64,000 bases of DNA from Desulfobacterales bacterium. GTDB taxonomy: Bacteria; Desulfobacterota; Desulfobacteria; Desulfobacterales; UBA5616. The position numbers and the translations under genes are program-made. The notes beneath the pieces are model-generated. The model worked only from the letters and a program-made list of their open reading frames with translations, was not told where the DNA came from and made no database searches. Shown here piece by piece: positions 1-64,000 of this stretch (position 1 is the first letter of the stretch; every line of letters starts with the position of its first letter). The stretch covers positions 32,001 through 96,000 of the forward strand of contig JAWODC010000040.1 of the NCBI GenBank assembly GCA_046483495.1, given 5' to 3'.

Positions 1-294
1 AATCAGCACGGTTTCGATAAGCTCGCCGTCCGATAATTGAAACAGGTGTTTTATCGAGCCGTCGGCGGATTTGGCCGTTTCCGCCGGTGTCAGGCGGGTG
101 ATGGCAAACGCATCTTCGAGAAGAGACCGCAGCCTTTTCGAAAGATTTGTCATTGCACTGAAATCATCCGTCTGGCCGGTGAATATCCATTTGAAGATCT
201 GTTTGGCCCTGTAAGGTTCAAAGCCCCTTTCTGTCAGCCATGCGGACACTTCCTCCGGCCGGCAGTTGATGATATCGGTTCGTGATGATGCCAT
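1..294 (-). CDS. rlmN: 23S rRNA (A2503)/tRNA C2-methyltransferase RlmN, 5' part (runs off the left window edge)
   Basis: Not in the ORF track. Manual reverse-strand translation from ATG at 294 gives MASSRTDIINC...GFEPYRAKQIFKWIF...DDFSAMTNLSKRLRS...KSADGSIKHLFQLSDGELIETVLI, a typical RlmN N-terminus. Confidence 0.88.
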   Translation of the reverse strand, partial: MASSRTDIINCRPEEVSAWLTERGFEPYRAKQIFKWIFTGQTDDFSAMTNLSKRLRSLLEDAFAITRLTPAETAKSADGSIKHLFQLSDGELIETVLI

Positions 295-560
295 TTTTTC
301 CTATTTAAAAAATTTGAATTTTCGTGATTTCCGAATATGCTTGACACTACAGACTTTACATACTATTTTCAAGGATTTCTTTCGCTTAAGGGCTGCAGTG
401 TAAAACGGTAGCGAATTTTGTTGAATTTGGGCAAAAATTTTAATGCCCGAGAGGGATAAATTTTTGCTTTTTGCAGGATAACCTGTTATACTTACAAAAA
501 ATCGTAATTTACGAATACAATAAATACCACTAGGGGGGAGTCCCCGGGTTGTAAACAGGT

Positions 561-1892
561 ATGTTTGAAAATCTAAGCGAGAAACTGGATTCGGTGTTCC
601 GAAAGCTGAAGGGGCACGGTAAACTGACGGAGAAAAATATCGAGGACGGGTTGAAGGAAGTGCGGATGGCGCTTCTGGAAGCCGACGTGCATTACCGCGT
701 CGTCAAAAAATTCATTGCCGACACAAAAGAACGGGCCTTGGGCGGCGATGTGATGAAAAGTCTGACACCGGGTCAGCAGGTCATCAAGATCGTCAACGAG
801 CAACTCACGGAGCTCATGGGCTCCACCCATGAAGGGCTGTCGCTTTCCGGAGCGGCGCCGGTTTCGATCATGCTTGTCGGACTTCAGGGGTCAGGAAAGA
901 CCACTACAGCCGGCAAGTTATCTGTTTTATTGCGGAAACAGGGCCGCAAACCCTATTTGGTTCCGGCGGATGTTTACCGGCCTGCCGCCATCGAACAGTT
1001 GACAAAGATCGGTCAGCAGCTCGATATTCCGGTGTATCCGGCCGATACGGCCATGGATCCGGTGCACATAAGCAGCGACGCCGGAATCGCAGCGCAAAAA
1101 GCGGGATGCGATACACTGATTCTGGATACGGCAGGCAGGCTGCATATCGATGATGAGCTCATGGGTGAACTGGACCGCATCAAAAAAGCCGTTCGGCCCT
1201 CGGATATTTTGCTGGTTGCGGATGCCATGACAGGCCAGGATGCCGTTAATATCGCCAAATCGTTCAACGACAAACTGGATATCGGCGGCGTCGTGCTGAC
1301 CAAACTCGATGGCGATGCGCGTGGCGGCGCCGCATTGTCTATTAAAGCGATCACCCAAAAGCCGATAAAATTCGCGGGTGTCGGAGAGAAACTGAACGAT
1401 CTCGAACCGTTTCATCCCGAACGAATGGCCTCCAAAATACTGGGCATGGGCGATGTACTGACCCTGATCGAAAGAGCCCAGGAAATGGTGGATGAAAAAG
1501 AGGCGGCGGAACTCGAGAAGAAGCTGAGAAAAAGTGAATTCACACTTGAAGATTTTCGAAGCCAGATGGTTCAGGTGCGAAAGATGGGTTCCCTTTCAGA
1601 TATGCTGGATATGATTCCCGGGATGGGAAAAATGAAGCAGCTCAAGAACTTCACCGTGGATGACAGGGAACTGGTCAAAATCGAAGCCATCATCGATTCC
1701 ATGACCCCGGAAGAGCGAAGAAAGCACGCCATGATCAACGGCAGCAGGCGGAAAAGAATTGCCAAGGGAAGTGGAACAAGTGTACAAGATGTGAATAAGC
1801 TGCTTAAAAATTATGCCCAAGTTATGAAAATGATGAAAAAATTCAATAAAGGCGGCATGCGCGGACTTGGCCGGGGAATGTTGCCGTTCTAA
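561..1892 (+). CDS. ffh: signal recognition particle protein Ffh
   Basis: MFENLSEKL start, GLQGSGKTT, DTAGR, TKLDGDARGG, Met-rich M domain; upstream of rpsP. Confidence 0.98.
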   Translation: MFENLSEKLDSVFRKLKGHGKLTEKNIEDGLKEVRMALLEADVHYRVVKKFIADTKERALGGDVMKSLTPGQQVIKIVNEQLTELMGSTHEGLSLSGAAPVSIMLVGLQGSGKTTTAGKLSVLLRKQGRKPYLVPADVYRPAAIEQLTKIGQQLDIPVYPADTAMDPVHISSDAGIAAQKAGCDTLILDTAGRLHIDDELMGELDRIKKAVRPSDILLVADAMTGQDAVNIAKSFNDKLDIGGVVLTKLDGDARGGAALSIKAITQKPIKFAGVGEKLNDLEPFHPERMASKILGMGDVLTLIERAQEMVDEKEAAELEKKLRKSEFTLEDFRSQMVQVRKMGSLSDMLDMIPGMGKMKQLKNFTVDDRELVKIEAIIDSMTPEERRKHAMINGSRRKRIAKGSGTSVQDVNKLLKNYAQVMKMMKKFNKGGMRGLGRGMLPF

Positions 1893-1905
1893 GGAGAAAG
1901 GATAA

Positions 1906-2163
1906 ATGGCAGTTAAAATCAGATTGGCCAGACATGGGGCGAAAAAACGACCGTTTTATCGTATCGTTGTCGCGGATGTTGAAGCACCGAGGGATGGACG
2001 ATTTCTGGAGACCGTCGGCACCTACAATCCGCTGAAAGAACCCGCTGAAGTAATGTTTAAGGACGAACGGGTGGATTATTGGATAAAACAAGGCGCTACT
2101 CCGACGGAAACGGTAAGGAGCCTGTTAAAAAAAGAAGGATTTTATTCCAAATCCGCCGAGTAG
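1906..2163 (+). CDS. rpsP: 30S ribosomal protein S16
   Basis: [24 protein letters not shown]...[14 protein letters not shown]. Confidence 0.98.
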
Positions 2164-2208
2164 CGTCCGGACCCCTTATTCTCAGCAGCCGATAAAGGAG
2201 GCGGGGCT

Positions 2209-2439
2209 ATGAAAGAGCTGATCAAATATATCGCTCAGGCTTTAGTTGACAATCCGGAACAAGTGGAAGTTGCAGAAGTCGAGGGAAACCAGACTTCGGT
2301 ACTGGAGCTTAAAGTGGCAAAAGAGGATTTAGGGAAAGTCATCGGCAAACAGGGAAGGACTGCTCGTGCCATGCGGACGATTTTGTCCGCGGCATCTGCT
2401 AAAGTCAAGAAACGGACTGTCTTGGAAATCGTAGAATGA
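2209..2439 (+). CDS. khpA: KH-domain RNA-binding protein KhpA (YlqC)
   Basis: [19 protein letters not shown] motif; lies between rpsP and rimM. Confidence 0.93.
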
Positions 2440-2443
2440 TCCG

Positions 2444-2950
2444 GTGAGCGAGCGTGATATGCTGGCCGTTGGAAGGATTACCGGTGTCCACGGGATCAGA
2501 GGCAGCCTGAAAATCATATACTATGCCGAACCGACCGGTATTCAAAAGGATGGGTTTACACTGATTCGCCATCCGTCCGGCTGGGAAAAAGAATTCGAGG
2601 TCAAGGGGGTCCGTCCTTATAAAAAAGGGGCCCTCTTATTCCTGGAAGAGGTGACGGACCGCAGCCATGCCGAGAAATTTGTCGGCGGCGAAATTTTTGT
2701 TTATCGACGTGATTTGCCGGAGCTGGAAGAGGGGGTTTACTATTGGGCCGATTTAATCGGAATGCAGGTATACGATGGCGACCGCCTTATCGGCCGAATG
2801 GAAGCTATCATCGAAACCGGCAGCAATGATGTATACGTCGTAAAAGATAAAAACGGGAAAGAAACACTGATTCCGGCTTTGGCATCGGTGGTTCTGGATG
2901 TGAATGTGAAAACGGAAACCATGCGGGTAAGATTACCGGATGGTTTATGA
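2444..2950 (+). CDS. rimM: 16S rRNA processing protein RimM
   Basis: VGRITGVHGIRG, YYWADLIG, ETGSNDVYVV; operon context. Confidence 0.96.
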   Translation: MSERDMLAVGRITGVHGIRGSLKIIYYAEPTGIQKDGFTLIRHPSGWEKEFEVKGVRPYKKGALLFLEEVTDRSHAEKFVGGEIFVYRRDLPELEEGVYYWADLIGMQVYDGDRLIGRMEAIIETGSNDVYVVKDKNGKETLIPALASVVLDVNVKTETMRVRLPDGL

Positions 2951-2967
2951 TTTTTTGGCGGATTGAA

Positions 2968-3756
2968 ATGAAATTTATTGCCTTGACGATTTTTCCGGAG
3001 ATGTTTGACTGTTTTTTTCAATACGGAATTATCAGAAAGGCGATCGAAGAAAAAAAAATTTCAGCCTCCACCGTCAACATACGGGATTACGCGACAGACA
3101 AGCACCGCACAACCGATGACCGTCCTTATGGCGGCGGTTGTGGAATGGTGATGAAACCGGAACCCTTAGCCGGTGCCCTCGAGCAGGCAGAAGCAATTGC
3201 CAAAGGCGCTCGGCGTATTTTGCTGACGCCCCAGGGGCGCAAATTCGACCAGCACATGGCAGCGGAGCTTGCCCTCGCGCCGGCACTGATTCTGATTTGC
3301 GGGCGTTACGAGGGGATCGATGAAAGAGTGTGCCATGGCTTTGTAGACGATGAGGTCTCGGTGGGGGATTTTGTTTTGACCGGCGGGGAGCTGCCCGCCA
3401 TGGTCGTTATGGAAGCTGTAACCCGGCTCATCCCGGGCACGCTCGGCGGCGAGGATTCAGCCCGGCAGGAAACGTTCACCGATAACCTGCTGGAGCATGC
3501 CCATTTTACCCGCCCAAGAGAGTTTCAGGGAAAACGGGTGCCGGATGTGCTGTTCTCCGGAAATCATGAGGCCATATCGCGGTGGCGTCGTGAATCGTCG
3601 ATGATACGTACCTTCCTAAAACGAATGGATCTTTTGGAGAACAGGGCGTTGACATCCGAGGAAATCCGGATATTGGAAAAGTGGTGTCTTGAAATCGAAC
3701 GAATTATCAAAAACCAGACTTTACGTGGCACTGGCGCATTATCCGGTGGTGAATAA
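2968..3756 (+). CDS. trmD: tRNA (guanine-N1)-methyltransferase TrmD
   Basis: LTIFPEMF, DDRPYGGGCGMVMKPEP, CGRYEGIDER, SVGDFVLTGGELPA, SGNHEAI; start placed at MKFIAL. Confidence 0.97.
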   Translation: MKFIALTIFPEMFDCFFQYGIIRKAIEEKKISASTVNIRDYATDKHRTTDDRPYGGGCGMVMKPEPLAGALEQAEAIAKGARRILLTPQGRKFDQHMAAELALAPALILICGRYEGIDERVCHGFVDDEVSVGDFVLTGGELPAMVVMEAVTRLIPGTLGGEDSARQETFTDNLLEHAHFTRPREFQGKRVPDVLFSGNHEAISRWRRESSMIRTFLKRMDLLENRALTSEEIRILEKWCLEIERIIKNQTLRGTGALSGGE

Positions 3757-4267
3757 AAACGGCCGAACCATTGCATCGGCGGTGACAAGCCTGGATCTTC
3801 ATGATATCGCAAGGGCTTCGAAAACGTTCGGCATCGAGCTTTTCTATGTGGTTACGCCTCTCGAGGATCAGAAAATACTCGTCGACCGGATTGTCAGGCA
3901 CTGGACGGACGGCCCGGGATCTCACTATAATGGGCTGCGAAAACAGGCGTTGGAGCTGATTCGAATTGAACATAGCCTTGAATCGGCTAAGCGGCATATC
4001 GCCGGATTCGGAGACGGCGCGCCAAAAGTGGTCGCGACCTGCGCCCGGCACATCGACAACAGCATTGATTATGATCGGATGAAGGAAATGCTGGCGACCG
4101 GAGATCCCTATCTTCTGGTGTTCGGAACGGCTTGGGGTCTGCCGGATACGTTGCTGAAAAGCACGGATTACGTGTTGGAGCCCATAGGCAAAAACAAAGG
4201 CTATAATCATCTTTCGGTGCGAAGCGCCGCAGCGATTATGCTGGATCGGCTGGTGGGGGAGGCGTGA
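3689..4267 (+). CDS. SPOUT-class RNA methyltransferase (DUF2168-like)
   Basis: LYVALAHYPV, DLHDIAR, LLVFGTAWGL, YNHLSVRSAAAIMLDRL; overlaps the trmD 3' end; start uncertain. Confidence 0.85.
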   Translation: MKSNELSKTRLYVALAHYPVVNKNGRTIASAVTSLDLHDIARASKTFGIELFYVVTPLEDQKILVDRIVRHWTDGPGSHYNGLRKQALELIRIEHSLESAKRHIAGFGDGAPKVVATCARHIDNSIDYDRMKEMLATGDPYLLVFGTAWGLPDTLLKSTDYVLEPIGKNKGYNHLSVRSAAAIMLDRLVGEA

Positions 4268-4381
4268 ACACCCGATATGCGTCCGGAATGGTCATTTTTT
4301 AGTTGACTTGAAATCTGTATGATTTATTAAGAAAGCTTTTTAGACGAAACACTACCAAACTCGAGCAGGAGATTACGCATC

Positions 4382-4726
4382 ATGAAAGCTATAGAACAGA
4401 TCGGAAAAGAAGTGATGCGCCTTGATCACCCGAATTTTTTACCGGGGGATACGATTAAGGTTCATGTTAAAATAAGGGAGGGGGATAAAGAGCGCATCCA
4501 GATTTTTCAGGGTGTCGTCATCGGGAAAAAAAATAATGGCGCCAATTCGACGTTTACCGTCCGAAAAGTTTCCTACGGCGTCGGCGTTGAACGTGTTTTT
4601 CTGTTCCATTCCCCCGTTATCGAAAGAATTGAAGTGGTGACACGGGGACGTGTCCGTCGGGCTAAGATTTATTATCTTCGGAAGTTGCGAGGGAAGGCTG
4701 CCAGAATTAAGGAGCGCCGTTTCTGA
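4382..4726 (+). CDS. rplS: 50S ribosomal protein L19
   Basis: [44 protein letters not shown]. Confidence 0.98.
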
Positions 4727-4776
4727 ATGGAGATTCATGGGTTTGGAAACGGCGTCTTTCGTGGTGTATAGTTAAG

Positions 4777-4826
4777 GCTGAAAGCTCGAGGTTGAAAGGG
4801 TCGAGGCTCGATGCTGAAGGCTCAAC
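4777..4826. repeat. degenerate 7-bp tandem array (GCTGAAA/GCTCGAG-like, ~7 units)
   Basis: gctgaaa gctcgag gttgaaa gggtcga(g) gctcgat gctgaag gctcaac in the rplS-rnhB spacer. Confidence 0.55.
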
Positions 4827-4977
4827 ATTGTCACACTACTCCTGAAGACCAAAAACGTGTTTACCGGCGCTTGTTTTCATCCATTTCTATTCTGCGGTGC
4901 CTGCACCGATTTGTCAGTGGAAATGGATGTTCGCAGTTACCTGGGCACTACCTATTCATCAGCAGGATCTTTGCAGC

Positions 4978-5604
4978 GTGAACCTGTGGGCATATGAAAA
5001 GCAAGCCATATCGGCGGGATATTGCCGAATCGCGGGTATCGATGAGGCCGGCCGGGGGCCATTGGCCGGTCCTGTGGTTTCCGCCGCTGTTATACTGCCG
5101 TCAACCTTTTCCGTTCCGGATGTCACGGATTCCAAGAAACTCGCCCCGCAAAAACGGGAATATTTGTATGGCCGGATCTACGAGCAGGCGGTCGCCGTCG
5201 GGATCGGCATTGTCGACAGCAATGAAATCGACCGTATCAACATCTTGAATGCCTCTCTCCTTTCGATGGTGATGGCGGTAGGCAATCTGTTTCCCATGCC
5301 TGACTTTTTGCTCATCGACGGCAATTTCCCCATCCGTTCGGCGATTCCCCAGGAGACGGTGGTGCGTGGCGATTCACTGAGCATTTCCGTGGCGTGTGCT
5401 TCGATCGTCGCTAAAGTAACACGGGACCGATTGATGGAGCGATATCATGAGGATGATCCCCGCTATGGATTCGATCAGCACAAAGGATACGCCACCCGGG
5501 AGCACAGAGAAGCCATTCGAAAATACGGATACTGCTTTATTCATCGAAAAACATTTAAAGGGGTGGATATGCCCCTGCAGCTTCAGTTGTTTGGGGAAAC
5601 ATGA
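4978..5604 (+). CDS. rnhB: ribonuclease HII
   Basis: IAGIDEAGRGPLAGPV, DSKKL, LIDGN, ASIVAKVTRD, HKGYAT; GTG start at 4978 preferred. Confidence 0.96.
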   Translation: MNLWAYEKQAISAGYCRIAGIDEAGRGPLAGPVVSAAVILPSTFSVPDVTDSKKLAPQKREYLYGRIYEQAVAVGIGIVDSNEIDRINILNASLLSMVMAVGNLFPMPDFLLIDGNFPIRSAIPQETVVRGDSLSISVACASIVAKVTRDRLMERYHEDDPRYGFDQHKGYATREHREAIRKYGYCFIHRKTFKGVDMPLQLQLFGET

Positions 5605-6326
5605 TGCAAGCCATCAAGTCCGTGCTGTTCGATTTCGGTGGAACACTATTCGACTATAGGGATCTTGAAAAGGCGGAACGTGAATGCCTGATCCATATGG
5701 CCGATTACCTGGGGGTCGAAGCCACGGCGGAGGAGATCCTGGCCCTTTATCGCCAAGCAATGGGAAAGGTATTCATGGCATATCTTCCCAGGAAATTTTA
5801 CCTTCACCGGGACCTGTTCAGGGACGCATTCATGGAGTTGCTTCAGGGACTCGGGGTCGAGCCCCATCCGAACCATTATGAGCGGTATCGCGTAAAACAG
5901 TGGGAACTGCACAAGCGGGATTTTCAATTGAGAAAGGGGGTGCCGGAAACGCTGGACAGACTGAAACGAGGGAATATGCATCTTGGCATCGTCAGTAATA
6001 TCGATGAAGATCAATTATCCCTTTTACTGGAAATTTCAGGTATCGAGCCGTATTTTGACGATATTATTTCCAGCGAGAAGACAGGATCGTGCAAACCGGA
6101 TTCGGCCATTTTCAATCATGCCCTGGCCCGTGTCAATTGTCGTGCCGAGGAAGTGCTGTTTGTCGGTGATACACCCCTGCAGGATATTTCCGGTGCTAAA
6201 AAAGCAGGTATGAAAACCGTTCTGATCGACACCCGTGAACGTTACGGCGATTCAGAGCCGGAATTGACGCCCGATTTCATTATACGTGAAATACCCGAAT
6301 TGCCGGACCTGATATGGAACGGTTGA
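5601..6326 (+). CDS. HAD-superfamily hydrolase
   Basis: FDFGGTL motif I, VSN, KPD, FVGDTPLQDISGA. Confidence 0.9.
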   Translation: MMQAIKSVLFDFGGTLFDYRDLEKAERECLIHMADYLGVEATAEEILALYRQAMGKVFMAYLPRKFYLHRDLFRDAFMELLQGLGVEPHPNHYERYRVKQWELHKRDFQLRKGVPETLDRLKRGNMHLGIVSNIDEDQLSLLLEISGIEPYFDDIISSEKTGSCKPDSAIFNHALARVNCRAEEVLFVGDTPLQDISGAKKAGMKTVLIDTRERYGDSEPELTPDFIIREIPELPDLIWNG

Positions 6327-6408
6327 TTTGATTTGCCGAATACATCAAACCTTGATATGAAGGGTCGAGTTGTCCTGAGTTAAACATGTGATCAAAAGGA
6401 GGTTGCGT

Positions 6409-7056
6409 ATGAAAAGAGGATTGACCCTATTGCTCATTCCGGCACTTCTATGGATGCTGGTGGGCTGTGCCGGCCAAACGCGACAGCAGCGGGGAACCGC
6501 AACGGGAGCTGCGGTAGGGGCCGGCGTCGGTGCAATTTTAGGTCAAGCTATCGGAAAGGATACCCAAGGGACACTGATGGGGGCCGGAATCGGTGCGGTA
6601 TTGGGCGGCATCGCGGGCAATCAGATCGGCGCTTATATGGATCGCCAGGAACAGGCTCTCCGGCAGGCAGTAGCGGCCTCTGAAGCGGCAAGTATTCAGC
6701 GGGAACAAGATATTCTCACTGCAACATTCAAATCCGAAGTCATGTTCGATTTCGATTCCGCCGCGTTGAAGCCGGGCGGGTATACAGAAATCGCCAGGGT
6801 TGCCGACGTGTTGAACAATTACCCGCAGACCATGCTGCATGTTCAGGGGCATACCGATGCCACCGGTCCGGAGGACTACAACATGCGGCTGTCCCAGAGA
6901 AGGGCGGAAGCCGTCAAAAATGCGCTGATTCAACAGAATGTGGATGAGCGCAGGATTACCGCAACCGGGTATGGCGAATCGCAGCCGATATCTTCCGAGC
7001 CTGCTGTGAACCGGAGAGTCGAGATCGTTATCACCCCGATTCGTGCCCAAACCTGA
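6409..7056 (+). CDS. OmpA-family lipoprotein with glycine zipper (YiaD-like)
   Basis: Lipobox LVGC, GAAVGAGVGA zipper, FDFDSAALK, GHTD, LSQRRAEAV, NRRVEI. Confidence 0.92.
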   Translation: MKRGLTLLLIPALLWMLVGCAGQTRQQRGTATGAAVGAGVGAILGQAIGKDTQGTLMGAGIGAVLGGIAGNQIGAYMDRQEQALRQAVAASEAASIQREQDILTATFKSEVMFDFDSAALKPGGYTEIARVADVLNNYPQTMLHVQGHTDATGPEDYNMRLSQRRAEAVKNALIQQNVDERRITATGYGESQPISSEPAVNRRVEIVITPIRAQT

Positions 7057-7081
7057 TTTGCGCTTACAAACTGTTGCTAAA

Positions 7082-7121
7082 AAGAATCGGCTGAAATGAC
7101 AAACGGTTTCAGCCGATTCTT
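7082..7121. terminator. perfect 15-bp inverted repeat between convergent genes (possible bidirectional terminator)
   Basis: aagaatcggctgaaa-N10-tttcagccgattctt; the right arm overlaps the stop codon of the minus-strand gene. Confidence 0.55.
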
Positions 7122-8182
7122 CTCCAGGTTGACCTATCCGGGCCATCTTCTACGGCAATACCGAAGGATGAGAGCGAATCCCGGACGGCATCGGCCAGAT
7201 CCCACCTTTTTTCCCTCCTGAGTTCCGACCGTATGTCGAATAGAAGTTCGATAACGGTGTCGGGGAGTTCACCTTTTTTTTCGATTCCTTCGGGTGGTTC
7301 GCCGGCACCGATAAACGGCTCCGGTTGCGGTATGCGGGGAGAAAATCCTGCTGTGCCGGCATCATCATTACTGCGCCGGTGATCAGGTTCGAGGCACGTA
7401 AGATCGAACCGGTCTTTCGAGTGAAATTGCCTTTCACCGTCCTCTTTTTTCAGGGTTACCGTTCCCGACCCGCCGACAGTACAACAATTTTGTGCAAAGT
7501 CGAGCGTTAAGGCCGTATATTCGTCAATACCCACGATAACGGTGGAAGCCGGCAGCTGTTTTTCGAGCACTTGCAGCCGAGGGGCGCCCATATAACAAAA
7601 TCGGGTGTCATGGGTGCCGCCCTCCTTGTTGTTCCAGTGGGGAATGATCACCGGTTCGAGTCCCCATGGCGCTAAAAAATTCAGACCGTTCATCCAGTGC
7701 AGCGGCTCACCGACCTTGTATATTTCATATACCGGAAGAGCAAAGGCGCCTATCGCAATGGAAGCCGCACTGGCAAGAACGATGTGAGCGCCGCCTGCCA
7801 ACTGCGACTGCAGGGTATTTAAAATGCGCGTGTTGCGCCACTGCCGGACCGTATACGTGGGGCTTCCCGGACCCGCGAAAATGTAGTTCGCCCGCAGAAT
7901 TTCGGTCAGGGCTTTATTCTCTTTTTCCGGGGGTATGGCGGATGATGTGTATGAAGCGATGGCAAGGGGCATATTGAAGTGTTTTTTAAAATACCGGACG
8001 GCCTTTTCCGAAATTTCATCGATATTTAACTGAAAGCCGGCCGGAGTATCGATGAAGACGGGCCGAACCGGCGGGATGATGTTTTTCATCACCCGCCGAT
8101 GGACTTTGCTCATGGGGGGGGACATTTCCCCTGATCCGATGAGTGTGATACTCCCCTTTCGTGGGTCTTTTTTATCCTGCAT
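7109..8182 (-). CDS. peptidase S51/cyanophycinase-like hydrolase fused to a CysRS-type C-terminal anticodon-binding domain
   Basis: LIGSGE, YIFAGPGSP, ASAAS, IIPHW, GIDEYTAL; C-terminus RSELRREKRWDLADAVRDSLSSFGIAVEDGPDRSTWRR. Confidence 0.8.
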   Translation of the reverse strand: MQDKKDPRKGSITLIGSGEMSPPMSKVHRRVMKNIIPPVRPVFIDTPAGFQLNIDEISEKAVRYFKKHFNMPLAIASYTSSAIPPEKENKALTEILRANYIFAGPGSPTYTVRQWRNTRILNTLQSQLAGGAHIVLASAASIAIGAFALPVYEIYKVGEPLHWMNGLNFLAPWGLEPVIIPHWNNKEGGTHDTRFCYMGAPRLQVLEKQLPASTVIVGIDEYTALTLDFAQNCCTVGGSGTVTLKKEDGERQFHSKDRFDLTCLEPDHRRSNDDAGTAGFSPRIPQPEPFIGAGEPPEGIEKKGELPDTVIELLFDIRSELRREKRWDLADAVRDSLSSFGIAVEDGPDRSTWRRIG

Positions 8183-8355
8183 GGCATTATATGTTAGCAG
8201 ACAGGAGAAAAACCGGCAATGCTTTGCCAAAAATCACCTTTTACCCGTATTCCGATAGGTATAGATGACCATTGAAAATAGCCTTATTCGCTCGTTGGCG
8301 GCATTTTCGGTTCGGCTTTTGCGCCACGGCTCGTAGGACTGAACCGCTCGGTTTT

Positions 8356-8994
8356 CTATGGCCCTGTCGAAAGCGCAAACAGCCAAATGGCCGTGTAATA
8401 TGTTCCGAGAACGGCGGCATGGGCATGTTTGAAAGGCCTTATGAACCGTTGGTAAGCGAGCATGAAATCCGATACCATGAAAAAGGATGCTCCCAGACCT
8501 GCGATCATTGCATCGGCCGTTTTCAGGATATGCCATCTTTCCCAGGACTGCCAGAGCATGACCGAGATAACGATGATATATGTCAAAACGGCGGGTTTCA
8601 GTTTTCCGGCATGCGGCAACAGGAAAAGCGATGCCGCGGCTGCAATCAGAAAAACAGGGATTGCGATCCAGCCGGTCGGCATTGGACCGGATGAAGTCGC
8701 GAAGGCCATGATGAAGAGAATGTGGGCAACCAGAAAACTCGACAACCCGGCGATGAACCTGTCCTTTGGCAGCATTAAAAAAACATCCCCCCAAAGGGAA
8801 AAGAAAATTCCGGCAATGACAAAGTATCCGTAGGCCGACGCCGAGTCGGAAACCGAGATGAGCCCGATCACCAGGATCAGAACGGTGGTCAGCGGTTTGA
8901 ATACATAAAGCTGCAGGGCGGAGCCGGAATATTTGGAGCGGATGCAGAGAAGTGCGGAGGCGGCGGACAACAGGGAAAGAAATAATATCGGCAT
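8356..8994 (-). CDS. YhhN/TMEM86 lysoplasmalogenase-family membrane protein
   Basis: FKPLTT, SLWGDVFLM, GLSSFLVAHILF, FFMVSDFMLA, TYYTA; multiple TM segments. Confidence 0.88.
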   Translation of the reverse strand: MPILFLSLLSAASALLCIRSKYSGSALQLYVFKPLTTVLILVIGLISVSDSASAYGYFVIAGIFFSLWGDVFLMLPKDRFIAGLSSFLVAHILFIMAFATSSGPMPTGWIAIPVFLIAAAASLFLLPHAGKLKPAVLTYIIVISVMLWQSWERWHILKTADAMIAGLGASFFMVSDFMLAYQRFIRPFKHAHAAVLGTYYTAIWLFALSTGP

Positions 8995-9079
8995 GGCTTC
9001 CCATATGTTTTTACGTTATAGGACCGACGGAGGATGCAAAAGGGTTACTCCGGATACGATGGTATCCCCGGAAGCCGGC

Positions 9080-10240
9080 TCAAGCAACACCGCATGAGGT
9101 GATAACACCGGCTATGTCCATGACGTGAAGCTCTTCGGCAACCCCTTCCGAACGAACGGCATCCTCGAACATCATCAGGCATTGGGGACAGGCCACTGCA
9201 AGAACCTTTGCACCGGTTGCAAGCGCTTCTTTTACCCTCACGCGGGCTGCGCTTTTTGGACCGCTTCCGAGAATATCGGTAAAGGCATTGCCGCCGCCGC
9301 CGCCGCAGCACAGGGCGTTTTGCCGGTTTCGTTCCATCTCGACGAGTTCGACACCCGGTGCGGCACTCAACATCGCACGGGCGGATCCATAATCATCATT
9401 GTGGCGCCCGAGATAGCACGGATCATGAAATGCAACTCGGATGGGGGGGCCGGGTTCGGGGAATTCAAGTTGCGAGACGGCGCCGCCGATTATTTGGCTG
9501 TAATGATAAATCTCGAATTCGCCTCCCAGGGGCGGATAATCATGGTTGAATACATGAAAAGCGTGCGGTGACAGCGTGATGATCCGTTTGACGCCGGCTT
9601 TATTGAAGTTGGCGATATTCTGTGAGGCGACATGCTCGAACAGCTCGAATTCGCCCATGGATCGGATTTCATTCCCATCACAGATCTCGTCGGTGCCCAG
9701 AATACCAAAGGAAATGCCCAGCAGCTTCATCAGTTTTGCCGTACGATAAGCCATCTCGCGGCCGTACTCGTCATAGGAACCCAGATCGCCGACATAAAAC
9801 AGAAAAGACTGGTCGGAAAACAGGGGGATATCAAGATCACCGATCCATTGCGTCCGGTTTTTTTTCAGGAGTTTGAATGGATTGCCGTGACGGAAAACGG
9901 CTTCGAAATACGCCGAAGCTTTCGGCGGCACGATGCCGTTTTCGATCAACGCCGCCTTGCCGGCGATAAATGCATTGAGCAGGTCGTCTCTAAACTCCGG
10001 GAATGCGCAGTGCTTGACGCAATTGCCGCATGCCGCACACGAAAAAAGAATATCCGCAAATCGCGGGCCGGCTTCGAGATCTCCGTTCTGCCATGCCCGC
10101 AAAAGCCACATCCGGCCTCCGGGGGAAAAGGATTCGAACCCGTACCGTAAGTATGGCGGGCAATTGAAGTCCGAATAGTCTTCCGGAAATTTGCAGTATC
10201 CGCATCTGAAGCAGCGGTGAAGGATGTCGGCATATTGCAT
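9080..10240 (-). CDS. Fe-S protein with 4Fe-4S and CCG domains (GlcF/HdrD-like)
   Basis: CFRCGYC, CAACGNCVKHC, FHDPCYLGRH, LCCGGGGG, ACPQC. Confidence 0.9.
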   Translation of the reverse strand: MQYADILHRCFRCGYCKFPEDYSDFNCPPYLRYGFESFSPGGRMWLLRAWQNGDLEAGPRFADILFSCAACGNCVKHCAFPEFRDDLLNAFIAGKAALIENGIVPPKASAYFEAVFRHGNPFKLLKKNRTQWIGDLDIPLFSDQSFLFYVGDLGSYDEYGREMAYRTAKLMKLLGISFGILGTDEICDGNEIRSMGEFELFEHVASQNIANFNKAGVKRIITLSPHAFHVFNHDYPPLGGEFEIYHYSQIIGGAVSQLEFPEPGPPIRVAFHDPCYLGRHNDDYGSARAMLSAAPGVELVEMERNRQNALCCGGGGGNAFTDILGSGPKSAARVRVKEALATGAKVLAVACPQCLMMFEDAVRSEGVAEELHVMDIAGVITSCGVA

Positions 10241-10241
10241 G

Positions 10242-11609
10242 TTACACCTCCCAGTTCCCGGGGTTCATGATGCCTTGCGGGTCCAGCACCGCACGGATGC
10301 GGTTCATCAGGTCAAAGGTCTGGGGATCCATATGTTCGATGATTTGCCGCTGGGCGGGAGCTTCGGCTTTCCACGGAATCCCTCCCATATTCAACACCGC
10401 CCCGTTTGTTGCTTCGAGGGCTTTGTGGACCCGTTCGATGTCCGAGTCGTCGGCCCGGTTGAATGGATAGGCGAATGCAAACATCATGCAGTGGCCGGCC
10501 CCGACAATGCGCACCAGCAGAAAATGGGGCAACCGGAGCCGTTCGGCAATGGCCAGGCCTTCGCGATAGGCTTCCGGGAACAGCTCGATCGGCATGATGG
10601 CGCCGACATATTCGAAGCCCCCGCCTTTTCGTTCATCCGCGAATTGGGTCATGGATTTCAACGGAATTTCCATCAGTCCTTTTTTCATAATCGAAAATAC
10701 CGGCATGAATCCGCCGATATCCGCGTCCACAAACGATTGAACCGATTCGCGGAGGAGATCGCGTTTGAGCAGAAGGGACTTCTTGGAATCCGCGGAATAG
10801 CTGATCAAAATGAGCTGAAACCCCGGCATGCGTTCGGACATGATCACGTTGATGTCTTCGGCTATTTGGGCGCCGGTAAGCCGGTGTATGACATCCGGCA
10901 CATGTTCGCCATTGTCGGTGATGAATATGCGGATGTCATTGAACGGCCGGTCCGGATAAAGCTTGACCGAGAGCCGGGTTACGATTCCCGTCGTTCCGGC
11001 CCATCCAAGAAAAAGGCCGGAAAGGTCCGGCAGCGGCGACCGGGAGAACCAGTACGGTGACGTTGCACAGGACCCTAAACGCACGATTTCACCGGTGGGC
11101 ATCACCGCTTCGACACCGTTAAGCATTTCCGAATGGAATCCGCCGAACTGGCTGATATGGCCGGATCCATGGATCAATACATTTCCGGCGATGGTGGCCG
11201 TTGGAGGCGCATCAGGAGATGAATGCTTGAGTGTGGGGTGGTGCTTTTTCAGGTAGGCCTGGAGCTTGCCTTGTGACGTGCCGGCTTCCACGACGGCATA
11301 CCTGCTTTTTTCATTGACTTCGATGATCCGGTTCATCCGCTTCATGTCAACAACGATGCCGCCCTTCAAAGGCCGGGTCAATCCGGAAAGGGTCAATCCC
11401 GCGCCCATGGGAATCACCGGAATGTTTTCACGGTTGGCCAATAGAACAATCCGGCTTACCGCTTCCGTGGAATCGGGCATGACCACCCAATCCGGCGTTG
11501 CGGGAGACATGGTGCCCATATCCCTGCCGTAAAGGTATTTCTCCTCGGCGTGATCGGATACGTATTCGGCACCCACGATTTCTTTTAACGATGTGATAAT
11601 ATGTTCCAT
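10242..11609 (-). CDS. FAD-binding oxidoreductase (GlcD/VAO family)
   Basis: PMGAGLTLSG, VVDMKRMNRI, ATIAGNV, GTTGIVT, LDPQGIMNPG. Confidence 0.9.
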   Translation of the reverse strand: MEHIITSLKEIVGAEYVSDHAEEKYLYGRDMGTMSPATPDWVVMPDSTEAVSRIVLLANRENIPVIPMGAGLTLSGLTRPLKGGIVVDMKRMNRIIEVNEKSRYAVVEAGTSQGKLQAYLKKHHPTLKHSSPDAPPTATIAGNVLIHGSGHISQFGGFHSEMLNGVEAVMPTGEIVRLGSCATSPYWFSRSPLPDLSGLFLGWAGTTGIVTRLSVKLYPDRPFNDIRIFITDNGEHVPDVIHRLTGAQIAEDINVIMSERMPGFQLILISYSADSKKSLLLKRDLLRESVQSFVDADIGGFMPVFSIMKKGLMEIPLKSMTQFADERKGGGFEYVGAIMPIELFPEAYREGLAIAERLRLPHFLLVRIVGAGHCMMFAFAYPFNRADDSDIERVHKALEATNGAVLNMGGIPWKAEAPAQRQIIEHMDPQTFDLMNRIRAVLDPQGIMNPGNWEV

Positions 11610-11690
11610 CTTGATCACCTTGAATTGAGGTCAGGCGAATGATTGACGCATGGGTTTTCCCGAACCGCTCGTGTAACGATTACCAACCGC

Positions 11691-12710
11691 TTACTCACCC
11701 AGTGCCATCAGGCACAGGTCGCTTATTAAAATCGGAATCATGCCGTTTTCGGCTACCGTTTCAGACATGGTAAAGAAACATGCCGGGCAATTGAAAACGC
11801 AATAGCTTGCATTCACTGATTTCATGTCCTCGATATTTCGTTTCATGACGTCATCGGCGGTTTCGTCCCGCTGCTGGGCCTGCTGGGCATATGTGCAGCA
11901 AAGGGCGTTTTCGCGGTCATATTTTCGCTCTGCTCGAATCGCGCCGATCTGATCGAATATTTTATCCGCCAGGATGTCCGTCTCAGGCACCAGCCGGTTG
12001 GAGCACGGGCGCTGATATGCCACAATTTGATTCAGCGGTTTGATGCGGTCCTTGAGGTCGTTGAGCCGTTGGTGCAAAAAAGAGAAAAGATGGATCGATT
12101 TAAAAGGAATATCGATGCCCATGGCCGGGGCCAGGTGGGTATAAGCCCCATAGCACTCATCATGAAAGTGTATGACTTCCTGAATGCCGCTGTCCTCTAA
12201 ATAATAGTGTTGGATATTCCATGCGGCCTTCGGGAGGCGCTCCTTGATGGTGGTGCCCGTTCCAAAATGGAGCCACATAATATTGCAGAATATGTCGCTG
12301 CCGGATATCACCGATACACCGTCAAAAAGAGACCCCCGAATACAACCTTCCAGCATCGAAAAGGCGCACATATTGATCAGGGGGGAATGGACGGTTTTTT
12401 TTGTAATAAGATACTGTGGGCGCATCAGGTGGAGCTGCTGGCGGGTTAAAGGACCGGGAACCGGCTGTATGTGCTTCTCATCTTGGAGCTCGACAATACG
12501 GTAAAATGGATGATTGCCGTACGGACAGTACTCTTCACAGGCATAACAGGTGACGCAATCCTTCAGAACCGAAGAATCCTGCCCGCGTGCGATAAGCGAC
12601 CTGTGATGTTTTGCGGTTTGAAAATCCATATCGAGGTACTGGCATTTCATCAGGCAACTTACGGATTCGCACGCTTCACAGATCGCCGGATCGAAATTGA
12701 GTTCATACAC
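11691..12710 (-). CDS. Fe-S/CCG-domain protein
   Basis: CEACESVSCLMKC, CVTCYACEEYCP, YQRPCS, ALCC, FNCPAC. Confidence 0.85.
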   Translation of the reverse strand: MYELNFDPAICEACESVSCLMKCQYLDMDFQTAKHHRSLIARGQDSSVLKDCVTCYACEEYCPYGNHPFYRIVELQDEKHIQPVPGPLTRQQLHLMRPQYLITKKTVHSPLINMCAFSMLEGCIRGSLFDGVSVISGSDIFCNIMWLHFGTGTTIKERLPKAAWNIQHYYLEDSGIQEVIHFHDECYGAYTHLAPAMGIDIPFKSIHLFSFLHQRLNDLKDRIKPLNQIVAYQRPCSNRLVPETDILADKIFDQIGAIRAERKYDRENALCCTYAQQAQQRDETADDVMKRNIEDMKSVNASYCVFNCPACFFTMSETVAENGMIPILISDLCLMALGE

Positions 12711-13076
12711 GGCCGTGATCTCCTGTTAAGGTTTAGAGAAAAGAGAAGGGCTCAAAGATAGGAGCTTTCAACTTATCAAAAATTTTTTCTGTTTTCAATC
12801 GATGATAACCTCTTTTGATATTTTTTTTCAGCCGGTGTCGGTTGTTTTCATTCCGGGCGAGGCCTACCACGCGCAGACCGACTCCCGGGCCGTGTTGGTG
12901 AACGAAAAACGTTGAATATTCAGCCCAACGTCAAAATAATAAGGAATATAAAAAACTTGTCTCGAGACACAGAAAATGCTATTTGCTTGAAAACGTTGCC
13001 CGACATGCGGAACAAACAATGCAATGGCTTGATAATATTGAATTTTAAGTATTCATCGATGTTGAGGAGGAAATAA

Positions 13077-13559
13077 ATGGCAAAATTCGGCAAATTTTTA
13101 CCCCTTGTGATCGTTATCCTGATCGGCGTGTTCTTCCAATTGATATTTATTGCTGTGGATATCAGAGATACCCCCATCAAAGCGGCCGTTGAATTTGCTA
13201 AAGCCTACTACATGCTGGATGATGATGCCATGGAAAAGAGAATCTGCAAAAAGGCCCTGGAAAACGGGATGGTTGACGACTACCTTTACCATGTCAGGCA
13301 GAAGGCGGAAAATCGCGGTTATGAAATGGCTTATTACAAGAGCCTTCTTTCCGATATCCATACAGAAATTATCGAATTGGATGACAAGACCGCCAAAATC
13401 AAGATCGTCGCCGAAAAGCGGTCCGCTATCAATCCCGTTTATCATTTGGTGGGAAAGCTGTTCAACCTGACGCAGGCTTATGAAGTGGAGAAAACGCTTT
13501 ACCTGGTGAAGGAAAAGGACCGCTGGCGGGTTTGCACCCCGTTGCTCGATCACGTATGA
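13077..13559 (+). CDS. hypothetical membrane-anchored protein
   Basis: SD gaggagg upstream; N-terminal TM helix followed by a soluble domain. Confidence 0.75.
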   Translation: MAKFGKFLPLVIVILIGVFFQLIFIAVDIRDTPIKAAVEFAKAYYMLDDDAMEKRICKKALENGMVDDYLYHVRQKAENRGYEMAYYKSLLSDIHTEIIELDDKTAKIKIVAEKRSAINPVYHLVGKLFNLTQAYEVEKTLYLVKEKDRWRVCTPLLDHV

Positions 13560-13674
13560 TGAATAAAAACGCGATATGTTACGGCGGGTGAAAGGGGGCC
13601 GGTGCCGATAAGGGCGGTCCGAACTCCCAATTTGCCGGTTCGGGGCGGCGCCCCGGGCGAACGATAGTTTATTC

Positions 13675-14424
13675 ATGCAATCCATTTATCGTGTCATTCA
13701 AAAAAAAGCCGTCGAGATAGCTTCTCATTTTCCGGCTCCGGAATTTTATCAGGATTACCGTAGCGTCCATGAAGCATCCCGGGTGTTCTACAAAACCGAT
13801 CCCATAATCGGAAAACTGAAATCGTATGTGGAATCCCACATCGAAAATGATTTCGGGCACGGGATGAATCACGTGGTCAAGGTCACCATCGATGCCGGCA
13901 CCCTGGTGATGATCGAAGCCGAAAAAAGGGGGTATTCTCGAAAGCGAACGCAGCGATTTGTGCTCACGGTGCAATGTGCCGGTCTGCTGCATGACATCAA
14001 ACGCAAGCAAAAAAATCACGCGATCGAAGGCAGCCGGTTCGCCCGACAACTGCTCCAATCCTATCCGTTGGATTCCGTTGAAATCGAAGATATACGGCTG
14101 GCCATCAGAAACCACGAGGCATTCAAATCGGTTGAACTCCTGAGTACACCGGAAGGCGCCCTGATTTCAGACTGCCTTTATGATGCCGATAAATTCAGAT
14201 GGGGGCCCGATAATTTTACCGAGACGATCTGGGACATGCTGGAATTTTCCAATGCGGCCATAGAAGGGTTTATCCATCGGTATCCCGTGGGCGTGGAAGG
14301 GCTGTCCAGAATCAAAGAGACGTTTAGAACCCCGACCGGAAAAAAATACGGCCCCGGGTTCATCGACCTGGGAATCGCCATGGGACAGGAAATTTATCAT
14401 TATCTGAAAAAAACATACGGTTAG
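13675..14424 (+). CDS. HD-domain phosphohydrolase
   Basis: HGMNH, AGLLHDI, IRNHE, LYDADK. Confidence 0.88.
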   Translation: MQSIYRVIQKKAVEIASHFPAPEFYQDYRSVHEASRVFYKTDPIIGKLKSYVESHIENDFGHGMNHVVKVTIDAGTLVMIEAEKRGYSRKRTQRFVLTVQCAGLLHDIKRKQKNHAIEGSRFARQLLQSYPLDSVEIEDIRLAIRNHEAFKSVELLSTPEGALISDCLYDADKFRWGPDNFTETIWDMLEFSNAAIEGFIHRYPVGVEGLSRIKETFRTPTGKKYGPGFIDLGIAMGQEIYHYLKKTYG

Positions 14425-14440
14425 AAGAGGTATTAATCGT

Positions 14441-15235
14441 TTGAAAAAGTTATCGAAACCTTGCAGCAATCCCATTGCGGGGGGCATTCTGCTCCTATTT
14501 ACCATTCTTTTGCAGCCCGCCGATGCATTTGCCGATAAAGCGCCGCTGCTGTTCCCGCCCGGTGAAAAGCTGGTGTTTGACATCAAATGGAGCATTATAC
14601 CGGCCGGAAAAGCCGTTCTCAAAGTCATGCCGATAAAGGAGTTGGATGGCGTTTTAGCCTATCATTTCGTTTTTACAGCTGAAACAACCGGAATTGTCGA
14701 TTATATTTACAAGGTCAGAGACAGAATCGATGCATATGCGGATCTTCAGATGAACCGTTCCCTCCTTTATAAAAAAAAGCAGCGGGAAGGAGGCTCGAAA
14801 CGAGATATCCTGGTGACGTTCGACTGGGAGGCGAATCAGGCCCGGTATTCCAATTACGATAAAAAACGAAATCCCATTCCCATAGCGGAAGGCACCTTCG
14901 ATCCCTTGTCCGCTTTTTATTTTACCCGTCTGTTTGATTGGGAGAATGAAAAAATCGTGGAGAGGCCGGTTACCGACGGCAAGAAGAACATCATCGGCAG
15001 AGCCCGACGGGTAAAGCGGGAAACCATCGAAGTGCCCGCAGGGCGGTTCGACACTTTTTTATATGAGCCCGACATTGAACATATCGGCGGCGTATTCGAA
15101 AAAAGCAAAAACGCAAAAATCGAGTTGTGGGTGACGGCTGATGATCGGCGCATTCCAGTGAAGCTGAGGAGCAAGGTTGTAGTGGGGAGTTTTACCGGGG
15201 AGTTGGTAAGCATGGAGGGTCATGACCAGTCGTAG
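14441..15235 (+). CDS. DUF3108-like exported protein
   Basis: Signal peptide, PGEKLVFDIKW, FDPLSAFY, IEVPAGRFDT, LWVTADDRRIPVKL. Confidence 0.8.
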   Translation: MKKLSKPCSNPIAGGILLLFTILLQPADAFADKAPLLFPPGEKLVFDIKWSIIPAGKAVLKVMPIKELDGVLAYHFVFTAETTGIVDYIYKVRDRIDAYADLQMNRSLLYKKKQREGGSKRDILVTFDWEANQARYSNYDKKRNPIPIAEGTFDPLSAFYFTRLFDWENEKIVERPVTDGKKNIIGRARRVKRETIEVPAGRFDTFLYEPDIEHIGGVFEKSKNAKIELWVTADDRRIPVKLRSKVVVGSFTGELVSMEGHDQS

Positions 15236-15381
15236 GCCTGCCGTTCGGCCATCGAACCGAACAGGCGTTTTCCCATCCGGCATGATGATGGACCGGCCTT
15301 GTCAAAACCTGCATATCGATGAACTCCCCGTGAATATTTTCAGATAACATTACAAAAAGGAAGAAAAGGAGACGTGAATTG

Positions 15382-16632
15382 ATGAAAGATGTTGTCATCG
15401 CTTCCGCTTGCCGAACGGCGATCGGAACATTCGGGGGCACCCTGCGTGATGTCCACTGTTCAAATCTGGCATCCGTGACCATGAAAGAAGCCATAAAAAG
15501 GGCGGGAATCGGTGCCGAGCTCATCGATGACATTCGGTATGGGTGCTGTCTCGAACCCTTCGATACGCTGAATGTTACGCGAACGGCGGCCTTGCTGGCC
15601 GGCATTCCGGAAACCGTGACGTCCGTTACCATCAATCGTGTCTGCATTTCCGGCATGGAAGCGGTTATTTCCGGCATGGCCATGATCCAGACGGGGATGG
15701 CGGATATCATTTTGGCCGGCGGTGTGGAACACATGTCCGGGGTTCCTTACTATGTGCCCGGTGCGCGATGGGGTTGCCGGCTTCAGGATAACGAATTTAT
15801 AGACGGGGTGATCCGGGCGCTGCACTGCGGCTCTCACATTATTCCCCATCCGGAGGATGGTCCCGTAAACGCGGATGAACCGCCGTTGAGTTATTTCAAA
15901 GGAAAACCCTACATCATGGGGCATACGGCCGAGTTCGTCGCCCAGCATCTCGGCATTGAACGGGAGGAAATGGATGAGGTGGCGCTCAGGAGCCATAACC
16001 GGGTTGAAAAAGCCACACGGGAGGGGGCGTTCAAGGATGAAATCGTGGCCGTGGAAGTCCCCCAGCGTAAAAAACCCCCGATTGTGTTCGATCAGGATGA
16101 ACATTTTCGGCCGGGACTGACGATGGATGCGCTTCGCAAACTTGCACCGGCTTTCGTCCCGAAAATCGGCAAGGTAACGGCCGGTAATGCCAGCGGCATC
16201 AACGACGGGGCTACGGGCATGGTAATCATGTCGGAAGAAAAGGCGCGGGAGCTTGGAATTATCCCGCTTGCCAAAATCAAAGCCGTGGGCCGTGGCGCCT
16301 GTCACCCCTCCATCATGGGACTTTCACCCGTTCCCGCCGTCAAAAATCTGGTGAAAAACAGCCGGTACACCCTGGAGGATTTCGAGCTCATAGAGGTCAA
16401 TGAGGCCTTTGCCGCTCAATACCTCGGGTGCGAAAAAGAACTCGGCCTGAACAGGGAAATCACCAATGTCAACGGCTCGGGCATCGGCCTTGGGCATCCG
16501 GTCGGATCCACCGGCGCGCGCATAATGACCACTCTGATTTATAGCATGAGAAAACGCGGAAAAAATCTCGGACTGGCAACGCTCTGCGGCGGAGGCGGTG
16601 TTTCCATGGCCTGCGCCCTTGAAACCATATAG
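15382..16632 (+). CDS. acetyl-CoA C-acyltransferase (thiolase)
   Basis: NRVCISG, TAGNASGINDG, EVNEAFA, GHPVGSTG, LCGGGG. Confidence 0.96.
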   Translation: MKDVVIASACRTAIGTFGGTLRDVHCSNLASVTMKEAIKRAGIGAELIDDIRYGCCLEPFDTLNVTRTAALLAGIPETVTSVTINRVCISGMEAVISGMAMIQTGMADIILAGGVEHMSGVPYYVPGARWGCRLQDNEFIDGVIRALHCGSHIIPHPEDGPVNADEPPLSYFKGKPYIMGHTAEFVAQHLGIEREEMDEVALRSHNRVEKATREGAFKDEIVAVEVPQRKKPPIVFDQDEHFRPGLTMDALRKLAPAFVPKIGKVTAGNASGINDGATGMVIMSEEKARELGIIPLAKIKAVGRGACHPSIMGLSPVPAVKNLVKNSRYTLEDFELIEVNEAFAAQYLGCEKELGLNREITNVNGSGIGLGHPVGSTGARIMTTLIYSMRKRGKNLGLATLCGGGGVSMACALETI

Positions 16633-16644
16633 CCAAAATAAGCG

Positions 16645-16977
16645 ATGGAATCGAACCTTAAAAAAACGAGCATTGATGAGGATTGGGAAAACCGTCAATT
16701 GTGCTCCGACGGCAATTGCATCGGGATCATCGGGCGAGACGGCCGCTGCAGCATCTGCGGCCTGCCGGCCGATGCAGACCCGGCGGACGCACCGGCCGAA
16801 CCGGAATACGAACGGGATGATGCACAGGCACCACGCTGTGAACCGGGGCCCGGCAGTGAAAAAGACGAGACCGCCGTCGATGACTGGGAGAACCGAAAGT
16901 TGTGCAGCGATGGAAACTGCATCGGCGTTATCGGGCCGGATGGCAGGTGTAATGTGTGCGGGAAGCCGGGAAGTTAG
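16645..16977 (+). CDS. small protein with two copies of a CSDGNC...CxxC motif
   Basis: DWENRxLCSDGNCIGxIGxDGRCxxCG twice, joined by an acidic Pro-rich linker; directly follows the thiolase. Confidence 0.8.
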   Translation: MESNLKKTSIDEDWENRQLCSDGNCIGIIGRDGRCSICGLPADADPADAPAEPEYERDDAQAPRCEPGPGSEKDETAVDDWENRKLCSDGNCIGVIGPDGRCNVCGKPGS

Positions 16978-16978
16978 T

Positions 16979-17112
16979 CAGTGTCCACCCAGAAATGGCT
17001 GATTCACTCCATTTGGAAATTTTAATCCTCAAAATACTAGAGTATTCCTGGGATTAAAATTTCCCAGCCGCCTTGAACTGGAGCAAATTTTCTCATTTCT
17101 GGAAGGGCACTG
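16979..17112 (-). repeat. structured palindromic repeat (MITE/REP-like), copy 1
   Basis: Ends cagtgtccacccagaaat / atttctggaagggcactg; the reverse complement aligns with 35846-35991. Confidence 0.75.
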
Positions 17113-17158
17113 GTTCGTTGCCCGACTGGAATAGCCGGATGTATGAAATGCGCAGGGA

Positions 17159-17827
17159 CTAAATCCGGTCGATATCATGCATGCCATCATTTTGTTTGAA
17201 TCCGTTGTAGTATTCAAATACCTTTTTCACATAAAATTGGGTGGCTTCAAACGGCGGAATGCCCTGGTATTCTCTAACTTTTCGGCTGCCGGCGTTATAG
17301 GCGGCCAAGGCAAGCTTTGCATCGCCGTCGAATTGGTTCAACAGCTGTTTGAAATATCGCACACCTGCCTCGATATTGGCTTCGGGGTCTGAAAAATTTT
17401 CAATTCCCATCCCCCGGGCGGTGGAAGGCATCAGCTGCATCAGCCCCACCGCCCCCTTTTCAGAAACGGCATTGGGATTGAAGCTGGACTCCGCCCATAT
17501 GATGGCCTTGATCAGCTCGGGTTCGACATTATACTGTTGGGCGGCCTCCTCTATCTTCGGCCAAAAGACCTTTTCAGCCGATTTTCCCCAAACAGAAATC
17601 CATTCGACCTTTCGGACATCCTCGGATTTCGTCGCGGCCGTTTTCGGCGTTGTCGCCTCAATCGCAGCGGGGTAGGGCCGGTCGGGCATTGCCGCCCCAA
17701 CCGCGGGCATATCCGATGCGCCGTGTTCGGGCGGCGCGTATCCGCTGACGACAAAGGCCATCAGAAAAATGTACAAACAGGATATTATAACGAAATAAAC
17801 CTTATCCCTGCGGTGATATTCGTCCAT
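17159..17827 (-). CDS. lytic transglycosylase (SLT domain), membrane anchored
   Basis: AIIWAESSFNPNAVS, GAVGLMQLMP, ALAAYNAG, TQFYVKKV. Confidence 0.93.
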   Translation of the reverse strand: MDEYHRRDKVYFVIISCLYIFLMAFVVSGYAPPEHGASDMPAVGAAMPDRPYPAAIEATTPKTAATKSEDVRKVEWISVWGKSAEKVFWPKIEEAAQQYNVEPELIKAIIWAESSFNPNAVSEKGAVGLMQLMPSTARGMGIENFSDPEANIEAGVRYFKQLLNQFDGDAKLALAAYNAGSRKVREYQGIPPFEATQFYVKKVFEYYNGFKQNDGMHDIDRI

Positions 17828-18264
17828 TATCCTTCTCTTGTAATCATTAAAAGAACACATCCCTTTAAAAGCAGTGGGCGACATTAGTGAAATAATTAAC
17901 TTGCGTCAACCCTTTTTTGTATCCATCGGGTTTCCAACCCTTTTTAATAATTCTACTGATTTTTGGATGAAAATGCAATACAGACGTCAAAAATCCTGAC
18001 TTCGCGAAAAAAGGTAGTTTTATTATAGACTTAAATAAAGTATGGCCCGGTGTATCGAGCATCGCAGGTGGATAATCGAAAAACCCTGACGTCATCCTTT
18101 TTACGGGCACGCGGACCAACCCGGGCGGATTTCCCCTTTTAGGGACGCCGGGAATAACGATTTGAAAAATAATCGAAAAACTGCTAATGAAAGAGGTGCT
18201 TCAAAACGCCATCAACACGGCCGCCGATCGTTTTTTCACAAACCGAATAGGTGTGAGAGTCGCC

Positions 18265-19380
18265 ATGATTATCGGAATTCTGAAGGAAATCAAGTCGGAC
18301 GAGAATCGCGTGTCCATGACGCCCGCCGGGGTGGAACTGTTTACGCAATTCGGGCACCGGGTGCTGGTTGAAGAGGGAGCCGGCTTCGGGAGCGGTCTTT
18401 CGGACGCGGCTTACCAAAGCGCCGGGGCTCGGATCGTGGGCACAGCGCAGGAGATTTATGCGAAAGCTGAAATGATCATGCACGTAAAGGAGCCTCTTCC
18501 CTCCGAGTATTCCCTGATCCGCCCCAACCAGATTATGTTTACCTACCTGCATTTGGCGGCGAACCGGGAACTTACCGAAGCTTTACTGCAAAGCGGTTCG
18601 GTGTGCATTGCCTATGAAACCATTCAGGCGGCCGACGGTTCACTTCCGCTGCTTAAACCCATGAGCGAGGTGGCGGGCCGGATGGCCATTCAGCAGGGCG
18701 CCAAGTACCTGGAAATGGAATTCGGCGGAAACGGTACATTACTCGGCGGAGTTCCCGGCGTCGACCCCGGCACTATTGTAGTGATCGGCGGCGGAACCGT
18801 TGGGAAAAACGCCGCTAAGATCGCCTGCGGCATGGGCGCAAAAGTGTATGTGCTGGATAATGATCTTGAACGTATGCGGTATCTTTCCGATATCATGCCC
18901 AAAAACTGTTTTCTGCTCATGTCGACGCCGGCTACTGTTCGTGAACTGCTTCCGGAAGCCGATGTGATCGTGGGTGCCGTACTGATACCCGGTGCAAAAG
19001 CGCCGAAAGTGGTGAAACGGGAGATGCTGCATTTGATCAACAAGGGATCGGTCATGGTTGACGTGTCCATCGATCAGGGGGGCTGTTTCGAAACATCGAG
19101 GCCCACAACTCATAATGACCCGATCTACATTGTTGACGGCGTCGTTCATTACTGCGTTTCCAATATGCCGGGGGCCGTTGCCAGAACATCCACCATGGCC
19201 CTGACCAATGCCACTCTGCCTTATGCACTCGATATCGCCACCAAGGGATGGAAAACGGCATGCCTGGAAAATCCCGAAATCCGGTCGGGATTGAACATTG
19301 TCGAAGGCCGCGTGACCTGCAGGGGTGTTGCAGAAGCATTTAGCAAAACCTATACGCCGGTGGATGAGTTTTTGGCGTGA
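18265..19380 (+). CDS. ald: alanine dehydrogenase
   Basis: MIIGILKEIKSDENRV, HVKEP, YLHLAA, PMSEVAGR, DQGGCFETS, NMPGAV. Confidence 0.96.
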   Translation: MIIGILKEIKSDENRVSMTPAGVELFTQFGHRVLVEEGAGFGSGLSDAAYQSAGARIVGTAQEIYAKAEMIMHVKEPLPSEYSLIRPNQIMFTYLHLAANRELTEALLQSGSVCIAYETIQAADGSLPLLKPMSEVAGRMAIQQGAKYLEMEFGGNGTLLGGVPGVDPGTIVVIGGGTVGKNAAKIACGMGAKVYVLDNDLERMRYLSDIMPKNCFLLMSTPATVRELLPEADVIVGAVLIPGAKAPKVVKREMLHLINKGSVMVDVSIDQGGCFETSRPTTHNDPIYIVDGVVHYCVSNMPGAVARTSTMALTNATLPYALDIATKGWKTACLENPEIRSGLNIVEGRVTCRGVAEAFSKTYTPVDEFLA

Positions 19381-19412
19381 TTTTGGAAGCTTGTGAGCAT
19401 AGGACAGCATAG

Positions 19413-20582
19413 ATGAAAAGAGGCGGACCCTCCCTTCTGGCCTGGGCCGAAATCGATTTGGGCGCCATTGCACACAATGTTCTGCAGTTGCGGCGGATTA
19501 CCCAACCGGCGGCCGTCCTCATGACGGCGGTAAAGGCTGATGGGTATGGACACGGCGCCGTTCCGACAGCCAAAACCGCACTGCGGTACGGAGCCGGTTT
19601 TCTGGGCGTCGCCAATGTGGATGAAGCGGTCGCTCTCAGGGAAAATGGTATAAACGCCCCCATTCTGATATTCGGGTATACCTTTCCTGAACGAATCGGC
19701 ACCCTTCTCCAATACGATCTTATTCAATCCGTCTATTCATTCGAAATGGCGCGGCATTTTTCACAAGCCGCAATATCCTGTGGCGGTAAAATCAAAATTC
19801 ACATCAAACTGGATACCGGAATGGGCAGGGTCGGAATTTTATCCTTACCGGAGGGGCGTTGTGACGATGGTCGATATTATCGATCGGTGCTGAATGAAAT
19901 CGTTTCGATCGTATCGCTTAAAGGATGTGCGGTAGAGGGCGTTTTCACCCATTTTGCAACGGCCGACCACTGGGACAAATCGTATGCGGAACAGCAGTTC
20001 GGCTGGTTTATGAATGTGGTGAACGGCATGCAGGCCGAAGGCATTAGACCGCCGATTCTCCATGCGGCAAACAGTGCGGCAACCATGGATATGCCCAACA
20101 CGCACCTGGACATGGTAAGGCCGGGAATAGCCGTTTACGGCCTGTATCCATCCGAACACGTGACCGGCAACATCGTTCTAAAGCCGGCCCTCACGCTTAA
20201 AACCCGGGTGATTCAGGTAAAGGACGTTTTTGCCGGTTTTTCCGTGAGCTACGGGTGTACGTATAAAACCCCTCATCCGACAAAAATTGCGACCGTCCCC
20301 ATCGGATATGCAGACGGTTTCGGGCGGGTGCTCTCATCATACGGGCATATGATGGTGAACGGTCAACGGGCGCCGGTAGTGGGGCGCGTATGCATGGATA
20401 TGACCATGCTCGACGTGGGCCATATTCCCGATGTGGCGGTGGAGGACGAGGTGGTGGTCATCGGGAGCCAGGGATCGGGTAACGTTGCGGCGGAAGAAAT
20501 CGCCGCAAAACTCGGAACCATCAGTTACGAGGTGGTGACTTCCATCGGCCGCCGGGTTCGGCGGGTTTACAAAGATCAGTGA
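19413..20582 (+). CDS. alr: alanine racemase
   Basis: AVKADGYGHG, KLDTGMGR, HAANSA, PIGYADG, GRVCMD, TISYE. Confidence 0.97.
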   Translation: MKRGGPSLLAWAEIDLGAIAHNVLQLRRITQPAAVLMTAVKADGYGHGAVPTAKTALRYGAGFLGVANVDEAVALRENGINAPILIFGYTFPERIGTLLQYDLIQSVYSFEMARHFSQAAISCGGKIKIHIKLDTGMGRVGILSLPEGRCDDGRYYRSVLNEIVSIVSLKGCAVEGVFTHFATADHWDKSYAEQQFGWFMNVVNGMQAEGIRPPILHAANSAATMDMPNTHLDMVRPGIAVYGLYPSEHVTGNIVLKPALTLKTRVIQVKDVFAGFSVSYGCTYKTPHPTKIATVPIGYADGFGRVLSSYGHMMVNGQRAPVVGRVCMDMTMLDVGHIPDVAVEDEVVVIGSQGSGNVAAEEIAAKLGTISYEVVTSIGRRVRRVYKDQ

Positions 20583-20586
20583 TCAT

Positions 20587-21519
20587 TTATGGGGCGGGCT
20601 TTTCTTCTATCGTACCGTCTTTGAAGACCATTTTCCCCGTGTTTTTGAGGTCGTATCCGGTCAGGGCTCCGGCCATTTCGTGAAATTCCTCTTCATGGAG
20701 CAGGCTTAAAAAAACCTGTACGCCCTTATCGAAAAAACGCTCTTTTCCAATCAACAGGTCATAGCGTTCCCATCGCAGGGGGATAAAATCAAGGTCGAGC
20801 AGTGCGGCGATATATCGAATAGCAGGACCCGCATCGGCCTGGCCGGATAAAATTTCAAATCCTACATCCATGTGCCGGCCGACTTCACGGTAGTATCCGT
20901 CGATGGACTCGCCGGCTATTCCGGATTTCTTCAGTTCCCTGTCGAACAGAAGCCGTGTACCGGTACCGAGCGGGCGATTGACGATTTTGACGTGGTTGCG
21001 GGCCAGGTCCTTGACACCTGAAATGTTTTTCGGGTTTTTCTTTTGGACGATAATTCCCTGCTCGCGAAAACAAAAATTTACGATGGCGGGATCTCTGTCC
21101 AGCTCCCGGGCGGCAAATTCAAAGTTGTAATCCTGATCATCTTCCTGGACCAGATGGCTGGAAGCCATATGGCAGAGATTCCGTCGGAGGGCCCGAACGC
21201 CGCCCATGCTGCCCAGGTTTCCGAATACGGCGATATGATCGGGGTATTTCCTGTTGAATAGCGTAATCGTCTTCTCCAAAAGAGGATCGTTGCTGCCGGT
21301 AATGATCAACAATCCTTCGTAGGGCGGCAGATTGTTGATGGATTCCGGGTAGTTGATGGTATTCGTTTCGATCCATTGCTCCACCAGGTGGCGGGGAAAC
21401 AGCCATTTACCGGTGATCTTCGTCGCAGGCAGCCCTTTTTCCGCGACGAGCGTATAAATCATCTTTTCATTGACATCTAGAAATTGGGCTGCTTCTTTAG
21501 TCGAAAGGAAGGTTTTCAT
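20587..21519 (-). CDS. excisionase-type HTH + PBP-like (molybdate/tungstate-sensing) transcriptional regulator
   Basis: LSTKEAAQFL...LPATKITGKWLFP HTH; GSND, GSMGG, REQG, NRPLGTGTR, ERYDL. Confidence 0.85.
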   Translation of the reverse strand: MKTFLSTKEAAQFLDVNEKMIYTLVAEKGLPATKITGKWLFPRHLVEQWIETNTINYPESINNLPPYEGLLIITGSNDPLLEKTITLFNRKYPDHIAVFGNLGSMGGVRALRRNLCHMASSHLVQEDDQDYNFEFAARELDRDPAIVNFCFREQGIIVQKKNPKNISGVKDLARNHVKIVNRPLGTGTRLLFDRELKKSGIAGESIDGYYREVGRHMDVGFEILSGQADAGPAIRYIAALLDLDFIPLRWERYDLLIGKERFFDKGVQVFLSLLHEEEFHEMAGALTGYDLKNTGKMVFKDGTIEEKPAP

Positions 21520-21832
21520 GCCAACGGTTCCTCCTCAAAAACGATCCGACACGATTCGGCGGACAATTACAAACCTGCTGGAGCAGGCGCCGCACAACGC
21601 ACGGGAGTTGTCCAAAATTATAGGTATTCCGGAAAAAGACATCGTCGCGCATCTCCCTCATATTGGTCGATCTGCCTCGGTTTCAGGCAAAAAACTGACA
21701 ATAGTGCCGGCAAAATGTCTATCCTGCGGATATGTCTTTAAAGATCGAAAACGATTTTCACGTCCCGGCCGTTGTCCCGCTTGCAGGAATACGCACATCG
21801 AAGCGCCTTCCTACAGGATCGAACATCGATGA
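21518..21832 (+). CDS. small HTH + zinc-ribbon protein (predicted transcriptional regulator)
   Basis: TIRRTI...ARELSKIIGIPEKDIVAHLPHI, CLSCGYVF, PGRCPAC; SD gaaaggaagg precedes ATG 21518. Confidence 0.82.
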   Translation: MPTVPPQKRSDTIRRTITNLLEQAPHNARELSKIIGIPEKDIVAHLPHIGRSASVSGKKLTIVPAKCLSCGYVFKDRKRFSRPGRCPACRNTHIEAPSYRIEHR

Positions 21833-21848
21833 TTCGGCCGGTTAAGGA

Positions 21849-22229
21849 TTATTTTTTTTGATACCAGTTCCCCCCGGGATCCTGAAGCCATTCTCCCGGC
21901 TGGGCTGTCTGGGCTATCTGCATAGCCCTTCGGGCCCCGACAACTTCGGCAGTGGTTCCCTGCTGTTCGGCAATGGCCTGGTACACTCGTCTTCTGTCGG
22001 CATTTTCAGCCGCAACCACCTCCTGCTTGGGTTTTTTGTCCGTGAGGTACTCGAGGTATCCGCTGTTATTTTCACCCACGATCCCGTCATTTTTCAGCGC
22101 AAGGATCGTGGGAAGACGCTCGAGCATTCGTTGTTTGATATCAGCGGCACCGGCAAATGCATTCGCTTGTGCCATAAACCCGAGAACAAGCAATATGAAC
22201 AGGACGGTTGAGAAAACACGCATTTTCAT
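21849..22229 (-). CDS. ydbL: YdbL-family (DUF1318) periplasmic protein
   Basis: Signal peptide, GIVGENNSGYL, ENADRRRVYQAIA, GEWLQ; downstream of ydbH-ynbE. Confidence 0.85.
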   Translation of the reverse strand: MKMRVFSTVLFILLVLGFMAQANAFAGAADIKQRMLERLPTILALKNDGIVGENNSGYLEYLTDKKPKQEVVAAENADRRRVYQAIAEQQGTTAEVVGARRAMQIAQTAQPGEWLQDPGGNWYQKK

Positions 22230-22330
22230 TTCATGCCTCCTTTTTATCGAAATGGACCTGCTTTCGGTGACCTTCAGGCAAATGGAAGGGTGAACTGAAT
22301 TCTTGTTCTTGCCCGGGGTCCTGCATAAAG

Positions 22331-22549
22331 TTATGGGCCTTGCTCCTCTAATTTCGGGTCAATGGTTTGGGCTTTCTGGTCGATGTCGCCGAAGAAATCA
22401 TCCAATGCCCTATCGACCTTGACATTCACATCGATGGTAATGTGAATCGGCTTGACTTCGACGGGAGCCAGTTCAACCCGGTGCCGTGTGCATGAGACAC
22501 TCATGGCTGCAAGCCAGACGGCTGCAACGAAAATAGCTGCTCGTTTCAT
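22331..22549 (-). CDS. ynbE: YnbE-like lipoprotein
   Basis: Lipobox SVSC, KPIHITIDVNVKVDRALDDFF. Confidence 0.8.
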   Translation of the reverse strand: MKRAAIFVAAVWLAAMSVSCTRHRVELAPVEVKPIHITIDVNVKVDRALDDFFGDIDQKAQTIDPKLEEQGP

Positions 22550-22590
22550 TTCTTTTTCCTCTTTACGATCGGGTCAAATGAACGTATCAC

Positions 22591-25338
22591 TCAGTTTAGC
22601 ATTTTCAATATGTCTCGATAGCGCAAAAGAGCATTCAGAGGCAATCGAAAATTAATGGTCAGATTAACCCCCTGAAATTCGGATCCCTGTTCGTCGGGCT
22701 CCACTTTCACGAATCTACCGACGCTTGGTTCATAGATAAAGGGAAGGGGATCGGTGGGTTTGCCGTTTAGATTGAGCCGCATGATCAGATCCGATTCTTC
22801 GGTGGTCAGCCCCAATGTCGCCCAGTTGTAATCATAGCTTTTTAACACTTCTCTGGCAAGATCCATTTGTGCATGCTCAGGGCTGCCGGGGGGAATGCCT
22901 GCGAGGAGCTTCTCGGTATTGCGAACATGAATGATTCCGCCCTGACCCGGTGTGGAGTATAGAAAACCGTCCTGGACGACTAGACGGCCGTTGATGTATT
23001 GCAGGGGAATCCGCCCGTTTACCGCGCCTTTTCCTTCTGCATCCGCAGCCCCGAACTGGTCAAGCAGCATGGCCAGATCCAGGCGGTCGCAGTAAAGGAT
23101 CGCATCATAGTCCCTTTGATCGCCGGCAATTCGCAGGGCATAGGTATTCACATGCCCGTTGCACCAGTTGAACCCGGCCTTTTCGATCAGCAGCGAATCA
23201 CCGGATTCAATTTGAAATTGTATCACACCTCCATCAACGAAAAAGTCGCCAAAGGCAGCGGATGCAAATTCAAGCCGCTGTTTAGGCGCGGATCTGAATG
23301 CGGTCAGATCCGGAACAGCCAGCCGGGTATGAATACCGCGTATCGTAAGCCCCGCCTCCGGATTTTCAAGTGCGCCATTCTGAACTCCGGCATTCAGGGC
23401 GGCATGGACGCCTTGTGGGGTATAGGAAACCATGCCGGAAACACTGAAACTACCGGAAAACGTAAACCCCTTCGCTGTCGGGATCAATCGTTCCAGGTCC
23501 AGGGGAGCGGATGTCACATAAGGCCGGCTGTGGCAGGTCAGCGAAACGGTCAACATGTCGGAAGTATCGGCAAATTCGGTTTTTCCCGAAAAATCCACCG
23601 TAAATTTCGGCAGCAATGGGTTCACATGGGAACCCTTGAAGCTTACCCCGGGTCCGATTTGCCGCATTGTCCCCGATGCATTCCCCAGTTCTGTTTCGCC
23701 GGAACGGATACGATTGATTGTGAAATTTCCCGATGGTGCGGGGTCGGTGAGGGGCCAGGCGAGCGGAAGTACGACGGATATGCCCGTAAACCCGATCCCC
23801 GAATCCCTGATGTGCGCTTGTGCGTCGAGAACCGTAATCGTTCCGGAACAGTGCCGGTTTGGAGCGGTCGGATTTTCACAGTGCCCTTCGATGGATAATT
23901 CCGGCAGGGTAATTTCCGCCGCCTCGAACTCCAGACGGGATTTTCCCGACGTTAAGGCCAGGCGGATCGTCGGAGTATCCGGAGAGCCAATGGAAAGAGA
24001 GCCTTTAATGTTCAACGACTCGACATTGACGGAAACCGGACCGGACGCTTCGATATGGTCGAGTCCAAGGCTGAAATCGGCTGTTACGCCGTTTTCCGAA
24101 CCGTTTGCCGCAATGGTAAACCGGGGGACGACCGGGCGGATGTGTAGATCACCGATCCATATGTCACCTGTGGAAGCGGAAATCAGCGCTTGCGGAAGGG
24201 ATTCGTTTCCCAATTCGAGAGACCAACCCCCTTCATTGGGGACAGCGAATGAAAAACGGCCGGCCAATTCCGCTGGTGAACGCGCTTCAGGGGATGGGGG
24301 CCTGCCGGGTTGGTCGAAAGACGCCAGAATGTCTCCTTCACCGGTAATGCCGGCGTTTTCAATCGAAAGCGTGCTCGTAATCCGGGACAATTGCACCGGA
24401 ACGGGAGAGGCGATCCGGAGATCGGAAATTTCCAATTGCCAGGCGTTATCGGATTTTTTTTCAAACGAAAGCCGAACGGGAACGGACGGTTTTTCGGCGG
24501 ATTCGGACACGCGTGTGCGAAAGTCACCATAGCGGATGTCCGGATTGTGGATTTCGGCATGTGCCGAAAACATGGCTATGGCAAACGGCGAGAAACGGAT
24601 TCGGGTGGAAACGGAAACGTCGGCTGCGCCCAAAAGGGCGGCATCAGGCGGCAAACCCGCGATCGGAGCAAGAGAACCCAGGGCAAACGCCTGTGAGGCA
24701 AGATGAATCGCGGTCGAACCGTTCTCCAAATCGGCATCAGCCGAAAGGCCGACGGCCTGTCCGAATGGATATGCCCAACCTTTGCAGGAAAGCCGCGTCA
24801 TGTCCGGGGAGCGCGCATCGATGTTCAGACTGAAAGGGATCCGATAGCTTCGGTCCGCTTCGACGCGTATTATTCGGCCGTTGGTAACCCTGATCTGATG
24901 AACATAAAAATCCATGCCCTGATCGGGGGTTTCATTTTCCCGGTGTGAACCGGTCACTTCAGCGTCCAACGGCCATACACCGGGAATGGAAAATGCTTTG
25001 TCGGTTAATTCAGTGACAACGGTAATGCCGTGTATGCGGATTGTTTTGACCCGTTTGCCAAGCACCCCCAGCGGCGAATAATCGATATCCACCGAATCGA
25101 TGACGATACCGGCGTCGGAAGCGGTTCCCATTCGAATATCCGTCAGGTCCGCTCCGAATAATCCAATGTGCCTAACATTACAGGAAAAGCGTTCGATTCC
25201 GGCGGCCTGAACCAGATCCGGAAGGAGGCGCTCCTCCAGGATAAAAGGCGAAACATACCGGAGAACTGCGAAAAATCCGCATGCCGCCACGGCGATCACC
25301 AGCAGCAGAATGGCGATTTTATTATAAACGAAGCGCAT
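22591..25338 (-). CDS. ydbH: YdbH-family AsmA-like intermembrane lipid transport protein
   Basis: N-terminal anchor, long beta-rich body, C-terminal GAVNGRIPL...LNLNGKP...INFRLPLN; ydbH-ynbE-ydbL synteny. Confidence 0.82.
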   Translation of the reverse strand: MRFVYNKIAILLLVIAVAACGFFAVLRYVSPFILEERLLPDLVQAAGIERFSCNVRHIGLFGADLTDIRMGTASDAGIVIDSVDIDYSPLGVLGKRVKTIRIHGITVVTELTDKAFSIPGVWPLDAEVTGSHRENETPDQGMDFYVHQIRVTNGRIIRVEADRSYRIPFSLNIDARSPDMTRLSCKGWAYPFGQAVGLSADADLENGSTAIHLASQAFALGSLAPIAGLPPDAALLGAADVSVSTRIRFSPFAIAMFSAHAEIHNPDIRYGDFRTRVSESAEKPSVPVRLSFEKKSDNAWQLEISDLRIASPVPVQLSRITSTLSIENAGITGEGDILASFDQPGRPPSPEARSPAELAGRFSFAVPNEGGWSLELGNESLPQALISASTGDIWIGDLHIRPVVPRFTIAANGSENGVTADFSLGLDHIEASGPVSVNVESLNIKGSLSIGSPDTPTIRLALTSGKSRLEFEAAEITLPELSIEGHCENPTAPNRHCSGTITVLDAQAHIRDSGIGFTGISVVLPLAWPLTDPAPSGNFTINRIRSGETELGNASGTMRQIGPGVSFKGSHVNPLLPKFTVDFSGKTEFADTSDMLTVSLTCHSRPYVTSAPLDLERLIPTAKGFTFSGSFSVSGMVSYTPQGVHAALNAGVQNGALENPEAGLTIRGIHTRLAVPDLTAFRSAPKQRLEFASAAFGDFFVDGGVIQFQIESGDSLLIEKAGFNWCNGHVNTYALRIAGDQRDYDAILYCDRLDLAMLLDQFGAADAEGKGAVNGRIPLQYINGRLVVQDGFLYSTPGQGGIIHVRNTEKLLAGIPPGSPEHAQMDLAREVLKSYDYNWATLGLTTEESDLIMRLNLNGKPTDPLPFIYEPSVGRFVKVEPDEQGSEFQGVNLTINFRLPLNALLRYRDILKMLN

Positions 25339-25354
25339 GGGCTGTACCGTCCAA

Positions 25355-26389
25355 CTATACATTGAACCGAAACGTGATAATATCCCCGTCTTTGATTTCG
25401 TATGTCTTGCCTTCGAGCCGCGTCATGCCTTGTTTTCTGGCTTCATGATATGAACCTGCGGTCATCAAATCCTCATAGGCGAGGACTTCCGCCCGAATAA
25501 AGCCCTTTTTCATGTCCGAGTGAATGGTGCCGGCGGCCTCCCGGGCCGGGGTGCCCGATTTGATGGTCCATGCCCGAACTTCGTCCTGTCCCACGGTAAA
25601 AAAGGAAATCATGCCAAGCAGTTCATAGGATTTGTGAATGGCGCGGTCCATTGCAGATTCGGTGATGTCGTATTCGGCCATAAATGCCTGCGCTTCTTTT
25701 GAAGACATCTGTGCCAGTTCGTGCTCCAATTTTCCGCGCACCACGATGAAATCCTTACCGTCGCCGAATCGTCGTGGATCGGGGGCGCCATCATCCTCAT
25801 CCGGGTTATTGAAAAGCACCAGCAGCGGTTTTGCCGAAACAAACGCAAACCCTTTTAACAAAGGGGCGTTCGCCGCTTCAGGATAATTGCGGATGGGCTC
25901 TTCGTTTTCAAGCCGCACCCGGCATTCGGTCAACAGGGCCTTTTCCTCGGGGTCGGGCTTTTTACCCCGTTTCTGATCCATTCCGAGACGTTCCAGCCGT
26001 TTTTCAACGGTGATTAAATCCGAGAGGATCATTTCCTGCTCGAGCTGTTTAAAATCTGCGCGTGGATCGGGTGGGGCACCGTCGAATCCGGTGAAATTCC
26101 GCAGCACGTGAATCAACGCGTGGCAGTCCCGTATCCGGTTGTACACCGGTTGATCGTTAACTGTATCGCCTTTTCGAGACGGGGCGGCTGGTAAAAAATA
26201 TTCCACCTGTGCATAAATCGTTTTTTGGGGCGTATATATTCTGCTCAGCCGATCGACGCGAACGTCGGGTACGCGGATCGTTCCGATCCGGTCTTCGGAT
26301 TTATTCTGAGCATCCTGGAAATTTCGAGTCAGTGCTTCGAAAATCGTGGATTTCCCGCATCCGGGAAGTCCGGTTATACCTAACTTCAT
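25355..26389 (-). CDS. ychF: YchF-like Obg-family NTPase (DUF933 C-terminus), divergent
   Basis: GLPGCGKST, PDVRVDRL, SFFTVGQDEVRAW, AGTIHSD, GFIRAEV, DGDIITFRFNV. Confidence 0.85.
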   Translation of the reverse strand: MKLGITGLPGCGKSTIFEALTRNFQDAQNKSEDRIGTIRVPDVRVDRLSRIYTPQKTIYAQVEYFLPAAPSRKGDTVNDQPVYNRIRDCHALIHVLRNFTGFDGAPPDPRADFKQLEQEMILSDLITVEKRLERLGMDQKRGKKPDPEEKALLTECRVRLENEEPIRNYPEAANAPLLKGFAFVSAKPLLVLFNNPDEDDGAPDPRRFGDGKDFIVVRGKLEHELAQMSSKEAQAFMAEYDITESAMDRAIHKSYELLGMISFFTVGQDEVRAWTIKSGTPAREAAGTIHSDMKKGFIRAEVLAYEDLMTAGSYHEARKQGMTRLEGKTYEIKDGDIITFRFNV

Positions 26390-26419
26390 ACGTGTATCCT
26401 GAACCGCTTAGTTAGTGCC

Positions 26420-27409
26420 CTAGTTATGGCTTGAAATATCACCCTGCCGAAGTGAACTCAACCGCTCCAAAACAGCTTCAGCTTCCTTGACAATGGATTG
26501 AATCGTCTCCGCCACGGTCGGGCAATTCGTGATTCGGCCGGCCGTCTGGCCCATGCCCATCATGCCTTCGGTGATATTCCCCTGCTGCCACCCTTTGCGC
26601 CCCACATCGCCGCTGATATACGGTGCGAGTTCTTCGATGCTTGCCCCCTTCAATTCCATATCGAGGATTTTTTCCGCCCAAGGGGTTTTCAGCACCCGGC
26701 TGGGGTTCATGTATGCCTTCATGACCAGCATGGTGTCAAATTCACGGGCATCCATGATCGCCTGCTTGGCATTTGGATGAATGGGGCACTCCAGTGTACT
26801 CATAAACCGGGTCCCCATGTTCACCGCATCAGCACCCAGGGCAAGCCCGGCCACCAGCGTTTTCCCGTCACAAAACCCGCCGCCGACGATCAGTGGGGCC
26901 GAGATGGATTCCGCCGTCAAAGGGGCCAGAATAAGGGAAGTGACCTCCTCCATGCTGGGGTGCCCTCCGCACTCGGTGCCTACGATGGATACCACATCCA
27001 CCCCCATCTTATCCACCTTTACGGCGTCTCTGAGGCGGGCGCATTTATGGATATGAATCAGTCCCGCCGACCGGATTCGGTCGCGATAGGGTTCGGGGCT
27101 TCTGCCTGCCGTTTCCAGAATCGTTACACCGGAATCGGTCACCCAGTCGAGGCGCTCCTCCACCGGCAGGTCCCGCATGGCGGGGAACAATCCGACATTG
27201 ACACCGAACGGTTGATCGGTCAAATCCCTGGTTTTCTTGATCTCATCCATAAATTCATCCCGGGTCTGAAAAAAGGCGGATGAGATACAACAGAATCCTC
27301 CTGCATTGGCAACGGCCGCCGTCAACTCCGCCAGGGTAATGCCGTGCATGGTGCCGCATTGGATAGGGTACTTGATGCCGAACATTTTCGTCAATTGGGT
27401 CTCGAGCAT
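26420..27409 (-). CDS. nitronate monooxygenase/enoyl-ACP reductase (FabK-like) family FMN protein
   Basis: KYPIQCGTM, PFGVN, GTECGGH, GGFCDG, LGADAVNMGTRF. Confidence 0.9.
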   Translation of the reverse strand: MLETQLTKMFGIKYPIQCGTMHGITLAELTAAVANAGGFCCISSAFFQTRDEFMDEIKKTRDLTDQPFGVNVGLFPAMRDLPVEERLDWVTDSGVTILETAGRSPEPYRDRIRSAGLIHIHKCARLRDAVKVDKMGVDVVSIVGTECGGHPSMEEVTSLILAPLTAESISAPLIVGGGFCDGKTLVAGLALGADAVNMGTRFMSTLECPIHPNAKQAIMDAREFDTMLVMKAYMNPSRVLKTPWAEKILDMELKGASIEELAPYISGDVGRKGWQQGNITEGMMGMGQTAGRITNCPTVAETIQSIVKEAEAVLERLSSLRQGDISSHN

Positions 27410-27712
27410 AACCAGATCTCCTTTTTTGCGGGTTATTTTCGGCTCCGAAGCATGGCCTCACATTTCTGAGCCCGGTGCCGGGAAAAGCACTCGATCCGGG
27501 GGATAATGCATAACCGGAAAGAAGCATTCGCGCGGATTGAAGAACGATCCGTGTGAAGCGAGGGCTTGATCATAGCATTAATTTTTGTTACAGAAAAGTT
27601 TTGAAATCGACAATTCAGCGGCCGTCCTTCAGGATGGACGCCGCAGTCTGTTCCGCCGATTATCCCTTCATTGCAAACGCATTCATTAACGCTAACCAAA
27701 AGGAGAATTTTC

Positions 27713-28714
27713 ATGGCTGAAAAGGATATGTATCACCAATTGGCTGAAGTGATCGGTGCCGGCAATTCCAGGCTGATTCCGGCTATTATGAAAGAAATGG
27801 CCGATGAAAAGGAAATGAAGCTGGTATTGGCTGCTTCGCCGCCGGCAACCGTCGAAGAGCTTGCCGAAAAAACGGAAATTCCCAAAGATGAAGTGCAAAA
27901 ATTGCTGGACGGCCTTTTCACAAAAGGACTTATCTACAAGTCGAAAAAACCGGAGGGCACCAAATATTATCGCGTCCGGCACCTGATCCAGTTCCATGAT
28001 GCAACCATTTTGACACCGGGGTTATCCAAGGATGTTTTGGATATGTGGAAGGAGTTCGACCATGAGGAGTGGCCGATGTTTCTGGATCAATATGAAGAGC
28101 TGTTGCCCAAACCCGGATCACGGGTTATTCCGGTGAACGTCTCCGTCGAATCGGAATCGAAAATACTGGCTTTCGAGGACGTACGCTCCATTGTCGAGGA
28201 GGCAAATCGCCTGGCGGTGGTCAACTGTACATGCCGGCTCGTGGATGGGAAATGCGGCAAGCCCGTCGAGGTATGCATTCAGATCAATAAGGCCGCGGAT
28301 TATACCCTCGAGCGGGGGACCGGCCGGGAATTGTCGAAGCAGGAAGCGATTGACATGCTGAAAATGTGCGAGGAAGAGGGATTGGTTCACATTACGGATA
28401 ATCGTCGGTCAATCGGAAATCTGATCTGCAACTGCTGCGAGGACTGCTGCATCAACTGGCCGGGTTCCCGAAAGGCCAGCAAAAAATTCGTGGCTCCAAG
28501 CCGATTTGTCGCCTCCGTCGATGAAGATTTGTGCACGAGTTGCGAGGTTTGCCTGGATCGGTGCTACTTCGATGCCATAACGATGACCGGAGCTGGAGGA
28601 ACCGCCCAAATCGATGAGGAAAACTGCATGGGATGCGGTCTGTGCATCGTAACCTGCGATTCCGATGCGATGTCCTTGAAGGAGACGCGATCGGAAAGTT
28701 TTGTCGAAGAATAA
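27713..28714 (+). CDS. 4Fe-4S binding protein with N-terminal HTH-like region
   Basis: CTCR...C...C, ICNCCEDCC, CTSCEVCLDRC, CMGCGLCIVTC. Confidence 0.85.
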   Translation: MAEKDMYHQLAEVIGAGNSRLIPAIMKEMADEKEMKLVLAASPPATVEELAEKTEIPKDEVQKLLDGLFTKGLIYKSKKPEGTKYYRVRHLIQFHDATILTPGLSKDVLDMWKEFDHEEWPMFLDQYEELLPKPGSRVIPVNVSVESESKILAFEDVRSIVEEANRLAVVNCTCRLVDGKCGKPVEVCIQINKAADYTLERGTGRELSKQEAIDMLKMCEEEGLVHITDNRRSIGNLICNCCEDCCINWPGSRKASKKFVAPSRFVASVDEDLCTSCEVCLDRCYFDAITMTGAGGTAQIDEENCMGCGLCIVTCDSDAMSLKETRSESFVEE

Positions 28715-28744
28715 GCCACGCGATCCCGAATTCCTATCTCTTTT

Positions 28745-28776
28745 GAAAAAAGCCGCCGTTTCGGGCGGCTTTTTTC
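28745..28776 (+). terminator. rho-independent terminator
   Basis: gaaaaaagccgcc-gtttcg-ggcggcttttttc, 30 bp after the stop codon. Confidence 0.85.
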
Positions 28777-28979
28777 AGTTTGCTCGAACAAATACGACCG
28801 GTTGAAGCCGAAAAACCGCCGATTGCATAATTTTTCAACTTCTTATAAGGTATAATGAAATCTTTAAATTCATGCCGGAGCATTTTGGACCTGCCGGAAA
28901 GAGAGCGAGGCGGGCAAGACGGGCGACACGGGTGCCACAAACCGCCAAGGCGTTTAACCGCTGATGCGAGGATGCAGGA

Positions 28980-29459
28980 ATGAAAACAGCAAATCAGCTG
29001 CAGGCCTCTGTGGGCAGGATGACCTACGGCATCTATGCCCTCACCGCCGCATATGAAGATGTCATCAATGCCATGATCGCCTCATGGGTCAGCCAGGTTT
29101 CCCATGATCCATACCTGATTATGGTCGGAATCCACCCAAACCGTTTTTCGCATCATCTCATCGAAAATAGCGGCCGGTTCGCACTTCATGTCATGGCCGA
29201 ACATCAGATCGATTTGATGCGTCAATTCAAATTAAGGGATCCCAACGCCAAATTTTCCGGTTTGGATTGGACGCCCGGGAAGACCGGCTGCCCCATTTTG
29301 GCGGACTGCATTTGCTTTATGGAATGCGAGGTAACACAGCGTCTTATGCCGGGGAATCACACCCTGTTTATTGGAAACGTGGTAAACGCGGGTGTGAATG
29401 CGGATAAAACGCCGTTGTCGACCCTGGACTACAGCGGGGTGTATGTCGGCGATACCTAG
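28980..29459 (+). CDS. flavin reductase-like FMN-binding protein
   Basis: YGIYALT, NAMIASWVSQVS, GCPIL, GNHTLFIG. Confidence 0.9.
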   Translation: MKTANQLQASVGRMTYGIYALTAAYEDVINAMIASWVSQVSHDPYLIMVGIHPNRFSHHLIENSGRFALHVMAEHQIDLMRQFKLRDPNAKFSGLDWTPGKTGCPILADCICFMECEVTQRLMPGNHTLFIGNVVNAGVNADKTPLSTLDYSGVYVGDT

Positions 29460-29464
29460 CTCCG

Positions 29465-30658
29465 ATGGAAAAGGAATGCGACATGACATTTGATTTTGAC
29501 CGGATAATTGATCGCAGAAATACGAATTCCGCCAAGTGGGATCTGGTCCCGGGCATGTGCAAAGATCCCGATGTTATTCCTATGTGGGTGGCGGATATGG
29601 ACTTCCCCACGGCCCCCGCGGTCATCGAAGCCTTGAAGCGGCAGTCGGAAAACGGTTTTTTCGGCTATACGCTTCGGCCGAAATCCTATTTGCAGGCGGT
29701 TGTCGACTGGGTGGACCGCCGCCACGGCTGGAAGATCGAACCGGAATGGCTCACCTACAGCCCCGGCGTGGTTACCGCACTGAACCTCTGCCTTATGACG
29801 TATACCCGGCCCGGCGACCGCGTCATCATTCAGCCGCCGGTGTATTATCCTTTTGCCCGGGCCATACGAAATAACGGCCGATACGTCGAAAATAATCCCC
29901 TCCTCTATGACGGAAACCGTTACACCATGGACCTGACGGATTTAAAGACACGGGCGCACCATCGCACCACCATGATGATCTTGTGCAGTCCTCATAATCC
30001 TGTCGGCCGGGTCTGGCACGAAGATGCTCTTGCCGCTGTCGCTGAATTCTGTGTTGAGAACGACATCCTGCTCGTTTCCGACGAAATACATTCCGACCTG
30101 GTCTTTCGTGAGCGGAAGCATATGCCCACAGCCTCGATTTCCGAAAAAATCGCCCAAAACACCATCACCTGCATCGCCCCCAGCAAGACATTCAACCTGG
30201 CAGGGCTGAAAACATCCGTTCTTGTCATTCCCGATCCAAAGCTCCGCCGGCAGTATCAGGACATGCTCGAAAATCTGGCCCTGGGTATGGACAACTCGTT
30301 CGGGGTCGTCGCCCTGGAAGCGGCGTATTCGCATGGCGAATCATGGCTGGAAGCGCTGCTGGACTATCTGGATGCGAACGCCGAGTGCGCCGTTTCGTTT
30401 ATCCGGCAAAACATTCCCGGTATTTCGGCGCAAAAGCCGGAGGGCACCTATCTCTTGTGGCTCGACTGCCGCGGACTCGGGCTCGACAGCAAAGCACTGG
30501 ATGATTTCATGCTCACCAAAGCCCGGCTTTGGCTCGATGACGGCCCCATGTTCGGTCCCGGAGGGGAGGGGTTTCAACGGATGAATATCGCATGCCCCCG
30601 AAAAACCCTGGAGCGGGCGCTCGAACGCCTGAACAAGGCGGTTGTCGAGAACACCTGA
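29465..30658 (+). CDS. MalY/PatB-family PLP-dependent C-S lyase
   Basis: PMWVADMDF, LCSPHNPVGR, SDEIHSD, PSKTFN, EGTYLLWLD. Confidence 0.93.
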   Translation: MEKECDMTFDFDRIIDRRNTNSAKWDLVPGMCKDPDVIPMWVADMDFPTAPAVIEALKRQSENGFFGYTLRPKSYLQAVVDWVDRRHGWKIEPEWLTYSPGVVTALNLCLMTYTRPGDRVIIQPPVYYPFARAIRNNGRYVENNPLLYDGNRYTMDLTDLKTRAHHRTTMMILCSPHNPVGRVWHEDALAAVAEFCVENDILLVSDEIHSDLVFRERKHMPTASISEKIAQNTITCIAPSKTFNLAGLKTSVLVIPDPKLRRQYQDMLENLALGMDNSFGVVALEAAYSHGESWLEALLDYLDANAECAVSFIRQNIPGISAQKPEGTYLLWLDCRGLGLDSKALDDFMLTKARLWLDDGPMFGPGGEGFQRMNIACPRKTLERALERLNKAVVENT

Positions 30659-30823
30659 TTTAAAATTTCGGAAGAGGTATGTCGACATCTTCTATTTCGG
30701 CCGGTCGCCATTGGGGGTGATCATCTTTGTGTCCGTTATCACGGGGGCTCGGTTTTCCATTCGTTTATTCCATTGTCCATTGTGCCTGACGGCAAGGGCT
30801 TTGTTTTTTCGTCGGCACCGGAA

Positions 30824-33820
30824 TTATCCGGGGACGGCTTGAACATGAGATACCGTCAGTGTGCAGACCCCGAAATCCTCCGCCACGGTTCCGGAGAGAA
30901 TGAAGGGACGTGTTTTATCCAGCAAAGCGCAGAAGCGGCGGTAAGCTTTGGGGAAAAAGACGGTTTCCATCAGTCCGGTCTCATCTTCGAAGGTCAAAAA
31001 CTCCATGGGATCACCGTGCTTCGTGTGAACGACCTTCCCGGTGATCAGCAGTCCGGCCATGCGCACCCGTTTTCCCGCGAAGCGATGCATGTCGGCGGCC
31101 TTGACGATGTTTTTGCCCGAGAGCCGGTCGGCATAAAGGTCCATGGGATGGCGGGTGCATAAAAAACCCAGGGCGGAAAATTCATTTCGCAGGCGCTGGA
31201 CCGGGTCTTCGGGTGGAAAGGACGGTGTCGGTACATCGGCAACGGGCGCAAACAGGTTTCGCGCTGCACACCGGCCGCTTTGCCGCTTTCGAAAGGCTGC
31301 GAATTGCCACAGCAGTTCGGCCCGCGACAACCCCGGATGGAGGCTGTCCAATGCACCGGACCGGATCAGCGATTCGGCCTCTGCTTCATCCGGCCGAATT
31401 CGGTTAAAGGCGTCTTCGGCGCTGTCGAAGCGGCCGTTTTGACGCTTCTTTACGATACGGCTCCGGGTATCCGCAGTCAGGTGCCGGATGGACAACAGGC
31501 CCGTTCGCATGAGACGTCGGCGTCCCTTCCAGCGGATATCGCTCCGGTTGAGGTCCGGCGGTAAAATCGTAACTCCCAGGCGCCTGGCTTCGGATACATA
31601 GGCAAACGCGCTGTAGAATCCGCCCTGGTTGCTGATGACGGCCGCCATGAATTCAGCCGGGAAATGGGCTTTCAGATAGGCGGCCTGGAACGACACACGG
31701 GCATAGCTGGCGCTGTGGGGTTTGCAGAAGGAATACCCTGAAAAGCTCATCATCATGTCCCACACCGCCGTGATCTGTTTCGATGAAAGGCCGTTTGCCC
31801 GCGCACCGTCGATAAATTGGTCCCGGTAATCCAATAATTGGCGCTTTTTGTCCTTTTTCGACATGACTTTTCGAAGGCCGTCGGCATCGGCATGCGAAAA
31901 TCCGGCCAGGGCCACAGCGGTTTTGGAGACGTCTTCCTGGTATACCATGATGCCGTAAGTTTCTTCGAGCACCTCTGCCAGCAGGGGGTGGATGGGCTCC
32001 CATGTGCCGCCGTGAAGCCTGCGGATATATTCGCGGATAAAATCATTGGCGGCGGGCCGTATGATGCTGCTGTGAATCACGAGGTGGTCGAAATCGCCTT
32101 TCCCTGTTTTTTTTTGCAGCAGCCGCATGGCCGGGCTCTCGATGTAGAAGCACCCCATCGTTGCGCCCCGGGCCACGATTTTATGCGTATCCGGGTCATC
32201 TTCCGGCTCCCAGTCGTGTTCATCAAAGGCCGCCCCGTTTTCCTTTATATTTCGAACGGCGTCCCGGATGACCCCCAGGCTCCGGTTGCCTAACAGATCG
32301 ATTTTGACCAGGCCGCCGTCTTCCACCGCGTCTTTTCCCCACTGAACGATCGGAACGCCCTTAGGTGCCGTTTCCACGGGCACATGACGGCAAACCGGGT
32401 CCGCCGTGATGATCACGCCGCCGGGATGAACGGAGAGGTGCCTGGGAATGCCGATGATCCGCCGGGCCCGCTTCATGATCTCCGGCCACGGTTCGGGAAC
32501 GTCGCACCCGGCCATCCGGGGCAGGTTTTTGATACGGGTGAGCAGATCGTCGGCCTCGTCCAGGTGCCAAAACCAGGGAAGCCGTTTGCACACCCGGCCG
32601 ATTTCCTGTTCCGTCAGGCCGTAGACCCTTGCGGTTTCCCGAATGGCCATGCGCGGCTTGAAGGTGACGTGATTGCATACCATGGCTGCACAGTCCCCGT
32701 ATCGCTTCAGTACGGCATCGATCACGTCGTCCCGTTCGTCCCAGGCGAAATCGACGTCGATGTCGGGCGGGTCCGTACGGCCCGGATTGAGGAACCGCTC
32801 GAAATACAGGTTGTGTTTGACCGGGCAGACATTGGTGATGCCCAGGCAGTAGGCCGCCAACGAAGCGGCCCCGGAGCCCCGGCCGCAAATGCGGGGGCTT
32901 CGGGACACGATTTCCTTAACCACTAAAAAGTAGGATGAAAAGCCCATTCGGTCGATAACGGCGAGCTCATGTTCCAGGCGGTCGACCACATTTTCGGGAA
33001 GATCCGCTCCATACCGGCGCCGTGCCCCCCGATAGGCATCCTTTCGAAGTTGTTTCGCCGCCGATACATTTGGGTCGGATGGATGAGACCATGGCGGCAT
33101 TTTCAGGGTGTCGGCAGGAGCGGTAAAGGTCAGCCGTTCGGCGATGTCTCGGCCGGCGGTGATGGTTTCCGGCCACAGGCTGAACCGCTTTCGGTAAACC
33201 TCCGGCGGGGCGAGCCATGCATCCGGTGCTGCGGTATCCTTTGGGTCCAATCGAAAAAGGGTGGTGTTCATGTCGATCGCCCGCAGCAGACGATGCAGTT
33301 CGTAGTCCCGGGGGTGGAGAAAAAAACTTGCCGGCGCCGCGACAGCAGGTACACCGACGCGGCGTGCCGTCTGCTTTAATGCAAGGGCTGCGGCATCCGG
33401 CTTCTGAAAGATTGCCGCGGCAACCGCCGCCCCCGCCTCGTGGATCCGGACAAGGCGTTCAGGAGCCCGGACCAGCAGCGTGAGTCCCCCTGAACAGGCG
33501 GTCAGGGCGTTTTCCAAATCAAAAGCAGGGTCCGTGTGGCGACGGGTGATCAGCCGGCAGAGATTCGTGTATCCCTCTTCGGTTTCAACCAGGCAGACCG
33601 CGGCCGGTGAACCGGTGCCGTCGGAAATCGCCGCCCCCACAATGGGAGTGATGTGTTCATGCCGACAGGCGTTTAAAAACGGCTGCAGGCCGTACACATT
33701 GTCGATATCGGTGAGTGCCAGGCGGTCATACCCCATGCGCTTTGCCGCCGCGGCAACCGCGGCCGGCGAAGCGGTTCCACGCATCAGGGAGTAATATGAA
33801 TGAGCCACCAATGGAATCAT
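30824..33820 (-). CDS. dnaE2: error-prone DNA polymerase III alpha subunit DnaE2
   Basis: PHP (HSYYS, LTD), GRGSGAASL, PPDIDVDF, HPGG, KIDLLG, OB fold (FEDETG). Start MIPL overlaps the upstream stop (ATGA); SOS cassette context. Confidence 0.93.
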   Translation of the reverse strand: MIPLVAHSYYSLMRGTASPAAVAAAAKRMGYDRLALTDIDNVYGLQPFLNACRHEHITPIVGAAISDGTGSPAAVCLVETEEGYTNLCRLITRRHTDPAFDLENALTACSGGLTLLVRAPERLVRIHEAGAAVAAAIFQKPDAAALALKQTARRVGVPAVAAPASFFLHPRDYELHRLLRAIDMNTTLFRLDPKDTAAPDAWLAPPEVYRKRFSLWPETITAGRDIAERLTFTAPADTLKMPPWSHPSDPNVSAAKQLRKDAYRGARRRYGADLPENVVDRLEHELAVIDRMGFSSYFLVVKEIVSRSPRICGRGSGAASLAAYCLGITNVCPVKHNLYFERFLNPGRTDPPDIDVDFAWDERDDVIDAVLKRYGDCAAMVCNHVTFKPRMAIRETARVYGLTEQEIGRVCKRLPWFWHLDEADDLLTRIKNLPRMAGCDVPEPWPEIMKRARRIIGIPRHLSVHPGGVIITADPVCRHVPVETAPKGVPIVQWGKDAVEDGGLVKIDLLGNRSLGVIRDAVRNIKENGAAFDEHDWEPEDDPDTHKIVARGATMGCFYIESPAMRLLQKKTGKGDFDHLVIHSSIIRPAANDFIREYIRRLHGGTWEPIHPLLAEVLEETYGIMVYQEDVSKTAVALAGFSHADADGLRKVMSKKDKKRQLLDYRDQFIDGARANGLSSKQITAVWDMMMSFSGYSFCKPHSASYARVSFQAAYLKAHFPAEFMAAVISNQGGFYSAFAYVSEARRLGVTILPPDLNRSDIRWKGRRRLMRTGLLSIRHLTADTRSRIVKKRQNGRFDSAEDAFNRIRPDEAEAESLIRSGALDSLHPGLSRAELLWQFAAFRKRQSGRCAARNLFAPVADVPTPSFPPEDPVQRLRNEFSALGFLCTRHPMDLYADRLSGKNIVKAADMHRFAGKRVRMAGLLITGKVVHTKHGDPMEFLTFEDETGLMETVFFPKAYRRFCALLDKTRPFILSGTVAEDFGVCTLTVSHVQAVPG

Positions 33821-34995
33821 GACGGCAGCAAGGCAAGGGTCCGCCCCATAACGACGGCGTGAGGCCCGAAGCGGCGGCGGATCGCATCGACCGCTGCTGT
33901 CAGGTTTTGGGCGGCGGCTTGTTTTTTGTCGGAGAAAAGGGGCATTTGGGGCGGGGGATACGTCAGACGGTCGACCGTCAAACAAAAATGGCGGATGCGC
34001 ACCCGCCGGGTCCATGCCCTGCTCAACACGGTTTTAACGGCGGCAAACAGTGCGGCATCGAGGGCCGTTGCGGGTTTTACGGCAGCCTGTCGAACCGTTC
34101 GAATGCCGTCTGAATAGCTGACGGCAAGACCGATCCGCCGCGCGGCCAGGCACCGTCGGCGCAGGTCCGCCCCGGCCTGTTCCACCAGGTGATATAAAAT
34201 GCCTTCCACCAGGGTCGGATCATGGGTGTCGGTGGCGAATTCGTGATCCAGGCGGATCTCCGGCGGTTTTCGGCCCACAGGCGCCACGGGCGATGCGTCG
34301 ATTCCCCGTACCGCATTGTAAATGAAAGCGGCCCGTTTTGCGAACACCACGTCCAACTGGCCCAATGACCAGGGCGTGACATGTGCGGCTCGGGTGAGGT
34401 TCAGCGTATAAAACCGGTGCAAATCATCAGGCTCGATGCCGGGAATCAGGCGAAGCGAAACGGGATTCAAAAATCGTGCTTCATCTCCGGCGCCCACGAT
34501 ATATTCACCCACCGGTTTAACCAGGCGCGTGGCCACTTTTGCCGTGAGTTTGTTTGGGGCCACCGACCAGATGGGATCCATGTCCAAGCGGCCCCGCACT
34601 TCCTTTCGAATGCGCCATGCCACGTCCGGGGCGGGCCCGAAAAGCTTTCCCGTTCCCGTGGCATCCACGAACAAATGCCCGTTGTGATCGGTTTTTTCAA
34701 TCAGCGGAGAGTAGGGCAGGGCGCACCGCACCAGTTCCTCCATGGCGCGTTCGTACCGGTAAAAACGGGGCGGCACCACCCGGGCGTCCCGACATCTGCG
34801 CAGGGCTGCAGCCAGGGCCATATGCTTACGGACCCCGTTTTGATAGGCTTCTTCGCTCATGTCATATACCGTGGCCCGGGGCGCCCCCTGGGGGGCGATG
34901 ACGACAGGGCGGTCCCGAAGGCGGGTGTCGATGAGCCGTTCAACGGCAACGGCAAAATCCGCCACGTTCAAATGAATGATGAACCGCTCATTCAT
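33817..34995 (-). CDS. imuB: catalytically degenerate Y-family polymerase (ImuB/DinB-like)
   Basis: IIHLNVADFAVAVE, NKLTAKVAT, little-finger domain, QMPLF clamp motif; catalytic acidic residues replaced. Confidence 0.85.
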   Translation of the reverse strand: MNERFIIHLNVADFAVAVERLIDTRLRDRPVVIAPQGAPRATVYDMSEEAYQNGVRKHMALAAALRRCRDARVVPPRFYRYERAMEELVRCALPYSPLIEKTDHNGHLFVDATGTGKLFGPAPDVAWRIRKEVRGRLDMDPIWSVAPNKLTAKVATRLVKPVGEYIVGAGDEARFLNPVSLRLIPGIEPDDLHRFYTLNLTRAAHVTPWSLGQLDVVFAKRAAFIYNAVRGIDASPVAPVGRKPPEIRLDHEFATDTHDPTLVEGILYHLVEQAGADLRRRCLAARRIGLAVSYSDGIRTVRQAAVKPATALDAALFAAVKTVLSRAWTRRVRIRHFCLTVDRLTYPPPQMPLFSDKKQAAAQNLTAAVDAIRRRFGPHAVVMGRTLALLPS

Positions 34996-34996
34996 C

Positions 34997-35818
34997 TCAA
35001 CCGATCCCGGCGGCGCCTTTCTTGAGCAGCCCGATCAGGGCCAGGGCGTTTTTCGGGGCCTGGGCCCGCACATGGTTGTTGAAAAAGATGATCCCGTTCC
35101 GGGCCTGCCGGCGTATCGGGGTAAACCGTTCCTCCACCCAACGGCCCAATTCATCCTCGGCATAATCATAATCGAACTGGAGCTGCATGTTTCCCGTACG
35201 CCAGGACCCGGCATTTCGGCCGTGGAACCGCACATACGCCAAATCGGGATTTGTGACCACCGTCAACGGGGGGAAAAGACCGGGGAGATCGGGAAGATCG
35301 ACCGTGACCAACGTCATGTTTCGCCGCTGAAGTTCGGCAAAGACCGGTTCCACCGCCCAGGACCGGTGCCGAAACTCGACGGCCAGGGGCAGGCCGGCAA
35401 GCCCGTCCGCCAGGGCGGCCAGGTGCCTGCGGTTGTCCGGTGTGCGGGTAAAACCGGGGGGAAACTGGATCAATACCGCTGCCAGTTGACGACCCTGTAC
35501 CAGTGGGGAAACACCCTCCCGGAAAAGATCGACCTGCTTTGGCCATTTGGCATCGATTTCGTGGGTCATGGTTCGGGTGAGCTTCACGGCGAACAGAAAA
35601 TCCGGCGGTACGGTTTGGCGCTGCCGTTCGACAGCCTCGGATCGGGGCATTTGGTACCACGTGTAATTCAGTTCGGTGATGGAAAACTTTTCGGCATACA
35701 CCGGCAGCATTCGACCGGACGGCGTCCCGGCGGGATAGAAGCCGGCTTCCGTCCATTCACTATAGGAATACCCGCTGGTTCCCACGCGCCACGTTCGATG
35801 TTTGGTTGCCTGACTCAT
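34997..35818 (-). CDS. DUF72 (YecE-like) TIM-barrel protein
   Basis: VGTSGYSY, ELNYTWY, FAVKL...TH, LIQFPP, AVEFRHRSW, YVRFHGRN, FFNNH. Confidence 0.92.
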   Translation of the reverse strand: MSQATKHRTWRVGTSGYSYSEWTEAGFYPAGTPSGRMLPVYAEKFSITELNYTWYQMPRSEAVERQRQTVPPDFLFAVKLTRTMTHEIDAKWPKQVDLFREGVSPLVQGRQLAAVLIQFPPGFTRTPDNRRHLAALADGLAGLPLAVEFRHRSWAVEPVFAELQRRNMTLVTVDLPDLPGLFPPLTVVTNPDLAYVRFHGRNAGSWRTGNMQLQFDYDYAEDELGRWVEERFTPIRRQARNGIIFFNNHVRAQAPKNALALIGLLKKGAAGIG

Positions 35819-35845
35819 GTAAAAAGACGATCTCCCTATGCTACT

Positions 35846-35991
35846 TAGTGTCCATCCAGAAATAGGTAATTTCGCGTGAGTTCAAGGCGGACCCAAGATC
35901 GAAACCGCAGGAATAGTATACTATTTTGAGGATTTCGATCTTGGGTCCAACGCAGAAATCGCGTGAAAGGGCCATTTATGGATGGACACTA
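35846..35991 (+). repeat. structured palindromic repeat (MITE/REP-like), copy 2, between lexA and DUF72
   Basis: Ends tagtgtccatccagaaat / atttatggatggacacta; internal perfect stem ggacccaagatcgaaa / tttcgatcttgggtcc. Confidence 0.8.
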
Positions 35992-36621
35992 CTTAATCCC
36001 GTCCGGCCCCCTGTATACCCCCACCACCTTGCCCTGGATCAGAATTTCGTCAAACCCGTACATCATGGAGTCGTATGCCGGATTTTCCGGTTTCAGTTCG
36101 ATATGGGTTTTTCGGTGAAAAAAACGCTTCACCGTAGCTTCTTCGTGACGAATGAGAGCCGCCACAATTTCACCGTTTTCGGCGAATTGCCGGGGCTCGC
36201 AGATGACCAGGTCCCCGTCCAGGATAGCCGCATCCTTCATGGAATCCCCCCTGATCTTCAGGGCGAAAAGGGGCTTGCCCTTATAGACCGCGGCATCCAC
36301 CACGAGCGTCCCGTCCCACTCCTGCTGTGCGTACAGGGGAAGGCCCGCGGCAATCGTGCCCACAATGGGAACTTCCTGCCGGAGTGGAATGCCGCCGGTA
36401 TTCGAAGGGCGGTTGACCAGGTGAATGGTGCGGCCGTAACGGCCTTCCCGCCGAATAACCCCTTTTTCCTCCAGGGCACGGACCAGCTGAGCTACGGCGG
36501 CGTGGCTTACGCCGTTTTCCGCCGCCGCCTGCCGAAGACTGGGCGTTTTCCCGGTCCGGTCGATCCAATCCGTCAGATACTGTAAAAATGCCGCCTGCTT
36601 GGGGGTTAGATCGCTCTGCAT
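35989..36621 (-). CDS. lexA: SOS repressor LexA
   Basis: LTPKQ...PSLRQ HTH, IAAGLP cleavage site, GDSM (Ser), ATVKR (Lys). Confidence 0.95.
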   Translation of the reverse strand: MQSDLTPKQAAFLQYLTDWIDRTGKTPSLRQAAAENGVSHAAVAQLVRALEEKGVIRREGRYGRTIHLVNRPSNTGGIPLRQEVPIVGTIAAGLPLYAQQEWDGTLVVDAAVYKGKPLFALKIRGDSMKDAAILDGDLVICEPRQFAENGEIVAALIRHEEATVKRFFHRKTHIELKPENPAYDSMMYGFDEILIQGKVVGVYRGPDGIK

Positions 36622-36650
36622 ATATTTGCCCTCCGTTGAAATTTATGGAT

Positions 36651-36679
36651 AGTTTAAAGGGGGTGAATGTAAATGTCAA
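36651..36679 (-). promoter_or_regulatory. sigma70 promoter of the lexA cassette (TTGACA-N17-TAAACT)
   Basis: Minus strand: TTGACA at 36679-36674, TAAACT at 36656-36651, 17-nt spacer, 30 bp upstream of the ATG. Confidence 0.75.
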
Positions 36680-36698
36680 TGTAAATATAAATGTAAAT
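36666..36698. repeat. tandem hexamer (AATGTA-like) x5 overlapping the -35 box; candidate LexA operator
   Basis: aatgta aatgtc aatgta aatata aatgta aat. Confidence 0.6.
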
Positions 36699-36799
36699 AA
36701 GAAGGTGATGGGTGATGGGTTAGGGGGTATGGGCTATGGGTGTGGATAGAATGGCTTTTTATTTCCTCATTATTAGTAATTGCGCCGGTAAAACAATTT

Positions 36800-36948
36800 A
36801 AATTCGAAATCCGAAGCACGAAATTCGAAACAATCCTAAATTCTAAATTCAAAATTATAAACTATAATTGAAACGTAGCTTTTCGTTTGGAATTTATGAT
36901 TTTGAATTTCGAATTTGTTTCGTGCTTCGAATTTCGGATTTCGAATTT
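36800..36948. repeat. inverted pair of 7-bp tandem arrays (AAATTCG-like) forming a long imperfect hairpin
   Basis: aaattcg aaatccg aagcacg aaattcg aaacaa... versus ...ttgtttcgtgc ttcgaat ttcggat ttcgaattt. Confidence 0.8.
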
Positions 36949-37086
36949 TTCAATAGTGGAAAAAGGTTCTATGACTCACCGGCAAAACTGAACAGGTAAC
37001 CGCCGCCGGATCATGCCGTTTTGAAATCGTGTACTCGAGCGCCTTGATCGAGGATGAAGGTTGTGTTCCGATTAATTCGTATGCCG

Positions 37087-38145
37087 TCAAGGAACGAATA
37101 AGACCTTGGCCGCATCTTTTGTCAAACACAGTTCAAACCCCTCGACGGCCCGTGAAAACGGTAGCTTATGCGTGATCATCGGCTCGACATCGACTTTGCC
37201 GGTCGCGAGCAGCGCCAGGGACCGCTTCCAGGTTTCCGGGCTGTATCCGTATGCGCCGACAAGGGATTTTCTGCCCCTTACAAAAGGTGTGGGGGAAAAT
37301 CGGGCATCGGAGGGATGGATGCCGATCAGAACGACCGTTCCGCCGCTTTCATTCGCGGAGCTCGGATTGAATGACCGGACCATGTCGATGCCCTGGGATA
37401 TGGATATCGGGTTTCCTGACGATTCAAAAACGCAGTCCAGGCCGGCCCCGCCTGTGTGCCGGCGGACAACGTCTTCGATGTCTTCCGAATCGACATTTAC
37501 GATAACATCGGCACCCAGCTTTTGGGCCGCCGAGAGCCGTTTCCCATCCGAATGTGTTCCTGCGACGATAATCAGGCCGGCCCCGGCGGCTTTCAATACC
37601 TGCAGCGTAAGCAGCCCGATCGGGCCGGGTCCGAGCACGGCGGCGGTCTGGCCCGGTTTGATGCCGGACCGATCCACCGCATTGACGGAAACGGCGAGCG
37701 GCTCGCAAAGGGACGCCGCTTCATCACTGACATTTTCAGGAATGTGGAATATATCGGCGCCGGCGGTTATTCGCATGTACTCTGCAAAAGCGCCGTGAGA
37801 CCCCAAACCCAAAATGATCTTTTGCCTGCAGATGTCGCCGCGCCCGATGCGGCATTCGGCGCATCGGCAGCACGGCATCAGGGGAATGGACGTGATGCGG
37901 TCGCCGATGTTTACCGAATCCACATTGCCGCCGATTTCCACCACTTCTCCGGAAAATTCATGGCCGAGTGCGATCGGCAGCGGCATCCATTCGTATCCCG
38001 GGGTCCATTCATACACGTGAACATCGCTTCCGCAGACGCTTCCACAGCGGATCTTTACCAGAATGTCGTTTGCCTCGATGTCCGGATCTTGGATCGACAG
38101 CACCTCGATGCCATGGGTTCGTTCTGTTTTGACAACGGCTTCCAT
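37087..38145 (-). CDS. zinc-dependent alcohol dehydrogenase (MDR, threonine/sorbitol DH-like)
   Basis: CGSDVH, LGHEFSG, CCRCAEC...C, GPGPIG. Confidence 0.93.
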   Translation of the reverse strand: MEAVVKTERTHGIEVLSIQDPDIEANDILVKIRCGSVCGSDVHVYEWTPGYEWMPLPIALGHEFSGEVVEIGGNVDSVNIGDRITSIPLMPCCRCAECRIGRGDICRQKIILGLGSHGAFAEYMRITAGADIFHIPENVSDEAASLCEPLAVSVNAVDRSGIKPGQTAAVLGPGPIGLLTLQVLKAAGAGLIIVAGTHSDGKRLSAAQKLGADVIVNVDSEDIEDVVRRHTGGAGLDCVFESSGNPISISQGIDMVRSFNPSSANESGGTVVLIGIHPSDARFSPTPFVRGRKSLVGAYGYSPETWKRSLALLATGKVDVEPMITHKLPFSRAVEGFELCLTKDAAKVLFVP

Positions 38146-38337
38146 GTGCCCTCCTCTAATTGTAATCTACATGAATATGTATTCTTCCACTACAGGTTTG
38201 ACCCCGTATCATCGGCGCCCTGATGCGATTATATATGGGGGAAAACGGATTCGGGTTCAAGGCCGATTGATCAGCCGATGAAATTCGAACGTGAATGAAT
38301 GGAACCGGGTTTTACCCCCGTGTATTAAGAGGATAAC

Positions 38338-38775
38338 ATGCCATTGAATTTAGAGCAAACACAGCGCGAAAACCGGCGTATTTTAGATCGATCCAAGGGC
38401 CGGGAGGATGCTCCGGCACGATTTGCACTTGTAGTGGAAGACAATGAAGGACTGCGGGATCTTCTTGCCCGGGCGCTTGAACTGGTTGGATTCGAGGTAA
38501 AGAAGGCTGAAAACGGGCGGACGGCTTATGATTTTTTCCTCGAGAGCCGGTACGACCTCGTGGTGACGGATTTGCATATGCCGGTCATGAACGGCTTTGC
38601 CCTGATCAACAGGATCAAAACCCGATCGCCGGATGTGCCGATTATTCTGGTCAGTGGCCATTTATTGGACGACTTGTCCGAAATCGGCGGACCTTCAGCC
38701 GTGGCAACCGTCATGAAAAAGCCCTTCCAGCTTTCCGAACTCCAGAAGACGGCACTTCGTGTCGTGGCGTCTTAA
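38338..38775 (+). CDS. single-domain response regulator
   Basis: VVEDN, TDLHMPVMNG, VSG, KPF. Confidence 0.9.
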   Translation: MPLNLEQTQRENRRILDRSKGREDAPARFALVVEDNEGLRDLLARALELVGFEVKKAENGRTAYDFFLESRYDLVVTDLHMPVMNGFALINRIKTRSPDVPIILVSGHLLDDLSEIGGPSAVATVMKKPFQLSELQKTALRVVAS

Positions 38776-38811
38776 GCAATTGCATCCATATGAAATGCCG
38801 GGTACGGGTGC

Positions 38812-39666
38812 TTATCGAATCAAAAAGACCGGGTTGGCGATCTCATCCACCAGACCGCAGAGCCGTTCTCCTGCGAACCAGTCTTCAAGACAGGGGATAA
38901 TTACGGGACCGGCGGTTTCATAACGAATGTGGGCGGCCAATACGGTCAAGGAAGGGCGGACGAGCGGCCTCAGCCGGACCTTGATGTCGGGCGCCTGCAA
39001 CTGTTCGGCGGCCTGGTGCCGATACCGTTCAACTTCCTCGCTGCTGTTCCCGATGATGAATACAAGTAATGGCGTTTCGTGGGATTTGGCAAGGTATACA
39101 GCCGTATCCAGCGTCTTTACGGCGGTTTGGGTTCCATCATAGACAGCGGCAACCGGTGATTTAGAAAATGCCACACGCGTTTGCATCACCAGCGTCATCC
39201 CGATGCGCTGCATCAAGAGCGCCCGAACAGTGGACCCCGAGCGGTGAATGCCCGGCAATGACCTGCCGATTTTCCCGAGAACGACCAAATCCGCGGTCGC
39301 CCCTGCATTGAGAACCTCGGTACCCACCGCGCCCCGGACGGTTTTAAATTCCCACGGCACCCCGAGCCGTTCGGCGGTTTGAGCCAGCCTGTTCCGAATT
39401 CGTGCCGCCTGGACGCGCAGTTGAAGTTCCATATCATGTGTATTGATTCGGCGCGTCCGGTCCGAATAAAAGCTGACTTCCCTGGCAAACGGCAATTGGG
39501 CCAGACGCAGCAGGTTGATGTCCTCTACAAACAGCCCCAGCACCTCGGACTTGAAACGAGCAGCCAGTTCCAAAGCGGTTTGCATGGCATTCATGCTCGA
39601 TGTGGAAGCGTCCAGTGCCACCATGATTCGTTGAATGGGTGAATGGCGCGGTTTTTCTTCACTCAT
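38812..39666 (-). CDS. universal stress protein (tandem USP)
   Basis: RIMVALDAS, GLFVED, ADLVVLG, GSTVR, NPVFLIR. Confidence 0.85.
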   Translation of the reverse strand: MSEEKPRHSPIQRIMVALDASTSSMNAMQTALELAARFKSEVLGLFVEDINLLRLAQLPFAREVSFYSDRTRRINTHDMELQLRVQAARIRNRLAQTAERLGVPWEFKTVRGAVGTEVLNAGATADLVVLGKIGRSLPGIHRSGSTVRALLMQRIGMTLVMQTRVAFSKSPVAAVYDGTQTAVKTLDTAVYLAKSHETPLLVFIIGNSSEEVERYRHQAAEQLQAPDIKVRLRPLVRPSLTVLAAHIRYETAGPVIIPCLEDWFAGERLCGLVDEIANPVFLIR

Positions 39667-39708
39667 GCGTGTGCCGCCTTTTTTGAAAGTTGGTTGATCT
39701 CATCATGA

Positions 39709-42180
39709 TCATTTTCCCGAAACCGTCTCGAGATCCTTTTCTTCCGAGGCCTGCCGGGCAAAACGAATGCGTTTGTCGGCAAATTCCTTTAGCCGCCGAT
39801 GCACCAATTCGTTAAACGTGTCTTTTGGATACGAGCCGGCTTCATCCGGTTCGCCGGCCGTCATGCCGGTCAGAATTTCAATGCCCTGATCGATGGTCTT
39901 CACGGCATAAATATGAAAATCACCGGCTTCAACGGCATGGATGACATCCTGGCGAAGCATCAGGTGCTGCATATTGGAAGCCGGAATGAGAACGCCCTGT
40001 TCTCCGGTAAGGCCTTTGGCCCGGCAAACATCATAAAACCCCTCGATCTTTTCATTTGCGCCGCCGATCGGCTGAACCTGCCCGTACTGGTTGACGGAAC
40101 CGGTAATTGCCAGGGACTGGCGGATGGGGACATCGGCAATGGCCGAGAGCAGTGCATACAGTTCGGCGGAAGAAGCGCTGTCTCCTTCGACGCCGCCGTA
40201 GGATTGTTCGAACACAAGGCTTGCGGAAAGGGACATGGGGATATTCAAGGCATACCGGCCGCCGAGAAAACCGGATAAAATCAATACACCCTTCGAATGA
40301 ATCGGACCCCCCATGGCGACTTCCCGCTCGATATCCATGACTTCTCCTTTGCCGAGGCGAATGCGCGCCGTAATTCGGTTGGGGCGGCCGAAAGCGAATT
40401 CTCCCAGGGAAATTACGGAAAGCCCGTTCACTTGTCCGACGCGGGATCCTTCGGTGTCGATAAATACGATATCCCGCTCGATTTGCTCCTGCATCCGTTC
40501 GCGCAATCTGTCCGATCGGTAAATCCAGGCATCCACCGCTTTCTGCACATGCTCTGCTTCAACGGCTGACCGTCCGTTCTGTCGGGCCCAGTAATCGGCT
40601 TCACGCAGCAGGTTGCTGATGCTCACGATGTGAAGCGTGATTTTTTCGGCGTCTCCTGCCAACCTGCTGCCGCGCTCGATAACCCGGCTGACGGCGTCCC
40701 GTTTGAACGGCAATAAATTTTCATGCCGCACGATTCCTGCCAGTAATCGAACGAATTCATGCTCGTTCTGCCGGTTTCGGTCCATCTGCTGAGCAAAATC
40801 AACCGGCACCTTGAACAGGTCGCTGAAATCAGGATCATAATGGCGAATCATGTAGTAAAGAAGCGGTATGCCGGTGAGCACGACCTTTATCGTGATCGGC
40901 AATGCTTCCGGTTCGAGCGATACCGTGCTGATCAAGCTGTACATCTGTCCGATGGATTCGATTTTCAGGTTTCCCGACTGCAGTGTGCGTTTCAATCCTT
41001 CCCAGGCAAACGGCTCACGGACAACTTTAAGGGCATCCAAAATCAGGTATCCGCCGTTGGCTTTATGAAGAGCACCGGGGCGGATCATGTTGAAATCCGT
41101 TATCAGAGCACCCATTTGGGCTAAATGTTCGACCCGCCCGAAAAGATTCTGGTACGTCGGATTCTCCTCATAGACCACCGGCGCTCCTTTGCTTTTGCTG
41201 TGATCCACGAGTACATTGATGTGATAACGGCGTTCAGCCGGATTTTCAGTCCCCCCCTCCGTTCCCGGTGAACCCTGGAACATCTGCTGAAGCTGCTGCT
41301 GCTGCCCCTGCTGCAATTGAGGGAAAAGATCCCGCACATTTTCGATCAGGTCATTCCGAACCGATTCGAGATAGCTCCGGACGGCCTCGTGATCGGCATA
41401 TTTTTTCTGAAGTTCATTGACCAGCGGATTTATGGTATATTGCGTCACTTCCCGGTTGAATGCTTTTTGTTTTTCCCGAACTTCGCGCTGCCACTGAGGG
41501 ATGTTCTGCGCCACACGCTGCGCCTCTTTTTGCATTTCCTCGGCATTTTCCTCGAGGCTTCGTTTTTCCTCGTCTGACAGCTGCTCGTATTCCTCCTTGG
41601 AAATGCCTTCTTCCGTTCCCGGTTTTGCCGGTATGAAGGCAAGACCGCTGGGAGTGGGCACGGCTACCAGATTTCTCTCCCTGGCTTTTCTGCGCAGGTC
41701 CTCGAAAATCTGGCGCTGTTTTTCCTGCAGTTCCTGAACAATGGATTGGGCGCGGTTCTGGTATTCTTCATTCTCGAGGGCAGCCTGCATGGCATTCTTG
41801 ACATCTTCCACCAAGCGTTTCATATCCTCGGCCAGGGCTTTACCCTGTCCGGCCGCCAGCGTGAGCAGCCGCGGTGCATGCCGCTTTTCGAAATTCATGA
41901 CATAACAGATGTCCTGCGGAACCGGTTCATGCAGGGCACGGCGCTCCAGGAAATCACGAATAAATGCGTGCTTTCCCGTACCCTGCTCGCCCAGGGCGAA
42001 AATGTTGTAGCCTTCCTGCTGAATACCGATGCCGAAATGCAGGGCCTGTTCGGCGCGAGGTTGGCCGATGACGGATGTGGCAGGTGAGATATGGTCGAAA
42101 TCATCCGTAGTCGTAAACGGCAAATCATCAAGCCGGCATTCTTGGTACAACTGGTTCGATTTTAATTCCGTTTCGTGCAT
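39709..42180 (-). CDS. Lon-like protease (LonC/AAA_32 + S16 protease domain)
   Basis: GEQGTGK, GALHKANGGYL, GQVNGL, EGDSAS (Ser), GGANEK (Lys). Confidence 0.92.
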   Translation of the reverse strand: MHETELKSNQLYQECRLDDLPFTTTDDFDHISPATSVIGQPRAEQALHFGIGIQQEGYNIFALGEQGTGKHAFIRDFLERRALHEPVPQDICYVMNFEKRHAPRLLTLAAGQGKALAEDMKRLVEDVKNAMQAALENEEYQNRAQSIVQELQEKQRQIFEDLRRKARERNLVAVPTPSGLAFIPAKPGTEEGISKEEYEQLSDEEKRSLEENAEEMQKEAQRVAQNIPQWQREVREKQKAFNREVTQYTINPLVNELQKKYADHEAVRSYLESVRNDLIENVRDLFPQLQQGQQQQLQQMFQGSPGTEGGTENPAERRYHINVLVDHSKSKGAPVVYEENPTYQNLFGRVEHLAQMGALITDFNMIRPGALHKANGGYLILDALKVVREPFAWEGLKRTLQSGNLKIESIGQMYSLISTVSLEPEALPITIKVVLTGIPLLYYMIRHYDPDFSDLFKVPVDFAQQMDRNRQNEHEFVRLLAGIVRHENLLPFKRDAVSRVIERGSRLAGDAEKITLHIVSISNLLREADYWARQNGRSAVEAEHVQKAVDAWIYRSDRLRERMQEQIERDIVFIDTEGSRVGQVNGLSVISLGEFAFGRPNRITARIRLGKGEVMDIEREVAMGGPIHSKGVLILSGFLGGRYALNIPMSLSASLVFEQSYGGVEGDSASSAELYALLSAIADVPIRQSLAITGSVNQYGQVQPIGGANEKIEGFYDVCRAKGLTGEQGVLIPASNMQHLMLRQDVIHAVEAGDFHIYAVKTIDQGIEILTGMTAGEPDEAGSYPKDTFNELVHRRLKEFADKRIRFARQASEEKDLETVSGK

Positions 42181-42450
42181 GGTGTTATCCCTTTTTGTTG
42201 TTGGCGGTTAATGGATTCAAACGTAATATACTGTACGATTACCTGCCATGGGCATGTCTGTGTATTTGCCGGATCGATACTGTGTATGACCCACGCGGTT
42301 TCACCCGTCTTAGAATGGGTTTCAAAACCTCTCCTCAGGTCTGATATCGGCATTGGGAGGAAGGATTAAATGCTCAACGTTATGTATCCTGCGCTTGAAT
42401 CCTTCCCCCCTTGATTTTGGATCTGATTGAAGATTTTGAAACCGTTTCTA

Positions 42451-43131
42451 CTATTCATTCTTTTTGATAAACGGTATACGGATTTCACCAAACCGTTCTC
42501 CTTCCGCCTGCACCAATTCCATTTGAAATACGTACTGCGGGGCATCTCCGATTTTCTGAAAGTAGAGAAACCCGGATGCTTCGGCGCCGTCTTTTAAAAC
42601 ACCTTCCGGGATGGCGTTGTCCAGCATTTCCCGCGTGGGCAGGCTGATTTCACGCCAGCACGTGTAGTAATGATCGAAGTAAAAGGGATCATAGTAAAAA
42701 GGGTACCGATACAAGTGCATGTAAGGATAGAACCGATGGTAATGAGGTGCGACATAAAATCCCGGGCAGGCAAACCGGGATCGCATGGCAGGCTCGTAGA
42801 TTGTGCCTTCAACGGAATAGGGCGGAAGTGCTGAATACAGCTCACCGGTACCGCTCGTCAAGGAGAATAAATTGTAGCTTATTTTGAGTGGGGCGCCGGA
42901 GCGGTTGGTAATATTGACCCTGAACGGGGTAACATGCTCCCTTACCTGTTCTTTGCCTTCCCATGCTCTGCCCGAAGCTGCGACATGCACCCCTTTTACC
43001 TGTTGACCCGCGGTTGCATCCTCGATCTGCAGAGAAGGATCGGGAACGAGAACCGGCATTCGGGCGCATCCGACGATCATCAAGCATACGAATACGGCAC
43101 ATACTTTTATTTGGCTTATTTGGCTGTTCAT
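42451..43131 (-). CDS. hypothetical lipoprotein
   Basis: Lipobox IVGC, Tyr/Pro-rich segment, GFLYFQ. Confidence 0.75.
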   Translation of the reverse strand: MNSQISQIKVCAVFVCLMIVGCARMPVLVPDPSLQIEDATAGQQVKGVHVAASGRAWEGKEQVREHVTPFRVNITNRSGAPLKISYNLFSLTSGTGELYSALPPYSVEGTIYEPAMRSRFACPGFYVAPHYHRFYPYMHLYRYPFYYDPFYFDHYYTCWREISLPTREMLDNAIPEGVLKDGAEASGFLYFQKIGDAPQYVFQMELVQAEGERFGEIRIPFIKKNE

Positions 43132-43348
43132 CTTGTTCTTCCCTCAGTCTAAATACTCCGTTCCTACCCTTGTTGCGGGGCCTCTCCGTTACGGATCAGG
43201 CTTTTTTCGTTTATGATTATGTCTGATTTATGCACCGGATAAAGGATAGCCCCCATACCATGGGTCACGCAATCAGCATATTATTCATCCCAGGGTCGAC
43301 GGGCGGCTTCCCCGTCGGCTTTCTGCATGGTTTTACGGAGGAAACGAT

Positions 43349-43561
43349 ATGACGGAACATGAAAAAACGACCGATTGCCCCGAGTGCCGTGGAACGGGTT
43401 TGATCCAGGCGGTAAACTGCAGCAAATGCAATGGGAGCGGTAAAATTCTGATTCATTCGCATCCTCACCGACATGGTGAAAATGTGCATGACCATCCGCA
43501 TTCTCATTCGTCCGGACACAACATGAACGATGAAGTGCCGCACGACCACCGGCACGAGTGA
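43349..43561 (+). CDS. small His-rich protein with DnaJ-type CxxCxGxG zinc finger
   Basis: SD ggagg; CPECRGTG, CSKCNGSG, HxH repeats. Confidence 0.75.
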   Translation: MTEHEKTTDCPECRGTGLIQAVNCSKCNGSGKILIHSHPHRHGENVHDHPHSHSSGHNMNDEVPHDHRHE

Positions 43562-43626
43562 CGAGAACAGAACATGCGGAAGAAGCGAAATCGCTACACC
43601 GGGTTTTTCGAATGGGGCGTTTGCGG

Positions 43627-44205
43627 TCACGGCAACTCCACCTCTTCGGGTGTTTTCGGTCCGGCGGGCGTTGAATAGATGCCCCAACCCGATGCTCCGC
43701 CGCGTGGATGCTCTTCGGGAGGGGAGTAGGACGGCTTTGCCGCCAACGCCTCTTTGCCGCCGGGTAGGACCACTATTCGATCCGATTCCCAAGGGAGTTT
43801 CTCTTCGGTTCCCTCCGGCGTCCGGATCGTTCGATACGTCCACTGCGTTTCGAACTCAAGGCTGCCGATATCCAGTGCGATCATTTTTTCACCGATATCC
43901 AGGAATCCCCCCGTCGCAACGACGATGTGATGGATTTTACCCTGAGCCGTAAAAAGAATGTCCTCGATCTCCGCGATTTGTTCCCCCTGCGGGTTATTGA
44001 CGGCACTGCCTAAAAGATCGGAGGCACTGAGAATGGTCGGTTGATCCGCGGCATTCGAAGGCTTTTCTTTTGCTGTTTTCTCTGCGTCGGCGTTTTGTGC
44101 CGACAAAGGGGCGGAAAACGCAGCCAAAAAAAGTCCGATGCATAAAAATACAAGGAGGATAGTGTACTTACCGTTTTTGCAGGCTTTTTTCTGATGAAGT
44201 TTCAT
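43627..44205 (-). CDS. PRC-barrel domain exported protein
   Basis: Signal peptide, ASDLLGSAVNNPQGEQIAEIEDI, GGFLDIGEK. Confidence 0.85.
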   Translation of the reverse strand: MKLHQKKACKNGKYTILLVFLCIGLFLAAFSAPLSAQNADAEKTAKEKPSNAADQPTILSASDLLGSAVNNPQGEQIAEIEDILFTAQGKIHHIVVATGGFLDIGEKMIALDIGSLEFETQWTYRTIRTPEGTEEKLPWESDRIVVLPGGKEALAAKPSYSPPEEHPRGGASGWGIYSTPAGPKTPEEVELP

Positions 44206-44242
44206 AGTCAATCTCCAGTGGGTGGTTGTGCAGTAATTCATG

Positions 44243-45367
44243 TCACCGTGACTTGCTCATCAGGGCATGCCGCATGACATTGAGCTTGTTGGCCGCTCCG
44301 GCAAGACGATAGGCACTGACGAAATAGTGCAAAAATGTAGCCAATGATCCGCTCACCTTTTTGCCCAGAAATGTGCCGCAGGAATTCCAATTCGCCATCG
44401 GTATAAAGAAACCGTAATCCACCGGCTTAAATGCAGCAAGTCCTTGACCTCGCATACTCCTGAGTATGTTTTCGGCGGCATGGCTCCCTTGCCTTACGGC
44501 CATTTGCGCAGCCATTCGCGGGCAGTTGCCCTGAGAAGGGTAACAGCCGGTATTGCCGACGGCATAGGCGTTTTCGGAGAATCGAAGAAAGGCATCCGTG
44601 GATATTCGCCCCTGGGATTCTTTGGGCGTGTCGAGCCGGTCGACGATCCCGGGCGCCTTCATGCCGGCGCTCCAGATGAGGAGTGCATTTTTAAACGTGT
44701 TTCCATCGGAAAGTGTCACCTCCCTGTTTTCTATGCCGTTTACCCGTGTTTCCAGGAGAATGTCGATGTTCCAGTTTGCCAGGTTGTTGCGTGTATAGGC
44801 CTTCATCCAGTCAGGCACCGGGCCGAGGATGGAATCAGCCATTTCAACAATGGTTACGGATTTGTTTTGATGATGCACCTGGAGATGCTTTCGGATGTGG
44901 GTTGCAACTTCCACGCCGGTATATCCGCCGCCGCAAACTACGAATGTGTCATAGCCGCCCCGGCTTACGGCATATGCGATCCTGTCGCCGTCATATACAT
45001 CATCGAGTTTCAAGGCTTTTTCCTTTAATGGATCGTTTCCGTAGAAATTGGTTTCCGAGCCGGTTGCCATGATCAGATAATCGTAAGGAATCGTTTCCTT
45101 TTTCGCCGTTACAAGCCCCTGCTCGAGTTCGATTCGGGACACTTCATCGAGAACGAACCGGAAACCGTAAGCATGACGATACGCTTCTATCGGGTACACC
45201 ATATGTCGGATGGGAATCGACCGGCTGATGATATCGGGCAACAGCGGCTTGAAATGCATGGTTTCGAATCGGTTGATCAAGGTGACATCCACAGCGGGCA
45301 GATGGGAAAGTCCTTTTGCGGCCGCCAGCCCGCCGAAACCGCCTCCGACAATCACAACCCGTTTCAT
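44243..45367 (-). CDS. NDH-2-like FAD-dependent pyridine nucleotide oxidoreductase
   Basis: VVIVGGGFGG, YDYLIMATG, GGGYTGVE, AQMAVRQG. Confidence 0.9.
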   Translation of the reverse strand: MKRVVIVGGGFGGLAAAKGLSHLPAVDVTLINRFETMHFKPLLPDIISRSIPIRHMVYPIEAYRHAYGFRFVLDEVSRIELEQGLVTAKKETIPYDYLIMATGSETNFYGNDPLKEKALKLDDVYDGDRIAYAVSRGGYDTFVVCGGGYTGVEVATHIRKHLQVHHQNKSVTIVEMADSILGPVPDWMKAYTRNNLANWNIDILLETRVNGIENREVTLSDGNTFKNALLIWSAGMKAPGIVDRLDTPKESQGRISTDAFLRFSENAYAVGNTGCYPSQGNCPRMAAQMAVRQGSHAAENILRSMRGQGLAAFKPVDYGFFIPMANWNSCGTFLGKKVSGSLATFLHYFVSAYRLAGAANKLNVMRHALMSKSR

Positions 45368-45649
45368 ACCGCCTCCAGTTCCAAAGATAGATTCATAAAG
45401 ACTTTCAGACTGTCAGAATTTTTCCAGAATTTTTTGGATAAGGCTATACGGTAAATCCCCCAGCCGAATTTCCGGACCCGGGTATTTTTTTAAGCATTTC
45501 GATGTATCTGAAGCTGCATCGGATTACCGTTTCATAATGCGTCAAATGGAGCATTCCCCGTATGGCAGCCGTTGCGGTATTCAAGATAGGGATATAAAAG
45601 CGGCGAAAGACGAAAAGTTCGAAACATAACCGAGGAGCGACAGAGAAAA

Positions 45650-46915
45650 ATGGCGGAACTGATCCTGTACAACCAGTTGGTCAAGGGAATGCATGCTTTC
45701 ACCCCCCGCGAAAAGGGGCGCGTCAAGCTCTTTACCTGCGGACCCAGCGTATACCGGCGCCAGCATCTGGGAAATTACCGTACATACCTGTTTGAAGACG
45801 TTTTGCATAAATACTTGGAATACAAAGGCCTCGAGGTCAATCGGGTGATCAACTTCACCGACATCGAGGATAAAGCCATTCGAGAGGCCCGAGAGAAAGG
45901 CACCAGTGTCGAAAACCTCAGGCGACCCGTAGAAGAGGCTTTTTTCAACGAATGCGCTATGCTGAAGATTCGCCTGCCGGAAAATATTCCGCGCGCCTCC
46001 ACAAGTGTGCATTCCGCCGTGGACCTTATTGAAAGCCTGATCGACAGGGGCCATGCCTATTGGCATAAAGGGGAGGCTTTTTATGATCCCTTGACCTTTC
46101 CGGGCTTTGGAAGGATTTATGGCCTGGACATGAGCCGCTGGCCTGAAAAGAAGATCCGTTTCCGGCAGGACACGTATCCCGGCCAACGGTGGAACTTGGG
46201 TGATTTCATTCTCTGGCACAAACAAAAAAATGTCGAAGCGGAACCCTTCTGGGATACCGAAATCGGCCGCGGCCGTCCGGCCTGGAATATCCAGGATGCG
46301 GCGATGATCCGGAAGCAGCTCGGATTCGAGATCGATATCCACACCGGCGGCATCGACAATCTTTTTCGGCATCATGACTACACCATGTCCATCATGGAGG
46401 GTGCATCCGGAAAACGGTTCTGCCCTTGGTGGCTGCATGGCGGTCACCTGCTCGTAAACGGCCGAAAAATGTCAAAATCAACTGGGAATGTCGTCTACCC
46501 TGAACACTGCATGGATCAGGGATTTGCACCCCGGCATATCCGGTTTTTCCTTCTGTACGGTCCCTATCGGGACAAGCTGGATATGCGCGATTCCGTTATG
46601 CATGAACGGGCCGGATATCTGGATCGCGTGCGGCGCCTGGTTCACAGACTATGCACCGGCGTTGCCGAACGCGCCGGGAAATGCGATGCACATCCGGCCG
46701 CGGATGTAAAAGCCGCCTTCGAGTCGGGCATGGACAACAATCTCGATGTTGCCGGAGCTTTCGATGCAATGACGGATCAGCTGATCCGGGCGGTGCATAT
46801 CGATGCGTCGACAGGCATCGACTCCCGGAAGCGAGAGGCGCTTCGCACTGCACTATCGGATGTGGATAAGGTGTTTTGCGTACTCAACATCGACTCGTCA
46901 GACGGGATGAAATAA
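45650..46915 (+). CDS. cysteinyl-tRNA synthetase-like protein (divergent paralog, lacks the anticodon-binding domain)
   Basis: TCGPSVY, HLGN, NFTDIEDK, DFILW, GRPAWNIQD, DIHTGGID, KMSKS, DALR-like region. Confidence 0.88.
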   Translation: MAELILYNQLVKGMHAFTPREKGRVKLFTCGPSVYRRQHLGNYRTYLFEDVLHKYLEYKGLEVNRVINFTDIEDKAIREAREKGTSVENLRRPVEEAFFNECAMLKIRLPENIPRASTSVHSAVDLIESLIDRGHAYWHKGEAFYDPLTFPGFGRIYGLDMSRWPEKKIRFRQDTYPGQRWNLGDFILWHKQKNVEAEPFWDTEIGRGRPAWNIQDAAMIRKQLGFEIDIHTGGIDNLFRHHDYTMSIMEGASGKRFCPWWLHGGHLLVNGRKMSKSTGNVVYPEHCMDQGFAPRHIRFFLLYGPYRDKLDMRDSVMHERAGYLDRVRRLVHRLCTGVAERAGKCDAHPAADVKAAFESGMDNNLDVAGAFDAMTDQLIRAVHIDASTGIDSRKREALRTALSDVDKVFCVLNIDSSDGMK

Positions 46916-46986
46916 AATCGGCGGCCGTTGGTAATGACCCCGTACAGGAATTCGAAACAGATCGGTGCAGCAGGCTTAAAAACAGC

Positions 46987-47895
46987 ATGAATATTATCGA
47001 GGTGCGGAATACCGTGAAGCGCTTCGGCGGCTTTGCCGCCGTTGACGGCATTAGTTTTCATGTGAAAAGCGGCGAGTTCTTCGGCGTCCTCGGCCCGAAC
47101 GGAGCGGGCAAAACATCGGCCATTCGAATGATCTATGGCTTCTCGCCCGTGACCAGCGGAGAAATGCGCGTTTTCGGCCTCGACATCAGGACCGATTGGC
47201 GGACGATTCGTTCGCGTCTGGGGGTATGCCAGCAGGAAAACACGCTGGACCCGGACTTGACGGTTGAACAGAATCTTTTGCTGTATGCACGATATTTTGA
47301 AATGAAACGGTCACGGGCCCGGATGCGCTCTGCGGAACTGCTTCAGTTTTTTGCGCTTACCCATAAACGCAACGCAAAAGTCATGGAACTGTCGGGCGGA
47401 CTGGCACGACGGCTTCAACTCGCACGGGCGATGATGCCGGAGCCCGAACTGCTGATTTTAGACGAGCCGACAACGGGGCTCGATCCGCAGTCCAGGCACC
47501 AGGTGTGGGATAGGCTTTTCGGACTCAAAAAGCAGGGACTGACCATGCTGCTGACGACCCACTACATGGATGAAGCCGAAAGTCTTTGTGACCGGCTTCT
47601 GATCATGGATCACGGAAAGATCATTGCCGAGGGCCGGCCGCAGGAGCTGATCACCGATCACGCGGGCGAGAGTGTCATCGAGATTCATGGTCCGAGTAAA
47701 GAGCTCAAAGCCTTTATTCGTGACCGCAGCGTGATTCATGATGATCTGGGTGAACGAATGATTATCTACACAGAGGCCCAAGGCGAATTGGAGCATGAGA
47801 TCCGCCGAACGTACTGCATGGAATCATGTATCTTTCGCGCGGGGAATCTTGAGGACGTCTTTCTCCGTTTAACCGGAAGGGAGCTGCGCGAATGA
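46987..47895 (+). CDS. ABC exporter ATP-binding protein (NodI-like)
   Basis: GPNGAGKT, LSGG, LILDEPTTGLDPQ, TTHYMDEAE. Confidence 0.93.
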   Translation: MNIIEVRNTVKRFGGFAAVDGISFHVKSGEFFGVLGPNGAGKTSAIRMIYGFSPVTSGEMRVFGLDIRTDWRTIRSRLGVCQQENTLDPDLTVEQNLLLYARYFEMKRSRARMRSAELLQFFALTHKRNAKVMELSGGLARRLQLARAMMPEPELLILDEPTTGLDPQSRHQVWDRLFGLKKQGLTMLLTTHYMDEAESLCDRLLIMDHGKIIAEGRPQELITDHAGESVIEIHGPSKELKAFIRDRSVIHDDLGERMIIYTEAQGELEHEIRRTYCMESCIFRAGNLEDVFLRLTGRELRE

Positions 47896-48683
47896 ACCGG
47901 GTCGATTTTGCCGCCATATCGCTTCGCTTTCGGCATGTCTGGTTCAGGAACCTGATTACTTACCGCCGCATCTGGCGGGTCAACTTCCTGGTGCCGCTGC
48001 TGGAGCCCGGGTTTTACATTCTGGCCTTCGGGCTGGGGTTTTCCGGGCTGATCGGCAATGTATCCTATGCCGGTCTTCGATTGGAGTATACGCAATTCAT
48101 GGCCCCTGCTCTGGTGGCCACGGCCTGCATGTGGAACTCCTTTTTCGAGACGTCCTACACGTCTTTTGTACGCATGTACTACCAAAAGACATTCGACGGC
48201 ATTTTAGCCACCCCCATGAGTTTGGAAGAGATCATCATAGCGGAAATTGTATGGGCCGCATCAAAAGCGGCGGCCGCGGTGACCGTGATGCTGGCCGTAC
48301 TCGTCCCCATAGGGTATGCAATGTTTCCATGGGCGCTTATGTGCATTCCGCTGGCCTTTTTGGGCGGGTTGGCCTTTGGGGCCATCGGCATGTATTTTAC
48401 CGGAATCATTCCAACCATTGATATGTTCAATCTGCCGATCTTCTTATTCATTACACCGATGTTTCTGTTTTCGGGCACGTTTTTCCCTGTCTCGGGCATC
48501 CCGGATTGGGCCGGGATCTTTTCACTGGTGTTCCCATTGTACCACCTTGTGGAATTGACGCGCTTTTTCTGTATCGGGGCGATGGAGTCCAATCCCTTCT
48601 TCAATGTATTTTACCTGTTCATCTTTACCCTGTTATTCGGATTTCTGGCCCTTATTTCCATGAAACGGCGATTGATTCAGTAG
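47892..48683 (+). CDS. ABC-2 exporter permease (NodJ-like)
   Basis: LLEP, YQKTFDGILATP, PMFLFSGTFFP, PLYH; ATGA overlap with the ATPase. Confidence 0.92.
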   Translation: MNRVDFAAISLRFRHVWFRNLITYRRIWRVNFLVPLLEPGFYILAFGLGFSGLIGNVSYAGLRLEYTQFMAPALVATACMWNSFFETSYTSFVRMYYQKTFDGILATPMSLEEIIIAEIVWAASKAAAAVTVMLAVLVPIGYAMFPWALMCIPLAFLGGLAFGAIGMYFTGIIPTIDMFNLPIFLFITPMFLFSGTFFPVSGIPDWAGIFSLVFPLYHLVELTRFFCIGAMESNPFFNVFYLFIFTLLFGFLALISMKRRLIQ

Positions 48684-48840
48684 GAGGAGGCGTTCGGGAC
48701 AGAAAGCGTTTCAGGCGGAAAACCGGCACATCCGCTATTCCGGAGGGGTATGCGTTATCGGATTAAGGTTGATTTTTCTGCACCGGTGTGGAAGTAATTT
48801 CAATGTGATTAAACCGAATCCATTCGACAGGCCTTCACAA

Positions 48841-50301
48841 ATGACCGCCCGGCTGCCGGCGAAATTGACTGTAGTGTTGGTGTACGGCCGGCCCGTTCTG
48901 GTTTTCGGAGGAATGATATGCGCCCTCGCCGTCATGTGGGGCCGAAATGCCTCCGTGTATCTTTTCGGCGTTTCTTTTTTGCTGGTGTCCATGACCTTTG
49001 ACCTCATCGACGGCTGGTTTGCCGCCCGTTTCAGACCGCAGGCGCCGTTGGCGCCTTTAGCGGACCGGATCATGGACAAGCTCGTTTATTCGATTACTTT
49101 TCCGGTGGTTGCAGTGGGAATGATGTGGCGGCTTATTGATGCCCAGCCGTCCCGCATGCAATTGATGCACGCCCTTTTTGTCCTGATCGTGTGCGTTACG
49201 GTCCTCATCCGTGACAACTTCGCCGCTTTCATGCGAAGCTTCGGGCTTCGTCAGGGAAATGAACCGGAATCCATTGAATTTACACGTCTTCGAACAGTAG
49301 TGGCGGCGCCGGTCGGGGTGGTCCTCTACATGTATGCATTCTATGTACCGGGGGGTCCGCCCAACCCGATTTACCGCTTATTATCCCGAATAGCCGACCT
49401 GCCGTTGAGCAGCCTTTTTTTCATCGAGATCTTGTTTTTGATCATCAATTTCGGTTCCATAGCCGTTTACTGCCGCAAATACGGTGATGTGTGTCTCGAT
49501 GAACTGTGTTTCGGAGACCAGCTTCTCAGACGCAGAATTCTGTCGGTGCTGCCGAATGCACTGACGGTGATGAATGCCATCATGGGGTTGATCGGTGTTT
49601 TTTTTGCCTATCAAGGCCGATTTCGGGAAATGTACTTGATGGTGATCGGCGCGGCCACATTCGACAAACTTGACGGGGCCTTGGCGCGCCGGCTGGGGCT
49701 GACGCATCCGCTTCCGAATGCTCCCGAGAAAAAAAGGGTGAATCTCGGCAACCTGATGGATGATTTTGCCGATGCCGTCAGCTTTTGCATTGCACCGGCC
49801 TGGATTTTTTATATTGCCATGACCGACTTCGGCCATGAACGTACGATTGACGTGCCTGTCGAATGGGTCGCCGGTTTATATGCACTTGCAGGCATTGCCC
49901 GGCTGGTCTACTTTACCGTGGACAAAAACCCCATTCCCGGTTTTTTCAAGGGCATGCCCACCCCAGCGGCAGCACTGCTGGTGCTTTCGCCCATCGTAAT
50001 TTACGGCCAGGCTTTAATCAGCCATCCGGAAAGGGCCGAATTCTGGGGAGCGTTTTCCGCGTGGCTGATGCTGTTTTCCGTAATCCTCATGAACGTGTAT
50101 CCGGTTCGTTATATCCATGTGGGTCGGGCCATGAGCCGGAATCCATGGCTCACCCGTTTTATCGCCGTTGTCTTGATTTTCTCTGCGTTTACGCCGTTTC
50201 TGGGCCATGTCGGTCTGGCCTTTATGGCCGTGTATCTCCTGTCGCCGCCGGTCACGTGGAAAATTCATCCCGAAGACGCCGCCCGGGAAGTCCGCAGCTA
50301 G
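48841..50301 (+). CDS. tandem double CDP-alcohol phosphatidyltransferase
   Basis: DLIDGWFAAR...ADRIMDK and DKLDGALARR...GNLMDDFAD; FFKGMPTPAA; start uncertain. Confidence 0.85.
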   Translation: MTARLPAKLTVVLVYGRPVLVFGGMICALAVMWGRNASVYLFGVSFLLVSMTFDLIDGWFAARFRPQAPLAPLADRIMDKLVYSITFPVVAVGMMWRLIDAQPSRMQLMHALFVLIVCVTVLIRDNFAAFMRSFGLRQGNEPESIEFTRLRTVVAAPVGVVLYMYAFYVPGGPPNPIYRLLSRIADLPLSSLFFIEILFLIINFGSIAVYCRKYGDVCLDELCFGDQLLRRRILSVLPNALTVMNAIMGLIGVFFAYQGRFREMYLMVIGAATFDKLDGALARRLGLTHPLPNAPEKKRVNLGNLMDDFADAVSFCIAPAWIFYIAMTDFGHERTIDVPVEWVAGLYALAGIARLVYFTVDKNPIPGFFKGMPTPAAALLVLSPIVIYGQALISHPERAEFWGAFSAWLMLFSVILMNVYPVRYIHVGRAMSRNPWLTRFIAVVLIFSAFTPFLGHVGLAFMAVYLLSPPVTWKIHPEDAAREVRS

Positions 50302-50481
50302 TGTTTAAATCCTGATCACGAAAATACCGCCTCAGGCCTCTCATCTACCCTGTTTTGTATCCTCAAATGAATAGTTCAGCCCATGGATCGAATATGGAAG
50401 CTGAATCTATGATTGATGACAACACGATCCGCCGGGGCGGTGGATCGGCCCTTGATTTTTTTATTCGACAAGGAAGGAATA

Positions 50482-52527
50482 ATGAAAGACTTTCAAAGAG
50501 ATTTCGAAACACTGCGCAATAAAATGATTGAATATCACCTGAAGGCGAGGGGTGTGGACGATCCGGCCGTGTTAAACGCCATGAAGGAAGTTCCACGGGA
50601 AAAATTCGTTCCCGATCACCTGAGCGAATTTGCCTATGAGGATTCGCCCCTGCCCATCGGCGAAGGCCAGACGATTTCCCAGCCGTACATTGTCGCTGCC
50701 ATGACCCTGTATTTAGAGGTGGCCGAAAATGACCGGGTGCTGGAAATCGGTACGGGTTCCGGCTATGCCGCCGCCGTTTTGAGCCGTCTTGTAAAGCAGG
50801 TATTTACAATAGAGCGTCATGAGAGCCTTATAACGGCGGCAAAAGAGCGTTTTTCAGAATTGGGATTTGACAATGTCGAGGTGATCTATGGCGACGGGAC
50901 ACTCGGGCTGCCGGAAAAGGCACCGTTCGATGCCATTTTGGTGACGGCGGGCGCTCCCCATATTCCCGAGCCCCTCAAGCAGCAGCTTGCCGTAGGGGGA
51001 AGAATGGTGATTCCCGTCGGCGGAAGTTCACGCGCCCAGGAACTGATGCGTGTTCGGCGAAATTCGGAAGATGATTTCAGCCGGGAAGAGCTGGCTTCGG
51101 TGCGGTTCGTGCCGCTTGTCGGTCAGGCGGGATGGCAGGCGCCTGAATCTGTCGATCCGCCTGATCCTCAACCATCCGGTCGGCAAGGCCCTGTATTCTC
51201 CGATGCACGCGATTCCGGGGTGCGGTCCAAACCCTATTCAGAAATTATCGGCCGACATGCCGATATCGTATCGTCCATAGGAGAGACCGATCTGACGCCC
51301 CTGCTCGATCGGATCGGGGATTCCCGTATCGTTCTTCTGGGTGAAGCCACTCACGGATCGGCTGAATTCTACGATATGCGCGCCCGCATTACCCGTGAAT
51401 TGATTCAGCACAAACATTTCACACTGGTGGCCATCGAGGCGGATTGGCCGGATACTGCTCAAATCGACCGCTACATCAGCGGCAAGGTCGCCGAAACGCC
51501 GGTGGAAAAACCGTTCACCCGATTTCCAACATGGATGTGGGCCAATGTGCAGTTCGCCGACTTCGTGGAGTGGCTGCATCGGTACAACGAAGAAAACGGA
51601 TTCGGCCGGCAGGCCGTGAATCTTTACGGACTCGATCTTTACAGCATGTATACATCCATCGGCGAGGTTCTTCGGTTTTTGGATGCCAAAGATCCTCACA
51701 CCGCCGCGATAGCCCGGCAGCGCTACGGCTGCTTGACACCCTGGCAGAACGACCCGGCTGCTTACGGCGCCGCGGCTTTATCGGGAAATTTTGAAGCCTG
51801 TGAAGAAGAGGTCGTCAGTATGCTGCAGGAGATGCTGGAAAAAAGATCCCGATACGGTCCGGGGGATTACCACGGGTTCCTCGATGCCGTTCAGAACGCA
51901 CGGCTGATTGCCAATGCCGAGCGGTATTACCGTGCCATGTATTATGGCTCCCGGGATTCATGGAATCTCCGCGACCGGCACATGTTCGACACCCTGAGAC
52001 TGGTGCTGAACTTTCACGGCGAGAGGGCGAAGGCGGTGGTATGGGAACACAATTCACACATCGGCAATGCCGCGGCGACCGAAATGGGGGCGGGCGGAGA
52101 ATACAATGTGGGATCATTCTGCCGGGAAGAATACGGAAAAGAGGCCTATCTGGTCGGTTTTGGAACGGATCACGGCACAGTGGCGGCGGCATCGGAATGG
52201 GACCGGCCCATGGAGGTCAAGAACGTCCGTCCGGCCCGGGAGGACAGTTATGAACACGTATGCCATGAAAGCGGCATCAGCGCCTTTATCCTGCCGCTCA
52301 ATGGCCCGGACCGCAGGGATGTCCGCCGTGCGTTTATCGAGGAGAGGCTCGAAAGGGCCATCGGCGTCGTCTATTCACCCGAAACAGAGCTGCAAAGCCA
52401 CTATTTTCATGCCGTGCTGCCGAACCAGTTCGATGAGTTCGTCTGGTTCGACGAAACGCATGCCGTCACTCCATTGAGTGATGTTCGCGGGCGCGAGTTT
52501 CCGGCGACGTTCCCGTTCGGCGTTTGA
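50482..52527 (+). CDS. pcm: protein-L-isoaspartate O-methyltransferase fused to an erythromycin-esterase-like domain
   Basis: GQTISQP, LEIGTGSGY, APFDAI, VRFVPL; LLGEATHG, EADWP, WNLRD, HNSH. Confidence 0.92.
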   Translation: MKDFQRDFETLRNKMIEYHLKARGVDDPAVLNAMKEVPREKFVPDHLSEFAYEDSPLPIGEGQTISQPYIVAAMTLYLEVAENDRVLEIGTGSGYAAAVLSRLVKQVFTIERHESLITAAKERFSELGFDNVEVIYGDGTLGLPEKAPFDAILVTAGAPHIPEPLKQQLAVGGRMVIPVGGSSRAQELMRVRRNSEDDFSREELASVRFVPLVGQAGWQAPESVDPPDPQPSGRQGPVFSDARDSGVRSKPYSEIIGRHADIVSSIGETDLTPLLDRIGDSRIVLLGEATHGSAEFYDMRARITRELIQHKHFTLVAIEADWPDTAQIDRYISGKVAETPVEKPFTRFPTWMWANVQFADFVEWLHRYNEENGFGRQAVNLYGLDLYSMYTSIGEVLRFLDAKDPHTAAIARQRYGCLTPWQNDPAAYGAAALSGNFEACEEEVVSMLQEMLEKRSRYGPGDYHGFLDAVQNARLIANAERYYRAMYYGSRDSWNLRDRHMFDTLRLVLNFHGERAKAVVWEHNSHIGNAAATEMGAGGEYNVGSFCREEYGKEAYLVGFGTDHGTVAAASEWDRPMEVKNVRPAREDSYEHVCHESGISAFILPLNGPDRRDVRRAFIEERLERAIGVVYSPETELQSHYFHAVLPNQFDEFVWFDETHAVTPLSDVRGREFPATFPFGV

Positions 52528-52553
52528 GAAGACCGGTCCGACGGGTTGTGCTT

Positions 52554-53093
52554 TCAGGCTCCGGGCGGCTGTGAAGGAATTCCGAATATGGCGAACACCG
52601 CGGCGATAATGAGCACTTGAACAATCCATCCAATGACGCATACGCCCAGGGCTCTGAACGTGCTCTCGTAGTCCAGGGCCTGACGAACGGCGATCACCAT
52701 GGCAATCAGCATCCATATGCCGGCGGCGAAGAAAATAATGCCGGTGAGGCCGGGGATGATGCCGAGAATACGGATGATGCCCGGTGAGCTCGAGAAGCCG
52801 ATCGCGCGAAGCAGTTCGCTGTAGTCGGCTTTTGTTTGAGGCGTCGGCAGAATTTTGGTGCCGATGAAATAGGTTAGAAAAGCCCAGATGAACCATCCCA
52901 CCAGGGCGGCCAGCATCCCGAAAACCAGGCCGGTTCCGCCGCCTTGAGTCAGAGAGCCGATACCGGCAGCAAGACTGGAGAGCAGAACCACTCCCACTGC
53001 CTGACCCATGGCTGAACGATCTGCTTCAACCTCTTCGAACAATTGGGGATCCAATTTTGCCGCGCGCACCATGCGATTTACATAGGGATTCAT
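52554..53093 (-). CDS. YIP1-family membrane protein
   Basis: FEEVEAD, LLRAIGFSSSPG, IAVRQALD; about 5 TM segments. Confidence 0.8.
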   Translation of the reverse strand: MNPYVNRMVRAAKLDPQLFEEVEADRSAMGQAVGVVLLSSLAAGIGSLTQGGGTGLVFGMLAALVGWFIWAFLTYFIGTKILPTPQTKADYSELLRAIGFSSSPGIIRILGIIPGLTGIIFFAAGIWMLIAMVIAVRQALDYESTFRALGVCVIGWIVQVLIIAAVFAIFGIPSQPPGA

Positions 53094-53452
53094 CTGTTTT
53101 TTCCTTTTTTGTGGTGTAATGGTTGTATACCGGTATGCCTTTTTTGATTTGGCAATAAAACATACCATATCTGATGACGATTCAACTTTCAAGAGAACTT
53201 TCGGGGTTCATGACGGGTGCGATGAGCGAGACGGGATGGGGGCTTGCATAGGCGTTTCTCGATACCTGAATGCCGCAGCAGCCTTGGTATGCCCGGACAA
53301 AAAGGTCGACCTGAACAAGGTGGACCTTTCATCGAAAAAGGGATATGTTCGAGGTTCGAGGTCAACGGTAAAATGGCGGTGCGCCTTCGGCCGTCCGCCG
53401 TTTTTGCCTTAAACTCGAACTCGCCCCAACTATTCGGAAACAGTGGAGCCAT

Positions 53453-55561
53453 ATGATTATCCGCGAGGGGAAAAACTGCTGGTGCTGTCCGGAAGCTGAT
53501 CGTGTATCCTTCATTATCGACGGCGCCGATTTTTTTGAAACGTTTGTAACGGCGGTTCAGCAGGCGCGTCAAACCGTCTATATCGCCGGTTGGGACATCG
53601 ACAGCAGACTGGTGCTCGACCGGCGCAGAAGGTTTCCGGAAACGATACCGCCGCTTGGAGACTTTCTGAACCAAACGGCAAAAGCGAATAAATATTTAAA
53701 CATATACATCCTGGCCTGGGACTTCCCCATGATGTACTTGCGGGAGCGCCAATGGTGGCCCATTTTCAACCTGGGATGGAAAACCCATCGGCGTGTTCAT
53801 TTTTATCTGGACAGCGAACATCCGGTGGGGGGTTCCCAACACGAGAAAATCGTTGTCATTGACGACGCCGTCGCTTTTTGCGGCGGGTTGGATCTGACCC
53901 AGAATCGATGGGATACGAGTGAACACCGGCTGGAGGATCCCCGTAGAAAGAATACCGACGGAAAGGCGTTTGCCCCCTTTCATGATGTTCAGATGGGGGT
54001 GGTCGGCGAGGCCGCTGCGGTTTTGGGGAAGCGGTTTCGCGAACGTTGGCGTATCGCCACCGGGAATGTTTTGCCGGTGCCGGAAAAGGTGTCCGTTCCC
54101 AATCCGCCTTTTAAAGCGGATATCGCATCCGGCTGCCGGGCGGCGATTTCCCGTACATTGCCGGCCTATAAGAATCAGGAAGGTGTGCGGGAAATAGAAC
54201 AGCTGTATCTGGATGCCATAAGGTCTGCAAACGATTTCATATATATCGAAAACCAGTATCTTACGGTGAATGCCGTATGCAATGAACTCAAAAAGCGGCT
54301 GTCCCGGGATGATGCACCCGAAATAATATTGGTCATGCCGCAAAAGGCCAGCGGTTGGCTGGAACAGAGCACCATGGATGCCATTCGCCGGCACAGGCTT
54401 CAGGAAATAGCGAAACAGGACCGCAAAAAGCGGCTCGGCATATACTACCCGGTAATCGGAAACGGGCGGTCCTCGGTGTATATTCATTCAAAGGTGATGG
54501 TTGTCGATGATCGCATGGCCGTAGTCGGATCCGCCAATTTGAGCAGTCGTTCCATGGGATTGGATTCGGAATGTTGCCTGTCGGTGGAAGGTGAACCCGG
54601 AAGTGACATCGAGGCGTCTATTGCAGGTTTCCGCCGGCGCCTGATGGCGGAGCATATGGGGGTGGCGCCCGGGGAGATTGCCGCTGCCGAGCAGCGGTAC
54701 AACGCTTTAAGAGACGTCATTTATGAGCTGAAGCAAGAAGAGCGCCGGCTGCATCCGCTCGATGGAGATGCCGCTCCCATATTCGACGGCACGGAGATCG
54801 TATCGGACGAAACGTATTTGGATCCGGAAGAGCCTTTTATGCTGGACCGAATGATGGATATTTTTGCGCGGGAACCCGATTCGGGACAAGCCGGAATGGT
54901 ACAGTTAAAAAGGGTGGCGGTCATTCTGCTGGTGCTTGCCGGCTTTGCCGCTGCGTGGCGCTGGACCTCCTTGGACGAATGGCTGATGCGGGGTTCAGCA
55001 CCATGGGGCGGTTTCCCGAATGATTTTTTGCCGGTGTATTTAGGTGTCGTCGGGGGATACATCGCAGGCGGTCTCATTTTCATTCCGATAACCCTGATGA
55101 TCGGCGCAACGGCACTGGTGCTCCCCCCCTGGCAAACGATGATATGCGCGTTATCGGGTGCTGTATTCAATGCAGGTGCCGGATTTCTGGTCGGCCGGCG
55201 GTTGGGAAGGCGTACGATTCGGAAAATGACCGGTGACCGGATAGACGTCCTTTACCGTTTTTTCAGGCGCAGGGGAATACAGCCGGTCATCGTGTTGCGG
55301 AATTTGCCGTTGGCTCCGTTCACGGTCATCAATATGGTCGCAGGTACGACCGGTACCCGGCTTTCGGATTTTTTAATCGGAACCGCCCTTGGTATGCTGC
55401 CGGGCATTATCCTTATCACGGCATTTACAAATGCCGCTTCGGCGGCCGTAAGACAACCGAATCCGGTCAACTTCGCAGCCGTCGCCGCCGTATCGGGGGT
55501 TATGGGACTGGTGTACTGGTGGCTGAGAAAGCGGTTTGTCGTGCGAAAAGCTTCGGTGTAG
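53453..55561 (+). CDS. phospholipase D (two HKD motifs) fused to a VTT/DedA domain
   Basis: HEKIVVID, HSKVMVVD, GSAN; C-terminal TMs with PLAPFTVIN, GTALGMLPG. Confidence 0.92.
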   Translation: MIIREGKNCWCCPEADRVSFIIDGADFFETFVTAVQQARQTVYIAGWDIDSRLVLDRRRRFPETIPPLGDFLNQTAKANKYLNIYILAWDFPMMYLRERQWWPIFNLGWKTHRRVHFYLDSEHPVGGSQHEKIVVIDDAVAFCGGLDLTQNRWDTSEHRLEDPRRKNTDGKAFAPFHDVQMGVVGEAAAVLGKRFRERWRIATGNVLPVPEKVSVPNPPFKADIASGCRAAISRTLPAYKNQEGVREIEQLYLDAIRSANDFIYIENQYLTVNAVCNELKKRLSRDDAPEIILVMPQKASGWLEQSTMDAIRRHRLQEIAKQDRKKRLGIYYPVIGNGRSSVYIHSKVMVVDDRMAVVGSANLSSRSMGLDSECCLSVEGEPGSDIEASIAGFRRRLMAEHMGVAPGEIAAAEQRYNALRDVIYELKQEERRLHPLDGDAAPIFDGTEIVSDETYLDPEEPFMLDRMMDIFAREPDSGQAGMVQLKRVAVILLVLAGFAAAWRWTSLDEWLMRGSAPWGGFPNDFLPVYLGVVGGYIAGGLIFIPITLMIGATALVLPPWQTMICALSGAVFNAGAGFLVGRRLGRRTIRKMTGDRIDVLYRFFRRRGIQPVIVLRNLPLAPFTVINMVAGTTGTRLSDFLIGTALGMLPGIILITAFTNAASAAVRQPNPVNFAAVAAVSGVMGLVYWWLRKRFVVRKASV

Positions 55562-55566
55562 AAGAG

Positions 55567-56379
55567 TCATTTGCCTTTGAGTGCCGCTGAAATCCGTTCG
55601 GCCGTTTCCCGGTTTTCGGCAACGATCGTGAAAGCGGCATCGGCCGGCAGGGTCAACGGGTCTTCACCTTTCCACCAGCGTTCTCCGATGCGGACGACTC
55701 CCCCGGCTTCTGCTGTAATCAGAAATCCGACGGCCCGCCGGCGCTCCGGTCTTCCCAACGAAACGGCGGCCGCTGCATCCTCCGAGACCGGCGCCGTTGC
55801 ATCCACCGCCGAACATCTTGAAACGACAATTTCGAACCCGATATCCTGAAGAATCCGGCGACAGGTGCCGGGCACACGCGGTGTCACTCGAACCCGTTTG
55901 GGAACCGGGCCGATGCTGACGGGACCGTCGGTATCTCCGGTTCGTTGCCGTGCGCCGCCTTCCCGTATGGCCCAGTAGGTGGCTGCCATAGCCGGAAAAT
56001 GCACCAGAACCGCCCGGTACACCTCATGTTCGAGCCAGCCGGCCATAACGGCGTATTCGGATGAACCACGGCTGTAATTGAGCGTCCCGTCGATCGGATC
56101 CACCACGATCAGGGGTTTGCCCGGACCGCGGGTATTGAACAGGCCTACGGTATCTGTTTCTTCTTCCGCGTCAACGGCGGCATCGGGAAATGCGTGGTGC
56201 AAAAGGGTTAAAATGACATCCTGAGCGGCCAGATCAACCGCTGTCAGGGCTTCCGCCTCCGGGGATTTCTGGTTCTTTTTGGATCCCAGAGAGATGCCGT
56301 TTTGAAGATGTCGTGCCACAAATCCCGCTTGACGGGCGGCAAGGCCGAAAATCTCGATGAAATGATCCGGATTGGACAT
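55567..56379 (-). CDS. inositol monophosphatase family protein
   Basis: TAVD, AEE, VDPIDGTLNY, EAGG. Confidence 0.85.
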   Translation of the reverse strand: MSNPDHFIEIFGLAARQAGFVARHLQNGISLGSKKNQKSPEAEALTAVDLAAQDVILTLLHHAFPDAAVDAEEETDTVGLFNTRGPGKPLIVVDPIDGTLNYSRGSSEYAVMAGWLEHEVYRAVLVHFPAMAATYWAIREGGARQRTGDTDGPVSIGPVPKRVRVTPRVPGTCRRILQDIGFEIVVSRCSAVDATAPVSEDAAAAVSLGRPERRRAVGFLITAEAGGVVRIGERWWKGEDPLTLPADAAFTIVAENRETAERISAALKGK

Positions 56380-56431
56380 CGTGTAATTTCCTCCTTGAGA
56401 AAACGAAATCCGGCGTCCGGTGTTTGCCGAA

Positions 56432-57853
56432 TCAAGTCAGTTCGATAGCCTTTAACAGGTTCGTCGTGCCGGTTACACCGATGGGGAGGCCTGCTGTCAG
56501 GATAATTCGGTCTCCCCGATGGGCCATTTCGTTTTCAATGGCCCAGGATTTTGCCTTTTCTATCATTTCGTCGATATTCGTAAAGGTTACTTCTACCGAG
56601 GACACCCCCCACGATAAGGAAAGCTGGCGCTGTGTGGCCGGTTTGTCGGTAAATGCGATGACCGGTTGAGGAGGGCGGAACCGGGAAACGGTACGCGCCG
56701 TGCTGCCGGAAGCGGTGAATGCGATGATCGCATCCGCATTCAGATCATGGGCCAGCCATGCCGCGGAACGGCTGATCGCTGTTTGCAGGGGGGGAAGAAG
56801 ATCCGAAATGGGATCTTTCAGAAACCGTTCCACCTCCAGGTACGGTTCCGTTTCATGACAGATCCGGTCCAGGACGCGAACCGCTTCTAATGGGAAACGG
56901 CCGGTGGCGGTCTCTTCGGACAGCATGACGGCGTCGGTGCCGTCCAATACGGCGTTTGCCACATCCGTTGCCTCCGCCCGGGTCGGCCGTGGACTGTCAA
57001 CCATGGAACGGAGCATTTGGGTGGCGGTAATTACGGGTTTTCCCATGTTTCGTGCGGCACGGATCAGCCGTTTTTGGATCATCGGAACTTTGGCAAGAGG
57101 CATCTCCACCCCCAAATCCCCGCGAGCCACCATAATCCCACCCACGCGGTTCATAATGGCGTCAAACCGGTCAAGCGCCTGGGGCCTTTCGATTTTGGCG
57201 ATCAGCATGGGTCCCTGCTCCTGCCGGTTCAGAATTTCAAGGACGGGCTCGACATCATGCTCGTGACTGATAAATGAAAGTGCGACAAAATCGACGTTTT
57301 TTTTCAGCCCGAATTCAAGATCGTTACGGTCCTTTTCGGTGAACACCGAAACCTTCAGGGTGCTCGAGGGAAGGTTCACCCCCTTGCTTGAATGGACTTC
57401 TCCGCCGACCAGGACGCTGCAGACGAGACTGGATTGCCGGATTTCGCTGACTTGCAGCTCGACCGATCCATCGGCCAACAGAATGCGGTCGCCCGGTTTG
57501 ACATCATCGAGAAGGTGGGCATAGCCAATCGGCAAGGTGCCCGGGTCGGACGTTTCACCGGGTACAAGGTGAATGGTCTGATCCGTTGACAGTGTTATAC
57601 CGGTTTCGGGGAGCCGGCCCACCCGGATTTTAGGTCCCTGCAAGTCCTGTAGGATGCCGATTTCCTTTCCCGCATCTTCGGATGCACGCCGAAGGGCGCC
57701 TATCAGCCGGCTGTGCGATTCGTGGTTTCCATGTGAAAAATTAAGCCGAGCCACATCCATTCCCGCTTCGATCATGTTCCGCAGCATTGCAGGCGAGCCG
57801 GTGGCGGGGCCGATGGTGCAGACGATTTTCGTTTTTCGCTTTTCGCTGCGCAT
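56432..57853 (-). CDS. pyk: pyruvate kinase
   Basis: TKIVCTIGPA, RLNFSHG, DLQGPKIR, AKIE, MVARGDLG, ATQML. Confidence 0.97.
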   Translation of the reverse strand: MRSEKRKTKIVCTIGPATGSPAMLRNMIEAGMDVARLNFSHGNHESHSRLIGALRRASEDAGKEIGILQDLQGPKIRVGRLPETGITLSTDQTIHLVPGETSDPGTLPIGYAHLLDDVKPGDRILLADGSVELQVSEIRQSSLVCSVLVGGEVHSSKGVNLPSSTLKVSVFTEKDRNDLEFGLKKNVDFVALSFISHEHDVEPVLEILNRQEQGPMLIAKIERPQALDRFDAIMNRVGGIMVARGDLGVEMPLAKVPMIQKRLIRAARNMGKPVITATQMLRSMVDSPRPTRAEATDVANAVLDGTDAVMLSEETATGRFPLEAVRVLDRICHETEPYLEVERFLKDPISDLLPPLQTAISRSAAWLAHDLNADAIIAFTASGSTARTVSRFRPPQPVIAFTDKPATQRQLSLSWGVSSVEVTFTNIDEMIEKAKSWAIENEMAHRGDRIILTAGLPIGVTGTTNLLKAIELT

Positions 57854-57940
57854 AAAAAATCTTTATCTTATGCCTTAAACCGGACGTTTTGTCCCATTTA
57901 TAAAAGTCGAATAAATCGACGGATGACATGCTGCATTTTT

Positions 57941-58906
57941 TTACTGCAGTTTTTCCCGGGCAAATGCCGCTGCGCCGAGAACCCCCGAATTTTTGCCGAG
58001 TTTGGCCGGTGCAAACCGGACCGAGGCAAATGCAACGGCATAGGATCTCGCCTTCGCGGTTTTGATAGCGGGATCGAGAAGCATATCGCCCATATTGGAC
58101 AACCCCCCGCCGATCACGATCATCTCCGGATTGAACATATTCAGCAGATTGGCCAATCCCACGCCGAAGTAATAGCCGGTCGTCTCGATCAGCTCCATGG
58201 CAAGACCGTCGCCTTCGAGCGCCGCCTGGTAAATGCTTTTGGCGTCGATTTCATCGTGATTTACGACATATCGGGGAATGGTTGTCCGGGTGCCTTCCCG
58301 GATTCTGCGCCGTGCTTCCCTTTCCAGGGCGGTACCCGAGGCCAGTGCCTCCCAACACCCGAAATTCCCGCAGTTGCACAGTGGCCCTTCATCATTGATT
58401 GTCATATGGCCCAGTTCCGCGGCCGTGCCGATAGCGCCGGTGTAAAGATTTCCGTCGATAATGATGCCTCCGCCGATTCCGGTGCTGATGGTTATGTAAA
58501 TGACGTGGCGCAATCCCGTTGCAGCGCCGTAGCGGTGCTCGGCCAGAGCGGCGGCATTGGCGTCATTGATTAAAAAAACCCGTTTGTTGAATTTGTTTTC
58601 AAAGGTTTCTGTTACAGCGATATTTTGCCAGCCGGGCAAATTGGGGGAGGTGAACAGGATGCCTTTCTCCGGGTTTGACGGTCCGGGAGCGCCTATCCCG
58701 ACAGCGTCAATGTCTTCAAGCCCGACACGCGCCCCATCCATGGCCCGCCCGGCGGAGGCCGTCATCGCCGAAATAACGGCCTCGGGGCCTTTTTCAGCCG
58801 GTGTTTCGCTGTTGTCCCAGGCAAGAATTTTTCCTTGTGCGTCGACCACGGCTGTCAGAATTTTGGTGCCGCCGAGGTCGATCCCGAGCGTCAAGGAATT
58901 CGACAT
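57941..58906 (-). CDS. glk: ROK-family sugar kinase (glucokinase)
   Basis: GIDLGGT, NDANAAALAE, STGIGGG, ELGH, CNCGNFGCWE. Confidence 0.9.
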   Translation of the reverse strand: MSNSLTLGIDLGGTKILTAVVDAQGKILAWDNSETPAEKGPEAVISAMTASAGRAMDGARVGLEDIDAVGIGAPGPSNPEKGILFTSPNLPGWQNIAVTETFENKFNKRVFLINDANAAALAEHRYGAATGLRHVIYITISTGIGGGIIIDGNLYTGAIGTAAELGHMTINDEGPLCNCGNFGCWEALASGTALEREARRRIREGTRTTIPRYVVNHDEIDAKSIYQAALEGDGLAMELIETTGYYFGVGLANLLNMFNPEMIVIGGGLSNMGDMLLDPAIKTAKARSYAVAFASVRFAPAKLGKNSGVLGAAAFAREKLQ

Positions 58907-59206
58907 ATGCTTTCCTTTTTTTGAAAAGGTTCATATCGTTTTCCGCCGCAGAAGCAGTGGCGGCGCAGCTCTTTTCGAAAATTCCGCCGGTTGCCGTTTC
59001 ACCTGCGATTACAGCGTCGTAACGATTATCAGTATGAAATGTTATGCACCATTCACCTATAGGGGATTGTATTTATTCCGGGAGGATGCCGGCGGTAATT
59101 ACGGAAGGAAAAATACCGGCAGCCGAAAAGAGCGGTTGCGTTTCGGTTGCCGGATAGGCGCCGAGTATCTGAAAAAGGCGGTTTGTCTGCACACATTGTG
59201 CCCGTA

Positions 59207-59707
59207 TTAATGGACGATTCGGGTGGTTCCGTAATCACTTTTTAAAACGGTGACCCTGTCGCCGACATTGAAGGTTTCATCGGCTTCCTGAACAACCGCT
59301 ATGGTTTGGCCGCTGTCGAGATTGACGGTGATTTCCAGTCCGGATTTTCGTGTCACCCCTTCTTCAACCGCGGAACCGGCTATGCCGCCTGCAATGGCGC
59401 CGAGAACCGTCATCAGGTCTCTTCCTTTGCCGCTGCCGATGGCGCTGCCTGCAACGCCGCCTAAAGCGCCTCCGGCGATAGTGCCTGCCGGTGTTTTGGT
59501 GCCTTCGATCAGGACGGGGCGGACCTGGGTCACGACACCCTGGGAAACCGTCTGCGTTCGTCGGGCCTCGTCCCGGGAATAGATATGGGCGGAACGGCTC
59601 GATGCACACGATGCTGCAAAGGCGGCAAGCGCCAGCATGGCGATGATAAACATGCAGGTCCGGCCATGCCCTCGGTTGGTGCGATGAATATCATACATCA
59701 TAATCAT
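59207..59707 (-). CDS. SlyB-like outer membrane lipoprotein (glycine zipper 2TM)
   Basis: Lipobox AASC, GTIAGGALGGVAGSAIGSG, GLEITV, VVQ; start uncertain. Confidence 0.88.
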   Translation of the reverse strand: MIMMYDIHRTNRGHGRTCMFIIAMLALAAFAASCASSRSAHIYSRDEARRTQTVSQGVVTQVRPVLIEGTKTPAGTIAGGALGGVAGSAIGSGKGRDLMTVLGAIAGGIAGSAVEEGVTRKSGLEITVNLDSGQTIAVVQEADETFNVGDRVTVLKSDYGTTRIVH

Positions 59708-59849
59708 ATCTCCACGTGGTGAGGGTTATGATTTATCAGTACCCATCCAGAAACAGCTGATTCATTCCATTGAAAGTTGACTTGAAAAATATCAGACTTA
59801 TTCGTCGACGTCAAAATGTATCGATCAGGGTGAAGCGGCCCTGCATCGA

Positions 59850-60998
59850 TCAGGGTGAAAGAACAGCGGCGGGTGCGGGCGGCTCCGTTTGGGGTCCTTG
59901 AACGGCCGGCGGGTTCAAGCTCGCTTCTATCGTTTGCATTTTTTTCTGAACCCATTCCCGTTGAAGGAGATCGAGAGGCAGGCGTTTTGCCGATTCCAGA
60001 TAATCCAGAGCTTTTTCATACCCTTCGACCGTTTCCGATCCGGCTGCCACCTCCGATTTATACAGCAAAGCCATCAGATTAATGGTTGTCGAACGGGTGG
60101 ATATCCGGTTCTGCAAGCCGGCGGTAACCGCGTAAGGCGCTGCTTGTTCCAGGTAATTTGAAATGGCCTTGAAATCGGGGATATCCTGTGTTTCGATCAT
60201 GTTATCGGCCTGCTCCAGGTAATGCTCGGCCACAAACGGAAAGATCGTGTTTTTGCTTCCCTGCGTTTTCATGTTCTCGGGAATTTCGGCGCCTGGAAGT
60301 GAAATCAAAAAGGTTTTTCCCATTGGCGCGAATTTACCCTTCCAAATCGTAACCGCACCGTTTTCATGCTGGAGGTAATAGGTTCTGTAATGGGAAAAAC
60401 TCGCCCCGATCAGGGCAAATACCAGAAACGCAAAGACAACAGCTGCAATTTTCATCATCCGGTCCTGAATGTCCGGCGGCTTCACGTCTTTATTGCCGCT
60501 GTACGATATTGAAATGTTCTGATCCGGTGGAGTGCTTTTAAAGGGGGGCGTTGTAAACTGCTGTGAAGCGGCTTTTTCGGCAGCGGCTTTTTCGGCAGCA
60601 GCCTTTTCAGCGGCGGCTTTTTCAGCGGCCGCCTCCAGGGAGGCCATATCGAATTTTTTCAGCAGCAGTTTTCCAACCCGTTCGGAGGCCTTTGTATCGC
60701 CGGTGACAAACGGTGGTGATGCATACCGTTTTTCCTCTGTTCGCCGAGCAGGCGGAGTATAAACCTCAACAGGCTGAAACCCGTCGAATTTTCTGAAAAG
60801 GATGTTTTCCGATTGCTTTGCCGTTCGGGAATTTTTACCTTTTTTTGCGCTTTTTGTCGGCGCCTTGGCAGCTGTTTTTACGGATTTTTTCTTTGCCGGA
60901 GATACCGGGGTTTTGGACGACTTTCCGGCGGGACCGGCATTTTTCTTCGATGTTTTTTTCTTTTTCGCCGTGGGTTTGAGCAAACTGTTTTTCCCCAT
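59850..60998 (-). CDS. hypothetical bitopic membrane protein with a Lys-rich N-terminus and AAAEK repeats
   Basis: Basic N-terminal tail, (AAAEK)4, one TM (IAAVVFAFLVFALIGA), helical C-domain. Confidence 0.8.
   Translation of the reverse strand: MGKNSLLKPTAKKKKTSKKNAGPAGKSSKTPVSPAKKKSVKTAAKAPTKSAKKGKNSRTAKQSENILFRKFDGFQPVEVYTPPARRTEEKRYASPPFVTGDTKASERVGKLLLKKFDMASLEAAAEKAAAEKAAAEKAAAEKAASQQFTTPPFKSTPPDQNISISYSGNKDVKPPDIQDRMMKIAAVVFAFLVFALIGASFSHYRTYYLQHENGAVTIWKGKFAPMGKTFLISLPGAEIPENMKTQGSKNTIFPFVAEHYLEQADNMIETQDIPDFKAISNYLEQAAPYAVTAGLQNRISTRSTTINLMALLYKSEVAAGSETVEGYEKALDYLESAKRLPLDLLQREWVQKKMQTIEASLNPPAVQGPQTEPPAPAAVLSP
60573..60632 (-). repeat. 15-bp coding tandem repeat x4 (AAAEK)
   Basis: tttttcggcagcggc-like units with synonymous variation. 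Confidence 0.85.
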
Positions 60999-61247
60999 AT
61001 GAACCTCTTGTAATTTGTGGTATTACTTTTATATACATCTGTGGGCGGCTGATTCACGCCGTTTCCGGATGGACACTGGTCATCAGCATCTATCCCTGTG
61101 TGACAATGATGGGGTATAAAATATAGACCTTTATTTGTAAATATTTTTTTCCGGGAAGCTTTGGCCCTGCGATGCGGACATGAACACCTGAGAACGCGGC
61201 ATGATCCCTTTCAGGCGATCTCGGAAAAGCGGGCATATGGTGCATGC

Positions 61248-62075
61248 ATGAAGACGGATGAGTCAAAAATGACGAAACTGCGAAGCATATTGAACGAATA
61301 CGGATCGCTCTTGGTTGCTTTCAGCGGCGGGGTTGACAGCACGTTCCTCTTGGCGGTGGCCGCTGATGTGCTCAAAGAAAACGTCGTTGCCGTTATCGGC
61401 GAATCTCCTGTTCATCCGGCGTCAGAAACGCAATTCGCCGTATCTATGGCCGAGCGGCTGGGTGTTCGGTACATGAGGTGTCGCACGAGGGAGATGGACC
61501 TGGATGAATTCAGGTTGAACACCCGGGATCGATGCTATTTCTGCAAAAAGCAAATGTTGACACAACTATTGGAAATCGCCCTGCAAATGAAAATTCCCCA
61601 TGTGGCGGACGGTGCCAATGCAGATGACTTGGATGATTATCGGCCGGGTATTGCTGCAGCCCAAGAATCGGGGGTTCGTTCACCATTGATAGAAGCCGGT
61701 TTAACAAAATCGGATATTCGCCGATTGTCACGCGAAATGGGTCTTGAAACCTGGGACAAACCGTCATCCCCCTGTCTTGCCACCCGCTTGCCGTATGGGA
61801 CCGCCATTTCCGAGGACGCCTTGAAGCAGGTGCATTCGGCGGAAACCATTTTAAAAGCATTCGGATTCGATCACTGCCGAGTGCGATACCACGGCCCCTG
61901 TGCGAGAATCGAGATCAGCCCGGACGATTTTTACAGGCTCCTGGAAGAAAAAACCCGCCGTGGGGTGGTTTCGCAATTGAACGATATAGGATTCCATTTT
62001 GTTGCGCTCGATTTACACGGTTACCGCCAAGGGAGCATGAATCGAATGATTGACGTGAATTCGGAGGGGACATGA
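61248..62075 (+). CDS. larE: ATP-dependent sacrificial sulfur transferase LarE
   Basis: AFSGGVDS, RCYFCK, DDYRPG, WDKPSSPCLATR, RVRYHG, GYRQGSMN. Confidence 0.93.
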   Translation: MKTDESKMTKLRSILNEYGSLLVAFSGGVDSTFLLAVAADVLKENVVAVIGESPVHPASETQFAVSMAERLGVRYMRCRTREMDLDEFRLNTRDRCYFCKKQMLTQLLEIALQMKIPHVADGANADDLDDYRPGIAAAQESGVRSPLIEAGLTKSDIRRLSREMGLETWDKPSSPCLATRLPYGTAISEDALKQVHSAETILKAFGFDHCRVRYHGPCARIEISPDDFYRLLEEKTRRGVVSQLNDIGFHFVALDLHGYRQGSMNRMIDVNSEGT

Positions 62076-62590
62076 ACGGTTTGCCGGAATTGCCATTCCG
62101 GTTCTGCCCGGCATGCGGATCAAGCCGGCTGAATAGGCCTGAATCCAATGCGGTCGGCTGTATGGTCTGCGGATTTATTTTTTTCATCAACATGGCCGCG
62201 GCGGTTGCAGCGGTGATCAGGGACGAAAAGCGGCGGATTCTCCTGACCCGAAGGCTGAAAGATCCGGCAAAAGGGTTATGGGATTTGCCCGGCGGATTTG
62301 TCAATCCGGGTGAATCGGCGGAAAACGCATTGATGCGGGAAATAAAAGAGGAATTGAACCTTGAAATTTCCCGGGCATTCTATATGGGGTCGACTCCGGG
62401 GACGTACCGGTTCGCCGATGTCGATTACCGGGTGCTCAACCTCATTTTTGCATGCACGCCAAAGGATTTGAACGGCATGCGGGTCGGCGATGACGTTGCA
62501 GAAATAACATTTTTGTCCCCAAGCGAAATCGATTTTGAGCAAATCGGGCTGGCGTCGATAAAGTCCGTTCTGCGTCTTTTGCAGCATTAG
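62072..62590 (+). CDS. NUDIX hydrolase with N-terminal zinc ribbon
   Basis: FCPACG...CMVCG, LPGGFVNPGESAENALMREIKEE. Confidence 0.92.
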   Translation: MNGLPELPFRFCPACGSSRLNRPESNAVGCMVCGFIFFINMAAAVAAVIRDEKRRILLTRRLKDPAKGLWDLPGGFVNPGESAENALMREIKEELNLEISRAFYMGSTPGTYRFADVDYRVLNLIFACTPKDLNGMRVGDDVAEITFLSPSEIDFEQIGLASIKSVLRLLQH

Positions 62591-62706
62591 AATGATCAAT
62601 CCAGGCGGATTGGAATAAAAAAAAGATCGTGTTTTGCCGGGGTATTGCGCCGGATAGCCGGTGATATTAAATTCAGTTTTTTCGAAATCGGTAAGGAGAA
62701 ACGACA

Positions 62707-63285
62707 ATGCTAAAATTTTGGGTGAATGCGATAGGCCTCCTGGCGTTGACCGCAGCATCCGGATGTGCGCCTTTATTAGTCGGTGCCGGTGCCGCCGGTG
62801 TGTACAAGGTGGCCCAGGATGAAAGGTCGGTGGGGCGGATTGTAGATGACTCCAATATCAGTGCAACCATTAAACTCGACCTAAGCCGTGATCCGGTGGT
62901 AAACGCCCCGGATATCGATGTCGATGTCATTGACGGGCATGTCATATTATCGGGCATTATGACATCGGAGGAACAAATCGATCGCGCCATGGATATCGCC
63001 GGCAGAATAGAAGGCGTGAAATCCGTCAGAAACAATCTTCGGGTCGGCAGCAGAACGGTCGGAGAATTCGTTGGAGACAAGGTCATCGCAAGCAAAATCA
63101 AGACGAAACTGATCGGTGAATCGGGCATTCCATCTACGAACATCGACGTCGATGCTCACAAAGGCGTGGTGACGCTGACCGGCATTGTTTCCAATCGCCT
63201 TACAAAAGAAAGGGTTCTCAAGATTGCCAAAGAGACAAAGGGTACGGTGCAGGTAATCGACAATTTGATCGTTGAAAATGAATAA
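62707..63285 (+). CDS. double BON-domain lipoprotein (DolP/OsmY-like)
   Basis: Lipobox ASGC; two BON repeats (IDVDVIDGHVILSG; IDVDAHKGVVTLTG). Confidence 0.9.
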   Translation: MLKFWVNAIGLLALTAASGCAPLLVGAGAAGVYKVAQDERSVGRIVDDSNISATIKLDLSRDPVVNAPDIDVDVIDGHVILSGIMTSEEQIDRAMDIAGRIEGVKSVRNNLRVGSRTVGEFVGDKVIASKIKTKLIGESGIPSTNIDVDAHKGVVTLTGIVSNRLTKERVLKIAKETKGTVQVIDNLIVENE

Positions 63286-63356
63286 ACTCCAAAGCATGCG
63301 ACGTCATTTTTATACAAATTTTCTTGACAATTCGGGGTGAAGCGCTTAAAGATCAG

Positions 63357-63376
63357 TTATGAGCATATGCTCATAA
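63357..63376. promoter_or_regulatory. perfect 20-bp palindrome, candidate operator
   Basis: TTATGAGCATATGCTCATAA, downstream of TTGACA (63324-63329) and 10 bp before the DUF134 ATG. Confidence 0.75.
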
Positions 63377-63386
63377 TGGAGATTTC

Positions 63387-63794
63387 ATGGCAAGACCCAA
63401 TAAAGATCGAATCGTGGCTTTCAATCCGGATGTCGGATATTTTAAACCCAGGGGCATTCCGTTAAGGGAAATGCAGGAGGTGCACCTCACCCTAGATGAA
63501 TGTGAGGCCGTCCGGTTGGCGGACCTCTTGAATATGTCCCATGAATCGGCCGGATCGGAGATGGGGGTTTCACGGGCGACGTTCGGGAGGATATTGCAGC
63601 AGGCGAGAAAAAGCATAGCGGATGCCTTGATCAATGGCAAGGCCATACGCATTATAGGAGGTAATTACCGGTACGACGGCAACGGGAGGCGGTATTGCTG
63701 TGGTGATTGCCTTTTTCAGTGGGTAGTCCCTTTGGGAAAAGAAAGCCCTCGTTTTTGTCCGGAGTGTGACGGGGGGGCGGTCAGCCGTTTATAG
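63387..63794 (+). CDS. DUF134 DNA-binding protein with C-terminal Cys cluster
   Basis: MARP, YFKPRG, EAVRLAD, MGVSRATF, ARKSIADALINGKAIRI, CGDC...CPEC. Confidence 0.9.
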   Translation: MARPNKDRIVAFNPDVGYFKPRGIPLREMQEVHLTLDECEAVRLADLLNMSHESAGSEMGVSRATFGRILQQARKSIADALINGKAIRIIGGNYRYDGNGRRYCCGDCLFQWVVPLGKESPRFCPECDGGAVSRL

Positions 63795-63863
63795 TCGAAA
63801 ACGGCTCGGTAGTTTACGAGGTGCACATATTTTTCGTAAATTTTTTTTAAAGGATTATAAAAC

Positions 63864-64000
63864 ATGTCAAAACCACAACAGATAATGGGCAGCCCGGATG
63901 AAAAGAGTGCCAAAGAACAGCAGGATGAGCAGCTGAAAGTGTCATTGGCCAACATTACAAACAAAATCATGGTGATGAGCGGGAAGGGGGGAGTCGGGAA
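63864..64000 (+). CDS. Mrp/NBP35 (ApbC) Fe-S carrier ATPase, 5' part (truncated by the window edge)
   Basis: Manual translation: MSKPQQIMG...LANITNKIMVMSGKGGVG (deviant Walker A). Confidence 0.85.
   Translation, partial: MSKPQQIMGSPDEKSAKEQQDEQLKVSLANITNKIMVMSGKGGVG

Follow-up and report, generated by a model that had tools for sequence, protein, structure and literature searches.

PepE, a peptidase of family S51, has a catalytic triad of Ser120, His157 and Glu192, and MccG of the same family cleaves aminoacyl-nucleotides (PMC9239234). The active site of CysRS lies ∼70 Å from the anticodon (bioRxiv 2025.02.14.638259); positions 427, 432, 436 and 439 are mutated sites of its anticodon domain, and R427 contacts G34 (PMC13449415). 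Archaeal ThrRS-ed combines a hydrolase with an anticodon-binding domain, and is an architectural precedent for the protein described here (PMC11295145, PMC8762117). YbaK clears Cys from tRNA-Pro, and the review text consulted names no factor that edits tRNA-Cys on purpose. Orf11, a Fem-like enzyme, transfers Gly from tRNA onto an amino sugar in antibiotic synthesis (PMC12945691). In a published survey, the complete mshA-D set was confined to Actinobacteria (PMC6282198).

Here we describe a gene that joins an S51-like hydrolase to a CysRS anticodon-binding domain. It lies in a window of 64,000 nucleotides, the whole stretch of DNA that was analyzed, from a Desulfobacterales bacterium. The original prediction had read it as a serine hydrolase targeted to tRNA-Cys for the removal of mischarged, modified or peptidyl groups.

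The fusion gene and its setting

The features of the gene and its product are as follows:
7109..8182, minus strand: S51 hydrolase–CysRS anticodon-binding-domain fusion gene (P0001), 357 aa, ATG at 8182
7388..8161, minus strand: S51/GATase1-like domain, residues 8-265, with family-specific conserved segments 45-53, 104-110, 150-158 and 184-202
7769..7771, minus strand: Ser138, predicted nucleophile, aligning with Ser120 of PepE (1fy2)
7637..7639, minus strand: His182, predicted catalytic base, aligning with His157 of PepE (1fy2)
7520..7522, minus strand: Glu221, predicted catalytic acid, aligning with Glu192 of PepE (1fy2)
7265..7387, minus strand: Pro-rich linker, residues 266-306, 7 Pro in 41 residues
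7112..7264, minus strand: CysRS anticodon-binding domain (CysS_C), residues 307-357

A TTG further upstream, at 8230, is an alternative start and would extend the protein to 373 aa. All motifs quoted in the original prediction were found in the protein (ASAAS at residues 137-141, IPHW at 180-183, GIDE at 218-221 and the tail at 317-355), and an AlphaFold model (mean pLDDT 87.5) confirmed its two-domain observation, with an ordered S51-like domain and a CysRS-like domain separated by a low-confidence linker.

The gene is solitary in the window; it converges with an OmpA-family gene, and a YhhN gene lies upstream of it. A promoter scan at the gene returned nothing above chance and no full site. 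A perfect TATAAT is present at 8186-8191 on the minus strand, three bases ahead of the ATG at 8182, and a Shine-Dalgarno sequence is not clear; judged from the sequence, the start is possibly leaderless or near-leaderless. Contigs from four RNA runs in three studies overlap parts of 7040-7474 at 99% identity, strand and level being unreadable from contigs, so that they are not taken as evidence of expression.

The hydrolase domain

Profile matches of the N-terminal domain are weak, with 13.7 bits on Pfam S51 (PF03575; gathering cut-off 23.9) and 13 bits on the cyanophycinase model TIGR02069 (cut-off 126.6). The structural model has the S51/GATase1-like alpha/beta fold, with a Foldseek E of 1e-14 to 6nqc (Z 26.4, 235 aligned residues, rmsd 2.7) and further matches to the cyanophycinase CphB (Z 23.6) and PepE homologs (Z 16-21). 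The Ser, His and Glu proposed originally as catalytic candidates fall on the triad positions of PepE in a profile alignment to 1fy2. Each of the three is kept in 120/120 close homologs (119 of the 120 matches listed, with the self-match P0002 excluded, plus the query), and among representatives at 50% identity Ser138 is kept in 148/149 aligned rows, His182 in 150/150 and Glu221 in 143/148.

The invariant Glu153 is a possible counterpart of Asp135 of PepE, which we take to be the amine-binding residue; its spacing from the serine is equal, but the profile alignment has a gap there. The segment after the nucleophile, inspected for an Asp-selecting pocket whose residues were taken from general knowledge, is likewise gapped relative to PepE, and literature confirming these PepE/CphB pocket residues was not found, a term search of PMC11078827 included. 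None of the known editing families (INS/YbaK, AlaX, DTD, CP1) matched in Pfam at E up to 1, and none is among the fold matches listed for P0001. An ESM Atlas search returned solely clusters of the fusion family.

The linker and the CysRS-like tail

The linker is predicted to be disordered, with residues 275-302 under pLDDT 50. Most relatives have a form of ∼420 aa, in which a helical segment of ∼60 aa takes the place of the Pro-rich linker. That this middle segment is the DALR bundle of CysRS is unproven: just the last 74 columns align, and DALR_2 is weak in 2/24.

The likeness of the tail to the C-terminal domain of CysRS, already part of the original prediction, was upheld by Pfam CysS_C on the last 50 residues (28.3 bits, cut-off 23), by CysRS chains in the PDB (E 1e-8 to 1e-4) and by superposition on 1u0b (47 columns, rmsd 1.3 Å, 49% identity). 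Aligned to 1li5, residues R318, R322, W327, D331, R334 and D346 correspond to R423, R427, W432, D436, R439 and D451 of E. coli CysRS; that R423 and D451 take part in anticodon contact is our assumption. The tail was found in 139 of the 150 best representatives at 50% identity, where R318 is conserved in 139, R322 in 137, an aromatic residue (W/F/Y) at 327 in 137, D331 in 139, R334 in 139 and D346 in 138, while adjoining positions are variable. It has no counterpart in the other 11, several of which look shortened or frameshifted.

Synthetase functions are missing from the protein. The CysRS model TIGR00435 aligns with residues 303-355 alone (21 bits against 340), the class I CysRS catalytic domain (PF01406) has no match at the fusion gene, and no MshC model match, and with it no CysRS-like ATP-dependent catalytic domain, was obtained in P0001. 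Besides a complete CysRS and one tRNA-Cys(GCA), the genome encodes a tail-less paralog and a fusion of cysteine synthase to CysRS; since the full enzyme and the paralogs are encoded elsewhere, the tail of P0001 is not the cell's synthetase. Targeting of P0001 to tRNA-Cys through predicted anticodon reading is well supported, and this part of the original prediction gained from the conservation of R322, W327, D331 and R334. Its peptidyl substrates lost ground: peptidyl- or N-acyl-tRNA is less likely because Pth is present in the genome.

Two further CysRS-like genes were observed. The tail-less paralog (window 45650-46915, plus strand, 421 aa) lacks an anticodon-binding domain, differs from CysRS in its zinc-site motifs (WNIQD and HHDYT against WHIEC and HHENE in CysRS), and scores 289 bits on cysS and 160 on MshC. 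We rejected the idea that P0001 supplies it with an anticodon domain in trans, as a third CysRS-like match occurs in just 2/61 genomes of the host's order (G000, G055) and is absent from 13 other fusion carriers of the order. The other is the cysteine synthase-CysRS-like fusion (773 aa; G000:C21:1082-3403, minus strand; L002); open frames of comparable length are present in most genomes of the order.

Extent of the family and its loci

Homologs made up 7992 of 8000 scored candidates, a count that includes tail-only matches. This number, and the presence of the tail in 139/150 representatives, argue that the domain fusion is not due to chance. The fusion family is real, widespread, large and uncharacterized, and its members are named ‘hypothetical protein’, ‘cyanophycinase-like exopeptidase’ or ‘peptidase E’ in databases. 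There are also S51 relatives of the 6nqc type that have no tail, four of them next to tailed genes; they lack the conserved loops of the tailed family's catalytic domain. Two homologs (P0175, P0146) carry S51, CysS_C and a C-terminal GT2 glycosyltransferase domain in one protein. Apparent N-terminal fusions in L031, L079 and L103 were rejected, the long frames being GC-rich read-through and not domains.

Neighbors within 6 kb of the fusion gene were counted in the best 80 of 596 genome loci. An Acetyltransf_6/FemAB-like GNAT was present in 33/80, an MshA-like glycosyltransferase in 28/80, a PIG-L deacetylase in 24/80, two Gfo/Idh/MocA oxidoreductases in 22/80 and 19/80, a HAD phosphatase in 15/80, a glyoxalase-II-like hydrolase in 10/80 and inositol-3-phosphate synthase in 5/80. 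All 33 GNAT loci belong to a single clade of 48 loci, mostly from deltaproteobacteria. In 33/48 of this clade the fusion gene heads a GNAT-MshA-PIG-L operon, and a GNAT or Gfo/Idh/MocA gene lies directly downstream in 42/48; the gap between fusion and GNAT is a few tens of bases in L041, L046, L070, L077 and L084. Outside the clade, Chloroflexota included, the neighbors are varied (79 candidate neighbors scanned).

The best 80 of 514 metagenome loci from a distant subgroup lack GNAT, MshA-like, PIG-L and Ino1 genes, and 46 of them have an alpha/beta hydrolase upstream of the fusion. This conserved gene lies directly upstream (L195:330-1247, plus strand, and 45 other loci of L156-L235; also L127 and L135) and may represent a second partner system. 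Four Anaerolineae loci (L011-L014) have a pair of genes for an APH-like kinase and a HAD phosphatase after the fusion gene, and the pair recurs in the L088 thiol cluster; the two are candidates for the inositol kinase and MshA2 roles.

Co-occurrence in the host's order

The fusion occurs in 14 of the 61 genomes of the host's order. MshA-like genes are present in 14/14 carriers and 2/47 non-carriers, the Fem-fold GNAT in 14/14 and 3/47, and PIG-L in 12/14 carriers and two other genomes; these genomes are kin and not independent, and much of the signal is operon linkage. MshD-like genes were found in 6/61 genomes. No MshC-like score was obtained in the 61 genomes, the best (320 bits) belonging to a full-length CysRS.

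In the host's own genome, the thiol genes are on another contig than the fusion:
G000:C11:59749-64544 (L091:7750-12545): thiol cluster with GNAT, MshA-like, MshD-like, PIG-L and glyoxalase-II-like genes

Ino1 and BshC were not found in this genome (96.7% complete assembly). Its fusion gene and those of three family relatives group with Anaerolineae sequences, apart from the operon clade, and an AU test on 34 of 124 rows, with the group defined after viewing a quick tree, rejected a single clade for the two (p 0.0098). This position suggests a second acquisition, whereby the fusion was acquired separately into genomes that held the operon without its first gene.

Candidate thiol ligases in Chloroflexota

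We also examined 151 Chloroflexota genomes, with the fusion in 41, MshA-like genes in 108, the GNAT in 50, MshD in 16 and MshC-like genes in 83. MshC-like denotes a CysRS paralog with an MshC model score of 339 bits or more, a threshold chosen after seeing the scores, none of which reached the curated cut-off. The six MshC-like proteins inspected are all ∼390-405 aa without an anticodon domain, and share what we take to be an MshC-type N-terminal motif.

Among the 108 MshA-positive genomes, eight have both GNAT and MshC-like genes, 38 GNAT only, 59 MshC-like only and three neither, counts that include G091 (flagged unpublished; without it 59 becomes 58) and rest on sets compiled by hand from tables. 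Fem-fold GNAT and MshC-like ligases are thus nearly mutually exclusive in MshA-positive Chloroflexota. Unlike the GNAT, the fusion is not complementary to MshC-like genes, which occur in 20/33 MshA-positive carriers and 47/75 MshA-positive non-carriers. It is present in 13/38 GNAT-only and 16/59 MshC-like-only genomes, and six of the 41 carriers have neither MshA, GNAT nor MshC-like genes. Its association with MshA is weak (33/41 carriers against 75/110 non-carriers, p 0.16). The possibility that P0001 replaces MshC was downgraded, as the fusion occurs with GNAT, with MshC-like genes, or with neither.

The loci L150-L155 contain tail-less CysRS paralogs of ∼400 aa from Chloroflexota that have MshC-type motifs, score just below the MshC cut-off and are mostly without MshD. 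Because MshD is mostly absent beside these paralogs, the Chloroflexota thiol is suggested to be mycothiol-like and non-acetylated.

The operon GNAT and a predicted thiol route

The GNAT model (pLDDT 94.5) best matches the aminoacyl-tRNA-dependent FemX, FemA, Sbb17 (with streptothrisamine) and MprF; Fem-type enzymes score Z 17-21, against 13.2 for MshD, and the GNAT profile had no sequence match in the PDB. The near-exclusion with MshC-like genes and the Fem-type fold make the GNAT the likelier cysteine ligase, and it is likely a Cys-tRNA-dependent stand-in for MshC. The MshA-like glycosyltransferase scores 310-353 bits on MshA (cut-off 462.5) and 108-141 on BshA.

Candidate functions of the fusion protein

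The two-domain layout, the integrity of the triad and of the anticodon-contact residues, and the association with mycothiol-like genes in the order come directly from the computations; tRNA binding, ester hydrolysis and the substrate are what we infer. Our favored reading, held tentatively and at slightly under an even chance, is that P0001 works as a stand-alone deacylase of tRNA-Cys, disposes of chemically damaged Cys-tRNA and is coupled to thiol-stress genes. Binding of the GCA anticodon of tRNA-Cys is predicted for the C-terminal domain, the 41-residue linker would span the ∼70 Å from the anticodon to the CCA end, and Ser138-His182-Glu221 would hydrolyze the aminoacyl ester when the tRNA-borne cysteine is chemically damaged. 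The thiol of Cys-tRNA is open to oxidation, alkylation and aldehyde condensation. Candidate substrates are oxidized Cys (sulfinate or sulfonate), S-adducts and aldehyde-derived thiazolidines; the sulfinate and sulfonate would resemble Asp, the residue selected by PepE and cyanophycinase. The connection with thiol genes may be a shared thiol-stress duty: Cys-tRNA-Cys is predicted to be spent on thiol synthesis via the Fem-fold transferase, so that a clean pool would serve both the ribosome and this enzyme.

We regard a deacylase as the simplest reading because an intact triad is joined to a tRNA-Cys reader that has no fixed partner and is favored where thiol chemistry matters. The release of Cys from tRNA in arsenite-treated mammalian cells is a weak hint (PMC3302863). 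Sep-tRNA-Cys is an unlikely substrate, since SepRS was not found in the host's own genome (24 bits, cut-off 381). Several points weigh against a deacylase. The link to thiol synthesis in the order is tighter than a general quality-control factor requires (14/14 carriers, 42/48 loci), and the separate acquisition of the host's gene fits a pathway role equally well. The enzyme would have to spare cognate Cys-tRNA, which counts against it. To our knowledge, CysRS is regarded as needing no editing, and a literature search brought up no account of cells being troubled by damaged Cys-tRNA-Cys.

The link of the fusion to the mycothiol-like thiol operon makes a transferase role conceivable. In such a relay, which we judge unlikely but worth weighing, a Ser138 acyl-enzyme would take Cys from Cys-tRNA-Cys and hand it on to an amine, for example GlcN-inositol, so that P0001 would be a tRNA-dependent ligase of a mycothiol-like pathway. 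Its place at the head of the operon in 33/48 loci, the company of MshA-like (14/14) and PIG-L (12/14) genes in carriers of the order, the lack of an MshC-like score in the 61 genomes and of a detectable BshC in the host's own, and the two GT2 fusions all speak for it. MetA is a transacylase, has a GATase fold and gave a weak fold row for P0001. But MshC-like genes are present in 20/41 Chloroflexota carriers, 25/38 GNAT-only genomes do without the fusion, and the ligase slot is already filled by a GNAT that is nearly exclusive with MshC and folds like FemX and Sbb17/Sba18. The fusion might instead serve this GNAT, with the anticodon domain capturing Cys-tRNA-Cys for it and conferring specificity for tRNA-Cys while the S51 site proofreads. 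The two genes abut within tens of bases in several loci, and Fem enzymes have been proposed to contact the acceptor stem (PMC12945691). We nevertheless consider a presenting subunit quite improbable: 31 of 50 GNAT-positive Chloroflexota lack the fusion, 22 of 41 carriers lack the GNAT, and the two lie on separate contigs in the window's genome.

The chances seem similarly slim for an amidase that senses tRNA, in which uncharged tRNA-Cys on the tail would, in cysteine shortage, activate release of Cys from a stored thiol or Cys-dipeptide. Characterized S51 enzymes cleave small-molecule amide bonds (PMC9239234), and 33/41 Chloroflexota carriers have an MshA-like gene, but this is barely above the background of 75/110 (p 0.16); moreover, a flexible tether gives no obvious readout of charging state or allosteric signal, and the operon already has an amidase-family gene, PIG-L. 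It is very improbable that P0001 is an ordinary dipeptidase whose tail is vestigial or does not concern tRNA. In favor of this reading are the tail-less relatives of the 6nqc type, four of them beside tailed genes, and the 11/150 representatives with no tail, although several of these 11 seem truncated or frameshifted. Against it, near-invariance of the six anticodon-contact positions extends to proteins less than 50% identical, and the tailed family has conserved loops of its own in the catalytic domain that are missing from tail-less relatives.

If the deacylase reading holds, the enzymes acting on aminoacyl-tRNA would gain a new fold (S51/GATase), and tRNA-Cys, regarded as needing no quality control, would gain such a step. 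For sulfate reducers and Chloroflexota, for which the published survey lists no complete mycothiol pathway, the operon would point to an unrecognized, tRNA-dependent way of making a low-molecular-weight thiol. We see an even balance of chances for the wider proposal that many anaerobes (deltaproteobacteria, Chloroflexota) make a mycothiol-like thiol from Cys-tRNA-Cys via a Fem-fold transferase and not MshC, and that P0001 is the first serine hydrolase dedicated to tRNA-Cys, a peptidase-fold enzyme able to read the GCA anticodon and to do one of two things, repair damaged Cys-tRNA or relay its cysteine via a serine acyl-enzyme. Neither a paper on an S51-CysRS anticodon-domain fusion nor one on the tRNA-dependent synthesis of a mycothiol-like thiol without MshC was found in a literature search that scarcely covered subscription journals.

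Comparison with known systems

P0001 shares with peptidases S51 (PepE, CphB, MccG and 6nqc of an acI actinobacterium) the fold (Z 16-26) and the Ser-His-Glu triad, but it falls under the Pfam cut-off, has SAA in place of SAG at the elbow and has its own loops (45-53, 150-158, 184-202). It also has a predicted tRNA-binding domain, unlike all the solved S51 matches. The tail resembles the CysRS C-terminal domain (1u0b; CysS_C) in sequence, fold and anticodon-contact residues, whereas the synthetase catalytic domain is absent, and a complete CysRS and two paralogs are encoded separately in the genome. The architecture of hydrolase and anticodon-binding domain is that of archaeal ThrRS-ed; the catalytic fold, however, appears unrelated to ThrRS-ed and to YbaK/ProXp, AlaX, DTD and CtdA, and the predicted tRNA differs from that of ThrRS-ed.

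Fem-fold aminoacyl-tRNA:amino-sugar transferases (Orf11, Sba18, Sbb17), like FemX/FemA and MprF, resemble the operon GNAT and not P0001; Orf11 uses Gly-tRNA, whereas the GNAT is predicted to use Cys-tRNA. The associated genes score best on the mycothiol models MshA (310-353), Ino1 (406-410) and MshD (95), but all are under the curated cut-offs and the deacetylase is nearer BshB. The predicted pathway also differs in the lack of MshC-like genes in the order's 61 genomes and of Ino1 in the host's own genome, and in the Fem-fold GNAT in the ligase slot. As far as sequence and structural models indicate, P0001 would express the idea of a tRNA-directed hydrolase on an unrelated fold, tied in its lineage to a likely tRNA-dependent thiol pathway.

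Follow-up and report, generated by a model that had tools for sequence, protein, structure and literature searches.

The window (the whole stretch of 64,000 nucleotides analysed here, from a Desulfobacterales genome) carries on its forward strand, at 45650..46915, an open reading frame (P0001) for a 421-residue paralogue of cysteinyl-tRNA synthetase (CysRS), identified from the ORF listing, Pfam, TIGRFAM, and alignment with E. coli CysRS. The frame begins with ATG, and the sequence 12 nt 5' of this codon reads as a Shine-Dalgarno-like GAGGAG (45632..45637, +). Its GC and GC3 contents resemble those of the adjacent genes, and promoter and terminator counts around it are at the level of shuffled sequence. 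A NodI/NodJ-like ABC-2 exporter pair (46987..48683, +) starts 71 nt downstream and is probably co-transcribed with the paralogue here; this partner is not conserved. Downstream of nodJ, positions 48769-50301 encode a 510-residue protein that contains a pair of CDP-alcohol phosphatidyltransferase domains, of which the second is PssA-like. All of these genes lie within an accessory stress-gene region (38812..52527, no strand assigned) containing Usp, a Lon-like protease, a PRC-barrel protein, an NDH-2-like oxidoreductase, a CDP-alcohol transferase, and a PCMT-erythromycin-esterase fusion. A genome of the same genus has only a 130-bp DNA match to the surrounding 19.5 kb, and the paralogue is absent there too.

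The N-terminal motif segment (45737..45775, +) contains C30, the equivalent of the metal ligand Cys28 (E. coli numbering is used for canonical residues), G31-P32-S33, in which Thr31 has become Ser, the basic pair R36-R37, and HIGH in the form H39-L-G-N42; an HxGN form is frequent in full-length CysRS. Together with an intact KMSKS (K273-M-S-K-S277; 46466..46480, +), this completes the class I pair of motifs. Between them lie R65...T70-D71-I-E73-D74-K75 (45842..45874, +), which retains the equivalents of Thr68 and Lys73, has lost that of Lys76, and includes the family-specific R65 and E73; a rebuilt CP loop, residues 153-190 (46106..46219, +; D-M-x-x-W-P ... R-F-x-x-D-T-Y-x-G-x-R-W-N-x-G-D-F-x-L-W-H), a predicted acceptor-binding lid; and two pocket segments defined by alignment. 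The first, GRPAWNIQDAAM (46271..46306, +; G208-RPAWNIQDAAM), retains Trp205 and has the changes His206Asn, Glu208Gln, and Cys209Asp, and the second, GGIDNLFRHHDYT (46346..46384, +; ending F239-RHHDYT), retains Gly227/Asp229, His234, and His235 and has the changes Pro233Arg, Glu236Asp, Asn237Tyr, and Glu238Thr. In the alignment with E. coli CysRS (1LI5), C30, D216, H241, and T245 correspond to Cys28, Cys209, His234, and Glu238, which are the zinc ligands of canonical CysRS according to the accessible part of PMC7563103; the paralogue has Cys, Asp, His, and Thr at these positions rather than the canonical four-ligand set.

Over its last ~100 residues the protein can still be aligned with the DALR-like helical bundle of CysRS (46580..46885, +), and it ends 9 residues later, without a CysS_C anticodon domain. 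Pfam gives a PF01406 match at E 1.7e-72, and neither CysS_C (PF23493) nor DALR_2 at E<=0.01; both are present in the canonical CysRS of this genome. An ESM Atlas model (pTM 0.89) has a TM score of 0.92 to CysRS models over residues 2-421. The TIGR00435 (cysS) score of 288.8 is under the 340 cut-off, and the score with the MshC model TIGR03447 is 160.3 versus a cut-off of 485.1. The ORF, the alignment, and Pfam thus bear out the motifs (HLGN, KMSKS, FRHHDYT), the two ligand changes, and the missing anticodon domain given in a preliminary description of this gene, which had been drawn from the sequence alone.

These features are those of a family. Its best 120 homologues are 50-73% identical to the paralogue and mostly 400-440 residues long, and Q215, D216, D236, N237, R240, H241, H242, D243, and Y244 are invariant in all of them. 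Across 89 aligned members the ATP motifs, C30, T70, W212, H241, H242, and H263 are invariant or nearly so, and in 113 of 118 complete loci the frame stops 0-16 residues past the helical bundle, without an anticodon domain. (In one member, L037 at G034:C35:55378-56628, the search reported a single TAG inside the matched stretch, query 3-418, which is possibly the true stop near the end.) Comparison with six close relatives gives dN of 0.24-0.30 and dS of 1.8-2.8 or saturated, indicative of purifying selection. Because of the invariant pocket residues, the uniform 3' ends, and this selection, the paralogue is an intact gene, neither an assembly error nor a decaying gene. One salt-lake metatranscriptome contains an identical 234-nt contig that lies inside the gene, although carry-over of DNA could also account for it.

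Members turn up sporadically, in 3 of 60 relatives and in 11 of 400 genomes of the phylum, and their hosts are anaerobes; named carriers include Desulfobacteraceae, Desulfohalobiaceae, Nitrospiraceae, spirochaetes, Zixibacteria, Bathyarchaeia, Freyarchaeota, Hadarchaeota, and Methanoperedens. No member was found on viral contigs, and no plasmid matched the family at >60% identity. (The plasmid collection does contain 625 records, 502 of them Klebsiella, with a CysRS-like match at ~30% identity, many unannotated.) Among family matches, a fusion longer than 737 residues occurred as a single match only, of the CysK-CysRS type, which is weak evidence. No description of the family appeared in the literature searched, whose scope ended short of subscription papers and of supplements such as the CysRS* alignment of PMC5389517; the accessible part of PMC9437257 lists CysRS* and MshC as CysRS paralogues. 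The family is a real, conserved, and apparently uncharacterised variant of CysRS that spans bacteria and archaea.

Three CysRS-like genes occur in the genome, whose completeness is 96.7%: a canonical cysS of 481 residues, which adjoins an ispF-like gene on contig C7, a CysK-CysRS fusion, and the short paralogue. ARAGORN finds one tRNA-Cys and one tRNA-Sec. The fusion (763 residues; C21:1082-3373, -) has intact Cys/Cys/His/Glu ligands and degenerate HIGH (GLGE) and KMSKS (KIGEN) motifs, and it is possibly a non-adenylating partner of cysteine synthase that binds cysteine or tRNA; frames of 760-800 residues resembling it occur in most of the 60 relatives. The preliminary description had taken the short gene to be a paralogue and had called for a canonical cysS elsewhere in the genome, and the gene on C7 establishes that this is so. 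The same holds among carriers generally, since 32 of 35 have a second, higher-scoring CysRS, and four carriers also have SepRS. Of the remaining three, one has a CysRS fragment at a contig edge, and in two MAGs of 1.7-1.9 Mb neither a second CysRS nor SepRS was found; in these two the short protein may serve as the sole CysRS. One MAG had suggested such a role for Bathyarchaeia as a whole, an idea that the 32 carriers with another CysRS led us to reject.

It had also been proposed that the two ligand changes signify a different substrate, which the comparison with natural enzymes does not bear out. Asp is found at the Cys209 position in four of 123 long-tailed proteins in a profile search, and a search with one of these, P0254, returned 120 full-length CysRS, all 120 with both Asp209 and Glu238. 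Named relatives of P0254 are Patescibacteria and Woesearchaeota, and the two that were scanned both bear CysS_C. These Asp209-type proteins (P0254, P0276-P0394) have HIED and PHHEAE/PHHECE motifs and so a natural Cys/Asp/His/Glu site. (P0131, of 858 residues, consists of an Asp209-type half followed by a Cys209-type half, either a misassembly or possibly a tandem fusion.) MshC, which reads FPHHEYS and so has no Glu238 and has Tyr at Asn237, nonetheless ligates cysteine according to the accessible part of PMC5370406, and 9YRU has Asp at Glu236. Because C209D is present in all of those full-length CysRS and MshC uses cysteine without Glu238, the two changes are compatible with cysteine and by themselves are no sign of altered specificity.

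In E. coli CysRS, Cys-to-Asp mutants are reported to lose most translation activity (accessible parts of PMC5660078 and PMC10655014). The same excerpts describe C28D and C28/209D (PMC5660078), and C209D in the review (PMC10655014), as retaining the synthesis of cysteine persulfide, a PLP-dependent moonlighting activity reported for CysRS. The paralogue could on this basis be a dedicated persulfide synthase, and three of the four relevant lysines (the equivalents of Lys73, Lys266, and Lys269) are present. However, Lys is never among the commonest residues at the Lys76 position, each single Lys mutant is reported in the accessible text to cut activity, and both the kept lysines and the full ATP site, which persulfide synthesis does not need, are explained by adenylation; such a dedicated synthase is thus very unlikely.

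A position-by-position comparison was made of 46 family, 45 Cys-type, and 30 Asp-type proteins, in which conserved positions were those with at least 85% identity in 75 full-length CysRS. At such positions the family has undergone the concerted changes T31S, D71E, Y152F, K185H, G204A/S, H206N, E208Q, P233R, E236D, E238T/N, and Q241I/V, and N237Y also belongs to this pocket set. New invariant residues are R65, W164, P165, T175, G178, W181, and Y244. His206, Glu208, Pro233, and Glu238 are invariant in all tRNA-charging CysRS sampled, and all four are altered in the family. We take the roles of Thr68 (alpha-amino binding), Trp205, Gly227, and Asp229 in CysRS to carry over to the paralogue. No segment of the family is better conserved than the CP loop (153-190; 0.78 versus 0.57 overall; in canonical CysRS, 0.42 versus 0.40). 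The net charge of this loop is +4.3 versus -0.4 in canonical CysRS, and the charge at positions 36-37 is +1.7 versus -0.2. (It should be noted that the CP loops of the Asp-type proteins, at +2.7, and of the sister set described below, at +3.0, are basic as well, but those proteins are basic throughout, whereas the family is near neutral overall.) In CysRS, the tRNA's first base pair is read by a loop (MSGA; accessible part of PMC5389517), and this segment is replaced in the family by the basic CP loop. Since a conserved basic loop stands in place of the pair-reading segment, the acceptor would be anionic, whether RNA or a small molecule. The helical bundle gives no sign of the relaxed selection that would accompany loss of tRNA binding (relative conservation 0.56 in the family versus 0.55 in canonical CysRS and 0.68 in the Asp209 set). 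As judged from the aligned sequences, the true signature of the family is the concerted pocket set together with the new, basic, conserved CP loop, and not C209D/E238T alone.

In the more careful of two trees, with 39 rows covering the catalytic part (midpoint root, built without MshC, CysRS*, the long-branched P0244, and P0180), the family is monophyletic with support of 100/99, and its sister at 99/99 is a set of four CysRS-like proteins (P0135, P0141, P0145, P0174) that have no anticodon domain and keep Cys209; a quick tree of 80 rows places the family in the same way. Three of the sister proteins are named, from Micrarchaeia, Micrarchaeota, and Iainarchaeum, and P0135 has no close match in the phylum sampled. 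P0174 already has N213, Q215, and Thr at Glu238, and has lost the Lys73 equivalent; it may be drifting. With a midpoint root and with MshC and CysRS* absent from the tree, the order suggested is that the anticodon domain was lost first and that the pocket and acceptor loop were rebuilt later. Anticodon-less CysRS-like proteins also include P0167 and P0182, and the pockets of all six are mostly intact. Because P0167 and P0182 branch apart, this suggests that the anticodon domain has been lost repeatedly.

The gene neighbourhoods bear on the proposal, made in the preliminary description, that the NodIJ-like transporter exports a small product of the enzyme. The common strand and 71-nt gap seen here are repeated in a similar layout in the nearest clade; NodIJ lies directly downstream in five of 94 loci with at least 1 kb of 3' sequence, all in that clade and two of them the same locus, and orthologues lie 2-3 kb away on the opposite strand in two further loci. 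The other 89 loci do not have the arrangement, and no tailoring genes lie nearby. Among the 60 relatives, nodJ and the paralogue are not associated: a nodJ orthologue is present in four, three of which have no paralogue while the sole carrier has nodJ on another contig, and two of the three paralogue carriers have no nodJ orthologue. As a function of the whole family, export through NodIJ is largely refuted by these counts, and we regard it as a highly improbable explanation of the gene. More generally, Pfam scans of 71 and 114 selected neighbours revealed no partner gene common across the 118 loci.

The neighbours lean weakly to oxygen-stress and hibernation genes. Ten randomly drawn loci of the phylum (one partial locus excluded; 49 neighbours) were compared with 20 random windows of this genome (115 ORFs). 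SOD, rubrerythrin, rubredoxin reductase, OsmC, HPF, or baeRF lay within three genes in 6 of the 10 loci versus 4 of the 20 windows (one-sided p 0.039), a value that becomes 0.071 once two related loci are merged, with a gene list drawn up post hoc and a control of one genome. MsrAB is also near some loci, and ribosome-related neighbours (HPF, baeRF, an RF-1 domain) recur. In 20 Bathyarchaeia-type loci the gene immediately upstream encodes a peroxiredoxin, and in two Methanoperedens loci the gene immediately downstream does. These associations, together with the invariant new Arg beside the metal His and the harder Cys/Asp/His ligand set, would suit an enzyme whose substrate for activation is cysteine in oxidised or S-modified form (sulfinate, sulfonate, S-sulfo, or persulfide), as the free amino acid or within a protein such as peroxiredoxin, with repair or disposal as the outcome; Arg240 might then act as the counter-ion, and Cys30 possibly as a nucleophile. 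The peroxiredoxin link, however, is confined to two lineages and is absent here, the pocket proposal derives from sequence, and the conservation of T70, in the role presumed for it, points to a free alpha-amino acid rather than to a protein residue. Activation of oxidised cysteine is accordingly judged unlikely.

In 128 loci there is no tRNA-Cys or tRNA-Sec, the only tRNAs being four unrelated ones, and Rfam gives no match to either in the window. One selB and one tRNA-Sec score above cut-off in this genome, both on contigs other than that of the paralogue, and a CysRS*/selenocysteine system was rejected on these grounds. DUF488-N3i, a domain presumably linked to nucleic acids, is fused to the N terminus of one member (L165:5607-7220, G382:C12), and in L076 a stand-alone DUF488-N3i gene comes immediately after the member. 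Over the 128 loci there are one fusion, one adjacent, and three nearby cases, and the domain is present in 13 of 43 carriers (10 of them Bathyarchaeia-type) versus 1 of 29 non-carriers. It is absent from this genome and so was discarded as an obligate partner.

Taken together, these observations are best accommodated, at a probability of about 0.4, by an accessory CysRS-derived enzyme that couples a common, anionic acceptor other than tRNA with cysteine or a derivative of it, and that works as a stand-alone stress ligase. Cysteine or its derivative would be adenylated with ATP at a predicted Cys30/Asp216/His241 metal site and then passed to an acceptor gripped by the basic CP loop, with a phosphorylated amine, CoA, a nucleotide-like molecule, or a protein side chain as candidates. 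The ligase would act within oxygen-stress or dormancy physiology, MshC-like without being MshC. Since the gene travels through bacteria and archaea unaccompanied, the two substrates would have to be ordinary cell components. Adenylation is suggested by HxGN, KMSKS, and the equivalents of Gly227/Asp229 and Lys73, and an alpha-amino-acid substrate by the invariant Thr68 equivalent; metal binding, the charge of the acceptor, and the role in stress are likewise predictions. This ligase reading is favoured by the kept ATP motifs, by the 113 of 118 frames with no anticodon domain, and by the other CysRS in 32 of 35 carriers. The anticodon and U73 are the main identity elements for CysRS according to the accessible text of PMC5389517. 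Further points in favour are the replaced tRNA-pair-reading loop, the absence of tRNA-Cys and tRNA-Sec genes from the loci, the lean to stress genes with peroxiredoxin in two archaeal lineages, and the parallel with MshC (FPHHEYS) in Asn237Tyr, loss of Glu238, and a length of ~414 residues. Against it, no acceptor or pathway gene co-occurs (PIG-L deacetylase is in 22 of 42 carriers versus 13 of 29 non-carriers), where R240, Y244, and the CP loop would sit around the pocket is a prediction from sequence, the stress enrichment is weak, and the basic loop, the stand-alone gene, and a bundle as conserved as the canonical one fit a tRNA acceptor equally.

The main rival, then, is tRNA charging that is blind to the anticodon, in which the acceptor stem would be held by R36/R37 and the basic CP loop and loaded with cysteine or another small amino acid in a relaxed or stress-time manner. 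The preliminary description had raised a non-tRNA acceptor as one option, but this is not established; an engineered anticodon-less CysRS variant charged the selC* tRNA (accessible part of PMC5389517). The anticodon-less sister proteins have a mostly intact Cys/Cys/His/Glu pocket, Cys209Asp is natural in full-length CysRS, tRNA is universal and so suits a gene that travels alone, and the charge of the loop, the ribosome-related neighbours, and the one DUF488-N3i fusion all agree with a tRNA substrate. What weighs the other way is the canonical CysRS of nearly all carriers, the missing partner tRNA, the single selB and tRNA-Sec of this genome, the translation defect of the E. coli Cys-to-Asp mutants, and the alteration of His206, Glu208, Pro233, and Glu238 together. 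Such charging is a serious alternative, but a rather doubtful one.

The enzyme might instead stand in for MshC or BshC and use a glucosamine glycoside to build a thiol of the mycothiol or bacillithiol type. No gene of this genome scores above cut-off for MshC or BshC, and there are sub-cut-off matches to MshA, MshB/Mca, BshB, and mycothiol transferase: an MshA-like glycosyltransferase is near a BshB-like deacetylase at C11:60768-63879, and an MshB/Mca-like gene adjoins a mycothiol-transferase-like gene at C46:103581-104987. They form a mycothiol-like system that lacks a recognised cysteine ligase. Three family relatives, however, lack the paralogue yet have these MshA-like and MshB-like genes, and an MshA-like gene is missing from 37 of 43 carriers (6 of 43 carriers versus 6 of 29 non-carriers have one; for MshB-like genes, 2 of 43 versus 3 of 29). 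Mycothiol-type genes thus do not co-occur with the paralogue, and the mycothiol/bacillithiol role, for which there is very little probability, was set aside. Separately, an EgtD above cut-off on C77 (L194:6015-9199) adjoins a molybdopterin oxidoreductase and a desulfoferrodoxin, a cluster that resembles the metallopterin route to ergothioneine (PMC9516567).

A more specific form of the preferred reading, tentative and with the odds against it, is that the family may be a third CysRS-derived class, next to MshC and CysRS*, in which one gene shared by anaerobic bacteria and archaea encodes an oxygen-stress enzyme that would adenylate cysteine or oxidised cysteine and join it to a universal phosphate-bearing metabolite or to protein. 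If so, it would represent an undescribed redox thiol or cysteine-repair route, and a stepwise series for a synthetase leaving translation. Synthetase paralogues have repeatedly revealed new chemistry, as with MshC and CysRS*. The present family is conserved in archaea as well as in bacteria, its rebuilt active site is sharply defined, and it requires no partner gene. The controls caution that Cys209Asp and loss of Glu238 alone do not signal a change of specificity, and the sister group without anticodon domains supplies intermediate forms in which the loss of CysRS specificity and of tRNA dependence can be studied.

Canonical CysRS (TIGR00435, PF01406; PDB 1LI5/1U0B, 8QHP) shares with the family the Rossmann fold, CP domain, and helical bundle at 29-35% identity, as well as HxGN, KMSKS, Cys28, Thr68, Trp205, His234, His235, and His256. 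The family differs in having no CysS_C, a new CP loop, and the changes T31S, K185H, H206N, E208Q, C209D, P233R, E236D, N237Y, E238T/N, and Q241I/V, and in none of the genomes checked is its member the main CysRS. MshC (cysteine:GlcN-Ins ligase; TIGR03447; PDB 3C8Z, 8HFM), which the preliminary description names as a tRNA-independent CysRS paralogue, resembles the family in size (~414 residues), in the absence of the anticodon domain and Glu238, and in its motif (HHEY/S, versus HHDY/T here), where Asn237 is replaced by Tyr and Glu238 by a small hydroxyl residue. MshC, however, keeps Cys209, His206, Glu208, and Pro233, which the family does not, and has a Cys/Cys/His metal site where the family has Asp216; the family also occurs outside Actinomycetota and does not co-occur with MshA/MshB-like genes. 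The likeness is assumed to be convergence, MshC having been absent from the trees. CysRS* of Desulfobacterales, as described in the accessible part of PMC5389517, is likewise a second cysS of a Desulfobacterota host that has an altered CP1 loop and no anticodon domain, but it lies downstream of selB* and selC*, in genomes with a second selB, whereas here the single selB and single tRNA-Sec are both away from the gene. The Asp209-type full-length CysRS of Patescibacteria and Woesearchaeota have the same Cys/Asp/His metal site but keep Glu238, His206, Pro233, and the anticodon domain, and form a separate branch. The nearest relatives (99/99) are the anticodon-less CysRS-like proteins of Micrarchaeia and Iainarchaeum (P0135, P0141, P0145, P0174), known from annotation only; they keep Cys209 and are without P233R, N237Y, and the new CP loop, but three of them share T31S and D71E with the family, and P0174 shares H206N, E208Q, and E238T.
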